Positions 1 through 64,000 of a stretch of 64,000 nt of DNA are shown piece by piece. The stretch comes from a candidate division FCPU426 bacterium (GTDB lineage Bacteria; Oederibacteriota; Muellerivitia; Muellerivitales; Muellerivitaceae): NCBI GenBank assembly GCA_963738405.1, contig CAVTWJ010000018.1, forward strand, positions 32,001 through 96,000, read 5' to 3'. Position 1 is the first letter of the stretch, and each line of letters opens with the position of its first letter. Both the position numbers and the translations under genes were made by a program. The notes below the pieces were generated by a model, which had not been told where the DNA came from, did not search any database, and saw nothing but the letters and a program-made list of their open reading frames with translations.

Positions 1-1630
1 TCGCCACCTTGACCTCGACGAAGGTTTCCACCCCCTCGGTTTGGAAAGATCCAGAGTTTCCATATACCCCATTGGCACTGGGGCCATAATAGGTGATCAA
101 GTTTTCAAAATCGTTGTGGAAGTAAGTGGCTCCGATCCTGACCTGGCCCGCCCAAAAGGGTTGTTCCAAGCCGAGATCGTAACTGGTATTGGATTCTGGC
201 TGGAGAGATGGATTGCCGTGGGTGGGATCATATAACTGGTACAGGGTCGGTGCCAAGAATCCGGTTCCGTAAGTGGCCTTCAGCTTTGTTTCCAAATCTG
301 GGATGAAATAGGCCGCCCCAGCTTGGTAGGTCCCATGGGTCCCATAAACGTTGTAATTATCCAACCTTCCCCCCACGTTCAAAAAAAATCCTTCATCCAG
401 CTTCGCCAGGGATTCTAGAAACCCACTATCCTCCCACTGGCTACCTTGGATAGTAGTGCCCGAGCTCGATGGGCTATTACCCCACTCCTGATATCCTTCA
501 AGCCCCAAAACCAAGGTTTCCTCCGGCAAAAGTTTTAGGTTGTTCTGCCAGGTTAACTTCCCGCTTTGACCGTCATATGAGTCGGTATAGTTGTAAGAAT
601 TAGGAGAGTCTGCGGATTGGATATCGTTGTTATCGTAATAATTGTCCATGAAGGATAAGGTTAAAGATTGTTCCCAGTTACCCAAGGTCCAGCTGGTTTT
701 ACTACCCATTAAGACCTGTTTCTGATCAATCCAATCATTAGGGTCATCCATAACGGGATCACCCAACGCCGAACCTGCCCCGTCATCAATATTGATACGG
801 GATTGGTTGTAATTCACCAATACTTCCTCACGAATATTGGAAGTCAGGGGAGCCCCTAAATGAAAAAGACTCGAGAAATCGTCATAAGGGTTATTAAGGC
901 TATTCCCAAACGCCTTGTCCGCAGTCGGAAAACCTGCCGTGCTGAAATAGGATGTATTCAAGGCGTAATCGCACTTGGAATCCCCTCCTTGGACCAAGGC
1001 CGTTTCCCGGACCGTACCATAGGACCCGCCCTCTACCAAAACTGAACCGCTGGCAGGACCTGATCCTTTCTGGGTGATAATATTAATCACTCCCGCCATG
1101 GCATTTGACCCGTAAAGTACGCTTTGGGTGCCCCTGACGACTTCTATCTGCTGCACCCCTCCCAGTGCCAACTGATCCAAATAGTCATAGGACCTGCCCG
1201 TTCCCACGGGATTGTTCATGGGAATGCCGTCCAACAACACCAAAGTGTCCCCATCATCGGATCCACGCGTGTAGATAGATGCTATCTCGCCAGGTCCGCC
1301 CGATTGTTCCAGGGTTAACCCCGGAACATCTTGCAGGGCTTCCATGGCCGTACTCGATAGCTTCTTTTCAATATCCTGCGCGGTGATGACAGTTATGGAA
1401 TTAGGCACCTGGCTGACTGGTGTGTCCAAACGGTTGGTTGTCACCACAACTTCAGGCAATGCCAATAGGACCTGAGCCGAAAAAGTATTGGTGTTGGATT
1501 CGACCGTTAGGGTATTACCAAAAGGCTCCGGAACGGGTTGGTCCGCCAAAAGGAATGAAGGAGAACCGACAGAAATAAAAAAGGCTGAAACCAAAAGAAA
1601 AATCCGGAAATAACACGAAAACTTTGACAT
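1..1630 (-). CDS. btuB: TonB-dependent cobalamin receptor (3' end outside window)
   Basis: Not in the ORF track. Manual translation from the ATG at 1630 gives MSKFSCYFRIFLLV...PEVVVTTNRLDTPVSQVPNSITVITAQDIE...IYTRGS...TLVLLDGIP...IEVVRGTQSVLYGSNAMAGVINII, i.e. a TonB box and plug domain. It lies downstream of a cobalamin riboswitch. Confidence 0.88.
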   Translation of the reverse strand, partial: MSKFSCYFRIFLLVSAFFISVGSPSFLLADQPVPEPFGNTLTVESNTNTFSAQVLLALPEVVVTTNRLDTPVSQVPNSITVITAQDIEKKLSSTAMEALQDVPGLTLEQSGGPGEIASIYTRGSDDGDTLVLLDGIPMNNPVGTGRSYDYLDQLALGGVQQIEVVRGTQSVLYGSNAMAGVINIITQKGSGPASGSVLVEGGSYGTVRETALVQGGDSKCDYALNTSYFSTAGFPTADKAFGNSLNNPYDDFSSLFHLGAPLTSNIREEVLVNYNQSRINIDDGAGSALGDPVMDDPNDWIDQKQVLMGSKTSWTLGNWEQSLTLSFMDNYYDNNDIQSADSPNSYNYTDSYDGQSGKLTWQNNLKLLPEETLVLGLEGYQEWGNSPSSSGTTIQGSQWEDSGFLESLAKLDEGFFLNVGGRLDNYNVYGTHGTYQAGAAYFIPDLETKLKATYGTGFLAPTLYQLYDPTHGNPSLQPESNTSYDLGLEQPFWAGQVRIGATYFHNDFENLITYYGPSANGVYGNSGSFQTEGVETFVEVKVA

Positions 1631-1705
1631 GAGCCCTACCCCCGAGGCCGAAGGCTTTAGGGGAAGGAGCAGGGAGAAAAACCTGAAAAAAGGGCTTAAC
1701 TCGCC

Positions 1706-1880
1706 GCTTCTTATTCCCGAAGAAGCATCCGAAAATTTCTCAAGGCCGGTCTCCTGACTTGGGGCAATTCACTCCTTGAACCTTCCCATCCCGTCTAAGG
1801 ACAGTGACTCAAAGAAAAACTTCGCCCCTCACAGTGGCGGGTCCGCGCCGGATTCGCACCGGCTTCCCGAGCACCTTAAG
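1706..1880 (-). ncRNA. Cobalamin riboswitch
   Basis: Minus strand reads AAGGTG..GGGAAGCCGGTGCGAATCCGGCGCGGACCCGCCACTGTGA...GTCACTG...GGGAAGG...AAGTCAGGAGACCGGCCTTG (B12 box). A P13-like hairpin lies at 1706-1726. Confidence 0.93.
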
Positions 1881-1889
1881 TTAAATGAT

Positions 1890-1918
1890 TTAATACGCTC
1901 CTTTATTTACACTGTCAA
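1890..1918 (-). promoter_or_regulatory. sigma70-type promoter for the btuB leader
   Basis: TTGACA-N17-TATTAA directly upstream of the riboswitch. Confidence 0.7.
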
Positions 1919-1952
1919 TGGATAAAACCACGAGACCTAAGACATCTTTTTC

Positions 1953-2813
1953 TTATTTTGAATTACCAGAAACCCCATCAAAAATCTGATCCAGTGACTG
2001 CGCCAAACTCAAAAGTGTAGGACCTGGAATTAAATTTTCATCTTTCGTCAAATAAAAAATATGGTTTTTTCTGACCGCCTTTAGGGATGTAAATTTATCC
2101 CATTCTCTCCGGGCGCTTTCCACCATGCCTTTGGTCGACTGATCGGAGGGCATGGAATCAACGATCACATCCGGATCCTGGGCGATCAATTGCTCTTTTG
2201 ATACAAGGGGATAAGGCATGGATGCGCCAGCCATGATGTTTCTTCCACCACACAAAGTAATAATTTCATCAACAAAAGATTTCGGCCCGGCCGCGTAAAT
2301 CTGTCGCAAAGTACCGGCGTCATGCCCTACCACGAAAAGAATTGATACCGTCTTTCGCTTTCTGGCTTTCTCTCGAACCTTCTCGATTCCATTCTGTAGT
2401 CTCTCTTTCGCTTTCACCGCTTTCTTTTCCCGCCCCAGCAATTGACCCAATCGATCGTAACTTTCAAACACGTCACTTAATGTGGAATCGTCCTGAACAA
2501 AAGTTGGAATTTTCAATTTCTGAAGAGTTGTAATGGTATCCCCATGAAAGGGAAGCAATAGAACCATGTCAGGCTTGAGAGAAACGATCTTTTCAATATT
2601 CGGGTTGTAAAACCCGCCCACTTTTTCCTTGGTCTTTGCTTGGGGAGGGAATCGACAATAATCAGTAACGCCGATCAACTGATCTTGAGCGCCGATGTCA
2701 TAGAGAATCTCGGTAAAATTAGGGGACATCGAAATTAATCGATGCGGGACCTCGGCGGCCCAGGTGGCATTTCCAAACCCGAGAAAAGCCACAAAGAGAA
2801 AGGTGAATTTCAC
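1953..2813 (-). CDS. btuF: Cobalamin-binding periplasmic protein
   Basis: RLISMSPNFTEILYDIG, IGVTDYCRFP and PNIEKIVSLKPD are helical-backbone metal receptor motifs. The GTG start at 2813 overlaps the bluB stop and is followed by a signal peptide. Confidence 0.85.
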   Translation of the reverse strand: MKFTFLFVAFLGFGNATWAAEVPHRLISMSPNFTEILYDIGAQDQLIGVTDYCRFPPQAKTKEKVGGFYNPNIEKIVSLKPDMVLLLPFHGDTITTLQKLKIPTFVQDDSTLSDVFESYDRLGQLLGREKKAVKAKERLQNGIEKVREKARKRKTVSILFVVGHDAGTLRQIYAAGPKSFVDEIITLCGGRNIMAGASMPYPLVSKEQLIAQDPDVIVDSMPSDQSTKGMVESARREWDKFTSLKAVRKNHIFYLTKDENLIPGPTLLSLAQSLDQIFDGVSGNSK

Positions 2814-3472
2814 AGGGTCCCTTTCCGTCCCCATTGGTCGTAATAAATAAGCTCCGACCGAGGTATCTCGGGAAGCCATCCTTTAGTTTTTAGTTCCGGT
2901 TCGAAAGAGAACTTATCGGTTTGTCCCAAGCACAAATAAGCGACAGGCACTACGCCATCTGGGAGGTTTAACAAGCCCGCGAGTTCCTCGGGTTTGATGA
3001 TACTCACCCACCCCACTCCTATTCCTTCGCAACGGGCTGCCAACCATAAATTTTGTACCGCACAAACCGCGCTATAAAGATCCATATCGGGTTGGGCCGT
3101 ACGGCCTAAGACAATGGGGCCAAACCGATTTCGGTCGCAGGTGATGCAAAGATTCAAGGCCGAATCAAGAATGCCTTCCAGTTTTAAGGCACCGTATTGT
3201 TCGGCCTTGTCCCCCTCAAACATGCTTTTTTCTTTTTCGTGGGCCCTCAAAAAAGCCTCATAGACCTTTTGCCTTAAATTCTGATCGCGAACAACTATGA
3301 AATTCCAAGGCTGGCTATAACCCACCGAGGGGGCGCACATGGCCGCTCCGAGAATCCGTTCAAGCGTTTGCGGTTCAATCGGATCTGGTTTAAAACGTCT
3401 AATATCCCGTCTTTCACGAATAACCCGGTAAATCGCGTTTCGTTCATTTTCTTCAAAGGCATGTTTGTTCAT
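2810..3472 (-). CDS. bluB: 5,6-dimethylbenzimidazole synthase (nitroreductase fold)
   Basis: IRERRDIRRF, APSVGYSQPWNF, LKLEGILDS, DLYSAVCAVQNLWLAARCEGIGVGWVSI. Alternative start at 3523. Confidence 0.9.
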   Translation of the reverse strand: MNKHAFEENERNAIYRVIRERRDIRRFKPDPIEPQTLERILGAAMCAPSVGYSQPWNFIVVRDQNLRQKVYEAFLRAHEKEKSMFEGDKAEQYGALKLEGILDSALNLCITCDRNRFGPIVLGRTAQPDMDLYSAVCAVQNLWLAARCEGIGVGWVSIIKPEELAGLLNLPDGVVPVAYLCLGQTDKFSFEPELKTKGWLPEIPRSELIYYDQWGRKGTL

Positions 3473-3519
3473 GGTGTCCGGGAGGGACTTAAATGCTCCT
3501 CCCTTTGCCCTCCTTGCTA

Positions 3520-4533
3520 TCAACTTTGGACGTAGGTTCTTCTTTTAAAAAGAAGAATTAACAACACCGGCACCCCTACCAAAGCGGTCAATACGCCCAC
3601 AGGTAACTCAGTCGCTCCGAATAGGGATCGGCAAAGGGTATCGCAGAGCATTAAAAAGGTCGCCCCTCCCAGGGCGCTTGCCACTAGCAATCCCCGGTGA
3701 TCATTTCCCAAAAGTAACCGGCAAACGTGGGGAACAATCAAGCCCACAAAGGCAATGGGCCCGGTCTGGGCCACCACCGCGCTGGTTAAAAAGGACGCGG
3801 AAAAAACGGACAGCAATATGACTTGGACTGTTGGCACACCCTTAACCCGGGCTAATTCTTCTCCCGCTGAAAGAAGGTTTAATTCTCGGGAAAAGGAAAA
3901 AAGAATTAAAAAAACCACAATGAAAACTATGCCGATACCCATCACCGATGCAAAATCCACCACATCCAAGCTTCCCATCAACCAATGCATCATTGCGAAA
4001 CTTTGGGAAAAATCCGCCGTGAAGTAGAAAAGAAGAACAAGGGCATTAAAAAAATAATTGATTCCAACCCCCGCCAAAAGAAGAGTCGTAGCAGAAAAAG
4101 AACGGATTAAGGAAGCAAGGGAATAAACCATTCCAATGGAAAGAAGAGCGCCCGCAAACGCAAATAAAGTAACTAGGGAAATTCCACAAAAACCCTCCGT
4201 CAACCCCAGCCCAATCGCCGCCACCGCCCCAAATGAGCTTCCGCCCGCAATTCCCAAGGTAAAGGGACAAGCCAGGGGATTTCGTAAAACTGCCTGAAAG
4301 ACCACCCCCGCCACGGCCATGGCGGCCCCCGTCAAAGCCGCCAAAAGATTCCTGGCTAATCGAACTTGAAAAAATATCTGGGCATCTTGGTTTCCGAAAT
4401 CTGGGGGCCAATCACGAAACACCTTGGAGAACGAAATGGAAGTCGAACCCAACAAAGGGCAACCAATTAAAACTATAAGAAATCCGGCGAAGATTAAAAA
4501 AAGAACCAGTTTTCTTTGATCGGAAGAAATCAT
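3520..4533 (-). CDS. btuC: Cobalamin/iron-chelate ABC transporter permease (FecCD family)
   Basis: QAVLRNPLACPFTLGIAGG, GPIAFVGLIVPH, ELPVGVLTALVG. Confidence 0.88.
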   Translation of the reverse strand: MISSDQRKLVLFLIFAGFLIVLIGCPLLGSTSISFSKVFRDWPPDFGNQDAQIFFQVRLARNLLAALTGAAMAVAGVVFQAVLRNPLACPFTLGIAGGSSFGAVAAIGLGLTEGFCGISLVTLFAFAGALLSIGMVYSLASLIRSFSATTLLLAGVGINYFFNALVLLFYFTADFSQSFAMMHWLMGSLDVVDFASVMGIGIVFIVVFLILFSFSRELNLLSAGEELARVKGVPTVQVILLSVFSASFLTSAVVAQTGPIAFVGLIVPHVCRLLLGNDHRGLLVASALGGATFLMLCDTLCRSLFGATELPVGVLTALVGVPVLLILLFKRRTYVQS

Positions 4534-5339
4534 TTGGTTTTAACCTTTTTTTTTCTTTCCTGAGCGCGGGGAATGAAAAAAGGCATTTCCCCCCGTAAAC
4601 GAATCGGCACGACCTTTACCCCATGAAGGGATTGAATGGCGTCAGGGGTTAAAACTTTAGCCGCTCGGCCATCGGCCAAAACTTTTCCTTCTTTCATTAA
4701 AACGAGCCGATTCAAGTAGCGGCCAGCTAGGTTCAGTTCATGGGTGGCGACGATGACGGTTAAATCTTCTTCTCGATGAAGTTTCTGGATAATTTCGAAA
4801 AGGAGAATTTGATGAGAAAGGTCCAGGGATAAGGTCGGCTCATCTAAGAGAAGTAGCTGCGGCTTCTGGGCCAGGGCCGAGGCCAGAAGAACCCTTTGCT
4901 TTTCTCCTCCCGAAAGCTCTTCATAAAACCTATTTTTAAAACCAAGCGCATCGCAAAGGTCCAAAGCTCTTTCGCATACGAACTGGTCATTTTTCCCTAG
5001 CGGCTCAAACCGCCCAAGATGGGGGTGGCGACCCATCTCCACAATTTCCAGGACACTTAGGGGAAAAGTGAAGTGAAGCGATTGGGGAACATAAGCTATT
5101 TTCTTTGCCCTTTCACGCACCGGAATGCTTTTAAGCATTTGGTTCTCATAATAAATTTTCCCTGTCCGGGGGGATAGGAGACCCGACACTATTTTCAGAA
5201 GTGTGGACTTTCCAGCGCCATTAGGGCCCAACAGCCCAACAAGCTCACCTTTGCGGATGGAAAGATTCGTGGAATGAAGTTCAAATTGGGAATGGGCCGG
5301 ATAGCGGAAGGATAGGCTTTGAATTTCAAGGAGTGACAT
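4530..5339 (-). CDS. btuD: Cobalamin/iron-chelate ABC transporter ATPase
   Basis: Walker A GPNGAGKS, signature LSGGE, Walker B LLLLDEPT. The ATG at 5339 follows GGGGAAAG (track start 5357). Confidence 0.88.
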   Translation of the reverse strand: MSLLEIQSLSFRYPAHSQFELHSTNLSIRKGELVGLLGPNGAGKSTLLKIVSGLLSPRTGKIYYENQMLKSIPVRERAKKIAYVPQSLHFTFPLSVLEIVEMGRHPHLGRFEPLGKNDQFVCERALDLCDALGFKNRFYEELSGGEKQRVLLASALAQKPQLLLLDEPTLSLDLSHQILLFEIIQKLHREEDLTVIVATHELNLAGRYLNRLVLMKEGKVLADGRAAKVLTPDAIQSLHGVKVVPIRLRGEMPFFIPRAQERKKKVKTK

Positions 5340-5421
5340 GCTTTCCCCAAGCTTCATCTTTCATTTGCAAAGCTGAGGGAGGGAAGACTTCTTTGGATGG
5401 ATTAGGTCGAAAAGAAGCACA

Positions 5422-5614
5422 AAGCCCATTCCTCGAGGCTTGCTTTCCATGCCGAACCACAAAAATTCGGCGTTTCATCCAAGGCCGGTATCCTGACTCG
5501 GGATTTGCTTTTCGGGTCTTCCCGTCTTATCGACAGTGACCTTCGAAAAAAATCGTGCATCCCTTACAGTGGCGGGTCCGCACCGGATTTGCACCGGTTT
5601 CCCGAACACCTTGA
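5422..5614 (-). ncRNA. Cobalamin riboswitch
   Basis: Minus strand reads AAGGTGTTCGGGAAACCGGTGCAAATCCGGTGCGGACCCGCCACTGTAA...GTCACTG...GGGAAG...GAGTCAGGATACCGGCCTTG. A P13-like hairpin lies at 5422-5441. Confidence 0.93.
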
Positions 5615-5622
5615 ACGGGGCT

Positions 5623-5651
5623 ATTAAAGAGGGAGCCTAGAAGGCTGTCAA
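5623..5651 (-). promoter_or_regulatory. sigma70-type promoter for btuD-btuC-bluB-btuF
   Basis: TTGACA-N17-TTTAAT directly upstream of the riboswitch. Confidence 0.7.
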
Positions 5652-5792
5652 GGATGCCTTTTTTGATGCTCCGGGGGATAATGAAACATAGGCAAAATGA
5701 AGATGACTCTCCTCATAAAATATTTTTTGATTGGTATTTATAAGATTCTTTTCAGGTTTAGATGAAGTTTTCAAGAATCAAAAGGAGAGGCT

Positions 5793-7133
5793 ATGGACGC
5801 CTTGATGTTGGCCCGGGCGCAGTTTGGCTTCACCATCGCATTCCATTACATTTTTCCCCCTTTTAGCATTGGACTGGGTCTGATCCTAGTAATTATGGAA
5901 GGGCTTTACTATTTCACCAAAAAAACACTTTACCTTGAGATGGCCAAGTTTTGGACTCGCATCTTCGGCTTGGTTTTTGCCATTGGCGTGGCTACTGGCA
6001 TAGTCATGGAATTTCAATTCGGTACCAACTGGTCCAATTATTCCCGGTTCGTGGGGGATGTTTTCGGCAGCGCATTGGCGGCAGAGGGTGTTTTCGCTTT
6101 TTTTCTTGAATCGGGATTTCTCGCCCTTCTTCTCTTCGGGTGGGACCGCTTGGGTCGTGGAACCCATCTCTTTTCAACCATTATGGTTTGTTTTGGCGCA
6201 CACTTCAGCGCCGTTTGGATTGTGATTGCCAATTCCTGGCAGCAAACACCTGCGGGATATCATTTGGTGGGGGAAGGTTCCTCTTTACGCGCTCAAATAA
6301 CTGACTTCTGGCAGTTGGTCTTCAATCCTTCTTCGATGGATCGTATCTTTCACGTCTATATGGGAGCTTGGCAGGCTGGAGCCTTCGCGGTTTTAAGCGT
6401 CAGCGCTTATTACCTTCTTCGTAATAAAAATCAGGAATTCGCAAAGGCATCCTTAAAAATTGCTTTGGGAGTCGCTTGCATCGCTTCTCTTTTGCAGCTG
6501 GTATCGGGTCATCACAGCGGTCAGGTGGTGGCACAAACCCAGCCGGCCAAATTAGCCGCTTATGAAGGGCATTTCCCGGCCTTGGCTCCAGCGGATGGAT
6601 ATGTGGTGGGGTGGGTGGATGAAAAGGGTGAAAAAACACACGGTTTGGCCATATCAGGCCTTTTAAGTTACTTGGTGTCTGGAAATTTCAATGCTCCCGT
6701 CACGGGTTTATCCGCTTTCGCGCCTAATAAAAGACCGCCTGTCAATTTTGTTTTTCAAACCTTCCACGCCATGATCAGCATCGGCATTTTGTTGATTCTT
6801 ATCGCATGGACGGCGGCGTTTTTATTATGGCAAAAAAAACTTTATCAAACCCGATGGTTTCTTTGGGTATTGGTCTTTTCGGTCCTCCTACCCCAAGCGG
6901 CGAATCAGTTAGGCTGGTTTTCCGCAGAAGTGGGCCGCCAGCCCTACATCGTTTACAACCTCATGACGACGGCGGAAGGCCTTTCCAAAACTGTGACCGC
7001 CAATGAAATTTTAGCCTCATTGATTCTCTTTACTTTGATATATCTGCTCTTGTTCGTTCTTTTTATCTATCTCTTAAATGACAAGATCCAACATGGTCTT
7101 CACATGAAAGTGGAGGAAGGGCACCGCGCATGA
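5793..7133 (+). CDS. cydA: Cytochrome bd ubiquinol oxidase subunit I
   Basis: [58 protein letters not shown]. Confidence 0.96.
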
Positions 7134-8152
7134 ATTTCGATTATCAAACCCTGTGGTACATTCTGGTGGGAGTTCTTTTCATGGGATATGCCATCCTAGA
7201 CGGTTTTGATTTGGGTATTGGGGCATTACACCTATTCGTGAAAGAAGACAGAGACCGTCGGATTTTTTTGAACGCCATTGGACCTATTTGGGATGGTAAT
7301 GAAGTTTGGTTGGTGACAGGCGGCGGAGCGCTCTTTGCGGCTTTTCCGGAAGTCTACGCGACCGTCTTTTCCGGGTTTTATCTGGCCTTCATGTTATTAC
7401 TGGTGGCTCTCATCTTCCGGGCAGTGGCGATCGAATTTCGCAGTAAACAATCTATGTCTTGGTGGCGGCAGCTCTGGGATGTGAGTTTTTCTGTTTCCAG
7501 CATTGTTTCCAGTCTCCTCGTGGGCGTGGCTATGGGTAATATCGCCTGGGGAATTCCTTTAGGGACCGACCATGAGTATGCGGGAACTTTCTTAGGGTTA
7601 TTAAATCCTTACTCCCTTTTGCTGGGTGTGACCACCCTAGCCCTCTTCATGATGCATGGTTCCATTTATATTGTCTTGAAGACCGAGGGCCCCCTGCAAG
7701 AAAGATTGAAGGGCTGGGTCAAGAACACCATGATTTTTTTCATTCTTCTCTATGCGGTTATCACAATCGCCACACTTCTCTACGCGCCACACATGCTCAC
7801 GACACTTCAAACCCATCCGGTTCTTTTTATCGTTCCCGTTTTAAGCATTTTAGCCATCGCCAATATTCCCCGGAACGTTAGCCGGGGACAAGGCTTTGGA
7901 GCGTTTCTTTCATCTTGCGCGGCTTGCGCAAGTCTGATGGCGCTTTTTGGAATTGGAATGTATCCAAACATGGTTTTCTCAAATCCTTCACCAGAAAACA
8001 GCCTTACCATTTATAACGCCTGCTCCTCCCTCAAGACGCTTCAAATCATGACGGTCATCGCGGCAATAGGAATGCCATTGGTTCTTTCCTACACAGCCAG
8101 CATCTATTGGGTGTTCAGGGGAAAAGTAAAGTTGGACGCAAACAGTTATTAA
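7130..8152 (+). CDS. cydB: Cytochrome bd ubiquinol oxidase subunit II
   Basis: YAILDGFDLGIG, IGPIWDGNEVWLVTGGGALFAAFP. ATGA overlap with cydA. Confidence 0.96.
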   Translation: MNFDYQTLWYILVGVLFMGYAILDGFDLGIGALHLFVKEDRDRRIFLNAIGPIWDGNEVWLVTGGGALFAAFPEVYATVFSGFYLAFMLLLVALIFRAVAIEFRSKQSMSWWRQLWDVSFSVSSIVSSLLVGVAMGNIAWGIPLGTDHEYAGTFLGLLNPYSLLLGVTTLALFMMHGSIYIVLKTEGPLQERLKGWVKNTMIFFILLYAVITIATLLYAPHMLTTLQTHPVLFIVPVLSILAIANIPRNVSRGQGFGAFLSSCAACASLMALFGIGMYPNMVFSNPSPENSLTIYNACSSLKTLQIMTVIAAIGMPLVLSYTASIYWVFRGKVKLDANSY

Positions 8153-8406
8153 AAGTTTTCCATACCTCCCTAGCATTTCTATTTTCATTTATTCCTGTTC
8201 GTGTCAAGAACGCGCTCTCTTTAAATGAAAAATATTTTTTGTTCTACTTCTTAAAATTTTCTTGACTTGGGCGTTAAAAGGTTTAAAAGAGGGGAGCTAG
8301 TTAACTTTTTGAAAACTTAACGGACACCCAATAAAATTTTTTCGTTCTCGCTTAGTTCTTTCCGCGAATCACGAAAAAATTTTTTCGTCTCGGATGGTTT
8401 AAAAAA

Positions 8407-8640
8407 GTGAATTTGTGAATTGATGTGAATAAGCGGTGAATAAGATTTAAGCCACACGGGGTTAAGTTCAAACACGGATCAACAGTTTGAGTCTTAATTT
8501 CGTAATGAAAAATACTTTTGAATTGCAAAAGTTGTCCACAGCTCTATTCACAATTGTGAATAACTGAAAAACCAACAAAATGGCCTAAATTAGCCATTAA
8601 TTTCGTGTAAAGTACGGTTGGGGATAGTACGGGGATAACC
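8407..8640. promoter_or_regulatory. DnaA-box cluster upstream of dnaA (oriC part 1 / dnaA autoregulation)
   Basis: TGTGAATAA 8424-8432, TTGTCCACA 8532-8540, CTATTCACA 8544-8552, TGTGAATAA 8555-8563, plus degenerate GGGGATA boxes in an AT-rich intergenic region. Confidence 0.8.
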
Positions 8641-8711
8641 CAATTTCCGAAAGACAAAACGGGGCTTTTTAAAGGGATATCTGAGTTTTTTAGCGTTTGG
8701 GAGGCTTGTGG

Positions 8712-10097
8712 ATGAGTGTTACTGCAGATCTTTGGGATCGTTGCCTCGAAAACCTAAAAAAAGACTTAAATCAACAGAGTTTTGAAACCTGGTTTAAGGT
8801 CACTAAAGCTTCGGTTCGCGAAAAAACACTTCATGTTCAGGTTCCCAATGAATTTTTCAGGGACTGGATACGCGATCATTATCAGCCTCAGATTCAAAAG
8901 GCACTTAACCTCGTTCATCCAGAGCAATTGGAAATTCAATTTGAGATTGAAAACTCTGGTTTCTCTACCAATACAAATTCAACCCAAATCACACCAACAT
9001 TAAACATGGAAGTCGCTGAAAAGCCCCGAAACAACCCCTTAAATCCGAAAATTTCTAATGATTCTGAATTTACGCTGAATTCAAAGTTTAACTTTGAAAG
9101 CTTCGTCGTAGGTAATAGCAATCGATTCTCACACGCCGCCTGCCTAGCAGTTGCGGAATCACCCGCGAGATCCTATAACCCCTTGTTTATCTATGGCGGG
9201 GTCGGTCTTGGAAAAACTCACCTTCTTCAAGCTATTGGAAACTTTGTAATGACTCAAAACCCCCTCTCCCGAGTTCTTTACTTATCAAGCGAAAAGTTCA
9301 TGAACGACTTTATTCAAGCGATTCAATCGGGCAGACAACAGGATTTTCGTAATAAATACCGCACCGTTGACGTGCTTTTAATTGACGATATTCAGTTCTG
9401 GGAAGGAAAAGAAGCCACTCAAGAAGAGTTTTTTCATACTTTCAACGTCTTGTACGAGGCCCAAAAACAAATAGTCGCCACCTCCGATAGCCATCCGAAA
9501 GAAATTAAACTGGAAGAAAGGCTTAAGAACCGTTTTGAAATGGGACTCATAACGGATATTCAAGAACCGGATCTAGAAACGCGGATTGCCATCCTCAGAA
9601 AAAAAGCTGAAAACGAAGGAATTCTTGTTCCTAACGAGGTTACAACCTTCATTGCCAATCACGCTAAGGCGAATATCCGTGAACTTGAGGGCGCTATGCT
9701 ACGTGTCATCGCTTTCGCGTCTCTTACACGGCAAGAAGTGTCACTCAACCTGGCGAAGGAAATCCTAAAGGATACGTTCCCCAACGAGGATAAAAGGGTT
9801 TCCGTGGAAGATATTCAAAGAATTGTTGCGGATCGATATCACTGCCGATTTTCGGACATGAAATCTCGAAAGAGAACCAAGCAGATTGCTTTTCCAAGAC
9901 AAATCGCCATGTATCTCTCCCGAGAATTAACTCCCCATTCCCTCAGTGAAATTGGTGCAGCTTTCGGCGGTAAAGACCACACCACAATCATTCACGCCTA
10001 TGAAAAAATTGAAGATCTTCTTGTTTCGGATATCGCGCTCTTAGCAGAAGTAAATAGCCTTAAAAAACAACTTACCGACGGAAACTTCTCTTCCTAA
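8712..10097 (+). CDS. dnaA: Chromosomal replication initiator DnaA
   Basis: YNPLFIYGGVGLGKTHLL, LLIDDIQF, QEEFFHTFN, NIRELEGA, FGGKDHTTIIHA. The ATG at 8712 follows GGAGG. Confidence 0.98.
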   Translation: MSVTADLWDRCLENLKKDLNQQSFETWFKVTKASVREKTLHVQVPNEFFRDWIRDHYQPQIQKALNLVHPEQLEIQFEIENSGFSTNTNSTQITPTLNMEVAEKPRNNPLNPKISNDSEFTLNSKFNFESFVVGNSNRFSHAACLAVAESPARSYNPLFIYGGVGLGKTHLLQAIGNFVMTQNPLSRVLYLSSEKFMNDFIQAIQSGRQQDFRNKYRTVDVLLIDDIQFWEGKEATQEEFFHTFNVLYEAQKQIVATSDSHPKEIKLEERLKNRFEMGLITDIQEPDLETRIAILRKKAENEGILVPNEVTTFIANHAKANIRELEGAMLRVIAFASLTRQEVSLNLAKEILKDTFPNEDKRVSVEDIQRIVADRYHCRFSDMKSRKRTKQIAFPRQIAMYLSRELTPHSLSEIGAAFGGKDHTTIIHAYEKIEDLLVSDIALLAEVNSLKKQLTDGNFSS

Positions 10098-10130
10098 ACT
10101 TCTTTAACTAAATCCTTTCTAACTAGAACC

Positions 10131-10420
10131 TTTTACCCACAATGGATTCAGAATAGATTCACAAAGGTATTAGTTTCCGTTATTAAAATAATTTTTACTA
10201 TTTAATACACAGCCAAAAGTTAAGAAGCTGGGGAAGAAATGAGGATCATTGGGGATAAAGACCAAACTCATTGCGGGGTTGTTAATTTCCTTTATAATAC
10301 CCCCAATTTACACACAGGCTAAAAGACTGATTTTTCCATATCTTTATGCTTGATTCGGCTTTTCTACACAAACCCACAAAGCCTACTACTACTTCTAATT
10401 CCTTTTAAATTTAAAAGTCT
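10131..10420. other. oriC part 2: degenerate DnaA boxes, DnaA-trio run and AT-rich unwinding element
   Basis: TTACCCACA, TAATACACA, TGGGGATAA and TTTACACAC boxes, then TTCTACACAAACCCACAAAGCC-TACTACTACTTCTA-ATTCCTTTTAAATTTAAAA. Confidence 0.82.
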
Positions 10421-10463
10421 TTCAGTTAAAGTCTCTTTAATCGATGACTACAGGAGTTACTTT

Positions 10464-11585
10464 ATGAAAGTTGTTTTAACCCGAAGTGATTTCCAAAAGG
10501 GAATTTCAACAGTTCAGAGCGCAGTAGCTGCGAAAAATACCATGCCGATATTGGCTAATGTTCTCTTGGAAGCTAGGGATAAAAAACTTGAGTTTGTGGC
10601 TACTGATTTGGATATGGGTATTCGTTGTAGTGTTCCAGCGGAGGTAGTTGAAAAGGGAAGTATTACATTAAATGCGAAAAAATTGGCGGATATAGTTCGG
10701 GAACTTCCTGACGCCTCTGTTGACATTGAAATTGACGATAATCATAAAGTGATTCTTGTTTGTAAAAAATCAAACTTTAAAATTCATGGGTTACCAAAAG
10801 ATGATTTTCCAATTCTTCCAGAAGTTAAAAAAGATAAGGCTTTTAAAGTTAATGGGGTTCTTTTACAAGAAATGATTAGGAAAACAATTTTCGCGGTATC
10901 CAGCGATGAAACCAGATATGTCCTAAATGGTGTTTTTTTTCAGGCCGAAAATGGAAAACTTCGAATGGTCGCGACTGATGGCCATCGACTAGCTTTTATT
11001 CAGAAAAAAATGGAAGCAAAAAATGACGATAAATGCAGCGTCATTATTCCAACAAAAACTTTGAACGAGCTTTCCAAGGTTATTTCAGAAGTTGGAAAAG
11101 GTGAGGAAGAAAAGGAAACAACAGTCGAGATTATGGCCACCGATAATCAAATTAAATTTATGGTAGAAGGCGTTGAAATTGTTTCAAGACTCATCGAGGG
11201 ACAATTTCCCAACTATGAACAGGTGATTCCAAAGGAATCTGATAAAAAAATTGAGGCTTCCACGGAGGAATTGGCCGCAGCCACCCGCCGTGTCGCTATT
11301 TTAACGACTGAAAAATCCAATTCCATTCGATACCAAGCAAAAGGAAATAAACTTTCCGTTTCTTCAAAAACGCCCGATATGGGGGAAGCGAAAGAAGAAA
11401 TCGACGTAGTTTATAAAGGTGAAGAAATCAGTATTGCCTACAATTCAAAGTATGTTTTGGATGTTCTCAAAAACGTGGATACTAAGGAAATAAGCTTGGA
11501 ATTAACCCAGCCTTTGAGCCCTGGCATTATCCGGCCCAAGGGTGATCCTGATTACCTGTGCGTCATTATGCCAATGAGGGTTTAA
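10464..11585 (+). CDS. dnaN: DNA polymerase III beta sliding clamp
   Basis: MPILANVLL, VATDLDM, SDETRYVLNGV, VATDGHRL, SRLIEGQFPNY, VIMPMRV. The ATG at 10464 follows AGGAG. Confidence 0.98.
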   Translation: MKVVLTRSDFQKGISTVQSAVAAKNTMPILANVLLEARDKKLEFVATDLDMGIRCSVPAEVVEKGSITLNAKKLADIVRELPDASVDIEIDDNHKVILVCKKSNFKIHGLPKDDFPILPEVKKDKAFKVNGVLLQEMIRKTIFAVSSDETRYVLNGVFFQAENGKLRMVATDGHRLAFIQKKMEAKNDDKCSVIIPTKTLNELSKVISEVGKGEEEKETTVEIMATDNQIKFMVEGVEIVSRLIEGQFPNYEQVIPKESDKKIEASTEELAAATRRVAILTTEKSNSIRYQAKGNKLSVSSKTPDMGEAKEEIDVVYKGEEISIAYNSKYVLDVLKNVDTKEISLELTQPLSPGIIRPKGDPDYLCVIMPMRV

Positions 11586-11644
11586 AGACATAGATTTAGA
11601 AGGCCAGTTTTGGTTTGGGGGAAGAATCGTACTTTAGTTTTTAC

Positions 11645-11824
11645 TTAAGAATATAAAAACGCCGTAGGTTTCTTTTCATTCGCTTTCTGCAATACCATTT
11701 GATCAAAACAATCTGAGCAATAAAATAAATGTCTTTCCACCCGTCCCTTTTCAGGAGAATTCAATCGGGATTGACTGTAATCCATTAATAATTTTCGAAC
11801 ATCTTCGCAGCGAATTTCTTCCAT
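11645..11824 (-). CDS. Small zf-HC2 (anti-sigma-type zinc finger) protein
   Basis: CEDVRKLLMDY...ERHLFYCSDC fits the C-x-HxxxCxxC pattern. Confidence 0.65.
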   Translation of the reverse strand: MEEIRCEDVRKLLMDYSQSRLNSPEKGRVERHLFYCSDCFDQMVLQKANEKKPTAFLYS

Positions 11825-12046
11825 GGGGTTAGCCTCTATCGTCAGTTGTTGCAGGCCCAATGCCATCTTCAAAACTGTTATTTTGATTCAATATGTAGCA
11901 TTTTTAGTCTTAGAAGGTGTCATATATGAGCCAAAGAAGGATCGACAAGACAAACTTTAGACATGTGTTATTTTATCCCCGACACGTCCAAGTAAAATGT
12001 TTGAAAACGCCATGAACCTGCCAGTAGTTTTTAAGGATTTTCACCA

Positions 12047-15028
12047 TTGGTAAAAACTTTATCCACCCATGTCATATCCCTTCTGGAATCACGGGAGGAT
12101 TTAAGAGACCGTATAAAGCATGTGGAGTTAATTCCGGCGGCAGACGCACGATTTAGTACCTGGCCGAAAAACCTTTCGCCTGAATTGCTAAAGATATTAA
12201 AAAGCTCCGGATTTGAGTCGGCCTGGATTCACCAGTCGCGTGTCATAGACGCCCTTTTTGAGGGAAAACATGCCGCAGTCACGACCCCAACCGCCTCGGG
12301 TAAAACGCTCTGCTTTAACCTTCCCGTCTTTCATTCGGTCTTGGAAAATCCGCAAAACAGGGCCCTTTATCTTTATCCCATGAAAGCCTTAGCGCAGGAT
12401 CAATTAAAAAACCTTATGGAATGGAAAGGACGCTTCAAAACCAACCGTCTTCCGGTTTTTACCGCTGAGATTTACGATGGGGACACCCCAACGGGGATAC
12501 GGACGAAAATTCGAAAAAACCCGCCTAATATTCTTCTCTCCAATCCTGACATGCTGCATCTTGGAATTTTGGCTTATCACGACGCTTGGGCTGAGTTTCT
12601 TAAAAATCTAAAGTTTGTGATCATTGATGAAGCCCACAGTTACCGGGGCATTTTCGGCTCCCATGTAGCGCATGTGATCCGGCGCCTTCGCAGGGTTTGC
12701 CGCTATTACGGCTCGGATCCCAGGTTTGTGACTTGCTCAGCCACCCTGGGAAATCCGGATGAATTTTTGAAAGGTCTTACGGGCCTCGATTTTGAAATCA
12801 TTTTCGAATCCGGGGCGCCCCAGAACCAAAAGACATTTGTTTTATGGAATCCGGATGGGGGTTCGCCTTACACCGAGACGGTCACACTTATAATTGAATG
12901 TCTGAAAGCCGGTATGAAAACCATTGTTTTTACCAAGGCCAGAAAGATTACCGAACTGATTAGCATGTGGATCAATCAAGCCAGACCCGAGTGGAGCTCA
13001 AAAATACGCAGTTACCGCGCAGGCTACCTGCCGGAAGAAAGGCGGGAAATTGAGGCGTTACTTTTTAAGGATGAGTTGAACGCGGTTATCTCTACCTCGG
13101 CCCTTGAAGTGGGTATCGATGTGGGGGGGCTTGATGCCTGCATATTGGTGGGTTACCCCGGAACCATGATCTCCACCTGGCAGCGTTCCGGCCGGGTAGG
13201 CCGGGGAGCATCCCCTTCGGTGGTGTTTCTTGTGGGTATGGCCGACGCCATGGATCAGTACTGGATGAAGCACCCGGCTAAGTTTTTCAGCATGAAACCC
13301 GAGTCCCTTATGGTGGGGTTTGAGAACGAAATCATCGCCAAGAATCATCTTCGTTGTGCGGCTTCTGAAATACCCCTGACCCTTGAAGGGGATGAGCCCT
13401 ATTACGGGCCCATTTTAGGCCAGTGGTTAAAACCCATGGCCCAGGAGGGTTTAATTTTGGAAACGGTCGCCGGAGGAAAATACCTGGTGACAGATAAGAA
13501 CCCGCAAAGAGGAGTCAGCATCCGTGAAATGGGAGAAGGCTATTCCATTATCCGCCAAGATACGGGCGAAATGATCGGTACCATCGACGGGGCAAGGGCC
13601 TTCCGGGATTGTCACCCGGGGGCGGTGTATCTGCACCAGGGAATCCAATATGTGGTGAAGGATCTCCAGTGGGAGCAACACAAGATAATGGTTCTGGACG
13701 AGCCGGTAGACTATTACACTCAGGTCAATTACGAGGAAGAAACTGAAATTTTGGAAGAAGAAAATCGAAGGCCCCTGGGGTCGGTCAAAAGCCGATGCGC
13801 GATCCATTTTGGCAGGGTCAAGATTACCCAACGGTTTATTAATTTCGAGGTCCACAGACTTTTAGATCAGGGGTTGGTTTCAACCTACCCGCTGACTCTT
13901 CCGCCACAGACATTTGAAACCAAAGCCCTTTGGATGATCCTGCCGGATACCCTTCAAAGCGAATTGACAGATCGAAAACTTCATTTCATGGGAGGGCTTC
14001 ACGCTACGGAACATGGAACCATCGCCATGATGCCACTACATGTCGTGTGTGACCGTTGGGATTTGGGGGGAATTTCTACCCCCGCCCATCCCCAGGTACC
14101 CCAGCCCGTCATCTTTATTTACGATGGATACCCGGGAGGAGTCGGCTTAACCCAAAGAGCCTACGAAACCATGGAAGAATTGCTCACGACTACTTTCGAG
14201 ATGATAAGGGACTGTGGGTGCGAGGAAGGCTGTCCCTCCTGTATTCAATCCCCTAAATGTGGAAGCGGGAACCATCCTTTGGACAAGGAGGGATCCTTAA
14301 GAATCTTAGGGCACATTCTCGGCCGGGAAGATTTAAAAACCGAATCCAGTTCTTCAAAAAGGGAGACGAATTCTTACAGAAACATGACTACCGACTCCTT
14401 ATTTCCAGAAAAGACGCACGCTCCATTGCCCCCTCAAACGACGCCGGGACCCAAGTTGGCGATGACCCGGGAAACGCCCCCTGCGAAGACCGAAACGGTC
14501 GTGTTTGATATCGAAACCCAATACTTGGCAGCTGAAATCAAGGGAGGCTGGGGGAACTTGCCGGGCATGAAGCTCTCGTGCGCGGTGGTTTATGACGTTA
14601 AATTGGAAGAGTATTTCACCTATGTGGAGGAAACGGTCCAGGACTTATTGAAGCATCTTCAAGGCGCCAGCCTCGTGATTGGTTTTAATACCCTTCGATT
14701 TGATTATGGGGTTTTGCAAGGCTACGCTTCCTACAATCTTCAAAATCTGACTTCACTTGATTTGATGGCGGATCTTCAAAGCAAGTTAAAGCACCGCCTT
14801 TCCCTGGCCCATCTTGCGGAACACACCCTGGGAGGCGCGGAAAAAAGTGCGGATGGTTTACTGGCCGTGAAATGGTGGCGCGAGGGAAAGTTTGAGCAGG
14901 TGATTGATTATTGCCGCCAAGATGTAAAGCTAACGCATGATTTGTGGATGTTTGGAAAAGAGAAGGGGTATGTTCTTTTTAAGCATAAACAAACGAATGA
15001 AATCGTGAAATGTCCGGTTAAATGGTGA
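12047..15028 (+). CDS. SF2 DEAH helicase (MrfA/Hrq1 type, DUF1998 Zn domain) fused to a C-terminal DEDD/RNase H-like exonuclease
   Basis: Helicase motifs TPTASGKT, IIDEAH, SATLGNP, QRSGRVGR. DUF1998-type YDGYPGGVG...CGCEEGCPSCIQSPKC. C-terminal VFDIET, GFNTLRFD, YCRQDV. Confidence 0.9.
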   Translation: MVKTLSTHVISLLESREDLRDRIKHVELIPAADARFSTWPKNLSPELLKILKSSGFESAWIHQSRVIDALFEGKHAAVTTPTASGKTLCFNLPVFHSVLENPQNRALYLYPMKALAQDQLKNLMEWKGRFKTNRLPVFTAEIYDGDTPTGIRTKIRKNPPNILLSNPDMLHLGILAYHDAWAEFLKNLKFVIIDEAHSYRGIFGSHVAHVIRRLRRVCRYYGSDPRFVTCSATLGNPDEFLKGLTGLDFEIIFESGAPQNQKTFVLWNPDGGSPYTETVTLIIECLKAGMKTIVFTKARKITELISMWINQARPEWSSKIRSYRAGYLPEERREIEALLFKDELNAVISTSALEVGIDVGGLDACILVGYPGTMISTWQRSGRVGRGASPSVVFLVGMADAMDQYWMKHPAKFFSMKPESLMVGFENEIIAKNHLRCAASEIPLTLEGDEPYYGPILGQWLKPMAQEGLILETVAGGKYLVTDKNPQRGVSIREMGEGYSIIRQDTGEMIGTIDGARAFRDCHPGAVYLHQGIQYVVKDLQWEQHKIMVLDEPVDYYTQVNYEEETEILEEENRRPLGSVKSRCAIHFGRVKITQRFINFEVHRLLDQGLVSTYPLTLPPQTFETKALWMILPDTLQSELTDRKLHFMGGLHATEHGTIAMMPLHVVCDRWDLGGISTPAHPQVPQPVIFIYDGYPGGVGLTQRAYETMEELLTTTFEMIRDCGCEEGCPSCIQSPKCGSGNHPLDKEGSLRILGHILGREDLKTESSSSKRETNSYRNMTTDSLFPEKTHAPLPPQTTPGPKLAMTRETPPAKTETVVFDIETQYLAAEIKGGWGNLPGMKLSCAVVYDVKLEEYFTYVEETVQDLLKHLQGASLVIGFNTLRFDYGVLQGYASYNLQNLTSLDLMADLQSKLKHRLSLAHLAEHTLGGAEKSADGLLAVKWWREGKFEQVIDYCRQDVKLTHDLWMFGKEKGYVLFKHKQTNEIVKCPVKW

Positions 15029-15184
15029 GGGCCGACAAATGGCTTTTTATTGTGCATATTCCTCCAAAAATTGACGGGAATCCTAAAGTCCCTCCGATGA
15101 GAGGTGAAACGCCCCTCCTTGTAAATTAGTTCAAGGATGGTTATTTTATCGTTCACAACCGGTTACAACCTGGGAAAGGTTTTT

Positions 15185-16396
15185 ATGCCTAAGAAATCGA
15201 AAGTCAATGTCCACGGTCTCCATGAGCAATTAATGTCGCTCAACCGCATCGGCATCGCTCTTTCCAGGGAACAGGATCTCAATCAGCTTCTAACCCTGAT
15301 CCTCACCGAAAGTCGGCAATTCACCAGCGCCGAAGCCGGAAGTTTGTATGTCCGCGAGGGAAATCAACTTAGGTTTTCCGTAAGCCAAAACGATGTTTTG
15401 GAGGCCCGGAAAAAGGCCGAAGCCAAGGCTCAAAAAAAGCCTCTGGAGGTTGTACCCTCCACCTTCACCGGTTTTTATGTATCGCTGGATAAAAGCTCGC
15501 TCGCGGGTTATGTCGGAGTCACCGCTAAGGTATTGAACCTGCCGGACGCTTACAAAATCCCAGCCTCCAAGGAATACCGTTTTAACCGCTCGTTTGACGA
15601 AAAGAACAATTACCGTACGAAAAGCATGCTGATCGTCCCAATGAAAGACGCCTCCAGCAACGTGGTGGGGGTCTTGCAGCTGATCAATGCCCGCAATGGC
15701 AAACAGATCGTTGCCTTTGACAAGCATTTCGAGAATATGGTGCTCTCCCTCGCAAGCCAAGCGGCCATCGCCATCAAAAACGCTCTCTTGACCCAGGAAT
15801 TGAAGGAAGCTTATTTGGACACGATATTCCGTCTGTCTGTCGCGGCGGAATACAAGGATGACGATACAGCGGTGCATATTCACCGCATGAGCCGTTATTC
15901 GGCCATATTGGCGGAAGGACTTGGGCTATCCGCACATGAAGTGGAAAGTATCCGGTATGCTTCGCCCATGCATGATATTGGGAAACTAGGAGTACCCGAT
16001 TCTATCCTTATGAAACCGGGAAAATTAACTCCTGCGGAATTTAAAGAGATGCAGAACCATACCGTTTTCGGCGGAAAGATATTGGAAAACGCGAAGGCCG
16101 AGTTGTTAAAAGTATCGGAAGAGATCGCTATGACCCATCATGAAAAATGGGATGGCTCGGGTTACCCGAGAGGGCTCAAAGGCGACAACATTCCCCTGAC
16201 CGGACGGATTGTCGCTCTTGCGGATGTGTTTGATGCGCTCACCACCAAACGCTGCTATAAGCCGGCCTTTTCGCTTGAGGAATCTCTCCGCATCATTCGG
16301 GAAGGGACCGGGCGTCATTTTGACCCGAACGTCATTCAAGCTTTTAACAACAATTTAGAAAGAATTCTCGCGGTCAAGGCGCAATTCAGCAGTTAA
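15185..16396 (+). CDS. GAF + HD-GYP cyclic-dinucleotide phosphodiesterase
   Basis: GAF motifs YRTKSMLIVPM and VGVLQLIN, then MHDIGK, HHEKWDGSGYPRGLKG, ADVFDAL. Confidence 0.9.
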   Translation: MPKKSKVNVHGLHEQLMSLNRIGIALSREQDLNQLLTLILTESRQFTSAEAGSLYVREGNQLRFSVSQNDVLEARKKAEAKAQKKPLEVVPSTFTGFYVSLDKSSLAGYVGVTAKVLNLPDAYKIPASKEYRFNRSFDEKNNYRTKSMLIVPMKDASSNVVGVLQLINARNGKQIVAFDKHFENMVLSLASQAAIAIKNALLTQELKEAYLDTIFRLSVAAEYKDDDTAVHIHRMSRYSAILAEGLGLSAHEVESIRYASPMHDIGKLGVPDSILMKPGKLTPAEFKEMQNHTVFGGKILENAKAELLKVSEEIAMTHHEKWDGSGYPRGLKGDNIPLTGRIVALADVFDALTTKRCYKPAFSLEESLRIIREGTGRHFDPNVIQAFNNNLERILAVKAQFSS

Positions 16397-16409
16397 CGTT
16401 GGATTCATT

Positions 16410-16446
16410 AAAAAGGCGGATCGGCTTCCCGATCCGCCTTTTTTTG
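16410..16446. terminator. Bidirectional intrinsic terminator
   Basis: AAAAAGGCGGATCGG-CTTC-CCGATCCGCCTTTTTTT between convergent genes. Confidence 0.85.
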
Positions 16447-16471
16447 TTGGATCGTTGAAAGTAAAAGACGA

Positions 16472-16756
16472 TCACAAGAAAGATTTAATTTCGTACCCTC
16501 TCTCGATTAAAAAATCATCCACACGCCGGCCCACCAAAATCAGCTCCTCGCCCTTTAATGTTTCGCCAAAGTGTTTCTCAAGAATCTTTCCAACCCTTTC
16601 CAGCAGTGCGATTTGGACCCTTCTGTGGCGCAAAATTTTACTCTGATGGGTTCGAACCATATCGAACCAACGCTGGTGGGGAAAATCGATCGATGTAAGG
16701 ATTTCTGTGGTCAGACAGGAATCAAGTAATCCATGGATTTGCCGAAGCCGGTCCAT
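16472..16756 (-). CDS. Hypothetical protein
   Basis: 94-aa ORF ending at the shared terminator; no recognisable motif. Confidence 0.45.
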   Translation of the reverse strand: MDRLRQIHGLLDSCLTTEILTSIDFPHQRWFDMVRTHQSKILRHRRVQIALLERVGKILEKHFGETLKGEELILVGRRVDDFLIERGYEIKSFL

Positions 16757-17000
16757 AAAGCGCCTGATCTATGAAAATGGAATTAATAACCCTTATGGGT
16801 TTAATGTTAAACTGTTTTATAGAAATATCCAAGGAAAACCGTTTAACCTAGAACCTTCTTTTTAAGCTAAAAGGGTAGGTTTATTTAGTTTTTTGGGCTT
16901 AGGTTGACCCTTTTAAAAGGTACTGGGCATAATGTCGCCTTCTTTGGGCCTTACATCTTTCCTCGCCCGCCCTTAGCCAAAATTTATCAAGGAGTTTTCA

Positions 17001-17624
17001 ATGACTAAACAACTGATCGCAGGAGTTTGTTTGGCCCTACTGTCATTCGTACCAGCCATCGCTCAACAGGGGGCGCCAGCCCCAGCACCCGCGGCCGCGC
17101 CGGCCGTTAAGGCAAAGACCAAACCCGTAAACGACGAAGCAGGAATCAAAAAGATGTTCGATGAGTTTTCCCAAGCTTGGGCCGCAGGTGATGCCAAGGC
17201 CATGGCCTCCCATTGGGTGAAGGATGGTTCACTGATTAACCCCTTTGGTCAAGATGCTTGGACCCGCGAGGATGTTGAAAAAATTGTCGCTGCCGATACC
17301 CAAATGATGAAGGGTTCAACACAAACCTTTGACGACTACAAGTTTCGCTTCGTTTTGCCGGGATTCGCTCTGGTGGATTGCACCGCAACGGTGGGGGGTA
17401 TGAAAAATGCCGATGGAACGGACGCCCCGGTTCAAAAGTTTCATCTCTACTCGGCTGTAGCCTTGAGGGATAAAACCTGGTATGCCCTATCGATTCGTCC
17501 CTATGCTTTTGTGCCGATGCCCGGCGCGGCGGCAGCGGCACCTGCGGCGGATACAACTCTTCCTCCTGCCGTTTCCACACCCAGCGCCACGCCTTCCCTA
17601 CCATTACCTGCGGATAATAAGTAG
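17001..17624 (+). CDS. Secreted NTF2/SnoaL-like (SgcJ/EcaC-type) protein
   Basis: Signal peptide, F..AW.AGDAKAMASHW..DG.L.NPFG, Ala/Pro-rich ends, AAGGAG RBS. Confidence 0.75.
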   Translation: MTKQLIAGVCLALLSFVPAIAQQGAPAPAPAAAPAVKAKTKPVNDEAGIKKMFDEFSQAWAAGDAKAMASHWVKDGSLINPFGQDAWTREDVEKIVAADTQMMKGSTQTFDDYKFRFVLPGFALVDCTATVGGMKNADGTDAPVQKFHLYSAVALRDKTWYALSIRPYAFVPMPGAAAAAPAADTTLPPAVSTPSATPSLPLPADNK

Positions 17625-17643
17625 TTTTTTAATAGCAGAAGCT

Positions 17644-17679
17644 AAAAGCCTTCCCCATTTAGGGGAAGGCTTTTTTTTT
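17644..17679 (+). terminator. Intrinsic terminator
   Basis: AAAAGCCTTCCCC-ATTTA-GGGGAAGGCTTTTTTTTT. Confidence 0.85.
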
Positions 17680-17748
17680 CAGATTTTTTTAGTTATTCGT
17701 GGAATGATAGAAAAATAAATTTAACTGATTTTAAAGAAGGCCGAAGGC

Positions 17749-18888
17749 ATGGGTTCAAACCAAGTCGTCATCGTGGGGGGGGGCGTCATTGGGCTTTCCA
17801 TCGCCTATCACCTAAATGAAAAGGGTATCCAGCCGATCTTGTTGGAAAAGTCAGCCTTTGCTCGGGAAGCTTCATGGGCCGGCGGTGGTTTTCTAGATCT
17901 TCGCAGCGCTTCCCGGGTCGATCCCGAATTCTTTTATTTTTGCAGCAAGTCCTTTCATCTTTTTCCGGACTGGTGTGAAAAGTTAAAAAAAGAAAGCGGG
18001 GTCGATCCTGAGTTTGTACGATCGGGAAGCTTGGACTTGGCCTTTAATGAAGAGGAGGAATCGTCCATCCGCTTGATGGAAAAATCCATGGGAACTTATG
18101 AAGAAAAGGGAAGCTGGCTAACTCCGAAAGAAGTTCTAAAAATTCAACCGAACCTTTCTCCCCACTTGAAATCGGCTTTTTTCGTGGAGGGGACAAGCCA
18201 AATCCGACCGCCCCGATTGGGAAGGGCGCTATTGGAGTTCCTTCAAAGCAAAGGGACACAATTAAGAGACCGGGAACCGGCAGAGGATTTTATTTTGCAA
18301 GGAAGTAGGGTCACGGCCGTAAAAACTTCCAAGGGAACCCTTGAGGCGGATCAAGTGGTTTTAACGGCGGGTCCCTGGACGGGGGCCTTGTGTGAAAAAC
18401 TTCAATTTTCAATCCCCACCCAGCCCATCCGGGGGCAGGCCATCCTGTTTAAAGATGATCCCGGCCTGGTGAAACATATCCTTTTTACGGGCTTGGGAAA
18501 GAATTTTGTTTATATGGTACCCCGCTTGGACGGCCGTCTTTTTGTCGGGAGTACCTTGGAAAACGCCGGGTTTGAAAAAGCGGTCACGCCCGAGGGAGAA
18601 GAAAAACTGCAAAGGGGCGCCCGGTTTCTTTGCCCCCACCTGACCCCCGACCGGGTGGAATACCGTTGGTCGGGTTTACGGACCGGTTCGGTGGACGGCT
18701 GGCCCTATCTGGGAAGGCTTCCCGGCTTGGAAAATGTTTGGCTGGCCACGGGCCATTACACCCATGGTCTTTTACAATCGGCGATCACGGGCCGTTTGAT
18801 GGCCCAGGCCCTCACCGGCGAAAAAACCGATTTATCCTTGGAACCCTTCGCGCCTTCCCGTCAGGCCCATTCCAAGGCAGGGTTGTAA
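17749..18888 (+). CDS. thiO: FAD-dependent glycine oxidase (ThiO/DAO family)
   Basis: VGGGVIG, EASWAGGG, PIRGQ, YMVPRLDG, GLRT, ATGHYTHGLL. Confidence 0.75.
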   Translation: MGSNQVVIVGGGVIGLSIAYHLNEKGIQPILLEKSAFAREASWAGGGFLDLRSASRVDPEFFYFCSKSFHLFPDWCEKLKKESGVDPEFVRSGSLDLAFNEEEESSIRLMEKSMGTYEEKGSWLTPKEVLKIQPNLSPHLKSAFFVEGTSQIRPPRLGRALLEFLQSKGTQLRDREPAEDFILQGSRVTAVKTSKGTLEADQVVLTAGPWTGALCEKLQFSIPTQPIRGQAILFKDDPGLVKHILFTGLGKNFVYMVPRLDGRLFVGSTLENAGFEKAVTPEGEEKLQRGARFLCPHLTPDRVEYRWSGLRTGSVDGWPYLGRLPGLENVWLATGHYTHGLLQSAITGRLMAQALTGEKTDLSLEPFAPSRQAHSKAGL

Positions 18889-18962
18889 TAAAAGACGGTG
18901 TTTTTGGCGTTTTTTAAATTAAAATAATGTCCCTTTAAACCTTCTCATTTAAGGAATTTCGC

Positions 18963-19916
18963 ATGAGCCTTCTGATTACCGGGGCCTATGGTTTTATCGC
19001 CTCGCGCCTGACACACTTCTTGATTCAATCGGGTCAAAATAATTTACTGCTTTGCGATAAGGCGGACTACCTTTCCACCCGGTCCTGCGCTAAGGGCCTC
19101 GAAACTTCTCCTTTTATTGACCGCGACCAGCTGTTGAACCGTCTATCTGATTTAAACGATGTCACCGCCGTTCTCCACCTGGGAGCATGTACCGATACGG
19201 GCAACCACGATGAGGTGTACATGGCGAAGATGAACACCCAATACACCCAGGCCCTTTGGAAATGGTGCTCCGAAAAGCGGCTACCTCTGGTTTACGCCTC
19301 CTCGGGCGCCACCTACGGCCGGGGTGAGGAAGGCTATTCGGACGCCCATTCCGAAACCTCCCGCTACAAACCCCTCAATGTCTATGGAAAGAGCAAACAC
19401 CTCTTCGACCTTTGGGCGCTCGAGCAAAAAACCGCCCCGCCTCGCTGGTACGGCCTGAAGTTTTTTAACGTTTACGGAATGGATGAGAATCATAAGGGCC
19501 GAATGGCCTCGCCCATCTTTCACGGGTTTCATGAAATCGAAAAAACCGGAAAGATGACTCTGTTTCGATCCCACAAGGAAGGCATCGGCGATGGGGAACA
19601 AAAGCGAGACTTCATTTTCGTGGATGACATCGTGAAGCTGTGTCTTTTTTGCCTGAATCAAAACCCGCCGTCGGGCATTTACAATTGCGGTACCGGAACG
19701 GCCCGCACCTTTTTTGACCTGTCCAAGGCGCTTTTCAAGGCCGTGGGAAAAGAGCCAAGAATCGAGTGGGTGGACACCCCGGAAAAATTCCGGTCTGGCT
19801 ACCAATATTTCACCCAGGCCGAAATGGGAAAGATCCGCCAGGCGGGTTATTCCAGGCCCTTTCTTCCAATCGAGGATGGGATTCAAAAATACGTGGAGTG
19901 GTTAAAAAACCAATAG
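18963..19916 (+). CDS. hldD: ADP-L-glycero-D-manno-heptose 6-epimerase
   Basis: [57 protein letters not shown]. Confidence 0.9.
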
Positions 19917-19927
19917 GAGAAATTCGA

Positions 19928-20845
19928 ATGAGTCAAACACCGGTTGTTCTTCAAACCCATATCCCGGGTGCGCCCGAACCCAAGCGGGGCAAGGTGAGGG
20001 ATATCTATGATTTGGGAGACAAACTGCTAATCGTGGTCACCGACCGCATTTCGGCTTTCGATGTTATCATGCCCAACGGCATCCCGGACAAGGGCGTGGT
20101 TTTAAACCAGATTTCACTTTACTGGTTCAAGCAGGTCGAGGGGATTATCCCTAACCACGTGATCTCCACGGATATCTCCACGCTTCCCGAACCCTTTCGG
20201 AAGGCGGAGAGTCAGCTTCTTCACCGCTCCATGATCGTCAAAAAGGCCCAGCCTCTGCCCGCCGAATGCATCGTGCGAGGCTATTTAACCGGGTCGGGGT
20301 TGAAGGAATATCAAAAGACTGGCAAGGTCTGCGGAATCGAACTCCCCAAGGGCTTGGTCGAATCGTCCCGCATTCAGGAACCTATCTTCACCCCCTCTAC
20401 CAAGGCTGAACAGGGCCATGACCTCAATATTTCTTTCGAAGAAATGAAAAAAATATTGAATAACGATTCCGTGGCGGAAAAGGTGAAGGGTACAAGCCTG
20501 ACCATTTATAAAAAGGGCCGGGATGTGGCGGACGCAAAGGGAATCATCATCGCCGATACCAAATTTGAGTTTGGCTTATTGGATGGAAAGTTGATCCTCA
20601 TTGACGAGGTCATGACTCCCGATTCTTCCCGGTTCTGGCCCAAGGTGGATTATCAAGAAGGGGTTTCCCAGAAGAGTTACGACAAGCAATTCGTCCGGGA
20701 TTACCTGGAAACCCTGAAAGATTGGAATAAAACGCCCCCGGGTCCAGTTTTGCCCGGGAATATCGTGGAAAAAACCAGGGAGAAATATGTGGAAGCCTTT
20801 GAGCGTCTCACGGGCCGAAAGTTCGGCGATTTTTCAGCTTATTAA
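19928..20845 (+). CDS. purC: SAICAR synthetase
   Basis: [57 protein letters not shown]. Confidence 0.96.
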
Positions 20846-20931
20846 AGACTTCATGCCTTATTGGGTTGTTTTTTGAAGTTCCAAATGGGCTCAGTTACAA
20901 TAGCCCGCGTTGAATCAAGAGGGAGGACGGA

Positions 20932-21408
20932 ATGATCAAGACGCTTTTCATCCAGACTTGGCCCTGGTGGGCCGGGGGTTTGGGAATCGGTTTGACCGCC
21001 TTAGGGTTGGCCTGGTTTACGGGAAAAAGGCTGGGGGTCACCGGCGGTTTTGAGGATGCCTGCGTCCTGATCGCCAAAGATAAAACCAAAGACGGTTGGA
21101 AATTCTTTTTCATTTTAGGTCTTCCCTTGGGCGGGGCCTTAGCCACCATCGGTCACTGGTCCTGGACCTTCCTTTTCGGACAGCTGGATGCCCTGACCAT
21201 GGGAAGCTTTTTCATCAAATTCATTTGGCTCTTTCTCGCCGGTATCATAGTAGGGTACGGGGCCCGCTGGGCGGGGGGATGTGTCAGCGGCAACAGCATC
21301 ATGGGTATTCCCCTGGGCAGCAAAATGTCCATTATCGCCACCGTGGGGTTTCTAACCGCGGGCATCCTGATGGCCCACATGATCTTCAAATTCTTTGGGG
21401 TGAACTGA
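20932..21408 (+). CDS. YeeE/YedE sulfur-compound transporter subunit
   Basis: Gly-rich transmembrane protein with GYGARWAGGCVSGN. Confidence 0.82.
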   Translation: MIKTLFIQTWPWWAGGLGIGLTALGLAWFTGKRLGVTGGFEDACVLIAKDKTKDGWKFFFILGLPLGGALATIGHWSWTFLFGQLDALTMGSFFIKFIWLFLAGIIVGYGARWAGGCVSGNSIMGIPLGSKMSIIATVGFLTAGILMAHMIFKFFGVN

Positions 21409-21409
21409 T

Positions 21410-21925
21410 ATGGCCATTAAAAAACCCATTTCTAAACTCAAATTGAAAAAATCGGTTCGTAAAGCTCCGTCTGTTTCAAGCGCCTCATTTGAAACCTCCG
21501 TCAATCCATGGTTCCTGGGCGGTTTCGGCCTGCTCTTTGGCTACTTTCTTTCTAAATCCCAGGCCACCGATTATGACGCCATGATGGACATGTTCCGTTT
21601 TAAGAGCGTCCAATTGTGGGGCGTCATCGGGATGGCCATTTTCATTGTGTCCTTGGGGTTATTGATCCTTCCCTTGATCCATAAGCCGACCCTCTCCGGC
21701 AAGCCTTTAGATTGGAAGCCTTTAAAATTTCATCCCAATCGTATCTTTGGGGCGCTGGTTTTTGGCACGGGCTGGGCCCTCTCGGGAGCCTGTCCCGGTA
21801 CGGCCTTGACCCAAATCGGCGAAGGCAAGCTCATGGCCATCGCCACGGTGGGCGGCATCCTGGCCGGGGTCTGGCTTTACCGCAAATACCCAAGGGTGAG
21901 CGAAAAAGACGAAGAAGTGTGTTAA
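21410..21925 (+). CDS. YeeE/YedE sulfur-compound transporter subunit
   Basis: GALVFGTGWALSGACPGTAL. Confidence 0.82.
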   Translation: MAIKKPISKLKLKKSVRKAPSVSSASFETSVNPWFLGGFGLLFGYFLSKSQATDYDAMMDMFRFKSVQLWGVIGMAIFIVSLGLLILPLIHKPTLSGKPLDWKPLKFHPNRIFGALVFGTGWALSGACPGTALTQIGEGKLMAIATVGGILAGVWLYRKYPRVSEKDEEVC

Positions 21926-22668
21926 AAGGCCTCCATCCTTTTTTTTGCTGTCTGGTTCTTCTTTTTCCTTCCTGGGGCCTGTCGGCGGCACAGGGGATTG
22001 AAAACAACCTTTCTTACGACCCGGATGTCAGTCTCTCTCATTTTCCCTCCAAAATAGTTAACGACCTCCCGCATTTTTTCATCGATGAAAATATCGCTCC
22101 CCTCGCCGTGGGTACCGCGGCCACAGCATTGGATTGGAGCCTCCTGGACGGTCAAAATAGCCTGGCCGCGGATCTCCAAAACTGGAATACCCAGCCTCTT
22201 TTTGATTTCGGGGATTTCTACGGCGAAGGATGGGTGGAAGGCGGCTTAGGCCTAAGCGGGTGGGGCTTGGGAGCGCTCACGAACGACCTTAGGCTTCAAG
22301 AATTCGGACGGGACACCCTAGAGGCCCTGGCCTATGACGGGGTGGTGGCTGCGGGGTTCAAGTTCACGGTGCAAAGGCAGCGGCCCAGCGGGGGCAACAC
22401 CTATTCCTTCCCCTCGGGCCATTCCATCACGGCCTTTTGTTTCGCGCCCGTGGTCACAAAATACTGGGGCTGGGAAGCGGGCGCCGCCACTTATCTCTTG
22501 GGAACCATCGACGGGTTGGCCCGGGTGGAAGGCCATTACCATTACCTGTCGGATGTCTTTGCGGGGGCGACCTTCGGCATCCTTATCGGCAACGCGGTGG
22601 TCTACACCCCCAAAGACATGATTGTCTCCATCGGGCTGGGCAGTTTGGAAGTGGGAATGAAATTCTAA
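21919..22668 (+). CDS. PAP2-family phosphatase
   Basis: KFTVQRQRP, SFPSGHS, ARVEGHYHYLSDV. GTG start at 21919 followed by a signal peptide. Confidence 0.85.
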   Translation: MLKGLHPFFCCLVLLFPSWGLSAAQGIENNLSYDPDVSLSHFPSKIVNDLPHFFIDENIAPLAVGTAATALDWSLLDGQNSLAADLQNWNTQPLFDFGDFYGEGWVEGGLGLSGWGLGALTNDLRLQEFGRDTLEALAYDGVVAAGFKFTVQRQRPSGGNTYSFPSGHSITAFCFAPVVTKYWGWEAGAATYLLGTIDGLARVEGHYHYLSDVFAGATFGILIGNAVVYTPKDMIVSIGLGSLEVGMKF

Positions 22669-22688
22669 ACAGGGCCGCCCCGGTGGTT

Positions 22689-23603
22689 TTAAGGTTTTTT
22701 CGCTCCATATTTCGAAAAAATATCCGTAATCGGCGGCAATCCCACGGCGTGGCCGAAGGGGGAAATGCCGTACATGTCCAGGATCGTGCTTAAGATACGG
22801 TAGTGGTTGATGGTTTCGGGGTATTTTCCGGGGCGGACCATCGCCCCATAGATGATGGTGGGTATCTGGTTGGCCTTGGTGCGCTTGTCGTCCTCATCCC
22901 ATGAAATGATCAAAAGGCTCTTGTTCGAGGGGTCTTGGCACCAATCGGCGTAGTCCGCGAGGCTCTTTTTAAGCCAGGTGTCGGCTTCTTTTGGGGACCC
23001 GTCGTGCATGTCGTGGTCCAGGTCGGGGATCACCCAGGAAACCGCCGGCAGGTCGTTGAAATTTTTCGGGAAAGCGCTAAAGGGCAGGTTGCAGGTCACA
23101 GGAACGTTGCCGCCCACCTGGAAATCGACCCAGGGGCAGTGCTTGCGGGCGTACCGGCCCGAAAAACAAACGGTGGAACCCATCGAGGGGAGGCCCTCCG
23201 AATAGCCCGCGAAGCCGTCACCCGCCGCCAAGAGGGAAGCCGCCATGTTGGGCGTGTTTCCCGCGTCCACCGGGCATTGGTCGTGCCCCGTCCCGTTTTG
23301 GGTGTAGGGATCGCCCGCGAAAAGGACCATGTAGTTCAGCTCGCTGTTGTGGCCCTCCGCGAAGGATTGGGTCATGTTGGCCCCGCCATCCGCCAAGGTG
23401 TTGAGGTAAGGCAGGGAAGAGCGCTTGCCCGGCCCCAAGATATTGTCGAAACTGCGGTTTTCCTCCATGACGATGACGATATGGGCCGGTTGGGGCGGTC
23501 TGGCGGGGGTAGAGTCCGGGGTTTGAAAGGCCGCTTGGGTTTGGGCCGCGCATAAACCCGCCGCCCCAAATAGGATGAAGAGCCATCGATAACTGTTTTT
23601 CAT
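22689..23603 (-). CDS. Secreted acid phosphatase / phosphoesterase family protein
   Basis: HIVIVMEENRSF, YARKHCPW, PDLDHDMHDG, IISWDED. Confidence 0.85.
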   Translation of the reverse strand: MKNSYRWLFILFGAAGLCAAQTQAAFQTPDSTPARPPQPAHIVIVMEENRSFDNILGPGKRSSLPYLNTLADGGANMTQSFAEGHNSELNYMVLFAGDPYTQNGTGHDQCPVDAGNTPNMAASLLAAGDGFAGYSEGLPSMGSTVCFSGRYARKHCPWVDFQVGGNVPVTCNLPFSAFPKNFNDLPAVSWVIPDLDHDMHDGSPKEADTWLKKSLADYADWCQDPSNKSLLIISWDEDDKRTKANQIPTIIYGAMVRPGKYPETINHYRILSTILDMYGISPFGHAVGLPPITDIFSKYGAKKP

Positions 23604-23669
23604 AAAGTCCCTCCGCGTTATTTAGGCAAACTCAAATTGAAAGAATATTATAAATCACCCCTGGCTGGG

Positions 23670-25397
23670 TTAACCCAGCCGGTCTAGTTCCTTACCCACC
23701 TCTTCCATCAAGGGCTCAATCATCTTTAGGCTGAAATCGAACTTGATCCCCGCCGATTTAAAAATCTCAGGCAGGGTTTGGGTCCCGCCGACCGCAAGGC
23801 CCTGCTTGTAGAGGCGCACCCCCTCTTTTTTGTCCCGCCGGAAGTTCTTCCAAACCTGAAGCGCGCCCAGCTGCGCAATGCCGTATTCGATGTAGTAAAA
23901 GGGCAGTTCGAAAATATGAAGCTGCCGGTGCCAAAGGGAGGCCTGTATTTCTTCCAGCCCCGTCCAATCCTCCGTCCCCCCAAATCGCTTCCGCAGGGAA
24001 ACCCAGTAAGCGGACCTTTCTTCCCGTTTGTGGTTCGGATGGGTGTAGATCCAGTGCTGAAAGGCGTCAATGGTGGCGATCCAGGGTAAGAGCAGGATCA
24101 CATCCTCCAAATGGCGCCGGATGGACCGGGTGGCGTCCTGGGGGTTGGGGTAAAACTCACCTAGATAAGGATCCCCCATCAATTCCATGCTCATGGAAGC
24201 CACCTCGCAAAATTCCATAGGCGCGTGGCGGTAAGGCGAAAAGGGAATCAACCGGGAAGCGAACCCATGCATGGCGTGCCCGCCTTCGTGAAGCAGGGTG
24301 CGCACGTCATTGTCCAAACCCACGGCGTTCATGAAAATAAAGGGCAGGCGGGTTTCCGATAATGTCGTGTTATAGCCTCCGGGGGCCTTGCCCTTGCGGG
24401 ATTCCAAATCCAAAAGGCCCAAGGTCCTCATGGTATTAAACTGGTCCCCAAATTGGGAGTCCACTTGTCTCAAGATTTTCTCGCAGGCCTCGACCAATGT
24501 TTCCATCTTCTCGAAAGGTTTCAGCGGCGGCTTTCCCTCCGGATCAACCGACAGGTCCCAAGGCCTTAAGGTCTCTAGGCCCATTTTTTCTGCGCGCTTT
24601 TTTTGTATCTTCAGAACTAAAGGACGGATAGCTTTTTCGGCGCTTTCGTGAAAGGCCTCGCAATCCGCCGGGGAATAATCAAATCGTTCCTTTCGACGGA
24701 AGACGTAATCGCGGTAATTGCCGAACCCGGCATTCGCCGAAATTTTGATTCTCAATTGAAGCATCTGATCGAAAAGCTCCTCAAATCTGGTCTTTTCTTT
24801 CAACCGCCGTTCGGCAGTCAAGCGCCAGGCTTCCTCCCGTGTTTTCCTGTCCGGCGATTCCAGGTAGCGCCCCATTTGCTGAAGGGTCTGCTCCTTGCCC
24901 TCGTATTGCACGGTCAGGGTGCCGCTGAGCTTTTGGTATTGCTGGGAAAGCTTTTCCACCTCTGTTTCCAATGGCACGTTTTCTTCCCGGTAGAGGGCCA
25001 GCTGGTTTTCCACCGACCTGTTGAAGAGGGAGAAACTCTGAGCAGGCAGTTGGGAACGATGTGGGCAATTCCAATACTTTTTAAGCAAGGCGAAAAAGCG
25101 GGGTTTGCTGGGTTCAGAAATGTTTTGAAGAAACTCCAGGTAAGCCTGCTCAGTTTGGGGGTCGTCGGTGGCGCAGGTCATGCGGACATAGCGAAGGGAC
25201 CCCTCTTCGTCCAGGGCATCCTCAAATTCCCCCAGATTCTTCAGCCAAAGTTCCAATTCCTTTGGGGTGGAAAGGGGCCGTTGTTCCAACTCCGTGAATA
25301 TTTTTTCCACCGTGGGCCAATCTCCCAGGTCAGCCTTCGAGGGAACAAATAAGCGGGGAAATTCGTGGGGCAGGGTTGCCGGGTCCAGCAAAGCCAT
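23670..25397 (-). CDS. M3-family oligoendopeptidase (PepF-like)
   Basis: RKGKAPGGY, LLHEGGH, EFCEVASMSME, HIFELPFYYIEY. Confidence 0.92.
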   Translation of the reverse strand: MALLDPATLPHEFPRLFVPSKADLGDWPTVEKIFTELEQRPLSTPKELELWLKNLGEFEDALDEEGSLRYVRMTCATDDPQTEQAYLEFLQNISEPSKPRFFALLKKYWNCPHRSQLPAQSFSLFNRSVENQLALYREENVPLETEVEKLSQQYQKLSGTLTVQYEGKEQTLQQMGRYLESPDRKTREEAWRLTAERRLKEKTRFEELFDQMLQLRIKISANAGFGNYRDYVFRRKERFDYSPADCEAFHESAEKAIRPLVLKIQKKRAEKMGLETLRPWDLSVDPEGKPPLKPFEKMETLVEACEKILRQVDSQFGDQFNTMRTLGLLDLESRKGKAPGGYNTTLSETRLPFIFMNAVGLDNDVRTLLHEGGHAMHGFASRLIPFSPYRHAPMEFCEVASMSMELMGDPYLGEFYPNPQDATRSIRRHLEDVILLLPWIATIDAFQHWIYTHPNHKREERSAYWVSLRKRFGGTEDWTGLEEIQASLWHRQLHIFELPFYYIEYGIAQLGALQVWKNFRRDKKEGVRLYKQGLAVGGTQTLPEIFKSAGIKFDFSLKMIEPLMEEVGKELDRLG

Positions 25398-25499
25398 GGA
25401 AGCCTCCAGACGAGGGATTAAGTGAAAGGCCGACTTTAACAAAGACGTAATGGGAATAAAAGGTTGAGAAAATAGGTAAGTTTACGCGCTATGGTTTTG

Positions 25500-25552
25500 T
25501 TGTCATTGCGAGGAGCAGCCCCAATCGGGGCGGTTTGCGACGTGGCAATCTC
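25500..25552 (+). repeat. 53-bp palindromic repeat (GTCATTGCGAG...GTGGCAATC type), intergenic copy
   Basis: 50/53 identical to the reverse complement of 48442-48494. Confidence 0.9.
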
Positions 25553-25579
25553 GGTTCGTTGGTTGCGTTGGTACATGGT

Positions 25580-25608
25580 TCGACTTTTAATGGGCGCCCC
25601 GTTATAAT
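25580..25608 (+). promoter_or_regulatory. sigma70 promoter, probably leaderless
   Basis: TCGACT-N17-TATAAT, 6 nt before the ATG at 25615, no SD. Confidence 0.6.
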
Positions 25609-25614
25609 CCGGCC

Positions 25615-26628
25615 ATGACGGTTTATTCCTATTCCCGAATCAATACCTACTTCACCTGTCCCGCTCAATTCCAATACCGATACATCCTCAAGCTCCCTTC
25701 CCCCGTGGCCGAAGGGGTCGAGCTGTTTCTTGGCTCCCGTTTTCACGAGACCATGGAATATCTTTACCATCAGGTTCCCCAAAAGGTCCCCACGGTCAAC
25801 GAACTGATGGATTTTTTCAAGAAACACTGGGCCAACCACTATCAAGAGGCCATGGAAAAGCAAAAGCAGAAGCAGTTTTCAGACCCCTTAAGAATCACCC
25901 ACGAGGGCCAAACCGTGGAAGATTACTTCCAAAAGGGCCAGCTCTACCTGGAAAACTATTACCACCAGTACCATCCCTTCGACCAGGACAAGACCGAAGC
26001 CATTGAAATGAGGGTGGCTTTCGATTTGGATCCCCAAAAGCAGTACCGCATGCAGGGCTACATCGACCGCCTGGGCCGGGACGATGAGGGAGTGCTTTGG
26101 ATCCACGACTACAAGACCAGCTCCCGCAAAATAAGCGAGGAAGACGTAAAGAACGAGGACCAATTGGCCCTTTACCAGATCGGCCTGTCCCAGCATCCCC
26201 GCTTTGGGGCCAAGGAAAAGATCAAGCACATCTGGCATTTCGTGGCTTTTGAGAAGGACCAGGTGGTGGGGGAGCGCAACGCCAAGGAAATCGAATGGCT
26301 TAAAACGAAATACATCAGCAAGATCAAGACCATCGAAAAGGCCCAGGACTTTCCCACCAAAACCAGCCCCCTTTGCGGCTGGTGTGAATACCTAAGCCTT
26401 TGCGCCGATGGGCAAGCCTCCGTGCAAAACAAGAAACGCATCAAGGAAGAAAAGGCCGCCGCCCAAAACCCTGAAAAATCAAAAACCGAAAAGGCGCCGG
26501 TCATCGTTTCGGAAATTTCCAAGCCTATCCCTGAGCCGGTCCCCGCCTCAGTTTCTCCAGAAACAGCCCTTAAATCAAAGCGCCGAAAAGGCGCTTATGT
26601 CTCCCAGGATCAACTCACACTCTTCTAA
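25615..26628 (+). CDS. PD-(D/E)XK RecB/Cas4-like nuclease with Fe-S cysteine staple
   Basis: YSYSRINTYFTCP, GYIDRL, HDYKT, QLALY, CGWCEYLSLC. Confidence 0.85.
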   Translation: MTVYSYSRINTYFTCPAQFQYRYILKLPSPVAEGVELFLGSRFHETMEYLYHQVPQKVPTVNELMDFFKKHWANHYQEAMEKQKQKQFSDPLRITHEGQTVEDYFQKGQLYLENYYHQYHPFDQDKTEAIEMRVAFDLDPQKQYRMQGYIDRLGRDDEGVLWIHDYKTSSRKISEEDVKNEDQLALYQIGLSQHPRFGAKEKIKHIWHFVAFEKDQVVGERNAKEIEWLKTKYISKIKTIEKAQDFPTKTSPLCGWCEYLSLCADGQASVQNKKRIKEEKAAAQNPEKSKTEKAPVIVSEISKPIPEPVPASVSPETALKSKRRKGAYVSQDQLTLF

Positions 26629-26665
26629 TTGTTAGAGCGTTCAATCCAAGGCAAAAAATCGATTC

Positions 26666-28798
26666 TTACTTTTCCACCGATTGGGTCTGGGCGTGGATCA
26701 GCTTTTCCAGGGCCTCCTGGAGCGCCGGGTTTTTCTCTTCCATGATCTTTTCCACGAAATGCCAAGCCTCAGGTTTTTGAAGCTGGATCAAGGCCTCAAT
26801 CGCCGCCAGCCTAATATCCAACGAGTAGGTCTTTCCCCTTAAAAGGGGTTTCTTCCGGGCGAAATCCTCCAGCGTTTCCATAGCCGAGGGGTCCTTCATA
26901 TCCCCCAGGGCCTGGCAGACCGCCATAAGGTATTTCTCATTATCAGGAAACCGCCCCTCCCGCACCTTGGCCGCCTTGATCAAAACGGGGATCACGGCCT
27001 TAAAACCGATCTTTCCCGCGACCTTAGCCGCCATGGCGGCGATTTCCTCCGAATCATCAAAGAGCGCGCAGCGCAGGGCCAGCCCCGCTGCTGGGTCCTT
27101 GAGCTGTTCGATCAAGCCTAGAAGATTCAATTTGAGCTCCCGGCTTCCACGGGCCAGCCACCCGGCCAGCAATAGCCCCAGCGATGGATCAAACCCCGAT
27201 ATGCGCAACAGAGGAAGAAGTGACTTCACCTGTTCTTCGGTATTCATATCCGCCAACTGTTCCCCTAGCGAAGACTGGAGGGGCTCTCGCAATTCGGAAA
27301 GTATGGGAAGGAGATTGGCTTTCTCGAAAGCGGGGGCCTTGGCGAAATCCTGAAGCAGAAGGGGCGCCGCCATTTCCCCCAGCAGGGGAAAGTGCCTAAG
27401 TTGGCCGGCTCGGAATGCGCAAGCCGCGAGTTTTCTCACCATCGCGGGGTTGGAACGCTCAAAGAGCCAGTGCCTCGCGATATGGGTTCGATCGGGAAAG
27501 GCGGTGCTGTCCTCATCGGCGTGAAAGTGCAGGGTCGCCAATAGCGTTAGCACATGCGACTCGTTCTTGGTCTGCAGGGCCGGATCCACCAGGTCCCAGG
27601 CCAACAAAAGGCCGCTTTGATAGAGGGAAGGGGAATTCTCATTTCCCAAAAGCGAATTTAGTTTCTCCAAAACCTGATCCACCAATTCCTGGCGGTGAAC
27701 CCAGGGCCGGGCGTCCATCAAATGGGTCAAGGAAAGTTCCCGTTCGTAGCGGTCTCCCGTCAGCCCCTCCGCCAAGCGACCCACGGTTTTTTCCACCAGT
27801 TCCGATTTTCCCTGGGCGCCCCAACGGGCCAGGCAGTCGTTCACCAACCCCGCGGTGGCGGGGTCAAATAAAACTTGGGTCCAGCCGTTTTCCACGGCCG
27901 TTTCCATCAAGGGCACCATGGCTTCCACCGTGTCCTTTTCCAACAGTTCGCCGTCAGAAGCCTTGAACCATTTGGCGATATGCTCAAACTCCGGGCCGTT
28001 CTGTTCGACCCGGCTTAGAAGGCGGTCAAAAAGTTTCTCAAAGGAAAGAGCCAAGGCCGCAGATTCGGAACTGGCGCCCACCATGCTTCGCTGAAGCTGG
28101 GCGTGTTGCCAGGCCTCCGCCACGAAAGAAAGAAGCGTGACCCTCGCGGAAATGTCTTTGGTATCCATGGCTGCGGGAGAAGGGATGGGAGGCAGGAGGG
28201 AGGATTCAATATTAAAGGAAGGCGAAGGGGCCGCGAAAACCGGCATGGGTTCGACCGGAGCCGATTTCACCGCCGGTGTTGGCTCTGCAATAGGCAATGA
28301 GGCGGCGGAAATTTCCGTGAGGGGTGGAACCGTGGCGGCTACTTCCTTCACGGGTGAGGCCACAATTTCAAAATCCCGCGTCTCATTTTCCTCCAGCATG
28401 CGCAAATGGGGGGTATGGTCGATTAAATCTTTGTTGGGTTTCGCTACCGGAAGGGTTGCCCATTTCAGCCAGAGCACCAATTCACCCACGGTGCAATGGG
28501 GCTTCACCTCTAAGCCGCCGATGCCTTTGTTTTCCAGCATCTCGGTGAAGTCGAACATCTCGGCCCATTCGGATCCGTTTAAAAATAATTTCGAATCCCG
28601 CCTCCAAATAATCAAAAGGCTGACCTTTTCCGCCATGCGGACCAAGGCCTTGTGGAGTTTTTGGATGGATTGAGCCACGAAGGGGCTTTCGACGGAATAA
28701 AAAGAAACGTAACTCAGAGCCGTTTTCAAATCGTGGCCCAGTAAAGGAAGCTGGGACAGGTCATTTTCGGGAACGGCAACCGCTTGAACTTTAGGCAT
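26666..28798 (-). CDS. HEAT-repeat-containing protein
   Basis: C-terminal HEAT-like repeats (ALFDDSEEIAAMAAKVAGKIG, CQALGDMKDPSAMETL, IRLAAIEAL). Confidence 0.65.
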   Translation of the reverse strand: MPKVQAVAVPENDLSQLPLLGHDLKTALSYVSFYSVESPFVAQSIQKLHKALVRMAEKVSLLIIWRRDSKLFLNGSEWAEMFDFTEMLENKGIGGLEVKPHCTVGELVLWLKWATLPVAKPNKDLIDHTPHLRMLEENETRDFEIVASPVKEVAATVPPLTEISAASLPIAEPTPAVKSAPVEPMPVFAAPSPSFNIESSLLPPIPSPAAMDTKDISARVTLLSFVAEAWQHAQLQRSMVGASSESAALALSFEKLFDRLLSRVEQNGPEFEHIAKWFKASDGELLEKDTVEAMVPLMETAVENGWTQVLFDPATAGLVNDCLARWGAQGKSELVEKTVGRLAEGLTGDRYERELSLTHLMDARPWVHRQELVDQVLEKLNSLLGNENSPSLYQSGLLLAWDLVDPALQTKNESHVLTLLATLHFHADEDSTAFPDRTHIARHWLFERSNPAMVRKLAACAFRAGQLRHFPLLGEMAAPLLLQDFAKAPAFEKANLLPILSELREPLQSSLGEQLADMNTEEQVKSLLPLLRISGFDPSLGLLLAGWLARGSRELKLNLLGLIEQLKDPAAGLALRCALFDDSEEIAAMAAKVAGKIGFKAVIPVLIKAAKVREGRFPDNEKYLMAVCQALGDMKDPSAMETLEDFARKKPLLRGKTYSLDIRLAAIEALIQLQKPEAWHFVEKIMEEKNPALQEALEKLIHAQTQSVEK

Positions 28799-29128
28799 AG
28801 AAACCTCCAGGAAGGTAAAAGATGCCGTATTTCATGCGGTAGTTGAGATGTTTGGGAAAGGAGGGAAGGGAACCCTCAAGCTCAAATTAGCACTCGGGGT
28901 GGAGGCCCAACAGCGAAAAAGGGCTTTTTTAGGGCCTTTCGTTTTCCCGGCGGGATGTTGTTGAACGTTTTCTGAAAACGTTCAGACATGAAGAGAGGAT
29001 GAATTTTAGAGTTATTGTTCCTGTTCGGGACTGTGGTGGCGAAACCTTAGGTGATAAAAATGAGCAATTTTTAAATCGGAACTATATTTTGACTTTCTAA
29101 AACACCCAAACATACCCCAATTCTTTTT

Positions 29129-29198
29129 GCCACAGATTCATGGGATAAATGGGATTAGTTTTTAAGATTTCATCCAATTCATCTCATGCATCTGTGGC
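29129..29198. repeat. Intergenic inverted repeat with 9-nt internal periodicity
   Basis: GCCACAGATTCATGGGATAAATGGGAT ... ATCCAATTCATCTCATGCATCTGTGGC: 27-bp arms, 4 mismatches. Confidence 0.7.
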
Positions 29199-29395
29199 TA
29201 AATAGTTTTGCTGTTTTTGTTTAGTCCTTTGTCGCAAATAGCGTAAGCCCGTTATGAATTTCCGATTCCGCCCATTTTCAAGAAAAAGAACCCTTGTCCT
29301 ATTTTTTTTATGAGTAGTGTCATAAAAATTTTCACCGAATGCCTGTAGCTTGCCCCAGTCGAAGCTATTAACCTCTATGGATTTGGAGGGAAACC

Positions 29396-29911
29396 ATGGT
29401 TTCCTTATCTCCCGCCCCCGCCGCCCCCGCTATCCCGAAAAATGACCCGAGAATCCGGCGGATCATGACCCTCATGAACGCCTCCGGCAAAAAGCGCGAT
29501 GCCCTGATCCAGGTGCTTCACGCGGTTCAGGAACTATTCGGCTATCTGCCCCGGCAGGTCATTGAGATGATCGCCAAGGAGCTTCGCCTCCCCGCCTCCC
29601 AGGTCTATGGGGTCGTCACCTTTTACCATTTCTTTACCCTCAAGCCCCACGGCGAGCACACCTGCGTGGTTTGCACGGGAACGGCCTGCTACGTGAAGGG
29701 TGCCCACGCCTTGCTGGATGAGATGAACAAGGGCTTCCAAATCAAGCCGGGGGATGTCACCAAGGACAACAAGCTGGGCCTTCAAACCGCCCGCTGCATC
29801 GGCTCCTGCGGGCTGGCCCCCGCGGTGGTTTATGACGGCGAGGTTATGCCCCGCATGAAACCGGAAGATATCGTCGCGAAAATGCGGGAGAAGCTGGGGG
29901 TGACAGCATGA
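29396..29911 (+). CDS. hoxE: Bidirectional hydrogenase diaphorase subunit HoxE
   Basis: LIQVLHAVQELFGYL, VYGVVTFYHFF, CTGTACYVKG, RCIGSCGLAP. Confidence 0.9.
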   Translation: MVSLSPAPAAPAIPKNDPRIRRIMTLMNASGKKRDALIQVLHAVQELFGYLPRQVIEMIAKELRLPASQVYGVVTFYHFFTLKPHGEHTCVVCTGTACYVKGAHALLDEMNKGFQIKPGDVTKDNKLGLQTARCIGSCGLAPAVVYDGEVMPRMKPEDIVAKMREKLGVTA

Positions 29912-31596
29912 AAAATCACGCCCTCTACAACTTACGGGAAAAATTAGCCGCCGATAGGGCGCAGAACACAAAAAAAGTCTGCGTCTGCATGGGCGGAAGC
30001 TGCGTCTCCTCCGGCGCCCAAAAAATTCTCGACCGCATGAAGGAAGAAGCGGGACAGATGCAGGGTTCGGGCATTGAGGTGAAGCCGGTGGGTTGCATGG
30101 GGGCCTGCGCCAAGGGGCCGCTGGTGCGCATCGAAGCCGACGACGTGATCTATCAAAAAATCACGCCGGAAAATTACAAGCCAATCCTCCACGACCATTT
30201 CAAGAACCGTAAAGCCATTCCCCACATGGTGATCTTTTCCGACACCGATGCCCAGCCCACCCTCAAATCCAGCGAGCATGCCTTCTATAAAAACCAACGC
30301 ATGATCGTTTTGGAAAACTGCGCCCGCATCGATCCGGACAGCATTGACGATTACATCGCCATCGGGGGCTACAAGGCCCTTCAAAAAGCCCTGACCCAAA
30401 TGTCGCCGGAGGAAGTGATCGCCGAGGTCAAGCACAGCGGCATCCGCGGCCGTGGCGGCGCTGGGTTCCCCACCGGCAACAAGTGGGAGATGTCCTATAA
30501 GTATGTGGGCGAGCACAAGTACCTGGTCTGCAACGGCGACGAGGGCGACCCGGGCGCCTTTATGGACCGGTCCGTACTCGAAAGCGATCCCCATCGGGTC
30601 TTGGAAGGAATGATCCTCGGCGGCTACGCCATCGGCGCAAGCCGAGGCTTTGCCTATATCCGTGGGGAATACCCCCTGGCCATCCAACGCTTCGGAACCG
30701 CCATCCAGAAGGCTAAAAAACTGGGCCTGTTGGGCAAGAATGTTTTGGAAACCGAATTTTCATTTGATGTTGAAATCCGCATCGGCGCGGGCGCCTTTGT
30801 TTGCGGGGAAGAAACCGCGCTGTTAGGTTCCATCGAAGGTAAAAGAGGAACCCCCCATCCCCGTCCGCCCTACCCGGCGGAAAAGGGCCTCTGGGGCATG
30901 CCCACCATCATCAATAACGTCGAAACCTTCGCCAATATCGCCCCCATCGTGGAACGGGGCGGGGAATGGTACGCCGGCATCGGCACTCCCAAAAGCACGG
31001 GTACCAAGGTGTTCGCGCTCTCGGGCTGTATCCAAAACACCGGCCTGGTGGAAGTGCCGGTCGGCACCACCCTGCGTCAGGTGATCTTCGATATCGGAGG
31101 GGGCATCCCCAACGGTAAAAAATTCAAGGCCGCCCAAACCGGCGGTCCCTCGGGGGGCTGTATCCCCGAACAGCATCTGGATACCCCGCTGGATTACGAC
31201 GCCCTGACCAAACTGGGTTCCATCATGGGTTCGGGGGGCTTGATCGTCATGGACGAGGGTTCCTGCATGCCGGACGTGGCGCGGTTTTTCATGGAATTCT
31301 GCATGGACGAATCCTGCGGCAAATGCGTGCCCTGCCGGGTCGGTACCAAGCAGATGTACGACCTGCTCACCAAAATCTGCAAGGGAACGGCCACCGAATA
31401 CGATTTGGAACTTTTGGAATCCCTGGCGCCGATGGTGAAAGAAACCAGCCTCTGCGGCTTGGGCCAAAGCGCCCCCAACCCGCTGCTTTCAACCCTTCGC
31501 TATTTCCGGGACGAGTATTTGGCCCACGTGAAAGAAAAACGCTGTCCCGCGGGAGTCTGTAAATTTACCCCTGAACTCGCGGAGGTGCGGTCATGA
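29908..31596 (+). CDS. hoxF: Diaphorase flavoprotein HoxF
   Basis: [49 protein letters not shown]-terminal 2Fe-2S domain. Confidence 0.92.
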
Positions 31597-32300
31597 GCGA
31601 ACCTATCACCCTGACTATCGACGGCAAGGAAGTCCAGGCCCAGCCTGGGGAGATGCTCCTTTCGGTTTGCCGCAAGAACGGCATCTATATTCCCACGCTC
31701 TGCCATTTCGACGGGCTGTCGGAAATGGGCGCCTGCAGGCTTTGCCTGGTGGAAATGGAGGGAACCCCCCGCCTTTTCGCCACCTGCGTGACCCAGGTGA
31801 ACGCCAACCAGAAGATCCATACCAACAGCGAGAAACTGCAAAAGTACCGCCGGATGATCGTGGAACTGCTTTTTTCGGAACGCAACCACATCTGTTCCAT
31901 CTGCGTGGCCAACAACCATTGCGAACTGCAGGATTTGGCCAAGTCCGTCGGCATGGAACATGTGCGGTTTCCCTACCTGCAGCCCCAGGCGGAAATGGAC
32001 CTGTCCCATACCCGCTATGTCATCGACAACAACCGCTGCGTCATGTGCACCCGCTGCGTGCGGGTCTGTGACGAGGTGGAAGGCGCCCATGTGTGGGATG
32101 TCATGGGACGCGGGGCCAATTCCCGCATCGTGTCGGGTTTTCACGACCCCTGGGGCGCCTCCGCCGACTGTACCTGGTGCGGCAAGTGCAGCATGGTCTG
32201 CCCGGTGGGCGCCATCTGGCCGAAGGAAGCCTCCCAGGGCAACCTTCTGCGGTTTCCCAAATTGGTCTCCGAACTGGTGGAAAAGAGGAATGAGCCATGA
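31593..32300 (+). CDS. hoxU: Diaphorase Fe-S subunit HoxU
   Basis: [43 protein letters not shown]. Confidence 0.92.
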
Positions 32301-32842
32301 GCAAAAAAAAGATCGCGACGGTTTGGCTGGGCGGCTGTTCGGGATGCCATATGTCCCTGCTGGACATTGACGAGCGGATTCTGGATGTGGTGAAGCTGGC
32401 CGACATCGTGAAGAGCCCGGTGGTGGACGGCAAAGCCTTTCCCCCGGTGGATATCGCCCTGGTGGAAGGGGCCATCTCCAGCGAGGAACACCTGGCGGAA
32501 ATAAAACATATCCGCGCGAACGCGAAATTCTTGATCGCCTTCGGCGATTGCGCGGTCACTTCCAACGTTCCCTCTCTACGCAACCTGGTGGGCACCGACG
32601 TGGCCCTCCGGCGCGCCTATATCGAGGCCGAAAGCAATGTGCCCGGCAAGATGCCGCCGGGAGACGGCCTGGGGGTTTCCCGTCTGCTCCCCAAGGTGAT
32701 GCCGCTGCACCAGGTCGTGAAGGTGGACTATTACCTTCCGGGCTGCCCCCCGGACGCGGACCTGATTTTCGACATCCTCGCCGCCCTCCTAACCGACAAG
32801 ACACCCGAGATTACGAACGAAAGGAAGGCCTCCTATGGCTGA
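32297..32842 (+). CDS. hoxY: NiFe hydrogenase small subunit HoxY
   Basis: [26 protein letters not shown]. Confidence 0.93.
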
Positions 32843-34268
32843 TCCCAAAATCATCAAAATCAACCCCGTGACCCGCATCGAGGGCCACGCGAAAATATCC
32901 CTCTTCCTCGACGACAAAAACGAGGTCAAGGACGCCCAGTTCCACGTGGATGAATTCCGCGGGTTCGAGAAGTTCTGCGAAGGGCGTCTCTATACCGAAA
33001 TGCCGGTTATCACGCCCCGCATCTGCGGCATCTGCCCGGTGTCCCATTCACTCGCCAGCGCCAAGGCCTGCGATTCCATCCAGCGGGTGGCGATCCCCGA
33101 GACGGCGGTCAAACTGCGCCGGGTGATGCAGTTGGGCCAGCAGTTGTCTTCCCACGCGCTTTCTTTCTTTTACCTTTCCGCCCCCGACTTTTTACTGGGA
33201 TGGGATTCGGACCCTGCCCTTCGCAACGTGGTGGGACTGGCCGAAAAATTTCCCGATGTGGCCAAGCGGGGCATCCGCCTCCGCAAATTCGGCCAGGAAA
33301 TTTCCCAGCACCTGACGGGCAAGAAAATTCATACCGACGGGGTGATTGCCGGCGGCATGACGAACCCCATGAAGCCTGAAAGCCGGGAAGCCCTCCTCAA
33401 GTGGATTCCCGAGGCACTGGAAACTTCCCAGATCGGTTTGAAGCTTCTCAAAGACTACATGGCCTCCCATAAAGAAGAGGTGGAAAGCTTCGCGCCTAGC
33501 GACACCCTGCACATGGGAACGGTGGCCCCTGACGGCACCCACGAGCTCTACGACGGCAAACTGCGCTGGGTAGACGCTTCGGGCAAGATCGTGAAAGACC
33601 AGGTCAACCCGGCCGATTACCTCACCTACATCGCCGAGATGCCGGTGGAATTTTCCTATCTCAAATACCCCTACTACAAACCGATGGGCTATCCCCAAGG
33701 CATCTACCGGGTGGGGCCGCTAGCCCGCCTCAACGTGGCTTCCAAGATGAAGACGCCCAAGGCCCAGGTGGAATTCGAGGCCTTCAAGGCGCTGGGCAAG
33801 GGAAGGGCGGTCAACGGAACTTTCTTTTATCACTATGCCCGGCTGATTGAAACCATTTCCACGGTCGAGGAAATCGAGATGCTCTTAACCGATAAGGACA
33901 TCCTCTCCACCGACGTGCATGTCGTGGCTTCACGCAACGCCACCGAAGGGGTCGGCTGCTGCGAGGCCCCCCGGGGAACGCTGTTTCACCACTACAAGGT
34001 GGACGCCGCAGGCGCCCTGCTCAAAGTGAACCTGCTGATTGCCACGGGGCAGAACAATCCCTCCATGAACCGCTCGGTGCTGGAAGTGGCCCGGCAGTAC
34101 GTGAAGGGCGCGGACGTGAAGGAAGGGGCCCTCAACCGGGTCGAGGCGGCCATCCGCTGTTACGATCCCTGCCTGTCCTGCTCGACGCATGCCCTAGGTT
34201 CCATGCCCATGGTCTTGAAGATTCACGACCACCGGGGAAACTTGATTCGGAGCGTGGAGAGGAACTAA
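32835..34268 (+). CDS. hoxH: NiFe hydrogenase large subunit HoxH (group 3d)
   Basis: PVTRIEGH, RICGICPVSH, EAPRGTLFHHY, DPCLSCSTH followed by a cleavable tail. Confidence 0.95.
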   Translation: MADPKIIKINPVTRIEGHAKISLFLDDKNEVKDAQFHVDEFRGFEKFCEGRLYTEMPVITPRICGICPVSHSLASAKACDSIQRVAIPETAVKLRRVMQLGQQLSSHALSFFYLSAPDFLLGWDSDPALRNVVGLAEKFPDVAKRGIRLRKFGQEISQHLTGKKIHTDGVIAGGMTNPMKPESREALLKWIPEALETSQIGLKLLKDYMASHKEEVESFAPSDTLHMGTVAPDGTHELYDGKLRWVDASGKIVKDQVNPADYLTYIAEMPVEFSYLKYPYYKPMGYPQGIYRVGPLARLNVASKMKTPKAQVEFEAFKALGKGRAVNGTFFYHYARLIETISTVEEIEMLLTDKDILSTDVHVVASRNATEGVGCCEAPRGTLFHHYKVDAAGALLKVNLLIATGQNNPSMNRSVLEVARQYVKGADVKEGALNRVEAAIRCYDPCLSCSTHALGSMPMVLKIHDHRGNLIRSVERN

Positions 34269-34270
34269 AC

Positions 34271-34717
34271 ATGATGCTGGTCATGGGGTTCGGCAACCCC
34301 ACCCGCGGCGACGACGGCGCGGGATGGGAAGTGGCGCGCAGGCTGGGGTTGCGAGAAATCCCGGCGGTGGAGACCCGTGTGTCCCAGCAGCTCAATGTGG
34401 AATTGATTGAGGAATGGGGCGCCTACGAGAAGGTGCTCTTTATCGACGCCGACCCCCAGGCGGATAGGGTGAGGGTTGAAAGGGTCGTCCCCCAGCCGAA
34501 AGCCTCCGCTTCCACCCACCACCTTGCGCCGGAAGCCCTGCTTCAGTTATCCAAAAGCCTTAAAAACGTTTCGCCTCCGCTTTACCTTTGCCGGGTTCCC
34601 GCGAGCCATTTTAATTTTTCGGAAAGTTTTTCCCCCGAAACCCGCCGGGCCTTGGACGAGGCGGTCGCGGCTTCTTTAGATTGGATTCACCAATTGCCTT
34701 TGGGGGGCCGAAGTTGA
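34271..34717 (+). CDS. hoxW: Hydrogenase maturation protease
   Basis: GFGNPTRGDDGAG, LFIDA, STHHL. Confidence 0.85.
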   Translation: MMLVMGFGNPTRGDDGAGWEVARRLGLREIPAVETRVSQQLNVELIEEWGAYEKVLFIDADPQADRVRVERVVPQPKASASTHHLAPEALLQLSKSLKNVSPPLYLCRVPASHFNFSESFSPETRRALDEAVAASLDWIHQLPLGGRS

Positions 34718-34732
34718 GCCGGGGAGAACGCC

Positions 34733-37057
34733 ATGAAAAACACCAAAACCACCGAACCCATCCCGCCGCCCCCTTCCCTTTCGCTCGTCAAGGTGAAGAT
34801 CACGGGCGCGGTGCAGGGCGTGGGGTTTCGCCCCTTTGTTTACCGGCTGGCGAAAGAGCATTCGCTTAAAGGTTATGTCCTCAACGGCCCCGCCGGGGTG
34901 GAGGCCGAGGCCGAGGGAACCCCTTCGAACCTTGAACTTTTTCTCAAACGGTTGAGGGATGAGAAGCCCTCCCAAGCGGTCATCGAAGATCTGACAGTCG
35001 AATTTCATTCCCCAAAAAACTACACCTCCTTTGAGATTCGGGAAAGCGGTTTGGCGGGCGCCAAAACCGTGCAGGTGCTTCCCGACCTAGCCCCCTGCCC
35101 CGAATGCCTGGCCGAATTGTTCGATTCCGCCGACCGGCGCTACCGGTACCCCTTCACCAACTGCACCCATTGCGGGCCCCGTTTTTCCATCATCGAAAAA
35201 CTTCCCTACGACCGGCCCCACACCACGATGAAGGCCTTCGCCCTTTGTCCCCAATGCCGCCGCGAGTACGAAGACCCTGCCGACCGGCGTTTCCACGCCC
35301 AGCCCACCGCCTGCCCCCAATGCGGCCCGAAACTGGAAGCCTGGAACCCCCTTTCGGAGGGAGACTCCTCGGGCACGGTATTAAAAGAAAGAGAAGAGGC
35401 CCTTCTCTTGGCGGAAGACGCCCTGCTCAAGGGCCAGATCGTGGCACTGAAAGGCCTGGGCGGATTCCAGCTTTTATGCGACGCGAGAAACGAAAAAGCG
35501 GTGGCGCTTCTTCGAACCCGCAAACGGCGGGAGGCCAAACCCTTCGCGGTGATGTTTCCATCGATTGAGGAAATTAAAAAGGTTTGCCATATCAACGCCG
35601 AGGAAGAAGCGCTCCTCCTTTCTTCCGCCGCGCCCATCGTCTTAGTTCCAAAAGACCGTGTTAGCAAATGGCCCGAATGGGCCGCGCCGGAGAATCCCCA
35701 ATTAGGGGTCATGCTCCCCTCCACTCCTTTACATCACATCTTGATGAGGGATCTAGGGTTCCCCATTGTGGCCACCAGCGGCAACTTATCTGAAGAGCCC
35801 ATTTGTTTTGACGAGAAGGAAGCCCTGGAGCGTTTGAAGGGCCTGGCCGATCTTTTTCTCGTCCACAACCGGCCCATCGCGAGGCCTTTGGATGATTCAG
35901 TGGCTCGGGTCATCGCGGGCAAACCCCAAATTCTCCGCCGGGCCAGGGGCTACGCGCCTATGCCCATTCTCTTAAAAGAAATGGGAGAGACCGTTTTGGC
36001 CTTTGGGGCTTATTTAAAGAACACCGTAGCCCTGGCCAAGGACGACAAGGTTTTCTTGAGCCAGCATTTGGGAGATCTCGGTACCCTGCCTTCGATGGAA
36101 GCTTTCGAGAAGTCGCTATCCGATCTGCCGAAACTTTATGAGGCCGACCCCGGAACGGGGGTAGTGGATCTGCACCCCGACTACCCTTCCACCCGTAAGG
36201 GGGCCGATTCCGGCCTTCCATTGATCCAGGTTCAGCATCACTTGGCGCACCTCTACGCCTGCGCCGCGGAAAACCACGTTACCGGCCGGGCCTTTGGCGC
36301 CGCTTGGGACGGCACAGGCTTAGGGGACGACCAGACCATCTGGGGCGGTGAATTTTTCATACTTGGCGAAAACGACAGGCGGGTGGGGCATCTTCGGCCC
36401 TTTTCACTTCCCGGGGGAGACAAGGCCGCCAAGGAACCCCGGCGTAGCGCTCTAGGGCTTCTTTACGAAATGGGGCGGGAAGATATATTTGAATGGAAGC
36501 ATATCCCCGCCATCGCATCATTTGATGTCACCGAGCTTGCGGTCATGAAGGCCCTTCTCAAAAATTTCGATACCCCCCGCACTTCCAGTATGGGGCGGCT
36601 GTTTGACGCGGTTTCTTCCCTGGCCGGGTTGTGCCAGATAAGCCGGTTCGAGGGCGAGGCGGCCATGGCCCTCGAATTCGCGCTGGATGGCACCGAATCC
36701 AGGGACCGGTATACCTTTCCGCTGTTGCGCGCCAAGGATGGCTTTGTGCTGGATTGGGAACCGATGGTGAGGGAAATTTTGAACGACGTAGAAAACAAAA
36801 TTTCCGCCGGGGTTATTTCCCGCCGGTTTCATAACGCCTTGGTGGAAAGCCTGGTTGATTTCGCCAATATGGAAGCCTGCCCCCAGGTGCTCTTGAGCGG
36901 GGGCTGTTTCCAGAACCGGTATTTGGCCGAAAGGGCCATCCGGCGCCTGAAAGAAGGGGGTTTCACCCCCTATTGGCACCAGCAGGTGCCCCCCAACGAT
37001 GGGGGCTTGGCCTTAGGGCAAGCCGCCTACGCGAGAAAAATTCTCAAGAACAAATGA
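34733..37057 (+). CDS. hypF: Carbamoyltransferase HypF
   Basis: GAVQGVGFRPFVY, CPEC..YPFTNCTHCGPRF, RRARGYAP, QHHLAH, PPNDGGLALGQ. Confidence 0.96.
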   Translation: MKNTKTTEPIPPPPSLSLVKVKITGAVQGVGFRPFVYRLAKEHSLKGYVLNGPAGVEAEAEGTPSNLELFLKRLRDEKPSQAVIEDLTVEFHSPKNYTSFEIRESGLAGAKTVQVLPDLAPCPECLAELFDSADRRYRYPFTNCTHCGPRFSIIEKLPYDRPHTTMKAFALCPQCRREYEDPADRRFHAQPTACPQCGPKLEAWNPLSEGDSSGTVLKEREEALLLAEDALLKGQIVALKGLGGFQLLCDARNEKAVALLRTRKRREAKPFAVMFPSIEEIKKVCHINAEEEALLLSSAAPIVLVPKDRVSKWPEWAAPENPQLGVMLPSTPLHHILMRDLGFPIVATSGNLSEEPICFDEKEALERLKGLADLFLVHNRPIARPLDDSVARVIAGKPQILRRARGYAPMPILLKEMGETVLAFGAYLKNTVALAKDDKVFLSQHLGDLGTLPSMEAFEKSLSDLPKLYEADPGTGVVDLHPDYPSTRKGADSGLPLIQVQHHLAHLYACAAENHVTGRAFGAAWDGTGLGDDQTIWGGEFFILGENDRRVGHLRPFSLPGGDKAAKEPRRSALGLLYEMGREDIFEWKHIPAIASFDVTELAVMKALLKNFDTPRTSSMGRLFDAVSSLAGLCQISRFEGEAAMALEFALDGTESRDRYTFPLLRAKDGFVLDWEPMVREILNDVENKISAGVISRRFHNALVESLVDFANMEACPQVLLSGGCFQNRYLAERAIRRLKEGGFTPYWHQQVPPNDGGLALGQAAYARKILKNK

Positions 37058-37132
37058 CCGCCGTCACGTTGTTTCACTAGTCTTCTTGGATAAGATAGAA
37101 ACCAGCACTGGACAATCGAAAAAAGTCAAAGA

Positions 37133-37357
37133 GTGAAGAATATGACGAGTTTAATGGCAATTGTTTTAGGTTTGGTCGTAATAATTTGTAGTGATGTTTT
37201 TTCTGATATGCGGATTAGTCATCTAAAAGAATCTTTCGGGATTAAGGTGAGTAAAAATTTTGTTCGGTTTATTTTTATTTTTTGGGGAAGTATTTCAATT
37301 GTTTTTGGAATTTTGAGTTGGTTGGGAGTAATACAAGTTAATCAAGGTATTAAATAA
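37133..37357 (+). CDS. Small low-GC two-transmembrane hypothetical protein
   Basis: 74-aa ORF with two hydrophobic segments between hypF and hypC. Confidence 0.5.
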   Translation: MKNMTSLMAIVLGLVVIICSDVFSDMRISHLKESFGIKVSKNFVRFIFIFWGSISIVFGILSWLGVIQVNQGIK

Positions 37358-37414
37358 AACTGTTTTTGGTAGTTTTCTTACGACAAAGACGAGTTATTGT
37401 TCAAGGAGTCTTCC

Positions 37415-37663
37415 ATGTGTCTGGCGATTCCAGGAAAAATCATGACGGTCACGGGGGATGACCCCCTTTTCCGCACCGCAAAGGTTGATTTTGACGCCGT
37501 GGCCCGTGAAATTTCCTTGTCCTGCCTGCCCGAAGCCAAAGCGGGGGATTACGTGATTGTGCACGTGGGAATGGCCATCAGCCTGTTGGATGAGGAAGAA
37601 GCCAAACAAACCCTGGAGGATTTCGCCCAATTGAAGGCCCTCTCCGCCGAGGGCGCGCCATGA
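37415..37663 (+). CDS. hypC: Hydrogenase chaperone HypC
   Basis: [25 protein letters not shown]. Confidence 0.95.
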
Positions 37664-38760
37664 AATATGTGGACGAATTCCGCGACGGCCCGGCCTGTCT
37701 GGCCTTGGCCGAATCCATCAAAAAAATCACCACCAAGCCCTGGGTTATCATGGAAATCTGCGGGGGTCAGACCCATTCCATCGCCCGCTACGGGCTGGAA
37801 GACCTGCTACCTCCCCAAATCTCCCTGGTGCACGGCCCCGGCTGCCCGGTTTGCGTGACGCCGGTGGAGGTGATCGACAAGGCGGTGGAAATCGCCGCCC
37901 GGCCCGATGTGATCTTTTGTTCCTTCGGCGACATGATGCGGGTGCCAGGAACCGGCAAAGACCTGCTCTCGGTTAAGGCCAATGGCGGGCAAGTAAGGCT
38001 AGTCTATTCGCCCCTGGACGCGGTTAAGACCGCCAAGCAAAACCCCGATAAAGAAGTAGTGTTCTTTGCCGTGGGGTTCGAGACCACTGCGCCGGCCAAC
38101 GCCATGGCGGTGGTGCAGGCGAAAGCCTTAGGCCTCAAAAATTTTTCCCTTCTCGCCTCACACGTGTTGGTGCCGCCTGCCATGGAAGCCATCCTCTCCT
38201 CCCCTGAAAACCGCGTGCAGGGCTACCTGGCCGCGGGCCATGTCTGCACCATCATGGGCACGGAGCAATACCCCCCCATCGCCGCAAAATACAGGGTTCC
38301 CATCGTTGTGACCGGTTTTGAGCCCCTGGATATCTTGCAGGGCGTCTATATGTGTGTGAAGCAGTTGGAAGAGGGAAGGCATGATGTAGAAAACCAATAT
38401 GCCCGCTCGGTGAGAAAAGAAGGAAACACCGATGCCCTGAAGGTGATCGCTGAAGTGTTTCATGTGGTGAACAAGAAGTGGCGGGGAATCGGCGAGATCC
38501 CGAAAAGCGGATGGGCTTTGAACGATAAGTATCGAACATTTGACGCGGAAGAAAAGTTTGGCGTAGCCCATGTCACGGCCGAAGAAAGTACCGAATGCAT
38601 TAGCGGCCAGATTTTATTAGGCATCAAGAAACCCGCCCAATGCCCGGCCTTTGGCACCCGCTGTAACCCCGAACATCCTTTGGGCGCCCCTATGGTTTCC
38701 ACCGAGGGCGCCTGCTCGGCCTATTACCGATATCGACGGGCGGAGTCGGTTACGACCTAA
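37660..38760 (+). CDS. hypD: Hydrogenase formation protein HypD
   Basis: [33 protein letters not shown]. Confidence 0.96.
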
Positions 38761-38785
38761 TTGGTGCTAAAACACTAATTTTAGG

Positions 38786-38830
38786 TACCATGAAATTCGA
38801 ACGCTCAGTGTTCCTTTTTCATGGTATTAT
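38786..38830. promoter_or_regulatory. Palindromic operator overlapping an extended -10 element
   Basis: TACCATGAAA-N21-TTTCATGGTA; TGnTATTAT 6 nt before the ATG at 38837. Confidence 0.55.
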
Positions 38831-38836
38831 TTCCCC

Positions 38837-39973
38837 ATGATTTTACGTAAAAATATAAAGAGTCAAATCGCAATTGCTTTGCGTCGCAGCCGAATTGTTG
38901 CCCTTATTGGTCCGCGTCAATGCGGAAAGACGACCTTGGCCCGAGAATGGGCGAAGTCCGATTCTCCCGGTTATTTTGACTTGGAAGATCCAGCCGGTTT
39001 AGCGAGGCTAGAAGACAGCCCGATGGAAGAATTGAAGAAGCTCAAGGGCTTGGTTGTGATTGATGAGATCCAGCGTCGGCCAGACTTGTTTCCTCTTTTA
39101 AGGGTTTTGGCGGATCGTCGGCCGCTTCCTGCTAGGTTTCTTATTTTGGGCAGTTCTTCACCTGAATTGATTCGAAAATCCTCGGAATCGCTTACGGGCC
39201 GCTTGGAAACTGTGGTGATAGGTGGATTTTCTGTGCCCGATGTGGGAATCCGGAATATAGACCGTCTTTGGCTTCGGGGTGGGTTGCCCCCGTCTTATGT
39301 GGCGAGGTCCGAAAATGACAGTCTGGCATGGCGGAAGAATTATGTTCGGATGTTTTTGGAGCGAGATATTCCTCGAATGGGGATCACCGTTCCGGCGGAG
39401 ACCCTAAGACGTTTTTGGACGATGGTGGCGCATTATCATGGCCAGATTTGGAATTCATCCGAACTTGCTTCCGCCATGGGAATTTCCGAACCAACTATCC
39501 GCCGGTACCTAGATCTTTTAGAAGGAATGTTCATGGTGCGTCAGTTGAGGCCCTGGCATGAAAACCTCAAAAAACGGCAGGTTAAAGCTCCCAAGGTTTA
39601 TTTACGAGATACGGGGCTATTGCACCAGCTCTTGGGAATCCGAACCGGACATGATCTTTTTTCACATCCCAAGTCGGGAGCCTCTTGGGAGGGTTTTGTA
39701 ATAGAGGAAACTTTAAAAAAACTGAACCCCGAAGAAGGATATTTTTGGGCTACCCATAATGGTGCGGAATTGGATTTGTTTTGTCTTTCCAAGGGGCGAC
39801 GCATTGGGATCGAATGTAAACGAACTGATGCTCCTCGGTTGACCCTATCCATGCGGATTGCGATGAAAGATTTAAAGTTAGACCGATTATTCGTCATCTA
39901 TCCAGGGCAAAAGAAATATACCCTGGCACCCAAAATTGAAGCTTTGCCCATTGCCCAATGGCTTTTGGAATAA
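38837..39973 (+). CDS. AAA+ ATPase with DUF4143-type C-terminus
   Basis: GPRQCGKTT, IDEIQR, SESLTGR, RGGLP, KRQVKAPKVYLRDTG, ELDL...IECK. Confidence 0.88.
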   Translation: MILRKNIKSQIAIALRRSRIVALIGPRQCGKTTLAREWAKSDSPGYFDLEDPAGLARLEDSPMEELKKLKGLVVIDEIQRRPDLFPLLRVLADRRPLPARFLILGSSSPELIRKSSESLTGRLETVVIGGFSVPDVGIRNIDRLWLRGGLPPSYVARSENDSLAWRKNYVRMFLERDIPRMGITVPAETLRRFWTMVAHYHGQIWNSSELASAMGISEPTIRRYLDLLEGMFMVRQLRPWHENLKKRQVKAPKVYLRDTGLLHQLLGIRTGHDLFSHPKSGASWEGFVIEETLKKLNPEEGYFWATHNGAELDLFCLSKGRRIGIECKRTDAPRLTLSMRIAMKDLKLDRLFVIYPGQKKYTLAPKIEALPIAQWLLE

Positions 39974-39992
39974 TTTTTATTGTGTTACCTAA

Positions 39993-40520
39993 TTAAATTA
40001 ATTGTATCTGGCGCAGATTCTTCCTTGGGTGAAGCTTATTCTCCAATTCCTGAATCTTTTCTGGAGTTAAAACATTTGGATATCGGCAAGTTGGATTGAC
40101 AAACTCATCATCATCTTTGCACCACAACCAATCCGTTTCTTTAGGTCCGACCCATTTTAAGTTAAACCTACCGCGTAGTCGTCCGCCTTTCAAATAAATA
40201 CGTAAATTTCCTTTATAAAACTGAGTAAAGACATTCGAATTACTTAAAAGACAGTAAAGTCCATAATCCCAGTTCGCGATAAATCCAGCTCCTGGATTAC
40301 CGGGAAGAATTTTTCTTTCCACAAGAAGGTAATCGTAATTATGTTCCCCAACCTTGATAGCTTTTACGGGTTTGGAGGGATCCAAATGGGGCGAACTAAC
40401 AAGAACCCACGATAAAAGTAATTTCCCGCCGACGTGCAGCCTTAAATCCCAATGAAGACGTGAAGCCAAATGCTCCTTAATTGCGAATTGACGATCTCCA
40501 AACCTTAGTGATTTAGACAT
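39993..40520 (-). CDS. Stand-alone LigD-type 3'-phosphoesterase domain protein (divergent)
   Basis: EHLASRLHWDLRL, LSW, PHLDP, GEHNYDY, GAG..WDYG, GGRLRGRF parallel the LigD PE motifs. Confidence 0.72.
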   Translation of the reverse strand: MSKSLRFGDRQFAIKEHLASRLHWDLRLHVGGKLLLSWVLVSSPHLDPSKPVKAIKVGEHNYDYLLVERKILPGNPGAGFIANWDYGLYCLLSNSNVFTQFYKGNLRIYLKGGRLRGRFNLKWVGPKETDWLWCKDDDEFVNPTCRYPNVLTPEKIQELENKLHPRKNLRQIQLI

Positions 40521-40840
40521 AATTGCCCCCTTTTCTGAAGGAATCTTTAAAATTTAAGTCATCCTTTTAGCGCTTCTTAATTTGGGAGAGTTTTAGGGCG
40601 TTAAATCAAGGAGTGAAAACCCAAAAGGAATACACTTGTATTCATTTTGGGTTGAAAAAAACAAGAATGTTTTTGAAAAAAATAGGTCGAACGATTAATC
40701 GGTAGAAAATAAAAGGAAGATGCAAAGAAGGAAATTACTGAAAAGTAATCTTAATCAAATTCATTGAAACCTTTTAAGTTTGCAAAAAGAATCGTCAAAA
40801 ATTACAACAGTCTAAACTTTGTTTGTTATGACATCAGAGA

Positions 40841-41368
40841 CTAAACCCTTCGAAACCGGGGAGGGGGCGTGGGGATGAAGGGATGGTTCAGTATGAAATG
40901 CACCGTTTCCCCTACCTTGCGGGTCGAGATACCCCACGCGCGGGTGTAGGTTCCCTCCTTGTCGGTTCTGGTGAAATAGGCCGGTACATTCTCGATGGGT
41001 TCTCCGGTGCTCAGGGTTTGTTTAACCGAGCCGCGGATGGAACATTGGGGGCATTCGGGGCTTTGGCCGCAGCCTTGGGCGGAATTGTGGCAGGAAAGAA
41101 AATCACCGCTTTTGAGCCCATAGGGGCGGTTTCCGGTAGGGTCGGTTAACTGGCGGCCCGAGCGGTTGCAGGCGACGACGCAAAGGTCTTTGTTAAAAAC
41201 CAGGCGGGGTTTTTCAAACTGATCCAGGGTTTCGCTGAGGGAGACGCCCCCATATTCGGCGATAAATTCATCGCCGCAGGCGGGGCAGAGGACGGGGCCA
41301 AGATCGGGATCGGTGTGGTTTTCGTGGGTTCCAACTAACTTATGGCAGTTCGAGCAGAGCACGTTCAT
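40841..41368 (-). CDS. Cys-rich PAS-like domain protein
   Basis: CSNC/CPAC, LD..P.LVFN.D..V...N, GDFLSCHNS..GCG.SPECPQCSIR..V..T..TGEP. Confidence 0.6.
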   Translation of the reverse strand: MNVLCSNCHKLVGTHENHTDPDLGPVLCPACGDEFIAEYGGVSLSETLDQFEKPRLVFNKDLCVVACNRSGRQLTDPTGNRPYGLKSGDFLSCHNSAQGCGQSPECPQCSIRGSVKQTLSTGEPIENVPAYFTRTDKEGTYTRAWGISTRKVGETVHFILNHPFIPTPPPRFRRV

Positions 41369-41482
41369 AGGGGACTCCCTTTAACTTCAGAATCTCCCCT
41401 AGTGCTCCCCTATGCTTCTATTATCCCCCGATTTGAAATAAATGGCATAAAAGACAATCCTGCCAAATTTGAGAAAAATGGA

Positions 41483-42157
41483 CTATTTGGGAATTTTTGG
41501 AAATTCCAGGTTGCTGGTCTGAAGGGCGCCCAAAAACCCAAACCATTTATCCATGCCCTCGCCGGTCTTGCAGGAAGTGGAAAAAAATCTCACTTGTGGG
41601 TTCAGCTTCAGGCAATCCTTTTGGGCCCGTTCGACATTGAAGTTCACATAGGGCAAAAGATCCACCTTGGTTAACACAATCGCGCCCGCGCGCAAAAAAA
41701 GCGCCGGGTATTTCATGGGCTTCTCATCGCCTTCGGCCACGCTTAACAGGGCCACCTTGATGTTTTCGCCCAGGTCGTAGGTGGAGGGGCAAACCAGGTT
41801 GCCGATATTTTCAATCACCAGCAATTTCACCTTCTCCAAATTCAAATCCCCCAACCGGTCCCGCACCATGGCGGCGGTCAAGTGGCAGGTGCCGTGGGTT
41901 TCAATCTGAACAGCCTGGCTTCCGGCGGCCTTGATGCGGTCGGCGTCGTAAGTCATTTGGATATCGCCGGTGATGACAGCCATTTCAGGTCCGTACCGCT
42001 TGGCCATAACCTCCAATAAAAAGGTCTTACCCGAACCCGCCGAACTGACCAGGTTCAAGACCGTCAGGCCCTTTTGCGCGAAGTATTCACGGTTTTCACC
42101 CGCAATCTGGTTGTTCAGGCTTTGCGCGGATGTTTTGACTTCAATTTTTTCACTCAT
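41483..42157 (-). CDS. hypB: Hydrogenase nickel-incorporation GTPase HypB
   Basis: SSAGSGKT, GTCHL, ENIGNLVCP, EGDEKPMKYP, TKVDL. Confidence 0.95.
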   Translation of the reverse strand: MSEKIEVKTSAQSLNNQIAGENREYFAQKGLTVLNLVSSAGSGKTFLLEVMAKRYGPEMAVITGDIQMTYDADRIKAAGSQAVQIETHGTCHLTAAMVRDRLGDLNLEKVKLLVIENIGNLVCPSTYDLGENIKVALLSVAEGDEKPMKYPALFLRAGAIVLTKVDLLPYVNFNVERAQKDCLKLNPQVRFFSTSCKTGEGMDKWFGFLGALQTSNLEFPKIPK

Positions 42158-42175
42158 GAAACACCTCACACCTCA

Positions 42176-42320
42176 ATTTTCACCACCAAGACACCAAGGC
42201 ACCAAGAAAATCAAAAGGCAAGTTTGGGAAAATCTTTTAAAAGTGGGTACTTAAAAACGGCTTTTTGGTTTTGCTGTACCCAAAAAATCGATTCTTACTT
42301 GGTCTTCCTTGGTGGTAAAT
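42176..42320. repeat. CACCAAG-periodic inverted-repeat element, copy 1
   Basis: ATTTTCACCACCAAGACACCAAGGCACCAAGAAAA ... degenerate CTTGGTCTTCCTTGGTGGTAAAT. Confidence 0.8.
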
Positions 42321-42335
42321 CCTCTTTTCTTTGGC

Positions 42336-42671
42336 CTATTCGTCGTTGACTTCAATGCTTTCCACCTGGCAGTCCTTGCCGTCGGTGATTTTTCGGTTGT
42401 AGCCCCCGCAGGAGGGACAAGATTCTGCCATGTTGGCGGTTACATATTGCCACCCGCAGGCGCAGACGAAGGTTGCGGGGATAAACTTGGCCTCTAATAA
42501 AACGCCCTTATAACCTTTATCCTTGAAGATCAATTGCAGGTACATTTCCAGCGAGTCATAGGAAATCCCTGAAAGGTCCCCAATGCTCAAATGGACCTTT
42601 TCAATATCCTTGCCCTGGCTGTTTTCGATCACCAGGTCGGCGATGTTAAGGGCCACCGAATATTCATGCAT
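42336..42671 (-). CDS. hypA: Hydrogenase nickel metallochaperone HypA
   Basis: MHEYSVA, IGDLSGI, CACG...CPSCG, GKD. Confidence 0.93.
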   Translation of the reverse strand: MHEYSVALNIADLVIENSQGKDIEKVHLSIGDLSGISYDSLEMYLQLIFKDKGYKGVLLEAKFIPATFVCACGWQYVTANMAESCPSCGGYNRKITDGKDCQVESIEVNDE

Positions 42672-42869
42672 GGAGCCGTCTCCTGGGGCCTATGGGAAAT
42701 TCACCCTCCCAAAATAATAGGGGGAAAGGCGGGAAACCCTTTAAGGTCCCCGTCATAATGAAAAAGGGTTCTAGGGTTTAAAGTTCACAGATTCCATTAC
42801 AATGAATTTTATTTATCTATATCAGGGAGATTAACGATGACCGAGACAATTTTAAAAAAAGGAGTTCGT

Positions 42870-43595
42870 ATGAAGGAATATCGAAAAACTTCACCATGGT
42901 TTCTTTTACTTTTTTGTTTTTTGGGGATGACGCTGCTGACCTCCTGCGCCTCCATTGGAAGGCAGTTTCAACTTGGGGGAGTGGATCAGATAACGGTGGG
43001 TTCGACGTCAATGAGCGAAGCCCGCGCTTTGTTGGGCAATCCTCTCCTTGAAATCGACGTTGCCACTTGGGGTTATAAACGTATGCATTTCGGCGATGAA
43101 TCGACGGCCACCCTTTGGAAATATATTTATGCCAGCGGGTCCATTCTTGGATCTAACGTAAAAACCTTGGAGGTGGAATTCAATAAAGACGGGGTTGTGT
43201 CCGATTATTATTTCACCAGCAGTTTTAATGAAGATAAGATCAACGAACCCAAAAATTCCGAAGAAAGGGATTTTGATATTTTCTTGGCCAAGGATCAGAT
43301 TATTCCGGGAAAAACAAACCAAATGGAAGTTTTGACCCTACTTGGCAAAGCCCGACGGGAGATGTCGATTAATAAACCCGGGACCCATGTGAGATGGATT
43401 TATGATTATCAGCATAAATCCAACGACGAGAAAGTGAATGTGCCGGTTTCCACGGCCTTTTCTACTCAAAATGTCGAAATTAATAAGTATTACGGAAAGT
43501 TTCTTTTTATCGATTTCAATCAGGATGGAAAGGTGGTTGATATTAGGGGTGAAAGTGATTTTCCAGCCGACAAGGATAAATTTTTTACGAAATAA
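42870..43595 (+). CDS. Lipoprotein with two tandem SmpA/BamE-like repeats
   Basis: Lipobox LLTSC; repeats DQITVGSTSMSEARALLGNP and DQIIPGKTNQMEVLTLLGKA, each followed by W.Y.Y and F..DG.V. Confidence 0.65.
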   Translation: MKEYRKTSPWFLLLFCFLGMTLLTSCASIGRQFQLGGVDQITVGSTSMSEARALLGNPLLEIDVATWGYKRMHFGDESTATLWKYIYASGSILGSNVKTLEVEFNKDGVVSDYYFTSSFNEDKINEPKNSEERDFDIFLAKDQIIPGKTNQMEVLTLLGKARREMSINKPGTHVRWIYDYQHKSNDEKVNVPVSTAFSTQNVEINKYYGKFLFIDFNQDGKVVDIRGESDFPADKDKFFTK

Positions 43596-43647
43596 TTTAA
43601 GAATGATTTTTTGGACTTGATTCCATGACGAGATGAGGAACAAAAAG

Positions 43648-44700
43648 ATGTCCGATAGCGGTTTTGCGCTCGATTGCCCCATCCCCTTCAGCGATTACGA
43701 CCGGGTGCTTTTGGCCCACGGCGGCGGGGGAACGCTGACCCAGCAGTTGATTGAAAAAATATTCCTGCCCGCCTTTGGAAACGCGCCCCTTTTAAAACGC
43801 CACGACGCCTCGGTGGTGACCCTGTCGGGCACCCGCATCGCCATGACCACGGATTCTTATGTGGTCAAACCCATCTTCTTCCCCGGGGGCGATATCGGAA
43901 AGCTGGCCGTTACCGGAACCGTGAATGACCTGGCCATGGCGGGCGCCAAGCCTCTTTACCTGACCGCCGGGTTCATCTTGGAAGAAGGGTTCCCCTTAGA
44001 CCAACTTTGGAAAATCGTCCAGTCCATGCGTAAAACCGCCGATGAGGCGGGAGTCACCATCGTTACCGGCGACACCAAGGTGGTGGATAAGGGAAAGGGC
44101 GACGGGGTTTTCATCAATACCTCAGGCGTTGGGGTGGTTGAGGGCTCTTGGGATATTTCACCGGCCTCTGTTAAACCCGGCGACACGGTGATCCTCAGCG
44201 GGGATCTGGGCCGGCACGGCATCGCCATCATGGCCGCAAGGGAAGGGTTGGAATTCGAGACAACATTGGAAAGTGACTGCGCCCTTTTGCACGAACCGGT
44301 ATTAGCCCTATTGAAAGCCGGGGTGGATGTCCACTGCTTGAGGGATCTAACCCGGGGCGGGCTGGCCTCGGCGGTCAACGAAATCGCCCAAGCTTCGAAG
44401 CATCCAATACTTCTTGATGAAGCGAATATCCCTATCCCCAAAGCGGTCAATGCCGCCTGTGAGCTTTTGGGGTTGGACCCCCTCTATGTGGCCAACGAAG
44501 GCCGGTTTGCCCTTTTTGTCCCCGAAAAAGAAGTTTCGAAGGCTTTGGAAATTCTCAAAGGCTTTGAAGTCAGCGCCCAAGCAGGGGTAATAGGGCAAGT
44601 TCTGGAAGGCCCCGGTAAATCCGTTCGGTTAAAGAGTGTTACGGGCGCGACAAGAATATTGGACCTTTTAAGCGGGGAACAGCTTCCCCGTATCTGCTAA
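43648..44700 (+). CDS. hypE: Hydrogenase formation protein HypE
   Basis: [42 protein letters not shown]-terminal PRIC. Confidence 0.96.
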
Positions 44701-44914
44701 GGTCTTAATCGTGGTAAAGATTTTCCCTTTGGGTCCAGCCTGTCATTTTGATGATCAGCTTCGTTGGAACATGTCGGTTTTTAACGATTTAAGGCCCCTT
44801 GAGAAGGTGATTCCGTCCCTTGGGGTTTTTATTAACCTAAAAGACCCTTGATTCGTCTAATCTTTAGTTAGAAAATAATCTTACAACGCTTCGATAAGCT
44901 ATTAGGAGGCAACT

Positions 44915-45328
44915 ATGGGTAGCGCAAAATTAAATCTATTACTTTCCCTCGCCGCCGTTGTCGGTTTGGCGATAGGGTGCAGTACCAAGCAGGTTCAAAC
45001 CACCGAGGTTCCGAAAGAAACGGCGCCAGTTGCGGCGGTTCCGACCCCGACCAGTTTAAAAGATTACATGGTGATGAAGCATGACACCCTTTGGGGCATC
45101 GCCGGCAAAAAGAGCATCTACGCTGATAACTTTGCCTGGCCCTTGATCTTCAAGACCAACCGCGACCTGATCACCGACCCGGATTTGATCTATCCCAAAC
45201 AGGATTTCAAAATCCGCACCGGTGTTTCGGACGACGACATGTCGGGAGCCCGCACCTTGGCTTCCAAGACGCCGAAGTTCACCCCCCACAGCGAACCCCG
45301 TTCCACCCTGCCGATCGATTATTTCTGA
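44915..45328 (+). CDS. LysM-domain lipoprotein
   Basis: Lipobox AIGC; YMVMKHDTLWGIA...WPLIFKTNRDLITDPDLIYPKQ. Confidence 0.85.
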   Translation: MGSAKLNLLLSLAAVVGLAIGCSTKQVQTTEVPKETAPVAAVPTPTSLKDYMVMKHDTLWGIAGKKSIYADNFAWPLIFKTNRDLITDPDLIYPKQDFKIRTGVSDDDMSGARTLASKTPKFTPHSEPRSTLPIDYF

Positions 45329-45343
45329 TGACCGCTGTCAATC

Positions 45344-45376
45344 AAGCCCGTCCCTCTAGGGGGACGGGCTTTTTTG
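45344..45376 (+). terminator. Intrinsic terminator
   Basis: AAGCCCGTCCC-loop-GGGACGGGCTTTTTT. Confidence 0.8.
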
Positions 45377-45410
45377 TTGAATGGGCCTTTTTTTCCGGGA
45401 GTGAAAAAGA

Positions 45411-45626
45411 ATGAGCGGCGACTTTAAAGAGGAAATCCAGCAAAGTGCCCTTCAGGCGGCCTTGAGGACACTGGAAGCCAAGACGGCTTCCTTGGTATGC
45501 CCCGTCCACGGCCAAAGCCCCAAGTTGAAGATGACCGAAGGGGGCGGCCCCGGAAAGCAAAACATGGGTTTTGATTGCTGCTGCGACGTGCTGGCCAAGA
45601 TGATGAAAGAAACATTAGAAAATTAA
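45411..45626 (+). CDS. Small hypothetical protein with CPxH...CCC motif
   Basis: GGGAG RBS; CPVHG and FDCCC. Confidence 0.6.
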   Translation: MSGDFKEEIQQSALQAALRTLEAKTASLVCPVHGQSPKLKMTEGGGPGKQNMGFDCCCDVLAKMMKETLEN

Positions 45627-45634
45627 AGGCGAAT

Positions 45635-45721
45635 CCACCACCAAGACACCAAGTACGGCAACCATTCTTATGTTTTAAACAATATTTTTTCTTGGTGCCT
45701 TGGTGTCTTGGTGGTGAAAAT
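45635..45721. repeat. CACCAAG-periodic inverted-repeat element, copy 2
   Basis: CCACCACCAAGACACCAAG ... TTTTCTTGGTGCCTTGGTGTCTTGGTGGTGAAAAT. Confidence 0.85.
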
Positions 45722-45776
45722 AGGTTTTGTTTTTAAGCTTTAAGTCTCAAACCCCAACATTCCCGAGGTAATCACC

Positions 45777-46793
45777 ATGGCTCAAAAAATCCGCTGGGGC
45801 ATCCTTTCCACCGGGGGGATCGCCCACGCCTTCGCCCAAGCCCTCAAGGTTTCCCAAACCGGCGTGCTCGCAGCCGTGGCCAGCCGGGATGAAAAGACGG
45901 CCTTGGCCTTCGCCCGCCAGTATCAAGCCCGCTCCTATTACGGTTCCTACGAAGAACTGTTGATGGACCCGGAAGTGGACGCGGTTTATATCGCCCCGCC
46001 CCATCCCTTCCACGCCGAGTGGGCGATTGAAGCGGCCAAGGCGAAAAAGCACATCCTGTGCGAAAAACCCCTGACCATGAACCCTCGGGATACCCAAGGG
46101 GTCTTGGAAGCGGCCAAGAAGCACCGGGTCTTTTTAATGGAAGCCTTCATGTACCGTTGCCACCCCCAGACTGAGCGGTTGGTTCAACTGATAGGGCAAA
46201 AAGCGGTGGGTGAGGTAAAGCTGATTGAATCGGTATTCAGCTTTAACCGGCCGCAGGATTTGAAACACCGGCTTTGGAACAAAAAGCTCGGCGGCGGCGG
46301 AATCCTCGATATCGGGTGCTACCCGGCCTCCATGGCACGGTTGTTGGCGGGGGCCGCCTCGGGCAAGCCCTTTTTGAACCCCTCGGTGGTGGCGGGAACC
46401 GGCGTGATTTCCAAATCAAGCCCCATCGACGAGCTTTCCGCCGCGTCGCTGAAGTTTCCCAACGGGGTGTTGGCCCAAATTTTCTGCGGGTTAAGCCTGG
46501 CCAAGGGCGTAGGCGTGACGGTTTGGGGATCGAAGGGGAAAATACACGCGCCTTCCCCCTGGCACCCGGGCAGATGGACGAAGGGCGTCTCGACGATTGA
46601 AATTCAGCTTTACGACAAGAAGCCCAAGGTCTTGAAAGTGGTGAAGGCCCTGAACCTTTACGCCGTTGAGGCGGATGAGGTGGGGCGCTGCCTATTAAAG
46701 GGTCTCAAACAATCGCCCCGCATGTCCTGGGCGGACACCTTAGGCAACGCTAAGACTTTGGAAGCATGGTTGAAGGCAGTTCATACGAAATAG
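45777..46793 (+). CDS. Gfo/Idh/MocA-family oxidoreductase
   Basis: RWGILSTGGIA, HILCEKP, MEAFMYR, GGGILDIGCY. Confidence 0.9.
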   Translation: MAQKIRWGILSTGGIAHAFAQALKVSQTGVLAAVASRDEKTALAFARQYQARSYYGSYEELLMDPEVDAVYIAPPHPFHAEWAIEAAKAKKHILCEKPLTMNPRDTQGVLEAAKKHRVFLMEAFMYRCHPQTERLVQLIGQKAVGEVKLIESVFSFNRPQDLKHRLWNKKLGGGGILDIGCYPASMARLLAGAASGKPFLNPSVVAGTGVISKSSPIDELSAASLKFPNGVLAQIFCGLSLAKGVGVTVWGSKGKIHAPSPWHPGRWTKGVSTIEIQLYDKKPKVLKVVKALNLYAVEADEVGRCLLKGLKQSPRMSWADTLGNAKTLEAWLKAVHTK

Positions 46794-46823
46794 GAATAGG
46801 CTGAAATTGTTTGGGGAGAGGAA

Positions 46824-47666
46824 TTACGCCGGGACCAGCTCGTCGTAGGTGCGGATGGTGTTGATAACTTCATCGATCAGATAATCCGGGGTCGAGGCCC
46901 CGGCGGTGATGCCGACCTTGGTTTTTCCCTCAAACCATTTGGGGTCCAGTTCCTGGGCGGTTTCGACGTGGTGGGTGGCATCGGGCAAAAAGGCCTCGCA
47001 AGTATCCGCCAGCTTGTGGGTGTTCGAAGAATTGCGGCCCCCGATGACGATCATGATTTGAACCTGCTGGGACAAAGCCGCCGCGGCGCTTTGCCGGTCT
47101 TTGGTGGGCTTGCAGATGGTGTTAACGGGTTTCACTTCCGAACAGCGCTCCCTTAACAGCTCCACGAAACGATCGAATTTTTCCATCAACAAGGTGCTTT
47201 GGCACACCACCCCGATACGGGCGCCTTGGGGCACCTGGGCGATATCCTCCTCGTTATAAACGATGAGGGGGTCCTTCATGCGGCTGGCGATGCCCTTCAC
47301 TTCCACGTGCTTGGGGTCGCCGATGATGACGATCTGAAAACCTTGGTCCTGCAGTTTTACGCCCTCGTTGTAGATCTTGGTGACCAGGGGGCAGGTGGTG
47401 TCGATGATCTCCATGCCCTTTTCTTTCATCGTGTCCAAAACCTTGATATCTAGGCCGTGGGCGGTGATGACGACCTTGTTGTCTTCCACATCCTCGAGGG
47501 AATGGACGATTTTCTTGTTGAGGGAGGCCAGCCGGGCCACTTCCTGGGGGTTGTGGATGAGGGAACCGAAGATGAAGGCCTTATCCATGGTTTCGGCCCT
47601 CTGGATGGCGCGCTTCACGCCGAAGCAGAAGCCGGCGGCGGTGGCGACGATGATTTCACGAGACAT
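46824..47666 (-). CDS. ispH: 4-hydroxy-3-methylbut-2-enyl diphosphate reductase
   Basis: AGFCFGVKRA, IHNPQ, AHG, DTTCPLV, HVEV, NTIC, SSNT, TAGASTPD. Confidence 0.95.
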   Translation of the reverse strand: MSREIIVATAAGFCFGVKRAIQRAETMDKAFIFGSLIHNPQEVARLASLNKKIVHSLEDVEDNKVVITAHGLDIKVLDTMKEKGMEIIDTTCPLVTKIYNEGVKLQDQGFQIVIIGDPKHVEVKGIASRMKDPLIVYNEEDIAQVPQGARIGVVCQSTLLMEKFDRFVELLRERCSEVKPVNTICKPTKDRQSAAAALSQQVQIMIVIGGRNSSNTHKLADTCEAFLPDATHHVETAQELDPKWFEGKTKVGITAGASTPDYLIDEVINTIRTYDELVPA

Positions 47667-47778
47667 ACAAGCTCCCCTGGGTTGAAACTGCCCGCGACCT
47701 TTAGGGCTTTGGGAAAAGCGATTATATATAATAGGGTCGAAAGAAAGCACCCTCCCCCCCTTTCCATGGAGCCAACCT

Positions 47779-50700
47779 TTGAGTTTTTCAATTTATTTAG
47801 GCCCCTATCGGCCTTTTCTCGAACGGTCACTCTTTGATGAGGTGAAGAATCTCCGGCAAAAAGACCCCCTGACGCCGCTGGTGGTGCTGGTTCCCAACCG
47901 CTTGCTGGTGCGCCATCTGCGGGAGGCTTTGGCGCAAGACCAGGGGAAAATTTTCAACATCCGGTTCCTGACCTTCCACCAATATCTGCTGGAAGCCACC
48001 GAGGGGAAATGGATTCAAGAGGGGTTTCGGATGCTTCCCGAATCCCTGGTGTCCTGGGTTTTGCGGGAAACGGCCAGGGGACTCAAGCCCGCATTAAGGT
48101 CCTTCAAGTCGGTGGAAGAAACCCCCGGTTTCCACAGGACCCTCCAGGCCACCCTTTCCGAACTTCGGCAAGCCGGAATCGACCCGGCGGACCTGAAAGA
48201 ATCCTCCCGCAAGATCGGGAAGGACAAGACCCGCAAGAGGCTTTCGGAAAAATGGGATGAATTTTCCAAAATTCTTTCAGCCTATGAAGCCTGGAAGCGC
48301 CAGGAGAAATGGAAAGACCGGGAAGACCTTTATGTCGACGCCCTGACCCTGCCGCCGCCCGAAACCCCGATTTGGGCTTACGGCTTTTATGACGCACCGA
48401 CGCTACAAAAAAAAGTGTTACTTCACTTAACAGCAAAACCTGAGATTGCCACGTCGCCAAACGCCCCGATTGGGGCGGCTCCTCGCAATGACAATAAAAT
48501 GGAAAATTATTGGTTTATTCCCTACGAAGACCATCCGGCTTTTGAATACGCCAAGCCTTTCGTGGAATGGGCGAAAGAATATGGGAACGTTAAAGGCGTC
48601 GGGAAATATGAAAGTGAAAAGAAAACGCCGTTAGGTAAGTTACAGAACAACATATTTAAAACCGAACAACCTCAAGGCACCCCTCACCCTGACCCTCTCC
48701 CTCAAGGGGAGAGGGCGGCTGGTGCTCTAAAGTTTGAGGACTCCGATGTGAAGATTCTTCTGTGTCCCGGTGAACCCCGTGAAATGCGGGAAGTGGTAAG
48801 GTCCATCACCGAGGAAGCCCAGAGGCAGGGAAGTTCCTTTTCCCAATGCGGGTTGATATTGCGGCAGTTCGATGCCTACCGCCGGGAAATCGTTCCGGCC
48901 TTCGACGGCCAGAAAATCCCCATCGCCAAAAAGCCCCCGGTCTTTTTGTTAGAAACCCCGGAGGCCAAGGCCTTTTTGCTTCTGCTCGAATGTTTCCAGA
49001 ACGAATTTCCACGTGAGACCCTGATGAATTTCCTATCCAGCCCCAACCTGGATCCTTCGGGTTTTGGCCTCAAGAGCGCCGACTGGAATCCTCATTTGTG
49101 GGACCAGGCTTCCAAGGAAGCGGGCATCGTGGAAGGCGAAGGCGCCTGGCTTGACCGCTTGCAGGACCATCTACATGAAGGTTCCGACCCCGAAGGGCGG
49201 GATGAGGAAAGCTTCTCGAAAGAAGAAAGGGAAACGCTGAAGGCCTTCCGAAACCAGGTGCTTCATACGCTCTTCCAAGGGCGGCGGTTGTTCGAGAAAG
49301 AAAAGAACTGGGTGGGTAAGACTCGGGTGCTTTTTGACCTGGTCGAAAAGATCTTCCGGCCTTCCGAGGCGAAGGAACAATTGAAGACCCTTCGACGCGG
49401 CGTGGAGATTCTTTCCAAAGATTCTTTCACGGTCGAGAAAGACGAGTTGGCTTCGCTTCTCACTGGACTCATGGATGAGGTATCAATCCCCTGGGAGATT
49501 TCCGGCTTCGGCGGGGTCGAGGTGTCGGACCTCATGCAGGCCCGGGGCGTTCCCTTTGATGTGGTGGTTTTGCCCGGCTTGGTGGAGCAGGGCTTTCCCC
49601 GTGTGCCCCGGCAAGACCCTCTTTTGTTGGATGAGGAACGGCGCTTGCTCAACGGCCTACTTGAAGGCAAGGCCCATATCCCCGAGAAATCGGAGGGCCG
49701 ATTGGAAGAAAAGCTTCTCTTTCTTCTCATGGCCCGAAGCGCCAAGAAATGCCTTATCCTCACCGCCTCACATTTGCATCCCGGCACGGGCGCACCAAGG
49801 GTTCCATCCAGCTACCTGCACGAGACCCTTCGGGCCGTAACCGGCCAACGCCAGGCTGAATGGGGCGCGGATTCCCCCTATATCAAGAAGGTCGCGGTGT
49901 CCGATTGGATCAGGGACGAGGGCGCCACCCGGGTCGATGACCTGGAAGAGGTGCTTACCCGTTTTCAGGAAGCCCGCCAGGGCAACCCCCTGCCCGCCCA
50001 GGCCTATTTGGAAGGGAAGCCCTTCTATCAGGAAGCACGGGAAATGCTTCAGGAACGGCAGGGCAAGCGTCGTTTCACCCCCTATGACGGGGTCTTTGAG
50101 GATGCCAAGACCATCGAAAGGCTCAGCCAGGAACATTCCCTGCAACATAAACCCCTTTCGGCCTCGCGTCTGGAAACCTACGCCACCTGCCCACTGCGCT
50201 ATTTCTACCGCTATGTGCTGGGGTTGAAGATCCACCCCGAGCCTGAGCGGGTCTTTCAGTTGGACCCGGCGGAAAAGGGAAACCTGATGCACCAGGTTTT
50301 GGAGGAAGTTCTTTCCCGGGGCGTGAAGGAAGGCTGGCTGAAAGAACGCGACCAGGAGAAGGCCCGCAAGGTTCTTGGCGAAGAGACCCAGCGCATCTTC
50401 AAAAAGTTTGAAAAGGAAGGCGTGCCCGGATCGCTGGCCTTGTGGCAGTGGAGCCAGTTAATTTTGACCCAGGACCTGGAAAGGGTTTTGCGGGAGGTTT
50501 TGGAAGACCCAAATTGGACTCCTGTCGATTTTGAAAAGGCCTTTGGCCGTCCGGGCCAAGCCGAAGTGGCCTTTACCTCCCCCGCCGGAATCTTTCGGCT
50601 GGAAGGCTTCATGGACCGGGTGGATGTAAAAGCGGACGGGAAACACTTAAGGGTCGTGGATTACAAATCGGGTAGCGCTATCGGGTTCAAGAAGAACAGC

Positions 50701-51048
50701 GTGAAGGAAGGCACCAAGATCCAAATGCCTCTTTATCTCTGGGCCTGCCGCACGCTTTATCCCCATCTGACCCCCGAACAAGCGGTCTATGAGTTCATCA
50801 CCGCCAAGGGCGGCTACGGTTCTACGCCCTTCGATGCCACCGATTGGAACAAGGTCGAGGAACCCCTGAAGGCTCTTTTGACAACGGCCTCGCAAGCAGT
50901 GGAGCGGGGCCTTTTCCCCGCGGCGGCCAAGGCTTGCGAGCGATGTGACTTTAGATTGCTCTGCGGGCCGGGCGCTGAAAAGCGGGGAGAACGGAAGAGG
51001 GAAGATATGAAGGTTGGGGATTATTACAAGCTAGAAGAATTATTGTGA
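47779..51048 (+). CDS. addB: AddB-like inactive helicase / Fe-S nuclease subunit
   Basis: LVLVPN, ARGVPFDVVVLPGLVE, SASRLETYATCP, GFMDRVD, VDYKSG, QMPLY, CERCDFRLLC. Confidence 0.85.
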   Translation: MSFSIYLGPYRPFLERSLFDEVKNLRQKDPLTPLVVLVPNRLLVRHLREALAQDQGKIFNIRFLTFHQYLLEATEGKWIQEGFRMLPESLVSWVLRETARGLKPALRSFKSVEETPGFHRTLQATLSELRQAGIDPADLKESSRKIGKDKTRKRLSEKWDEFSKILSAYEAWKRQEKWKDREDLYVDALTLPPPETPIWAYGFYDAPTLQKKVLLHLTAKPEIATSPNAPIGAAPRNDNKMENYWFIPYEDHPAFEYAKPFVEWAKEYGNVKGVGKYESEKKTPLGKLQNNIFKTEQPQGTPHPDPLPQGERAAGALKFEDSDVKILLCPGEPREMREVVRSITEEAQRQGSSFSQCGLILRQFDAYRREIVPAFDGQKIPIAKKPPVFLLETPEAKAFLLLLECFQNEFPRETLMNFLSSPNLDPSGFGLKSADWNPHLWDQASKEAGIVEGEGAWLDRLQDHLHEGSDPEGRDEESFSKEERETLKAFRNQVLHTLFQGRRLFEKEKNWVGKTRVLFDLVEKIFRPSEAKEQLKTLRRGVEILSKDSFTVEKDELASLLTGLMDEVSIPWEISGFGGVEVSDLMQARGVPFDVVVLPGLVEQGFPRVPRQDPLLLDEERRLLNGLLEGKAHIPEKSEGRLEEKLLFLLMARSAKKCLILTASHLHPGTGAPRVPSSYLHETLRAVTGQRQAEWGADSPYIKKVAVSDWIRDEGATRVDDLEEVLTRFQEARQGNPLPAQAYLEGKPFYQEAREMLQERQGKRRFTPYDGVFEDAKTIERLSQEHSLQHKPLSASRLETYATCPLRYFYRYVLGLKIHPEPERVFQLDPAEKGNLMHQVLEEVLSRGVKEGWLKERDQEKARKVLGEETQRIFKKFEKEGVPGSLALWQWSQLILTQDLERVLREVLEDPNWTPVDFEKAFGRPGQAEVAFTSPAGIFRLEGFMDRVDVKADGKHLRVVDYKSGSAIGFKKNSVKEGTKIQMPLYLWACRTLYPHLTPEQAVYEFITAKGGYGSTPFDATDWNKVEEPLKALLTTASQAVERGLFPAAAKACERCDFRLLCGPGAEKRGERKREDMKVGDYYKLEELL
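48442..48494 (-). repeat. 53-bp palindromic repeat translated in frame inside addB
   Basis: Reverse-complement copy of 25500-25552; encodes EIATSPNAPIGAAPRNDN. Confidence 0.9.
48680..48715 (+). repeat. CCCTCACCC-CCCTCTCCC..GGGAGAGGG REP-type element translated in frame inside addB
   Basis: CCCCTCACCCTGACCCTCTCCC-TCAAG-GGGAGAGGG; encodes PHPDPLPQGER. Confidence 0.8.
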
Positions 51049-51064
51049 AAGGAGTTATTGAGAT

Positions 51065-51595
51065 ATGAAATATTTTACAGGTGATATGTGGATGGGAGTT
51101 AATTCTTCAAATAAGAAGGTAATTAATAAAGCCGATTTAATGTGGAAAAGAAATATAAAAGCTTATTCAAAACAATTAGATGGATTAAGGAAACATTTAG
51201 GGAAAAGAAACTATGATTTTTTTAAAAATATTTCTTTGCACGATAGTTGTTTTATTTCATTCAAGTTCAACCAACGTGAAAGTGAAAGTGTTCAAAAGAT
51301 ATTAAGATCGCCATTTAATTTTCAAAAAAGAATAATTGAAATAATAACTATAGAAGCCGAAAAGAATCAGATAGTTAAATTGATTTATAAAAAAGTATTT
51401 TCTGTCTTTATGGATTTGCCTGAAAAAGCACCTTTATTCGATGACTCTGATTATTTGGGGGGATGGGGTTATGGAGAATTAACATTAGATAAAAAAGGCC
51501 ATCTTCAGCATGAAATACTTTTTAGCACTGGTGCGACGATTAAAATCGCCTTTGAAAATTTTGACTTTAAATATTTGTCAAAACCAAAGGTTTGA
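51065..51595 (+). CDS. Low-GC hypothetical protein (DUF4085-like)
   Basis: MKYFT, SLHDS, WGYGEL...QHEILFS; AGGAG RBS; visibly AT-rich. Confidence 0.6.
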   Translation: MKYFTGDMWMGVNSSNKKVINKADLMWKRNIKAYSKQLDGLRKHLGKRNYDFFKNISLHDSCFISFKFNQRESESVQKILRSPFNFQKRIIEIITIEAEKNQIVKLIYKKVFSVFMDLPEKAPLFDDSDYLGGWGYGELTLDKKGHLQHEILFSTGATIKIAFENFDFKYLSKPKV

Positions 51596-51647
51596 ACATC
51601 CATAACGTGGAGCTAGACCGAATGACTTGTAAATACTGGAAAACGAA

Positions 51648-54600
51648 ATGATCTCTGACCAATCAATCCGAACCCTAGTCACACATGACCACGAGACCCT
51701 CTTTGCAGTGGATGCGGGAGCGGGCACGGGTAAGACCACACAATTGGTCGCCCGGCTTATCGCCCTATTACTCGAAAAGAAGGTTCCTTTAAGCCGCATC
51801 GCGGCCATTACCTTCACTGAAAAAGCTGCCGCGGAGTTGGCCCAACGTCTGCGCTTTAAACTTGAGGAAGCTCTCCCAAAATATCCCGAACAGAAAGCCC
51901 TGATCCTGAAAGCCTTAGAGGACATGGAGCGGGCCCCCATTTCGACCATCCATTCCTTTTGCGCTGGGTTATTGAAGGACTACCCGGTTGAGGCCGGAGT
52001 AGACCCTCAATTTGCCCTGATGGATGAAGTTCAATCAGGCGCTTTCGAGACCCAGACCTGGGAACATTGGCTGAAAAAGAACCTTTCCCAACCCGTCGAG
52101 CCCCTCTTCCAGTTCCTCCGCCTGGGCGGGACCTTCGAGCATGTGGATGAATTGAAGCAGTTCCTCAAGCGAAACCGGACCCTTCTGAAAACCCCTGAAA
52201 AACAAGCTCTTCCTTCGGTTGAGCCATTCCGCAAGGAGTGGAAAGAATTCCTCATCTGGAGCAAACAAGCCGCGAAGGACTGTAAAGACCACAAAGACAA
52301 GTTGTATGAAGCCCTCGAAACCTTCTGGGCCGAGAGCCAGGTTCAGGAATCCTCGAAGCCGGAGGAAGCGGATTTTAACCTCGCTTTGTTGGATATCCCC
52401 AAGGTGAAAAGAACGGGCAATCAAAAGGCCTGGGATAAGGCGGTCTTGGACGAGATTCGCCTGCGTTTTGAGGGGCTCGCGGAAGACCACACTTCCGCCT
52501 TTGCGCCTTTCCGTGAAGCGGTGTTGTTGAACCTCATCCATTGGATTGGGGGTTACCTGACAGAATGGGAAACCCAGAAGGCTAAGAGCGGTTTCCTCGA
52601 TTTCGACGATCTACTTTTAAAAACACGGGACCTCTTGCGCGACCACCTGGACAGTCGGGAAGAGATCAAGAAACGGTTCGACACCCTCTTCGTGGACGAG
52701 TTTCAGGACACCGACCCTTTGCAGGTGGAGATCGTGTTTTTCCTCTGTGAGTTGCAGGGTCGCCATGAAAAGGATTGGAAAAAAGCTTCTCTTGAACCTG
52801 GAAAATTGTTTTTGGTAGGTGACCCCAAGCAAAGCATCTACCGGTTCCGGCGGGCGGATGTAGCCATCTATGAAGCCACCAAAGAACGCATTTTAGCCAA
52901 CGGGGGGAAGGTCGAGGTTCTGACCGAGAACTTCCGCACTGTGGGCGGGTTGGTGGAGTGGGTCAACGAGCGGTTCCTTCCTCAATTCGAAGGTTCGGGC
53001 ATCACCTATCGAGCCCTGAACGCCAGCCGGGAGAAAGGTAAGACAGAAGGCACGCTTCCCATTCTTTGGGGGCTGAAGGTCCCTGTGCCGGAGGGTTCGG
53101 AAGACACCAAGGCCTTTTACCGTCAGCAGGAAGCCGAGTGGGTGGCGGCCTATTTGAAAGACCAGATCCTTCAGGGTGGGTGGACCGTCGCGGACCCCAA
53201 AACGCATGAGCGGCGGGCCGTTCGGGCGGGGGATATCGCCCTGTTATTCCGGGACCTTTCCAATGACAACGAAGAATACTGGGAAGAGGCCCTGCGCAAG
53301 CGGGACCTGCCCTACCAGATCATCGGGGGCAAGAGGTTCTACAACCGGCCCGAGATTGTGGCCCTCTCCACTCTCCTCACTTGTCTTTCCTCGCCTGCGG
53401 ATGAGGCGGCCTGCGTGGCGGTTTTACGGGGACCCCTCTTTGGGTTCTCGGACGAAGAATTGTTCCTTCATCGTGCTGACAAGGGTTCTTTCCTGTTTCA
53501 AGAAGATGCGAAAGAAAAGATGGGAAAAGCCTTTAAGTGTTTACGGGATTGGTTCGACGCCACCCGCACGCTCGGCGTATCGGAAACCTTGAGCTACCTC
53601 TACGAACACACCAACCTCTTAGCCATCACCGCCGGGCAACCCCACGGGGAACAGCGGGTCGCCAACCTCATGAAGGTCTTAGACCAAGCGCGGAACCTTG
53701 AAACCACCCAGCATTTCACCTACCGGGCTTTCACCCAGTGGCTGACCACCCAGCAAGAAGAAGGAACCTTAGAGGGCGAGGCGCCGGGGCCCGATTCCTC
53801 CGAGGACCGCACCGGTGTCTTTTATGACACCGGTACCGACAAAACCAGCGCCTCGGCTGGTGGCCTCGGCGCAGATCGCATCACCCTCATGACCATTCAC
53901 AAGGCCAAGGGGTTGGAATTCCCCATCGTGTTCGTTTCCGCCTGGTCATCGGACCCCAAGGATTCGGGGAGCCTGGTGGACCGCAAGGCCATGGTGGGCG
54001 CTTTCAAAGTTGGCCGAGCCGACTTAGGCTTAAAGACCACAAATTACGATTCGGTCAAAGAAGATGAAGAGCTTCAACAACTAGCCGAAAACACCCGATT
54101 GCTCTATGTGGCGGCCACCCGTGCCCGGGACTGTCTTTTACTGCCCCATTTCCAAATGCCTCTCGAGTGCAAATTCCAAAACGAAAACCTTTTTGCGGGG
54201 CCCCTCTTGAAGGCCTTGGAAGAAAAGGACTCGCCAGTGCGGTCTGCGCCGAGGCCACCAGCCGAGGCGGAAGATTTGACGATACTGGCGTCAATAAAGA
54301 CGCCAGTGCGTTGGGCGGAACCGGATAGTATCAAAGAGTCGCTGGGCGACCCGGCCGTTTGGTCGGTGAAACTGAACGTGGACCCGAAAGACCCGGCGCT
54401 TAAGGCGGAAAAAGAAAAACTCGTTTCCGAAAATCAAAAACGCACAGGTCTGATCGAAAGGATGATGGGCAAGCGAACTTTTCAATCGGTTACTTCGGTC
54501 CTCGCTGTGGATGAAGATAAGAAAGGAACCGAAGAACGCATCTGGGAAGGGCCTGAGCCTTCTTCCCCCTGGGGTGGAAAGGAATTGGGTTCCTTCACCC

Positions 54601-55028
54601 ATCTACTTTTGGAAAAGGCCTGGGATTGGAAACCAGCCCAAATCCCTCAGGCCGCGGAATATTACGGTGAAAAGATGGGTCTTTCACCTGAACAAAGGGC
54701 GGAGGCGGCCCAGTGGGTCGAACAGACCCTTTTGAACCCTCTCATCCAAAGGGCTAAAAAATCCGAAAGGGCCTTCCGGGAATTGCCCCTTACGGGAAAA
54801 TATGAAGATGATTTTTTGAACGCGGTGCTCGACCTGGTCTTTTTGGAAGAAGGGAAATGGGTCATTGTGGATTACAAAACCGACCGGGACCCGAACAAGT
54901 TAGCCGAAAAATACGGGAAGCAATTAAAACATTACGCCAAGCTTTTGGAGCAGACCACCCAAATACCCGTCAAAGAAGCCCATCTCCTCTTTATCCGGGA
55001 GAATCGGGCCCAAGCTGTCCCCCTTTAA
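51648..55028 (+). CDS. addA: AddA-like UvrD helicase / RecB nuclease
   Basis: AGAGTGKT, ITFTEKAA, STIHSFC, VDEFQDT, VGDPKQSIYRFR, MTIHKAKGLEF, YVAATRA, DLV...IVDYKTD. Confidence 0.92.
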   Translation: MISDQSIRTLVTHDHETLFAVDAGAGTGKTTQLVARLIALLLEKKVPLSRIAAITFTEKAAAELAQRLRFKLEEALPKYPEQKALILKALEDMERAPISTIHSFCAGLLKDYPVEAGVDPQFALMDEVQSGAFETQTWEHWLKKNLSQPVEPLFQFLRLGGTFEHVDELKQFLKRNRTLLKTPEKQALPSVEPFRKEWKEFLIWSKQAAKDCKDHKDKLYEALETFWAESQVQESSKPEEADFNLALLDIPKVKRTGNQKAWDKAVLDEIRLRFEGLAEDHTSAFAPFREAVLLNLIHWIGGYLTEWETQKAKSGFLDFDDLLLKTRDLLRDHLDSREEIKKRFDTLFVDEFQDTDPLQVEIVFFLCELQGRHEKDWKKASLEPGKLFLVGDPKQSIYRFRRADVAIYEATKERILANGGKVEVLTENFRTVGGLVEWVNERFLPQFEGSGITYRALNASREKGKTEGTLPILWGLKVPVPEGSEDTKAFYRQQEAEWVAAYLKDQILQGGWTVADPKTHERRAVRAGDIALLFRDLSNDNEEYWEEALRKRDLPYQIIGGKRFYNRPEIVALSTLLTCLSSPADEAACVAVLRGPLFGFSDEELFLHRADKGSFLFQEDAKEKMGKAFKCLRDWFDATRTLGVSETLSYLYEHTNLLAITAGQPHGEQRVANLMKVLDQARNLETTQHFTYRAFTQWLTTQQEEGTLEGEAPGPDSSEDRTGVFYDTGTDKTSASAGGLGADRITLMTIHKAKGLEFPIVFVSAWSSDPKDSGSLVDRKAMVGAFKVGRADLGLKTTNYDSVKEDEELQQLAENTRLLYVAATRARDCLLLPHFQMPLECKFQNENLFAGPLLKALEEKDSPVRSAPRPPAEAEDLTILASIKTPVRWAEPDSIKESLGDPAVWSVKLNVDPKDPALKAEKEKLVSENQKRTGLIERMMGKRTFQSVTSVLAVDEDKKGTEERIWEGPEPSSPWGGKELGSFTHLLLEKAWDWKPAQIPQAAEYYGEKMGLSPEQRAEAAQWVEQTLLNPLIQRAKKSERAFRELPLTGKYEDDFLNAVLDLVFLEEGKWVIVDYKTDRDPNKLAEKYGKQLKHYAKLLEQTTQIPVKEAHLLFIRENRAQAVPL
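53808..53876 (+). repeat. 69-bp double-hairpin element in frame inside addA, copy 1
   Basis: 56/69 identical to the reverse complement of 54242-54310. Confidence 0.9.
54242..54310 (-). repeat. 69-bp double-hairpin element in frame inside addA, copy 2
   Basis: Direct repeat CGCCAGTGCG at 54232 and 54301, 69 bp apart. Confidence 0.9.
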
Positions 55029-57127
55029 CTTCCTAACCCCAACTGTCCCATTTCATATTTCAACCAGGCGTTTCCCGGGGAAAGCTTCTGGGCCTTTTGG
55101 AAAATCTTTTTAGCTTCCGCTTTTTCGCCTTCTACGGCCAAGAGCTTGCCGTATTTTTCACATAGAGTCGCATCCTGGTAGCTTTTCCCAAAAGATTGAT
55201 GGAATGTTTCCGAGAAATTATTCCAATTCGCCCAGTTATCCCCCGGGAAAAAAGTATTTTCCCAGGAAAAATTAAAAGCCAGTTTTTCGAAATAACAAGA
55301 TTGAAGAAAGGGGTCGGAAGGGATGGAGGGATAGGCCTGTAACATTTTTTCAAGGACCGCTTGGTGGGGTTTGCCGGTGGGGATATCCACCGATTCCAAA
55401 TTGATCTCCTGCTGAAACGTGTAATAACTTTTCCATCGCTCCAGGAAGGTCCTATTTACCGGAGTCACCGGTAAAATCCCGAGCGCGTGCCGGCTCAAGA
55501 CCCCGGGTTGAGGGGTCCCGCCGTTGATCCAACGGCAGTCAGGGAGAGCCTGGGATAAAAAGGGTAGATAGTGGGTTTCCGTAAAGACCGCCGCCCATTT
55601 CACGTCTTGTCCCAGACGCTGGTTCCAGGCCGCGTTGAAAGGGTAGGAACAATAGGCCAGCGAGTAATTTTGGGGGCTGGGAACCATATCCGAAAAGATC
55701 CAACCGGGTCCCTCCGCCCTCGCCAGGTTGTCCAGACTCCTATATCCGTCCCGGTACTCGCTGAAATCGACCTGGGCGGGATTCGGAAGAAATAACCGAT
55801 TGAGGTCCCAAACCGCCGAAGAACCCAGCACCACGACCAGCAGGAGGGGACGTAATCGGCCTGGCAGGGATAAGACCAAGGTTTCTATTCCCAAGGCCAA
55901 AAAGATCAGCAGAAGGGGTAACGCTAGGAGCATCCGGTGGGCTTCCAGGTCCCTGGATAAAAGGCCGGGCAGGAGGAAGATGGGAAAGGCAACCAAAAGA
56001 ATTTTGGATAGTAATTTAAAGCGCCCTCGGACCATTTCAACGAATCCCAAAAGGAAAGCCGATCCCAATAAGGCGTTTAATAGCCCCCCTTGGGGCGCCA
56101 ATTCCATCCCCGAGGTCCCGCCCCAAAAAATCGCCTGAAGATAACTGAAAGCGACCCGCGCCTGACCCCATAGGGTAAAAGAAGGATCATTCCAAGCCGC
56201 TACTTCATGCAAATGCCCGCCATAGCCCGTCCCAACCGCCGTGAGAAGAAAAGGAACCATTCCCCCCAAAAGAAAAATGAAAAAAAGTCCTCCGGCGGCC
56301 CACTCCGTTTTTTTCCAAAACCATCCGCCTGCCACCCCCAACCCAAATAGAGTTAATACGGGCCAAGCCATAAAGGTATAGGGCCCCAAGCCCAAGGCCA
56401 GCCCCAAGGCGCAGGCCCAAATTTTTCGGGAGGCGGGATTGGGGGACAAAGTCAAACGGCCGAACAGGTAAAGTACCCCCCATTCCCAAAAGGGAAGCAA
56501 AACCCCCGGTTCATCGCACCGGGAAAGAAGAAGGTCCCATAGGTTGAAAGCCGTTATAACCGCGAGGATTCCCGCGAGGGGCCTTGAAAAATAAAGGCGC
56601 GCGGCGGCATAGCTTAAAACCACGGTCAAAAACGAGACCAGGGCCGAGGGAATTTGGATTCCCAGAAGATTCGAACCCGTCAACCTTGCCGCGAAATAGA
56701 AAAGGTAACTGAGCGTGCTGGGAACCTGGCTTAGGATCACAAAAGGTTTCCATTGCCAATGGTCCATCCACTGGATGACCGACAGGGCCAAGAGGGAAGA
56801 GTCCCCTCCCGGCCAGCGGCTTAAGGAACCGATACCCCAAAATCTCACGAGGGCCGCGAACGTCAGGAGGAAAAACCAAACCCAGACTGGGAAGGAAGCG
56901 TTTTCGCCGGAACCCTTGGATCGAAGAAATGAACGATCCCTGGCCGGGGAAGAGGGGGATAAATAAATCAAAAGCAAGGGCAAGGCTAATCCTAAAAGAA
57001 GAATCCGGATTTTGGAGGGTGGGGAAAGCGGAGTCTGGGATAAAAGCGAAAGGCTGGCGGCCAGTATGATAAAACAAAGCCAAGCGGGAAATGGAATCGA
57101 CCGGGCTGTTATTTTGTTTTTTTTCAC
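55025..57127 (-). CDS. Polytopic GT-C (ArnT/PMT-like) glycosyltransferase with a C-terminal TPR-like helix pair
   Basis: LVRFWGIG..WPGGDS, many transmembrane helices, C-terminal YGKLLAVEGEKAEAKKIFQKAQKLSP. Confidence 0.65.
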   Translation of the reverse strand: MKKNKITARSIPFPAWLCFIILAASLSLLSQTPLSPPSKIRILLLGLALPLLLIYLSPSSPARDRSFLRSKGSGENASFPVWVWFFLLTFAALVRFWGIGSLSRWPGGDSSLLALSVIQWMDHWQWKPFVILSQVPSTLSYLFYFAARLTGSNLLGIQIPSALVSFLTVVLSYAAARLYFSRPLAGILAVITAFNLWDLLLSRCDEPGVLLPFWEWGVLYLFGRLTLSPNPASRKIWACALGLALGLGPYTFMAWPVLTLFGLGVAGGWFWKKTEWAAGGLFFIFLLGGMVPFLLTAVGTGYGGHLHEVAAWNDPSFTLWGQARVAFSYLQAIFWGGTSGMELAPQGGLLNALLGSAFLLGFVEMVRGRFKLLSKILLVAFPIFLLPGLLSRDLEAHRMLLALPLLLIFLALGIETLVLSLPGRLRPLLLVVVLGSSAVWDLNRLFLPNPAQVDFSEYRDGYRSLDNLARAEGPGWIFSDMVPSPQNYSLAYCSYPFNAAWNQRLGQDVKWAAVFTETHYLPFLSQALPDCRWINGGTPQPGVLSRHALGILPVTPVNRTFLERWKSYYTFQQEINLESVDIPTGKPHQAVLEKMLQAYPSIPSDPFLQSCYFEKLAFNFSWENTFFPGDNWANWNNFSETFHQSFGKSYQDATLCEKYGKLLAVEGEKAEAKKIFQKAQKLSPGNAWLKYEMGQLGLGS

Positions 57128-57271
57128 TCGTCACTTTTCCAGGGGGGATGATCGGGGTTAAAGAGAACCATTCGATTTTATCAACTCTTTCCCCGCGCCT
57201 TATCAGTTTCGTCCTAAATATTTTGTGTTATCCGCTTTTGTAATGGAAAGTCCGAACCCTAAAATAGAGCG

Positions 57272-58204
57272 ATGACCCATCCCCATTCCACGAACCATTC
57301 GCATCGATCCGAGACCCGTGAGCCAAGCGAGCGCATCCGCAAAACCCGAATGCTCTGGGCCATTGGGATTACCGGGGCCATCCTGATTTTAGAGGCGGTG
57401 GGAGGCGTGGTTTCGGGCTCGCTGGCCCTTCTTTCCGATGCCGGGCATATGCTGACCGACCTGGCGGCGCTTCTGATTTCCCTCGCCGCCATGATGATGG
57501 CCGAGTGGCCCGCCAGTTCCCAGCATACCTACGGGTGGGCCCGCCTGGAGGTCTTGGCGGCGCTGGGCAACTCCATTACTTTCTTCTTTATGGTCGCCGG
57601 GGTGGGATGGGAAGCCATCCACCGCCTCTCCCATGCCGTTCTCCCCGACTGGAAGACCATGGGGCTGATCGCCTTCATCGGGCTTTTGGCCAACGCACTT
57701 TCCGCCTGGTTCCTCCACGGCTCGGAGGAAGAAGATTTAAATATGCAAAGCGCCTGGATACACGTTCTGGGGGATTTGGCCTCCTCTGCCAGCGTTTTGA
57801 TTGGGGTGACGGTCATCGCCGAAACCGGATGGGTCTGGGTGGACCCGATCTTGAGTTTGGGGATCGCCCTTCTCATCGGCTGGAGCGCCATTAAGCTTTT
57901 CAGGAAGGCCCTGCGGATTCTTTTGGAATCGGCGCCCCATGGCATCGCGCCCGAAGCGCTCCGTGAGGATCTGTTGAAGGAAATCCCCGAAATCAAGGAA
58001 GTGCATCACGTGCATTTATGGGAAGTGGGTTCGGGGGAGATTCACTTGACGGCCCATTTGGTGGTGGAGGACCAAGCCTTGAGCCGGGTTCAGGAAATTA
58101 TCCGCAAAGCCTCCCACCGGCTGGAGGAACACCAAGGCATTAGGCATTCCACCCTTCAAATGGAAACGATGATCCGCGTACCCATCAAGGGCCCGGCCGA
58201 ATAG
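57272..58204 (+). CDS. Cation diffusion facilitator (CzcD/ZitB-like)
   Basis: SLALLSDAGHMLTD, TYGWARLE, LNMQSAWIHVLGD, HSTLQ. Confidence 0.92.
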   Translation: MTHPHSTNHSHRSETREPSERIRKTRMLWAIGITGAILILEAVGGVVSGSLALLSDAGHMLTDLAALLISLAAMMMAEWPASSQHTYGWARLEVLAALGNSITFFFMVAGVGWEAIHRLSHAVLPDWKTMGLIAFIGLLANALSAWFLHGSEEEDLNMQSAWIHVLGDLASSASVLIGVTVIAETGWVWVDPILSLGIALLIGWSAIKLFRKALRILLESAPHGIAPEALREDLLKEIPEIKEVHHVHLWEVGSGEIHLTAHLVVEDQALSRVQEIIRKASHRLEEHQGIRHSTLQMETMIRVPIKGPAE

Positions 58205-58214
58205 CCGTTTTTCC

Positions 58215-58577
58215 TCACCCGCCCCCCGTGCCGCTCAGCCATTCCTCCAATTGAACTTGAATGGCGGCCAGGCGTTTCACCCAGCGGTCGTGTAATTCAT
58301 CGGATAACAGATTCTTTTTCAAACAGAGGGACATGAGGGGCACGCATTCATGGGCAAGCCCTAAGGCTTCCTTGAGATGCCGCTGGGTCTTGAGGGCGCT
58401 GGAGGAGGCTTTGGCCCGTTGGACCTGCTCCGGGAGCTCGTGAATCTGCCGTTTCAGACGGGAGACGGCCTCGTTTTTAACGGCCCAGGGAAGATGCTGG
58501 TAAACCTTGTTGACCTCGCCCGCCAGGGCCTCGCATTGGGCCGGCAAGTCCAAATCCAGAAAATCGGAACGCGACAT
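58215..58577 (-). CDS. Divergent four-helix-bundle protein (IVP/Avd-like)
   Basis: Helix pattern F.DL......L...V.KV...LP......SRLKR....P...A......HL..A.G...E; GAGGAGG RBS. Confidence 0.55.
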   Translation of the reverse strand: MSRSDFLDLDLPAQCEALAGEVNKVYQHLPWAVKNEAVSRLKRQIHELPEQVQRAKASSSALKTQRHLKEALGLAHECVPLMSLCLKKNLLSDELHDRWVKRLAAIQVQLEEWLSGTGGG

Positions 58578-58612
58578 GCATCCTCCTCAATGGGGAAAGC
58601 CTCAAGACTATT

Positions 58613-59950
58613 TTAAGGCTTTGGCTGGAGGAAGGATCGTACTTTCTCGGCGGCTCGGTGGCCTGAGAAGCAAGCGCCCTCAATGGTGGCGGGAAGGCCG
58701 GTGGCGGTGAAATCCCCGGCCAAAAACACGTTTTCAAAAACCGTTTCGCAGGTGGGGCGACACGAGACGTTCTCCGGGGTTAATTCGACTGTCGCGGCCA
58801 TTTCCTTCACTACCTTGGAATGAAGTCTTTGGGCGCCTTGAGCCAGGGGAAAATGGCGCTGTAATTCTTCCACGGCCGTCACCAAAAGTTCCTTATCGTT
58901 TTTCACGGCCAAATCCATGTCCGCGCTGGCGACCAGGCTTAAATATTGTCCCGGGCCTGCGTAGCCCCAATTGGCGTTGCGGTTGAAGACCCACTCGAAA
59001 TGGGCGCCGGGGAGCCCGGCCCAATGGCCTTTCATCACAGGCCGGTCGAGCAAGAGATTTACGGAAAGAATCGGAGAGCGGCCCATTTGTTCTGCCGAAA
59101 CCGGGGAGGGAAGATCGGACGTGGTCCAGAGGGCCTCCAGGGACCGGGGGGGGAGGGCCAAGACGAGGGCGTCGCCGGAGAAAATTTTGCCCGAGGCTGT
59201 TTCTACCTCGAAAGGTCCGCTGACCAGCCGGAGGTGGCGGGCCCCATCCCCCAAATGGATCATTCCCCCTTTTTCTTTCAAGTAGCTTTCAACTTTGGGA
59301 AAGGCCAATTCGCTTAAGGGTTTGGCGGGCAGGGCGATAGCGCTCTGGGCGCGGGTTCCAAAAAAGGCCCTGTGCAGGGCCTCCCCGAATTCCAAAAGGG
59401 AGGATCGTTCGGGCTGCAGGTTCATGACGGCCCGGCAGAGGGGATCCCAGAATCTTTCACGGGAAATCGGCCCCTGACGGGTATGGACCAAAAACTGGCC
59501 CACCGTTTGGAGGCCCTTAGCAATTGAAAAGGGGCGCCGGGCGAAGGGCTGGAGCGCCCGGGCCAGGGAAAGTTTTTCCCCCATGGGAAAGGCCTTGGTT
59601 TTCAGCAAGCCCACCGCCAGATGGAAGGGAGCCGGAAGATTGGCGCAGGAAAAGGAGGCGGGTACGCCGCCGGGGCTCATCCAGGTGATTTCCAGCGGGT
59701 TGATCCAATGGAAGGAGTTTTCGAATTCCAAGCGCTTGAAAAGCGCCCAGGTGTCTTTGTAACAGCCCAGGAACAGATGGGGACCGTTGTCGCAGGGAGC
59801 TGGAAAGGAATCTCCCGGCGCGATGGTGTAGACCCGGCCGCCGAGGGAAGAGCGGGTCTCCAAAAGTTCCACCCCGATTCCCTGCTCGGCCAAGGCGGTG
59901 GCGGCGGCCACCCCGGAGTAACCTCCTCCCACCACAATAACCCGGCTCAT
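58613..59950 (-). CDS. hpnE: Hydroxysqualene dehydroxylase
   Basis: VGGGYSG, LGGR, DNGPHLFLGCY, LAGDFTATGLPATIEGA; follows hpnCD. Confidence 0.88.
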   Translation of the reverse strand: MSRVIVVGGGYSGVAAATALAEQGIGVELLETRSSLGGRVYTIAPGDSFPAPCDNGPHLFLGCYKDTWALFKRLEFENSFHWINPLEITWMSPGGVPASFSCANLPAPFHLAVGLLKTKAFPMGEKLSLARALQPFARRPFSIAKGLQTVGQFLVHTRQGPISRERFWDPLCRAVMNLQPERSSLLEFGEALHRAFFGTRAQSAIALPAKPLSELAFPKVESYLKEKGGMIHLGDGARHLRLVSGPFEVETASGKIFSGDALVLALPPRSLEALWTTSDLPSPVSAEQMGRSPILSVNLLLDRPVMKGHWAGLPGAHFEWVFNRNANWGYAGPGQYLSLVASADMDLAVKNDKELLVTAVEELQRHFPLAQGAQRLHSKVVKEMAATVELTPENVSCRPTCETVFENVFLAGDFTATGLPATIEGACFSGHRAAEKVRSFLQPKP

Positions 59951-59969
59951 GCGTTTTCTCCCCCGGGCC

Positions 59970-60806
59970 TCAAGCGAATACCTTCCCCAGCGAACAGCGG
60001 CCCAGGGCGCCCACCACCGAAAGAACCTTATCCGCGCGGGAAAGGGATCTTTTTCCCTCGAGTATGGTGAAGGGTTGGTCGTAAAGCCGCTGGTAGAGCT
60101 TCACATAAACTGCCGCGATGGCCTCGGCGGTGGGAAGCTCAGCCCTTTGTTTAGTGGAAAGGGCGGCGCGGGATTTCAACAGGAAACCCAGGGCCCTGTC
60201 CAATTGGAACCGTACGAAGGCCGGCCAATGGGAATCGCCCTTTTGAATGTTTTCCGGAACCAGATGAAATTGACGAAAGTCGGAAAGGGGGAAATAAAGC
60301 CTCTTGAATCCTAGGTCTTCCTTAAAATCGCGGGTCACGTTGACGAGCTGGAGAAAAACACCGAGGTTTTCGGCATAGACCCGGTGGGCTTCATCCTTAA
60401 ACCCGAATATTTCCATGCTAGCCAAACCAGGCCCTCCCGCCACTTGCAGGGCGTAAGAATGGAGTTCCTTGAAATTTTTAAATCGCAGGGGTTTTAAATC
60501 CCTGGCGATGCCGTTCAAGATGCGTTCCAGAGGCTCGGACGAAAGGTTGAAATCCCGGATCACTTCCTGAAATGAGGTAAACAGGGGATCTTTCGATTTT
60601 TGCAAAAAAGCTTTTTTGAGTTCCGCCCTGAACCGGGCGAGCCGGGATTTCTTTTGGGCGGAGGTGCCTTCCCCGTCGGCGATCTCGTCCGCGTTCCAGC
60701 AAAAACGGTAAAGGGACTCCATGGCTGCCCTTTTTTGGGGGGATAGAAGAAGGAGGGGGAAATAAAAACTCGATTTTTTTTCCAGGGAATCTTTTTGGGG
60801 ATTCAC
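59970..60806 (-). CDS. hpnD: Presqualene diphosphate synthase
   Basis: SSFYF, LYRFC..ADEIAD, LQLVNVTRDFKED. Confidence 0.82.
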   Translation of the reverse strand: MNPQKDSLEKKSSFYFPLLLLSPQKRAAMESLYRFCWNADEIADGEGTSAQKKSRLARFRAELKKAFLQKSKDPLFTSFQEVIRDFNLSSEPLERILNGIARDLKPLRFKNFKELHSYALQVAGGPGLASMEIFGFKDEAHRVYAENLGVFLQLVNVTRDFKEDLGFKRLYFPLSDFRQFHLVPENIQKGDSHWPAFVRFQLDRALGFLLKSRAALSTKQRAELPTAEAIAAVYVKLYQRLYDQPFTILEGKRSLSRADKVLSVVGALGRCSLGKVFA

Positions 60807-60842
60807 GCGGCTTCCTTCAAGGGATATGTGATTGACTTTTTC

Positions 60843-61712
60843 CTAGGGCCGGACGAAACCGGCCAGGGATCGGAGGGCCAGGAGAGCCTTGTCCAAGGCG
60901 TTCCAGGAGGGCCTTTCCTGAAGCACATTGTAGTCCAGGGCCCGAATTTTCGAGAGGATTCCCTGGCCTCCCAGATAGGTGGCGCGAAGCTCCATCAGGA
61001 ACCTGCCCCGGACGGCCTCCAGTAAGGGGAAACCCCGCCGGAAATAGTTATCCGTGAATCGGACCGATTCCCTCACCAAGGCGCGAACCTGTGGGGAGTC
61101 CCTTAAAGCCAAGAGGTTGGAGGGTTTGACCCCGGCTTTTTTAAGTTCCGCCAGCGGGTAATAGATCCTTCCCCTTTTCAAGTCGATGGCCGAATCCTGC
61201 CAGAAATTAATGAGCTGAAGACCCGAGCAAATAAAGTCCGACCAAAGGTGAAGTTTTTTTTCCCGGTAGCCGGAAATGTATAGCACCATCCTTCCCACGG
61301 GGTTGGCGCTGTGGCGGCAATAATAGAGAAGGGAATTCCAAGTGGAATAGCGGTGGATCTTAAGGTCCATGCGGTAGGCTCTCAATAGGTCCAAAGGCAG
61401 GGACGTTGGTATCTGAAAGGTTCGAAGGGTATGGGCGAAGGCTTTAAGAACCGCTGGAGAATCTTTCCCCTGGAGGGCTTTTCCCAAACCCCTTTCCCAG
61501 GCGTCGATTTCTTTCAACCTTCGGCCCTCGTATCTTTCCTCATCGGCGAAATCATCTGCGGTACGGGCAAAGGCATAGAGGGCGGCCACGTGGGGCCGGG
61601 ATGCTTTGGGAAGAAGCAGGGAAGCGACCGGAAAATTCTCATAACGCGCCGAGGCTTGGTTTTCACAGGCCCGGTAGGCTTCTTGCAAATGTACAGGAAT
61701 GGGATAATTCAC
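60843..61712 (-). CDS. hpnC: Hydroxysqualene synthase
   Basis: YENFPVAS, YAFARTADDFADE, YCRHSANPVGRMVL, LQLINFWQD. Start uncertain (61712 or 61739). Confidence 0.9.
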   Translation of the reverse strand: MNYPIPVHLQEAYRACENQASARYENFPVASLLLPKASRPHVAALYAFARTADDFADEERYEGRRLKEIDAWERGLGKALQGKDSPAVLKAFAHTLRTFQIPTSLPLDLLRAYRMDLKIHRYSTWNSLLYYCRHSANPVGRMVLYISGYREKKLHLWSDFICSGLQLINFWQDSAIDLKRGRIYYPLAELKKAGVKPSNLLALRDSPQVRALVRESVRFTDNYFRRGFPLLEAVRGRFLMELRATYLGGQGILSKIRALDYNVLQERPSWNALDKALLALRSLAGFVRP

Positions 61713-61889
61713 ACCCCAAGGGTAAAGGGGTAGGGGCAAAACGGAAACCCTAATTTTAGGACTTTTTCTTTACAAGGATTCATTCGGGATAGATTTAGCC
61801 CAAATTCAACTTTTTATTTGAGATGGTTTGGAGAAAGACGTCGTTTTGTTTGATAAAATCCAGTCCGCATCCCTGGACCAAAATCTGAC

Positions 61890-62999
61890 ATGGAAAAAAT
61901 GAACTTTTCTAAACCATTCGTATTAGGAGCCGTGACTTCCTTTTTGGGACTCGTTTTATTAAGCGAGATGCTTCTTCGCCTGACGGTTCCAACGGGTTTC
62001 TGGTACCGCCATTTCGACTTATCCGCCGATTTCACAAGTTTGGCCGAGGTTCAAGACCGGTTGCGTTACGGGGCCCAGGGAAACCCTGTCGTTTTTGTAA
62101 TGGGTGACAGCGTATTGGGGGCCAGCGCCCTCATGGAACACCGCCTCCCAGGAGCCCGAACCCTGACTTTGGGGCGTTCCCTGGGCCGTGAGCTGGAACC
62201 GGATGGCATTCATGCCCTGACCCTTGGCGCCGATGGAATTCTTTTGCCAGATCTTTTGGCCCTTACCAGCGAGTTTCTTCCCCAATATGAAAAGATCTCA
62301 AATGGGCTTAAACCGCAAAAAATACTTTTGCTGCTGAATTTTCGTATGTTTTCTCAGGAATTCGCGTCCGGTCCCAAAGCCCTTTCCAGGGAATTTTTAA
62401 AGGAAAATTTGCCTCTTTCCCTGGCGGCGGCGCTTGGGACCGATCCTAAGAAGACGGATGAAAACAGGCTCAGCGATAAACTTTTTGAATTCCTTTGCCG
62501 GCACTTCTTTCTTTTCCGCGAATCCCAAATGGCGAAGACCCTTTGGTATTACCCAAACCAGAAAGATTTTTTCCAGCGCCAGTTGGAGAAAGTCATGGGG
62601 CCGTCGAAAGAAGAGGAGGATTTGGTGGAAGCGGGCTTGAAACTCAAGATCGCGACCTATTACCAGGCCTACCACTGGCCGGAAGACGGGATGCCCTTTC
62701 TAAGTCTGGCGCTTTTATTACAAAGGTTGAAGGAATCCAATATCCCGGTCGATGTGATTTTAACTCCCCAAAACCCGGCCTTTTTAGGGGAATACTTGGA
62801 CCGACCCAGTTTTGAATTCAACCGGAGGAATCTTCAGCTTTTCATGAAGGCCCATGGATTCAAGGGATTGGAGTACAGGGACTGGTCCAACCGATATGAA
62901 TCCCGCCTATTTCTGGATCATTGTCATTTGACCCCTGAGGGAAATCAGGCCTATGCCAGGGATTTGGCAGATCTGCTTGCGCGAAAGGAAAAAAGCTAA
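61890..62999 (+). CDS. Membrane-anchored SGNH/DltD-like acyltransferase
   Basis: N-terminal transmembrane segment, VMGDSV nucleophile block, C-terminal FLDHCHLTPEG (DxxH). Confidence 0.72.
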   Translation: MEKMNFSKPFVLGAVTSFLGLVLLSEMLLRLTVPTGFWYRHFDLSADFTSLAEVQDRLRYGAQGNPVVFVMGDSVLGASALMEHRLPGARTLTLGRSLGRELEPDGIHALTLGADGILLPDLLALTSEFLPQYEKISNGLKPQKILLLLNFRMFSQEFASGPKALSREFLKENLPLSLAAALGTDPKKTDENRLSDKLFEFLCRHFFLFRESQMAKTLWYYPNQKDFFQRQLEKVMGPSKEEEDLVEAGLKLKIATYYQAYHWPEDGMPFLSLALLLQRLKESNIPVDVILTPQNPAFLGEYLDRPSFEFNRRNLQLFMKAHGFKGLEYRDWSNRYESRLFLDHCHLTPEGNQAYARDLADLLARKEKS

Positions 63000-63118
63000 T
63001 GAACCATTCATTTCTGAAGGGCCTGGGTGTGGGAATGGTTTTGTTTTTGCTTTTCCTGGCCATCCTTCTTTTTTCCGGGGATCTTTCTGCTTCCAAGTTT
63101 ATTTATGTTGATTTTTAA
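62999..63118 (+). CDS. 39-aa DltX-like single-transmembrane microprotein
   Basis: Manual translation MNHSFLKGLGVGMVLFLLFLAILLFSGDLSASKFIYVDF*; TAATG overlap with the upstream stop. Confidence 0.8.
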   Translation: MNHSFLKGLGVGMVLFLLFLAILLFSGDLSASKFIYVDF

Positions 63119-63135
63119 AAACCGGGGAGCGCTTT

Positions 63136-64000
63136 TTGATATTTAATACGAGCTGGTTTCTTCTTTTTTTTCTCCTTTTTTATCCATTGCTTTGGCTGAT
63201 GCCGACTCCCCGGTTCCGACTGGTTTATACGCTTGTCTGCAGCGCCATTTTTCATTACCACTTCGCCGGACCTGCCGGAATAAAACCCATCATTGCCATG
63301 GCGGTTTTAACTTTTTTTTTCGCCCTCGGGATTGCGGCCAAGCGGCAGAAACCGGGAATGGGAAAGGGCCTTTATTTAGGAGCGGTTCTTATACCGGTTT
63401 TAGGGCTGTTATTTTTCAAGTATCAATACCTGCTGGTTACTTCCCTGGGAAACATGATGGGAGGAGACATGGGGAGTTGGTTTCAAACCCACGCCTATCA
63501 GCCGGCCCTGCCCCTGGCCATTTCTTTTTTCACCTTTGAATTTGTCCATTACCTGACGGACGTCTACCACGGCAGCGAACCGGTGAGAAATCCCGTTAAG
63601 TTCGGTATTTTCTGCATTTTTTTCCCTTCCATCGTTTCGGGCCCCATCAAACGCTACCAGCCTTTTCTGGCCCAGCTTCAGGAAGGTTTGAAAAGGCCCG
63701 AGGTGGAAAGGGCCTTGCTGGGATTGTTCCAGGTATTATTAGGCTTCTTCAAAAAACTGGTCATTGCGGATAACGCGACGATGGTCATCCATCTTCTTGA
63801 AAAAAGAACTGATCTGACCTTTGGACCCACCTGCCTTCTTTTGGCGCTTCTTTCTATCCGTATACTTTTCGACTTTTCCGGCTATAGCGACATCGCCATC
63901 GGCTTAGGCAAATTGATAGGCTTGGATCTGCCAATCAACTTTAATTTTCCTTACATTTCAAGAAATATCACGGAATTCTGGAGACGCTGGCACATATCCC
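63136..64000 (+). CDS. MBOAT O-acyltransferase (AlgI/DltB family), 3' end outside window
   Basis: Not in the ORF track. From the TTG at 63136: MIFNT...FFKY...LPLAISFFTFE..HYLTDVY...FFPSIVSGPIKR...GFFKKLVIADN...FDFSGYSDIAIG...NFNFPY..N.TEFWRRWHIS. Confidence 0.92.
   Translation, partial: MIFNTSWFLLFFLLFYPLLWLMPTPRFRLVYTLVCSAIFHYHFAGPAGIKPIIAMAVLTFFFALGIAAKRQKPGMGKGLYLGAVLIPVLGLLFFKYQYLLVTSLGNMMGGDMGSWFQTHAYQPALPLAISFFTFEFVHYLTDVYHGSEPVRNPVKFGIFCIFFPSIVSGPIKRYQPFLAQLQEGLKRPEVERALLGLFQVLLGFFKKLVIADNATMVIHLLEKRTDLTFGPTCLLLALLSIRILFDFSGYSDIAIGLGKLIGLDLPINFNFPYISRNITEFWRRWHIS

What the first reader, a model, noticed from the sequence alone, without database searches (positions are those of the whole stretch)
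53805..54310. 69-bp frame-preserving double-hairpin element, present twice in opposite orientations inside addA
Seen: copy 1 (53808-53876) and the reverse complement of copy 2 (54242-54310) are 56/69 identical. Stem 1 shows two compensatory pair changes (ACCGGTGTC-N6-GACACCGGT versus ACTGGCGTC-N6-GACGCCAGT). Stem 2, CGCCTCGGC-TGGTG-GCCTCGGCG, is invariant and forms tandem GA/GA on the opposite strand. Both copies have direct repeats exactly 69 bp (23 codons) apart: GACCGCA/GATCGCA and CGCCAGTGCG twice. Removing copy 1 restores ...EDRITLMTIHKAKGLEF, the canonical approach to helicase motif V. Removing copy 2 gives ...DSPVRWAEP. The two copies encode unrelated peptides, so conservation is at the level of nucleic-acid structure. 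Inference: a miniature mobile element I do not recognise, stop-free as read in both orientations here, that targets CGCA-containing sites and may excise precisely.
Basis: partly seen in the sequence, partly recalled or inferred. Interest (0 to 1): 0.87.

Follow-up and report, generated by a model that had tools for sequence, protein, structure and literature searches.

The report
Small in-frame palindromic insert in addA
A 69-base hairpin-forming piece of selfish-looking DNA sits twice, in opposite directions, inside a DNA-repair helicase gene without breaking it, and close relatives of the gene have or lack it exactly; this resembles the palindromic repeats already known inside bacterial repair genes.

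Summary
The two 69-nt copies are 56/69 identical, share an identical 27-nt core, have a 9-bp stem with two double changes, and are flanked by direct repeats spaced exactly 69 nt apart.

Both copies are true insertions. In an alignment of 61 AddA homologues, site 1 is filled in 5. Site 2 is filled in 4 of the 29 closest, plus 2 fragments. All others show an exact 23-residue gap, and all four fill/empty combinations occur.

Carriers are scattered on the AddA tree: at least 5 changes for 5 carriers at site 1 and 4 for 4 at site 2. AU tests reject carrier monophyly.

Both inserts fall in low-confidence coil of the predicted AddA. Site 1 has no counterpart in the solved B. subtilis AddA.

I read it as a new family of REP/RPE-like palindromic element tolerated in frame in linkers. 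In-frame palindromic repeats in repair genes, recBCD and UvrD included, are in print (PMC3733652).

Not shown: any complete copy outside addA, a mobilising enzyme, or CGCA targeting. My one genome scan used too loose a pattern. Other in-frame repeat families also sit in addA and addB of this lineage.

The parts
51648..55028 (+). Host gene: AddA-like helicase-nuclease, 1126 aa (P0001)
   Evidence: Pfam finds UvrD-helicase, UvrD_C, AAA_19 and a C-terminal PD-(D/E)XK domain. The best solved relative is B. subtilis AddA, 3u44_A, E = 1.3e-47. An AddB-like ORF lies upstream at 47779-51048.
53808..53876 (+). Copy 1 of the 69-nt element, codons 721-743, read as RTGVFYDTGTDKTSASAGGLGAD. Its boundaries are ambiguous within the flanking repeat.
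   Evidence: It is absent as an exact 23-aa gap in 56 of 61 aligned homologues. B. subtilis AddA has no counterpart for query residues 721-741. pLDDT is below 50 over residues 711-741.
53811..53834 (+). Stem-loop 1 of copy 1: ACCGGTGTC / TTTTAT / GACACCGGT
   Evidence: (I8).
53849..53871 (+). Stem-loop 2 / direct repeat of GCCTCGGC in copy 1. The invariant core extends to 53875.
53805..53811 (+). Left direct repeat at site 1 (GACCGCA)
   Evidence: Read. Its partner is 69 nt downstream.
53874..53880 (+). Right direct repeat at site 1 (GATCGCA)
   Evidence: Read. It matches the left repeat at 6/7 positions.
54242..54310 (-). Copy 2 of the element, inverted, read through in the addA frame as (R)SAPRPPAEAEDLTILASIKTPV(R)
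   Evidence: It is absent as an exact 23-aa gap in 25 of the 29 closest homologues. pLDDT is below 50 over residues 865-883.
54284..54307 (-). Stem-loop 1 of copy 2: ACTGGCGTC / 6-nt loop / GACGCCAGT
   Evidence: (I12).
54247..54269 (-). Stem-loop 2 / direct repeat core of copy 2
54232..54241 (+). Upstream direct repeat at site 2 (CGCCAGTGCG)
   Evidence: (D2).
54301..54310 (+). Downstream direct repeat at site 2 (CGCCAGTGCG). It overlaps one arm of stem 1.
   Evidence: (D2).

Best explanation
The 69-bp unit is a small non-autonomous palindromic repeat of the REP/RPE kind and belongs to a family not yet described. It has inserted into addA at two inter-domain linkers, and probably at a third site in a distant relative.

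Its length is 23 codons and the surviving copies are stop-free in the frame used. The ribosome therefore reads through it, and it becomes a disordered surface loop. The peptide is a passenger.

What is conserved is DNA. There is an invariant core: two GCCTCGGC half-sites, or equivalently an 11-bp-capable hairpin with a tandem G.A on one strand, followed by CAGAY and CGCA. Beside it lies a 9-bp hairpin whose sequence can change while it stays paired.

Shown: the unit is an insertion; it is exactly present or absent among close orthologues; and its distribution conflicts with the gene tree.

Inferred: it arrives next to a CGCA-type sequence, moved in trans by an enzyme that recognises the core. 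I think a single-strand hairpin-binding HUH/Y1-type enzyme is the most likely candidate. It is lost exactly, either by the same seamless excision or by slippage between the 7-10-nt flanking repeats, helped by the hairpins.
For: Insertion and polymorphism:
- Exact 23-aa gaps at both sites, with all four fill/empty combinations.
- Two further site-2 carriers, P0122 and P0123, and a 4-aa remnant allele, P0124.

Conflict with the gene tree:
- The minimum number of changes equals the number of carriers: 5 at site 1 and 4 at site 2.
- P0002 (+/-) is sister to P0006 (-/-), and P0009 (+/-) is sister to P0011 (-/+), both with 99 SH-aLRT support.
- AU tests reject one clade for all 5 site-1 carriers (p = 1.9e-6), for P0001 + P0002 (p = 1.7e-4), and for P0005 + P0009 + P0010 (p = 2.6e-3).

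Constraint on the DNA or recent spread:
- Between the two host clades, the site-2 insert is 69/92 identical while the 60 flanking residues are 130/248 identical.
- P0003 versus P0005 is 20/23 in the insert, although the hosts are 71% identical overall.
- P0001 versus P0003 is only 17/23 in the insert, although the hosts are 88% identical.

DNA-level features:
- Opposite orientations with unrelated peptides.
- Flanking repeats at exactly 69 nt.
- A loop variant in copy 2 that removes a stop.

Possible third site: P0042 has a 21-aa insert present in 1 of 61 aligned sequences. It is colinear with element frame (+,1) at 11 of 18 positions, including K-x-APR-x-VASAQ.

Tolerance: both inserts lie in coil with pLDDT below 50, and site 1 lies in a gap against solved AddA.

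Context: the same operon and its orthologues carry other repeat families in frame.

Precedent: in-frame REPs encoding 20-30 aa in repair genes, including recBCD and UvrD/Rep (PMC3733652, passages). IS200/IS605 excision is precise and proceeds through a single-strand circle (PMC5027513, start of the abstract in the listing).
Against: - No complete copy outside addA was found. The window has only the two copies.
- Peptide searches in frames (+,0) and (-,1) returned only AddA proteins: 9 hits among 121 candidates and 5 among 57.
- The profile search in frame (+,1) returned nothing, not even P0042, so it had no power.
- There are no terminal inverted repeats, and the flanking repeats have unequal lengths (7 and 10 nt). 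This is unlike a classical transposase footprint.
- The two hairpins are unlike each other, whereas IS200/IS605 ends carry similar hairpins.
- The bases 5' of stem 2 differ between the copies, so no conserved 'guide' exists.
- The two copies face opposite ways on one replichore (dnaA lies at 8.7 kb and cumulative GC skew rises to the right). Single-strand transposons show strand bias.
- No transposase was found among the 31 window ORFs scanned.
- Covariation rests on 2 pairs in 2 sequences. Both sit where copy 2's arm equals the flanking repeat.
Confidence: 0.55

Rival explanations
1. Old inserts with loss only. Each site was filled once in an ancestor of the roughly 29 closest AddA sequences, and the element has been immobile since. 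The patchy pattern comes from many independent exact deletions between the flanking repeats.
For: - Flanking repeats of 7 and 10 nt around hairpin-forming DNA are the classic substrate for slippage (the mechanism is recalled).
- Site-1 peptides sort by host clade: YDTGTDKT in clade A and NDTGTVKS in clade B.
- The remnant allele P0124 shows that deletion does happen here.
- Other insert families in these proteins occur as partial versions.
- No copy outside addA was found.
Against: - By my reading of the tree, this needs roughly 15 independent exact losses per site, against 4-5 gains.
- An unconstrained loop retained that long should be less conserved than it is. The site-2 insert is 75% identical against 52% for its flanks.
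- Insert similarity is incongruent with the host tree.
- It does not explain two inverted copies plus a candidate third site in a 40%-identical relative.
Confidence: 0.25
2. Allele shuffling. The inserts arose once and spread among co-existing strains by homologous recombination of addA segments, so the gene tree is a mosaic.
For: - All sequences come from metagenomes or MAGs of related populations.
- The flanks of site 1 are almost invariant, 54-62 of 63 residues, which would favour recombination.
Against: - The flanks of site 2 are only about 52% identical between clades, yet the insert is shared.
- Recombination does not create the second, inverted copy.
Confidence: 0.1
3. A one-off local inverted duplication within this genome's addA.
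For: Both copies lie 365 nt apart in one gene, and no other copy exists in the window.
Against: Relatives carry site 1 alone (P0002, P0009, P0010) or site 2 alone (P0003, P0011), in two separate clades.
Confidence: 0.02
4. Selected protein loops, or RNA-level removal (translational bypass or an intron-like segment).
For: - The inserts are conserved.
- The flanking repeats could serve as take-off and landing codons.
Against: - The two orientations give unrelated peptides.
- The segments are predicted to be disordered.
- Length divisible by 3, an open frame, and a loop variant that removes a stop all argue for read-through.
- No Rfam family matches.
Confidence: 0.03

Closest known systems
Intragenic REP elements (GTAG- and CGTC-tagged palindromic repeats; Di Nocera et al. 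2013, PMC3733652)
   Same: - Short stem-loops of 8-9 bp, often paired units, inserted in frame and encoding 20-30 aa.
- Found notably in replication and repair genes, including recBCD and UvrD/Rep helicases.
- Sometimes inserted twice in one gene.
- Sometimes the only tagged coding sequences in a genome (passages read).
   Different: - There is no GTAG or CGTC tag at the end of the stem. CGCA precedes stem 1.
- There is no CCA tail.
- The two stem-loops are unrelated to each other and lie in tandem, not head-to-head.
- Copy number in the genome is unknown.
Rickettsia palindromic elements (RPE; Ogata et al. 2000, seen only as cited in PMC10969869 and PMC3733652)
   Same: Palindromic selfish DNA inserted in frame in functional genes, translated as an extra peptide, and compatible with the fold.
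   Different: - RPEs are about 105-150 bp and are dispersed over many unrelated genes of one genus.
- This unit is 69 bp and so far has been seen only in addA.
- Sequence similarity to RPEs was not tested, because no RPE sequence was in hand.
IS200/IS605-type single-strand elements and their miniature derivatives
   Same: - No terminal inverted repeats, with hairpins near both ends.
- A fixed tetranucleotide abuts the left end and closes the right end (CGCA at both sites).
- Excision is expected to be seamless, which would give exact empty sites (PMC5027513 and PMC3201880, starts of the abstracts in the listing).
   Different: - The hairpins are dissimilar.
- No conserved guide lies 5' of stem 2.
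- The site-2 repeat is 10 nt, not 4.
- The copies are in opposite orientations on one replichore.
- No TnpA was seen.

Membership tests
AddA (host gene) | UvrD-type SF1 helicase core plus a C-terminal PD-(D/E)XK nuclease, encoded next to addB | tested here: met
   Pfam domains, best solved match B. subtilis AddA, and an AddB-like ORF at 47779-51048.
Classical MITE | Terminal inverted repeats | tested here: not met
   The ends CGCACC... and ...GCGCAGAT are not inverted copies of each other. The repeat finder lists only the internal stem.
Classical MITE | Target-site duplication of fixed length | tested here: inconclusive
   The direct repeats are 7 nt (6/7 identical) at site 1 and 10 nt (exact) at site 2. 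The lengths are unequal, with only two sites.
Classical MITE | Many dispersed copies and a parent IS | not testable with these tools
   Only 64 kb of the genome is held, with 2 copies, both in addA.
GTAG/CGTC REP superfamilies (PMC3733652) | GTAG or CGTC (TGTC, CCTC) tag at one end of the stem-loop | tested here: not met
   The bases before stem 1 are CGCA. CGTC and TGTC occur only inside the stem next to the loop (definition).
GTAG/CGTC REP superfamilies (PMC3733652) | Stem of 8-9 bp beginning with A-T pairs, loop of 4-5 nt, and a 3-nt tail close to CCA (CGTC type) | tested here: not met
   Stem 1 is 9 bp, but only its first pair is A-T, its loop is 6 nt, and its tail is ACC or ATC.
GTAG/CGTC REP superfamilies (PMC3733652) | Association with a RAYT gene (GTAG type) | not testable with these tools
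   None among the 31 window ORFs scanned. The rest of the genome was not seen.
IS200/IS605-derived miniature element | Similar subterminal imperfect hairpins at both ends, bound by one TnpA | tested here: not met
   Stem-loops 1 and 2 share no sequence.
IS200/IS605-derived miniature element | Insertion 3' of a fixed tetranucleotide without duplication, and seamless excision | tested here: inconclusive
   CGCA abuts both copies, and the empty orthologues are exact. However, there are only two sites, and the site-2 repeat is 10 nt.
IS200/IS605-derived miniature element | Guide tetranucleotide at the hairpin foot that matches the cleavage site | tested here: not met
   The bases 5' of stem 2 are CCAG in copy 1 and CTTC in copy 2.
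IS200/IS605-derived miniature element | Strand bias to the lagging-strand template | tested here: inconclusive
   The two copies lie in opposite orientations about 45 kb to the right of dnaA. There are only two copies.
Rickettsia palindromic elements | Sequence membership in an RPE family | not tested
   No RPE sequence was in hand. The size (69 bp against about 105-146 bp) does not fit.
Integron attC site | Terminal core sites (consensus recalled from memory, not from a call) | tested here: not met
   No such inverted core sites lie at the ends, by reading.

The most novel reading that the evidence does not exclude
The unit is not a general dispersed repeat. It would instead be an addA-restricted element that excises seamlessly and re-inserts at the same two or three linker sites. 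That would be a homing-like behaviour directed at the gene of the cell's own DNA-end-processing nuclease, driven by a hairpin-binding enzyme not yet identified. Its invariant loop carries the E. coli Chi octamer GCTGGTGG, and the two copies face each other, so it might even interact with AddAB itself.
Probability: 0.1. Interest if true: 0.8.

Novelty: new member of a known kind. Interest (0 to 1): 0.45.

Why it matters
If the reading holds, this is an unusually clean natural example of a tiny hairpin element going in and out of an intact gene without breaking it. The filled, empty, single-site, double-site and remnant alleles are all sampled in nature. That makes the mechanism of gain and loss of intragenic palindromic repeats directly testable. 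It also extends to an uncultured lineage the published and unexplained observation that such repeats gather in DNA-repair genes. In that lineage AddA and AddB carry several repeat families in frame. The practical consequence is for annotation: 23-residue 'lineage-specific loops' in such proteins are repeat DNA, not protein features.

Tried and rejected
1. Genome scan. The pattern CGCCTCGGC-N5-GCCTCGGCG was too loose. The best in-register identity was 40/69.
- Many hits are a conserved DASAGGLGGC coding motif (my naming, recalled).
- The CM run over 100 of the 119 loci gave about 20 bits by construction. Of the top three hits, L072 is that motif and L068 is a glycosidase-like ORF. L014 is kept as a lead.
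- This scan is no evidence of absence.

2. A 23-aa peptide query was too short for the search for homologous proteins, so I used 40-aa stretches instead. One search missed the known carriers P0003 and P0011, so its sensitivity is limited.

3. A profile of frame (+,1) searched against 1.84 billion representatives gave 0 hits, not even P0042. The search had no power.

4. CM R1 run on the window with filters off found only the two copies. A 16.6-bit hit at 49899-49971 lacks stem 1 and is judged to be chance.

5. Rfam gave no family here.

6. Searches of plasmids and phages gave only partial matches of 24-35 nt. The Thioclava hit has no stem 1 and no insertion signature, and is judged to be chance.

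8. The Chi idea. GCTGGTGG occurs 5 times in the window against 2.07 expected. Two of the five are the element itself, so there is no enrichment. The GNTGGTGG excess is mostly GGTGGTGG.

9. A phmmer search of AddB against the PDB gave no hit.

10. Literature searches found no description of this element.

Full report
**The observation**

The region was read directly. Copy 1 (53808-53876) and the reverse complement of copy 2 (54242-54310) match at 56 of 69 positions. With 10-nt flanks added, the match is 66/89 in register and at most 32/89 at any offset of 1-6 nt. The repeat finder sees the pair as 82-nt arms, 79% complementary.

The last 27 nt are identical. The 23-nt core occurs nowhere else in the 64-kb window with up to 3 mismatches allowed, against 0.00 expected.

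Stem 1 is a perfect 9-bp hairpin with a 6-nt loop in both copies. Seven pairs never vary, and two are changed on both sides. With two sequences the shuffle control has no power (124/500). My own estimate is about 0.01 that four transitions among 18 stem positions fall as two complementary pairs. This is inference.

Stem 2 pairs 4 + 3 bp around a T.C/C.T mismatch, which is G.A/A.G on the other strand. It is just as well described as two direct GCCTCGGC half-sites 13 nt apart. Because it is invariant, nothing here tests whether it folds.

Folding as single-stranded DNA gives z-scores of -4.4 and -3.4 for copy 1 and -2.7 and -2.75 for copy 2.

Direct repeats lie exactly 69 nt apart:
- Site 1: GACCGCA and GATCGCA.
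- Site 2: CGCCAGTGCG twice.

Ten-nt repeats at 20-100-nt spacing occur at roughly 17 places in the window (27 k-mer hits, against 5.9 in shuffles). Such repeats are therefore not rare in general. One that brackets the unit at exactly its own length is not expected by chance.

**The host**

The ORF 51648-55028 encodes a 1126-aa protein with UvrD helicase domains and a C-terminal PD-(D/E)XK nuclease. Its best solved relative is B. subtilis AddA (E = 1.3e-47). An AddB-like ORF lies upstream.

Copy 1 is codons 721-743. Copy 2 begins in phase 2 of codon 865.

Six-frame reading shows:
- Frames (+,0), (+,1) and (-,0) are open in both copies.
- Frame (+,2) is closed in both.
- Frame (-,1), the one used by copy 2, would be closed by TAA if copy 2 had copy 1's loop. 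The two loops differ at exactly those bases.

This is what selection on a translated insert would leave.

**Both copies are insertions, and they are polymorphic**

A search with residues 620-960 returned 1382 proteins with E at or below 0.001, and the best 120 were listed. I aligned the first 61.

- Site 1 is filled in 5 of 61 (P0001, P0002, P0005, P0009, P0010). It is an exact 23-residue gap in the other 56, which read ...SSED-RITLMTIH....
- Site 2 is filled in 4 of the 29 closest (P0001, P0003, P0005, P0011) and is an exact gap in the other 25. Beyond P0029 this linker aligns poorly. P0032 and P0033 do not cover it.

All four combinations exist. Two further fragments carry site 2 (P0122, P0123).

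P0124 reads DSPVQTPVHW at site 2. Both repeat copies are kept and the 19 residues between them are gone, which leaves a 12-nt remnant.

Against solved AddA, query residues 721-741 have no counterpart. The alignment stops at 720 and resumes at 742, five residues before the TLMTIH motif.

An AlphaFold model built from a 54-row alignment has mean pLDDT 81.9 and pTM 0.68. Residues 711-741 and 865-883 are coil with pLDDT below 50. Few rows of the alignment cover those columns, which by itself lowers confidence there.

**Distribution on the tree**

The tree had 36 rows: P0001-P0031 plus five outgroup rows (P0034, P0036, P0042, P0050, P0051). The insert columns were removed. The method was IQ-TREE quick with LG+G4. 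I left out P0032 and P0033 as fragments, along with the other distant rows.

Carriers fall in two separate starred clades of six rows each, and are mixed with empties in both. The fewest changes are 5 for the five site-1 carriers and 4 for the four site-2 carriers. P0002 (+/-) is sister to P0006 (-/-), and P0009 (+/-) is sister to P0011 (-/+), both at 99 support.

AU tests reject one clade for:
- all site-1 carriers (p = 1.9e-6);
- P0001 + P0002 (p = 1.7e-4);
- P0005 + P0009 + P0010 (p = 2.6e-3).

I named these groups after seeing the tree, which weakens the p-values. Counts of changes do not tell gain from loss.

**Conservation of the inserts**

Between the two clades, the site-2 insert is 17, 15, 20 and 17 of 23 identical, which sums to 69/92. 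The 60 flanking residues are 34, 33, 32 and 31 of 62 identical, which sums to 130/248.

Insert similarity does not follow the hosts:
- P0003 versus P0005: 20/23 in the insert, with 71% host identity.
- P0001 versus P0003: 17/23 in the insert, with 88% host identity.
- P0005 versus P0011: 15/23 in the insert, with 83% host identity.

The insert is therefore either constrained as DNA or younger than the host split.

Against this, site-1 peptides sort by clade. That fits long residence.

**Copies elsewhere**

This is the weak point. I spent the single genome scan on a pattern with an open loop. It says nothing about absence.

Peptide searches against 5.8 billion proteins found only AddA proteins:
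- Frame (+,0): 9 hits among 121 candidates. All five known carriers were recovered.
- Frame (-,1): 5 hits among 57 candidates. Two known carriers were missed.

A profile search in frame (+,1) found nothing, not even the positive control. A covariance model found only the two copies in the window. Plasmid and phage collections gave only short partial matches.

Two leads remain.
- P0042 is an AddA of the outgroup clade, about 48% identical overall to the window's AddA (40% over the query region). It has a 21-residue insert at a third site that none of the other 60 aligned proteins has. The insert is colinear with the element's frame (+,1): S-x-M, five residues, then K-x-APR-x-VASAQ, 11 of 18 identical. 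Its ADSIMESA stretch could be encoded by a hairpin. This is inferred from protein alone.
- L014 is an Acidobacteriaceae MAG. Of the 119 scan loci, it alone matches copy 2 at 13 of the 16 bases after the core. The others match at 11 or fewer, with a mode of 4-6. It reads PVQSAPRQAAEA inside a low-complexity protein, but it has no stem 1 at the expected place.

**Context**

No transposase domain appears in the 31 window ORFs scanned. The operon is nevertheless full of repeat DNA in frame.
- addB carries a 58-nt dispersed repeat at 48442-48499, read as EIATSPNAPIGAAPRNDNK. A second copy, 93% identical, lies between genes at 25495-25552.
- addB also carries a perfect 9-bp hairpin at 48693-48715, read as PLPQGER.
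- Of about ten distinct perfect hairpins of 9 bp or more in 64 kb, three lie in addA or addB.
- In the 61-protein alignment, at least six other positions hold rare inserts with repeat-like peptides, some in partial forms.

**How it most likely works**

Shown: the unit is an insert, translated in frame within linkers, exactly present or absent among close relatives, and distributed against the gene tree.

Inferred:
- The invariant core followed by CAGAY and CGCA is the part that an enzyme recognises.
- Stem 1 needs only to pair.
- The unit enters beside a CGCA-type sequence.
- It leaves exactly, either by the seamless excision that single-strand HUH/Y1 elements perform or by slippage between the flanking repeats. 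The HUH/Y1 point rests on PMC5027513 and PMC3201880, of which I saw only the starts of the abstracts in the listing.

Points against an IS200/IS605-type mechanism:
- the hairpins are unlike each other;
- there is no conserved guide;
- the site-2 repeat is 10 nt;
- the two copies lie in opposite orientations on one replichore.

One caution concerns the 'compensatory' changes. Copy 2's stem arm is identical to the flanking repeat at both variant positions. The changes may therefore have been copied from the target and then templated across the palindrome, rather than selected.

**Comparison with what is known**

The closest description is the intragenic REPs of Di Nocera et al. 2013 (PMC3733652; I read the abstract, section 6 and passages). 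These are stem-loops of 8-9 bp, often in pairs, that encode 20-30 residues. They occur in uvrA, uvrB, dnaE2, recBCD and UvrD/Rep helicase genes, sometimes twice per gene, and are sometimes the only tagged coding sequences in a genome.

The defining GTAG or CGTC tag and the CCA tail are not present here. The unit works like those elements but is not a member of those superfamilies.

Rickettsia RPEs are the other precedent (seen as cited in PMC10969869, PMC3733652 and PMC3184786).

Four literature searches found no report of this unit. Supplements were not opened. Additional file 3 of PMC3733652, which lists target ORFs, may bear on recB and addA cases.

**Verdict**

The finding is real and neat, but it belongs to a known kind. 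The patchy exact presence and absence, the inverted pair in one gene, and the remnant allele make it a good system for studying gain and loss of such elements. Whether it is a dispersed mobile family or an addA-bound oddity remains open.

Noticed in passing
window 48442-48499 (in addB) and 25495-25552 (intergenic, opposite strand): A 58-nt dispersed repeat, 93% identical between its two copies. The addB copy is read in frame as PEIATSPNAPIGAAPRNDNK. Whether orthologues lack it was not checked.
   Followed up: partly
window 48693-48715 (in addB): A perfect 9-bp hairpin, CCCTCTCCC-TCAAG-GGGAGAGGG, read in frame as ...PHPDPLPQGERAAG.... Similar PLPQGER/GEGR peptides appear as rare inserts in AddA orthologues.
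   Followed up: partly
AddA orthologues P0004-P0053 (alignment, list): At least six further positions hold rare in-frame inserts with repeat-like peptides. Examples are PSPLEGEGRVRG...HPHPDLLPSREKG, GLRGTGGFGGQVQV, TPHPDPLPQGAR...SPSPLRGEGRDE, GTTKARRSPGGL and PVRLASLAQ. Some occur as half or partial versions.
   Followed up: partly
P0124, at site 2 of AddA: It reads DSPVQTPVHW. Both flanking repeat copies are kept and the 19 inner residues are absent. This is a 12-nt remnant, or possibly a pre-insertion duplication.
   Followed up: partly
P0042, residues 477-497: A 21-residue insert at a third AddA site, unique among the 61 aligned proteins. It is colinear with the element read in frame (+,1). 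Its DNA was not seen.
   Followed up: partly
P0052, one residue from site 1: An 8-residue insert, PSTGSGQG, found in one homologue only. P0031 has the similar KKNPSTNSGQAGF at another site.
   Followed up: no
L014 600-640 (Acidobacteriaceae MAG contig): The core, the next 13 of 16 bases of copy 2, and a tandem TGCACYGGA motif lie inside a low-complexity zinc-ribbon protein. No stem 1 is present. It may be a partial relative.
   Followed up: partly
window 53856-53863 (+) and 54255-54262 (-): The loop of stem 2 holds the E. coli Chi octamer GCTGGTGG, and the two copies face each other. The octamer is not enriched in the window: 5 occurrences against 2.07 expected, two of them the element itself. 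It is altered in P0042 and in P0005 site 1, judging from their peptides.
   Followed up: partly
window 42176-42210 and 45687-45721: A perfect 35-nt inverted repeat pair brackets 3.5 kb that holds a BamE-like ORF and an AIR-synthase-related ORF.
   Followed up: no
window 1727-1893 and 5466-5628 (both on the - strand): Two cobalamin riboswitches (100.7 and 96.5 bits) flank a periplasmic-binding-protein gene cluster.
   Followed up: no
window 8697-11585: dnaA and dnaN lie here, and cumulative GC skew rises from about 8 kb onward. The window probably spans the replication origin.
   Followed up: no
window 51065-51595 (+) and 55025-57127 (-): A 176-aa ORF lies between addB and addA, and a 700-aa ORF lies downstream of addA. 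Neither has a Pfam match at E <= 1e-5.
   Followed up: no
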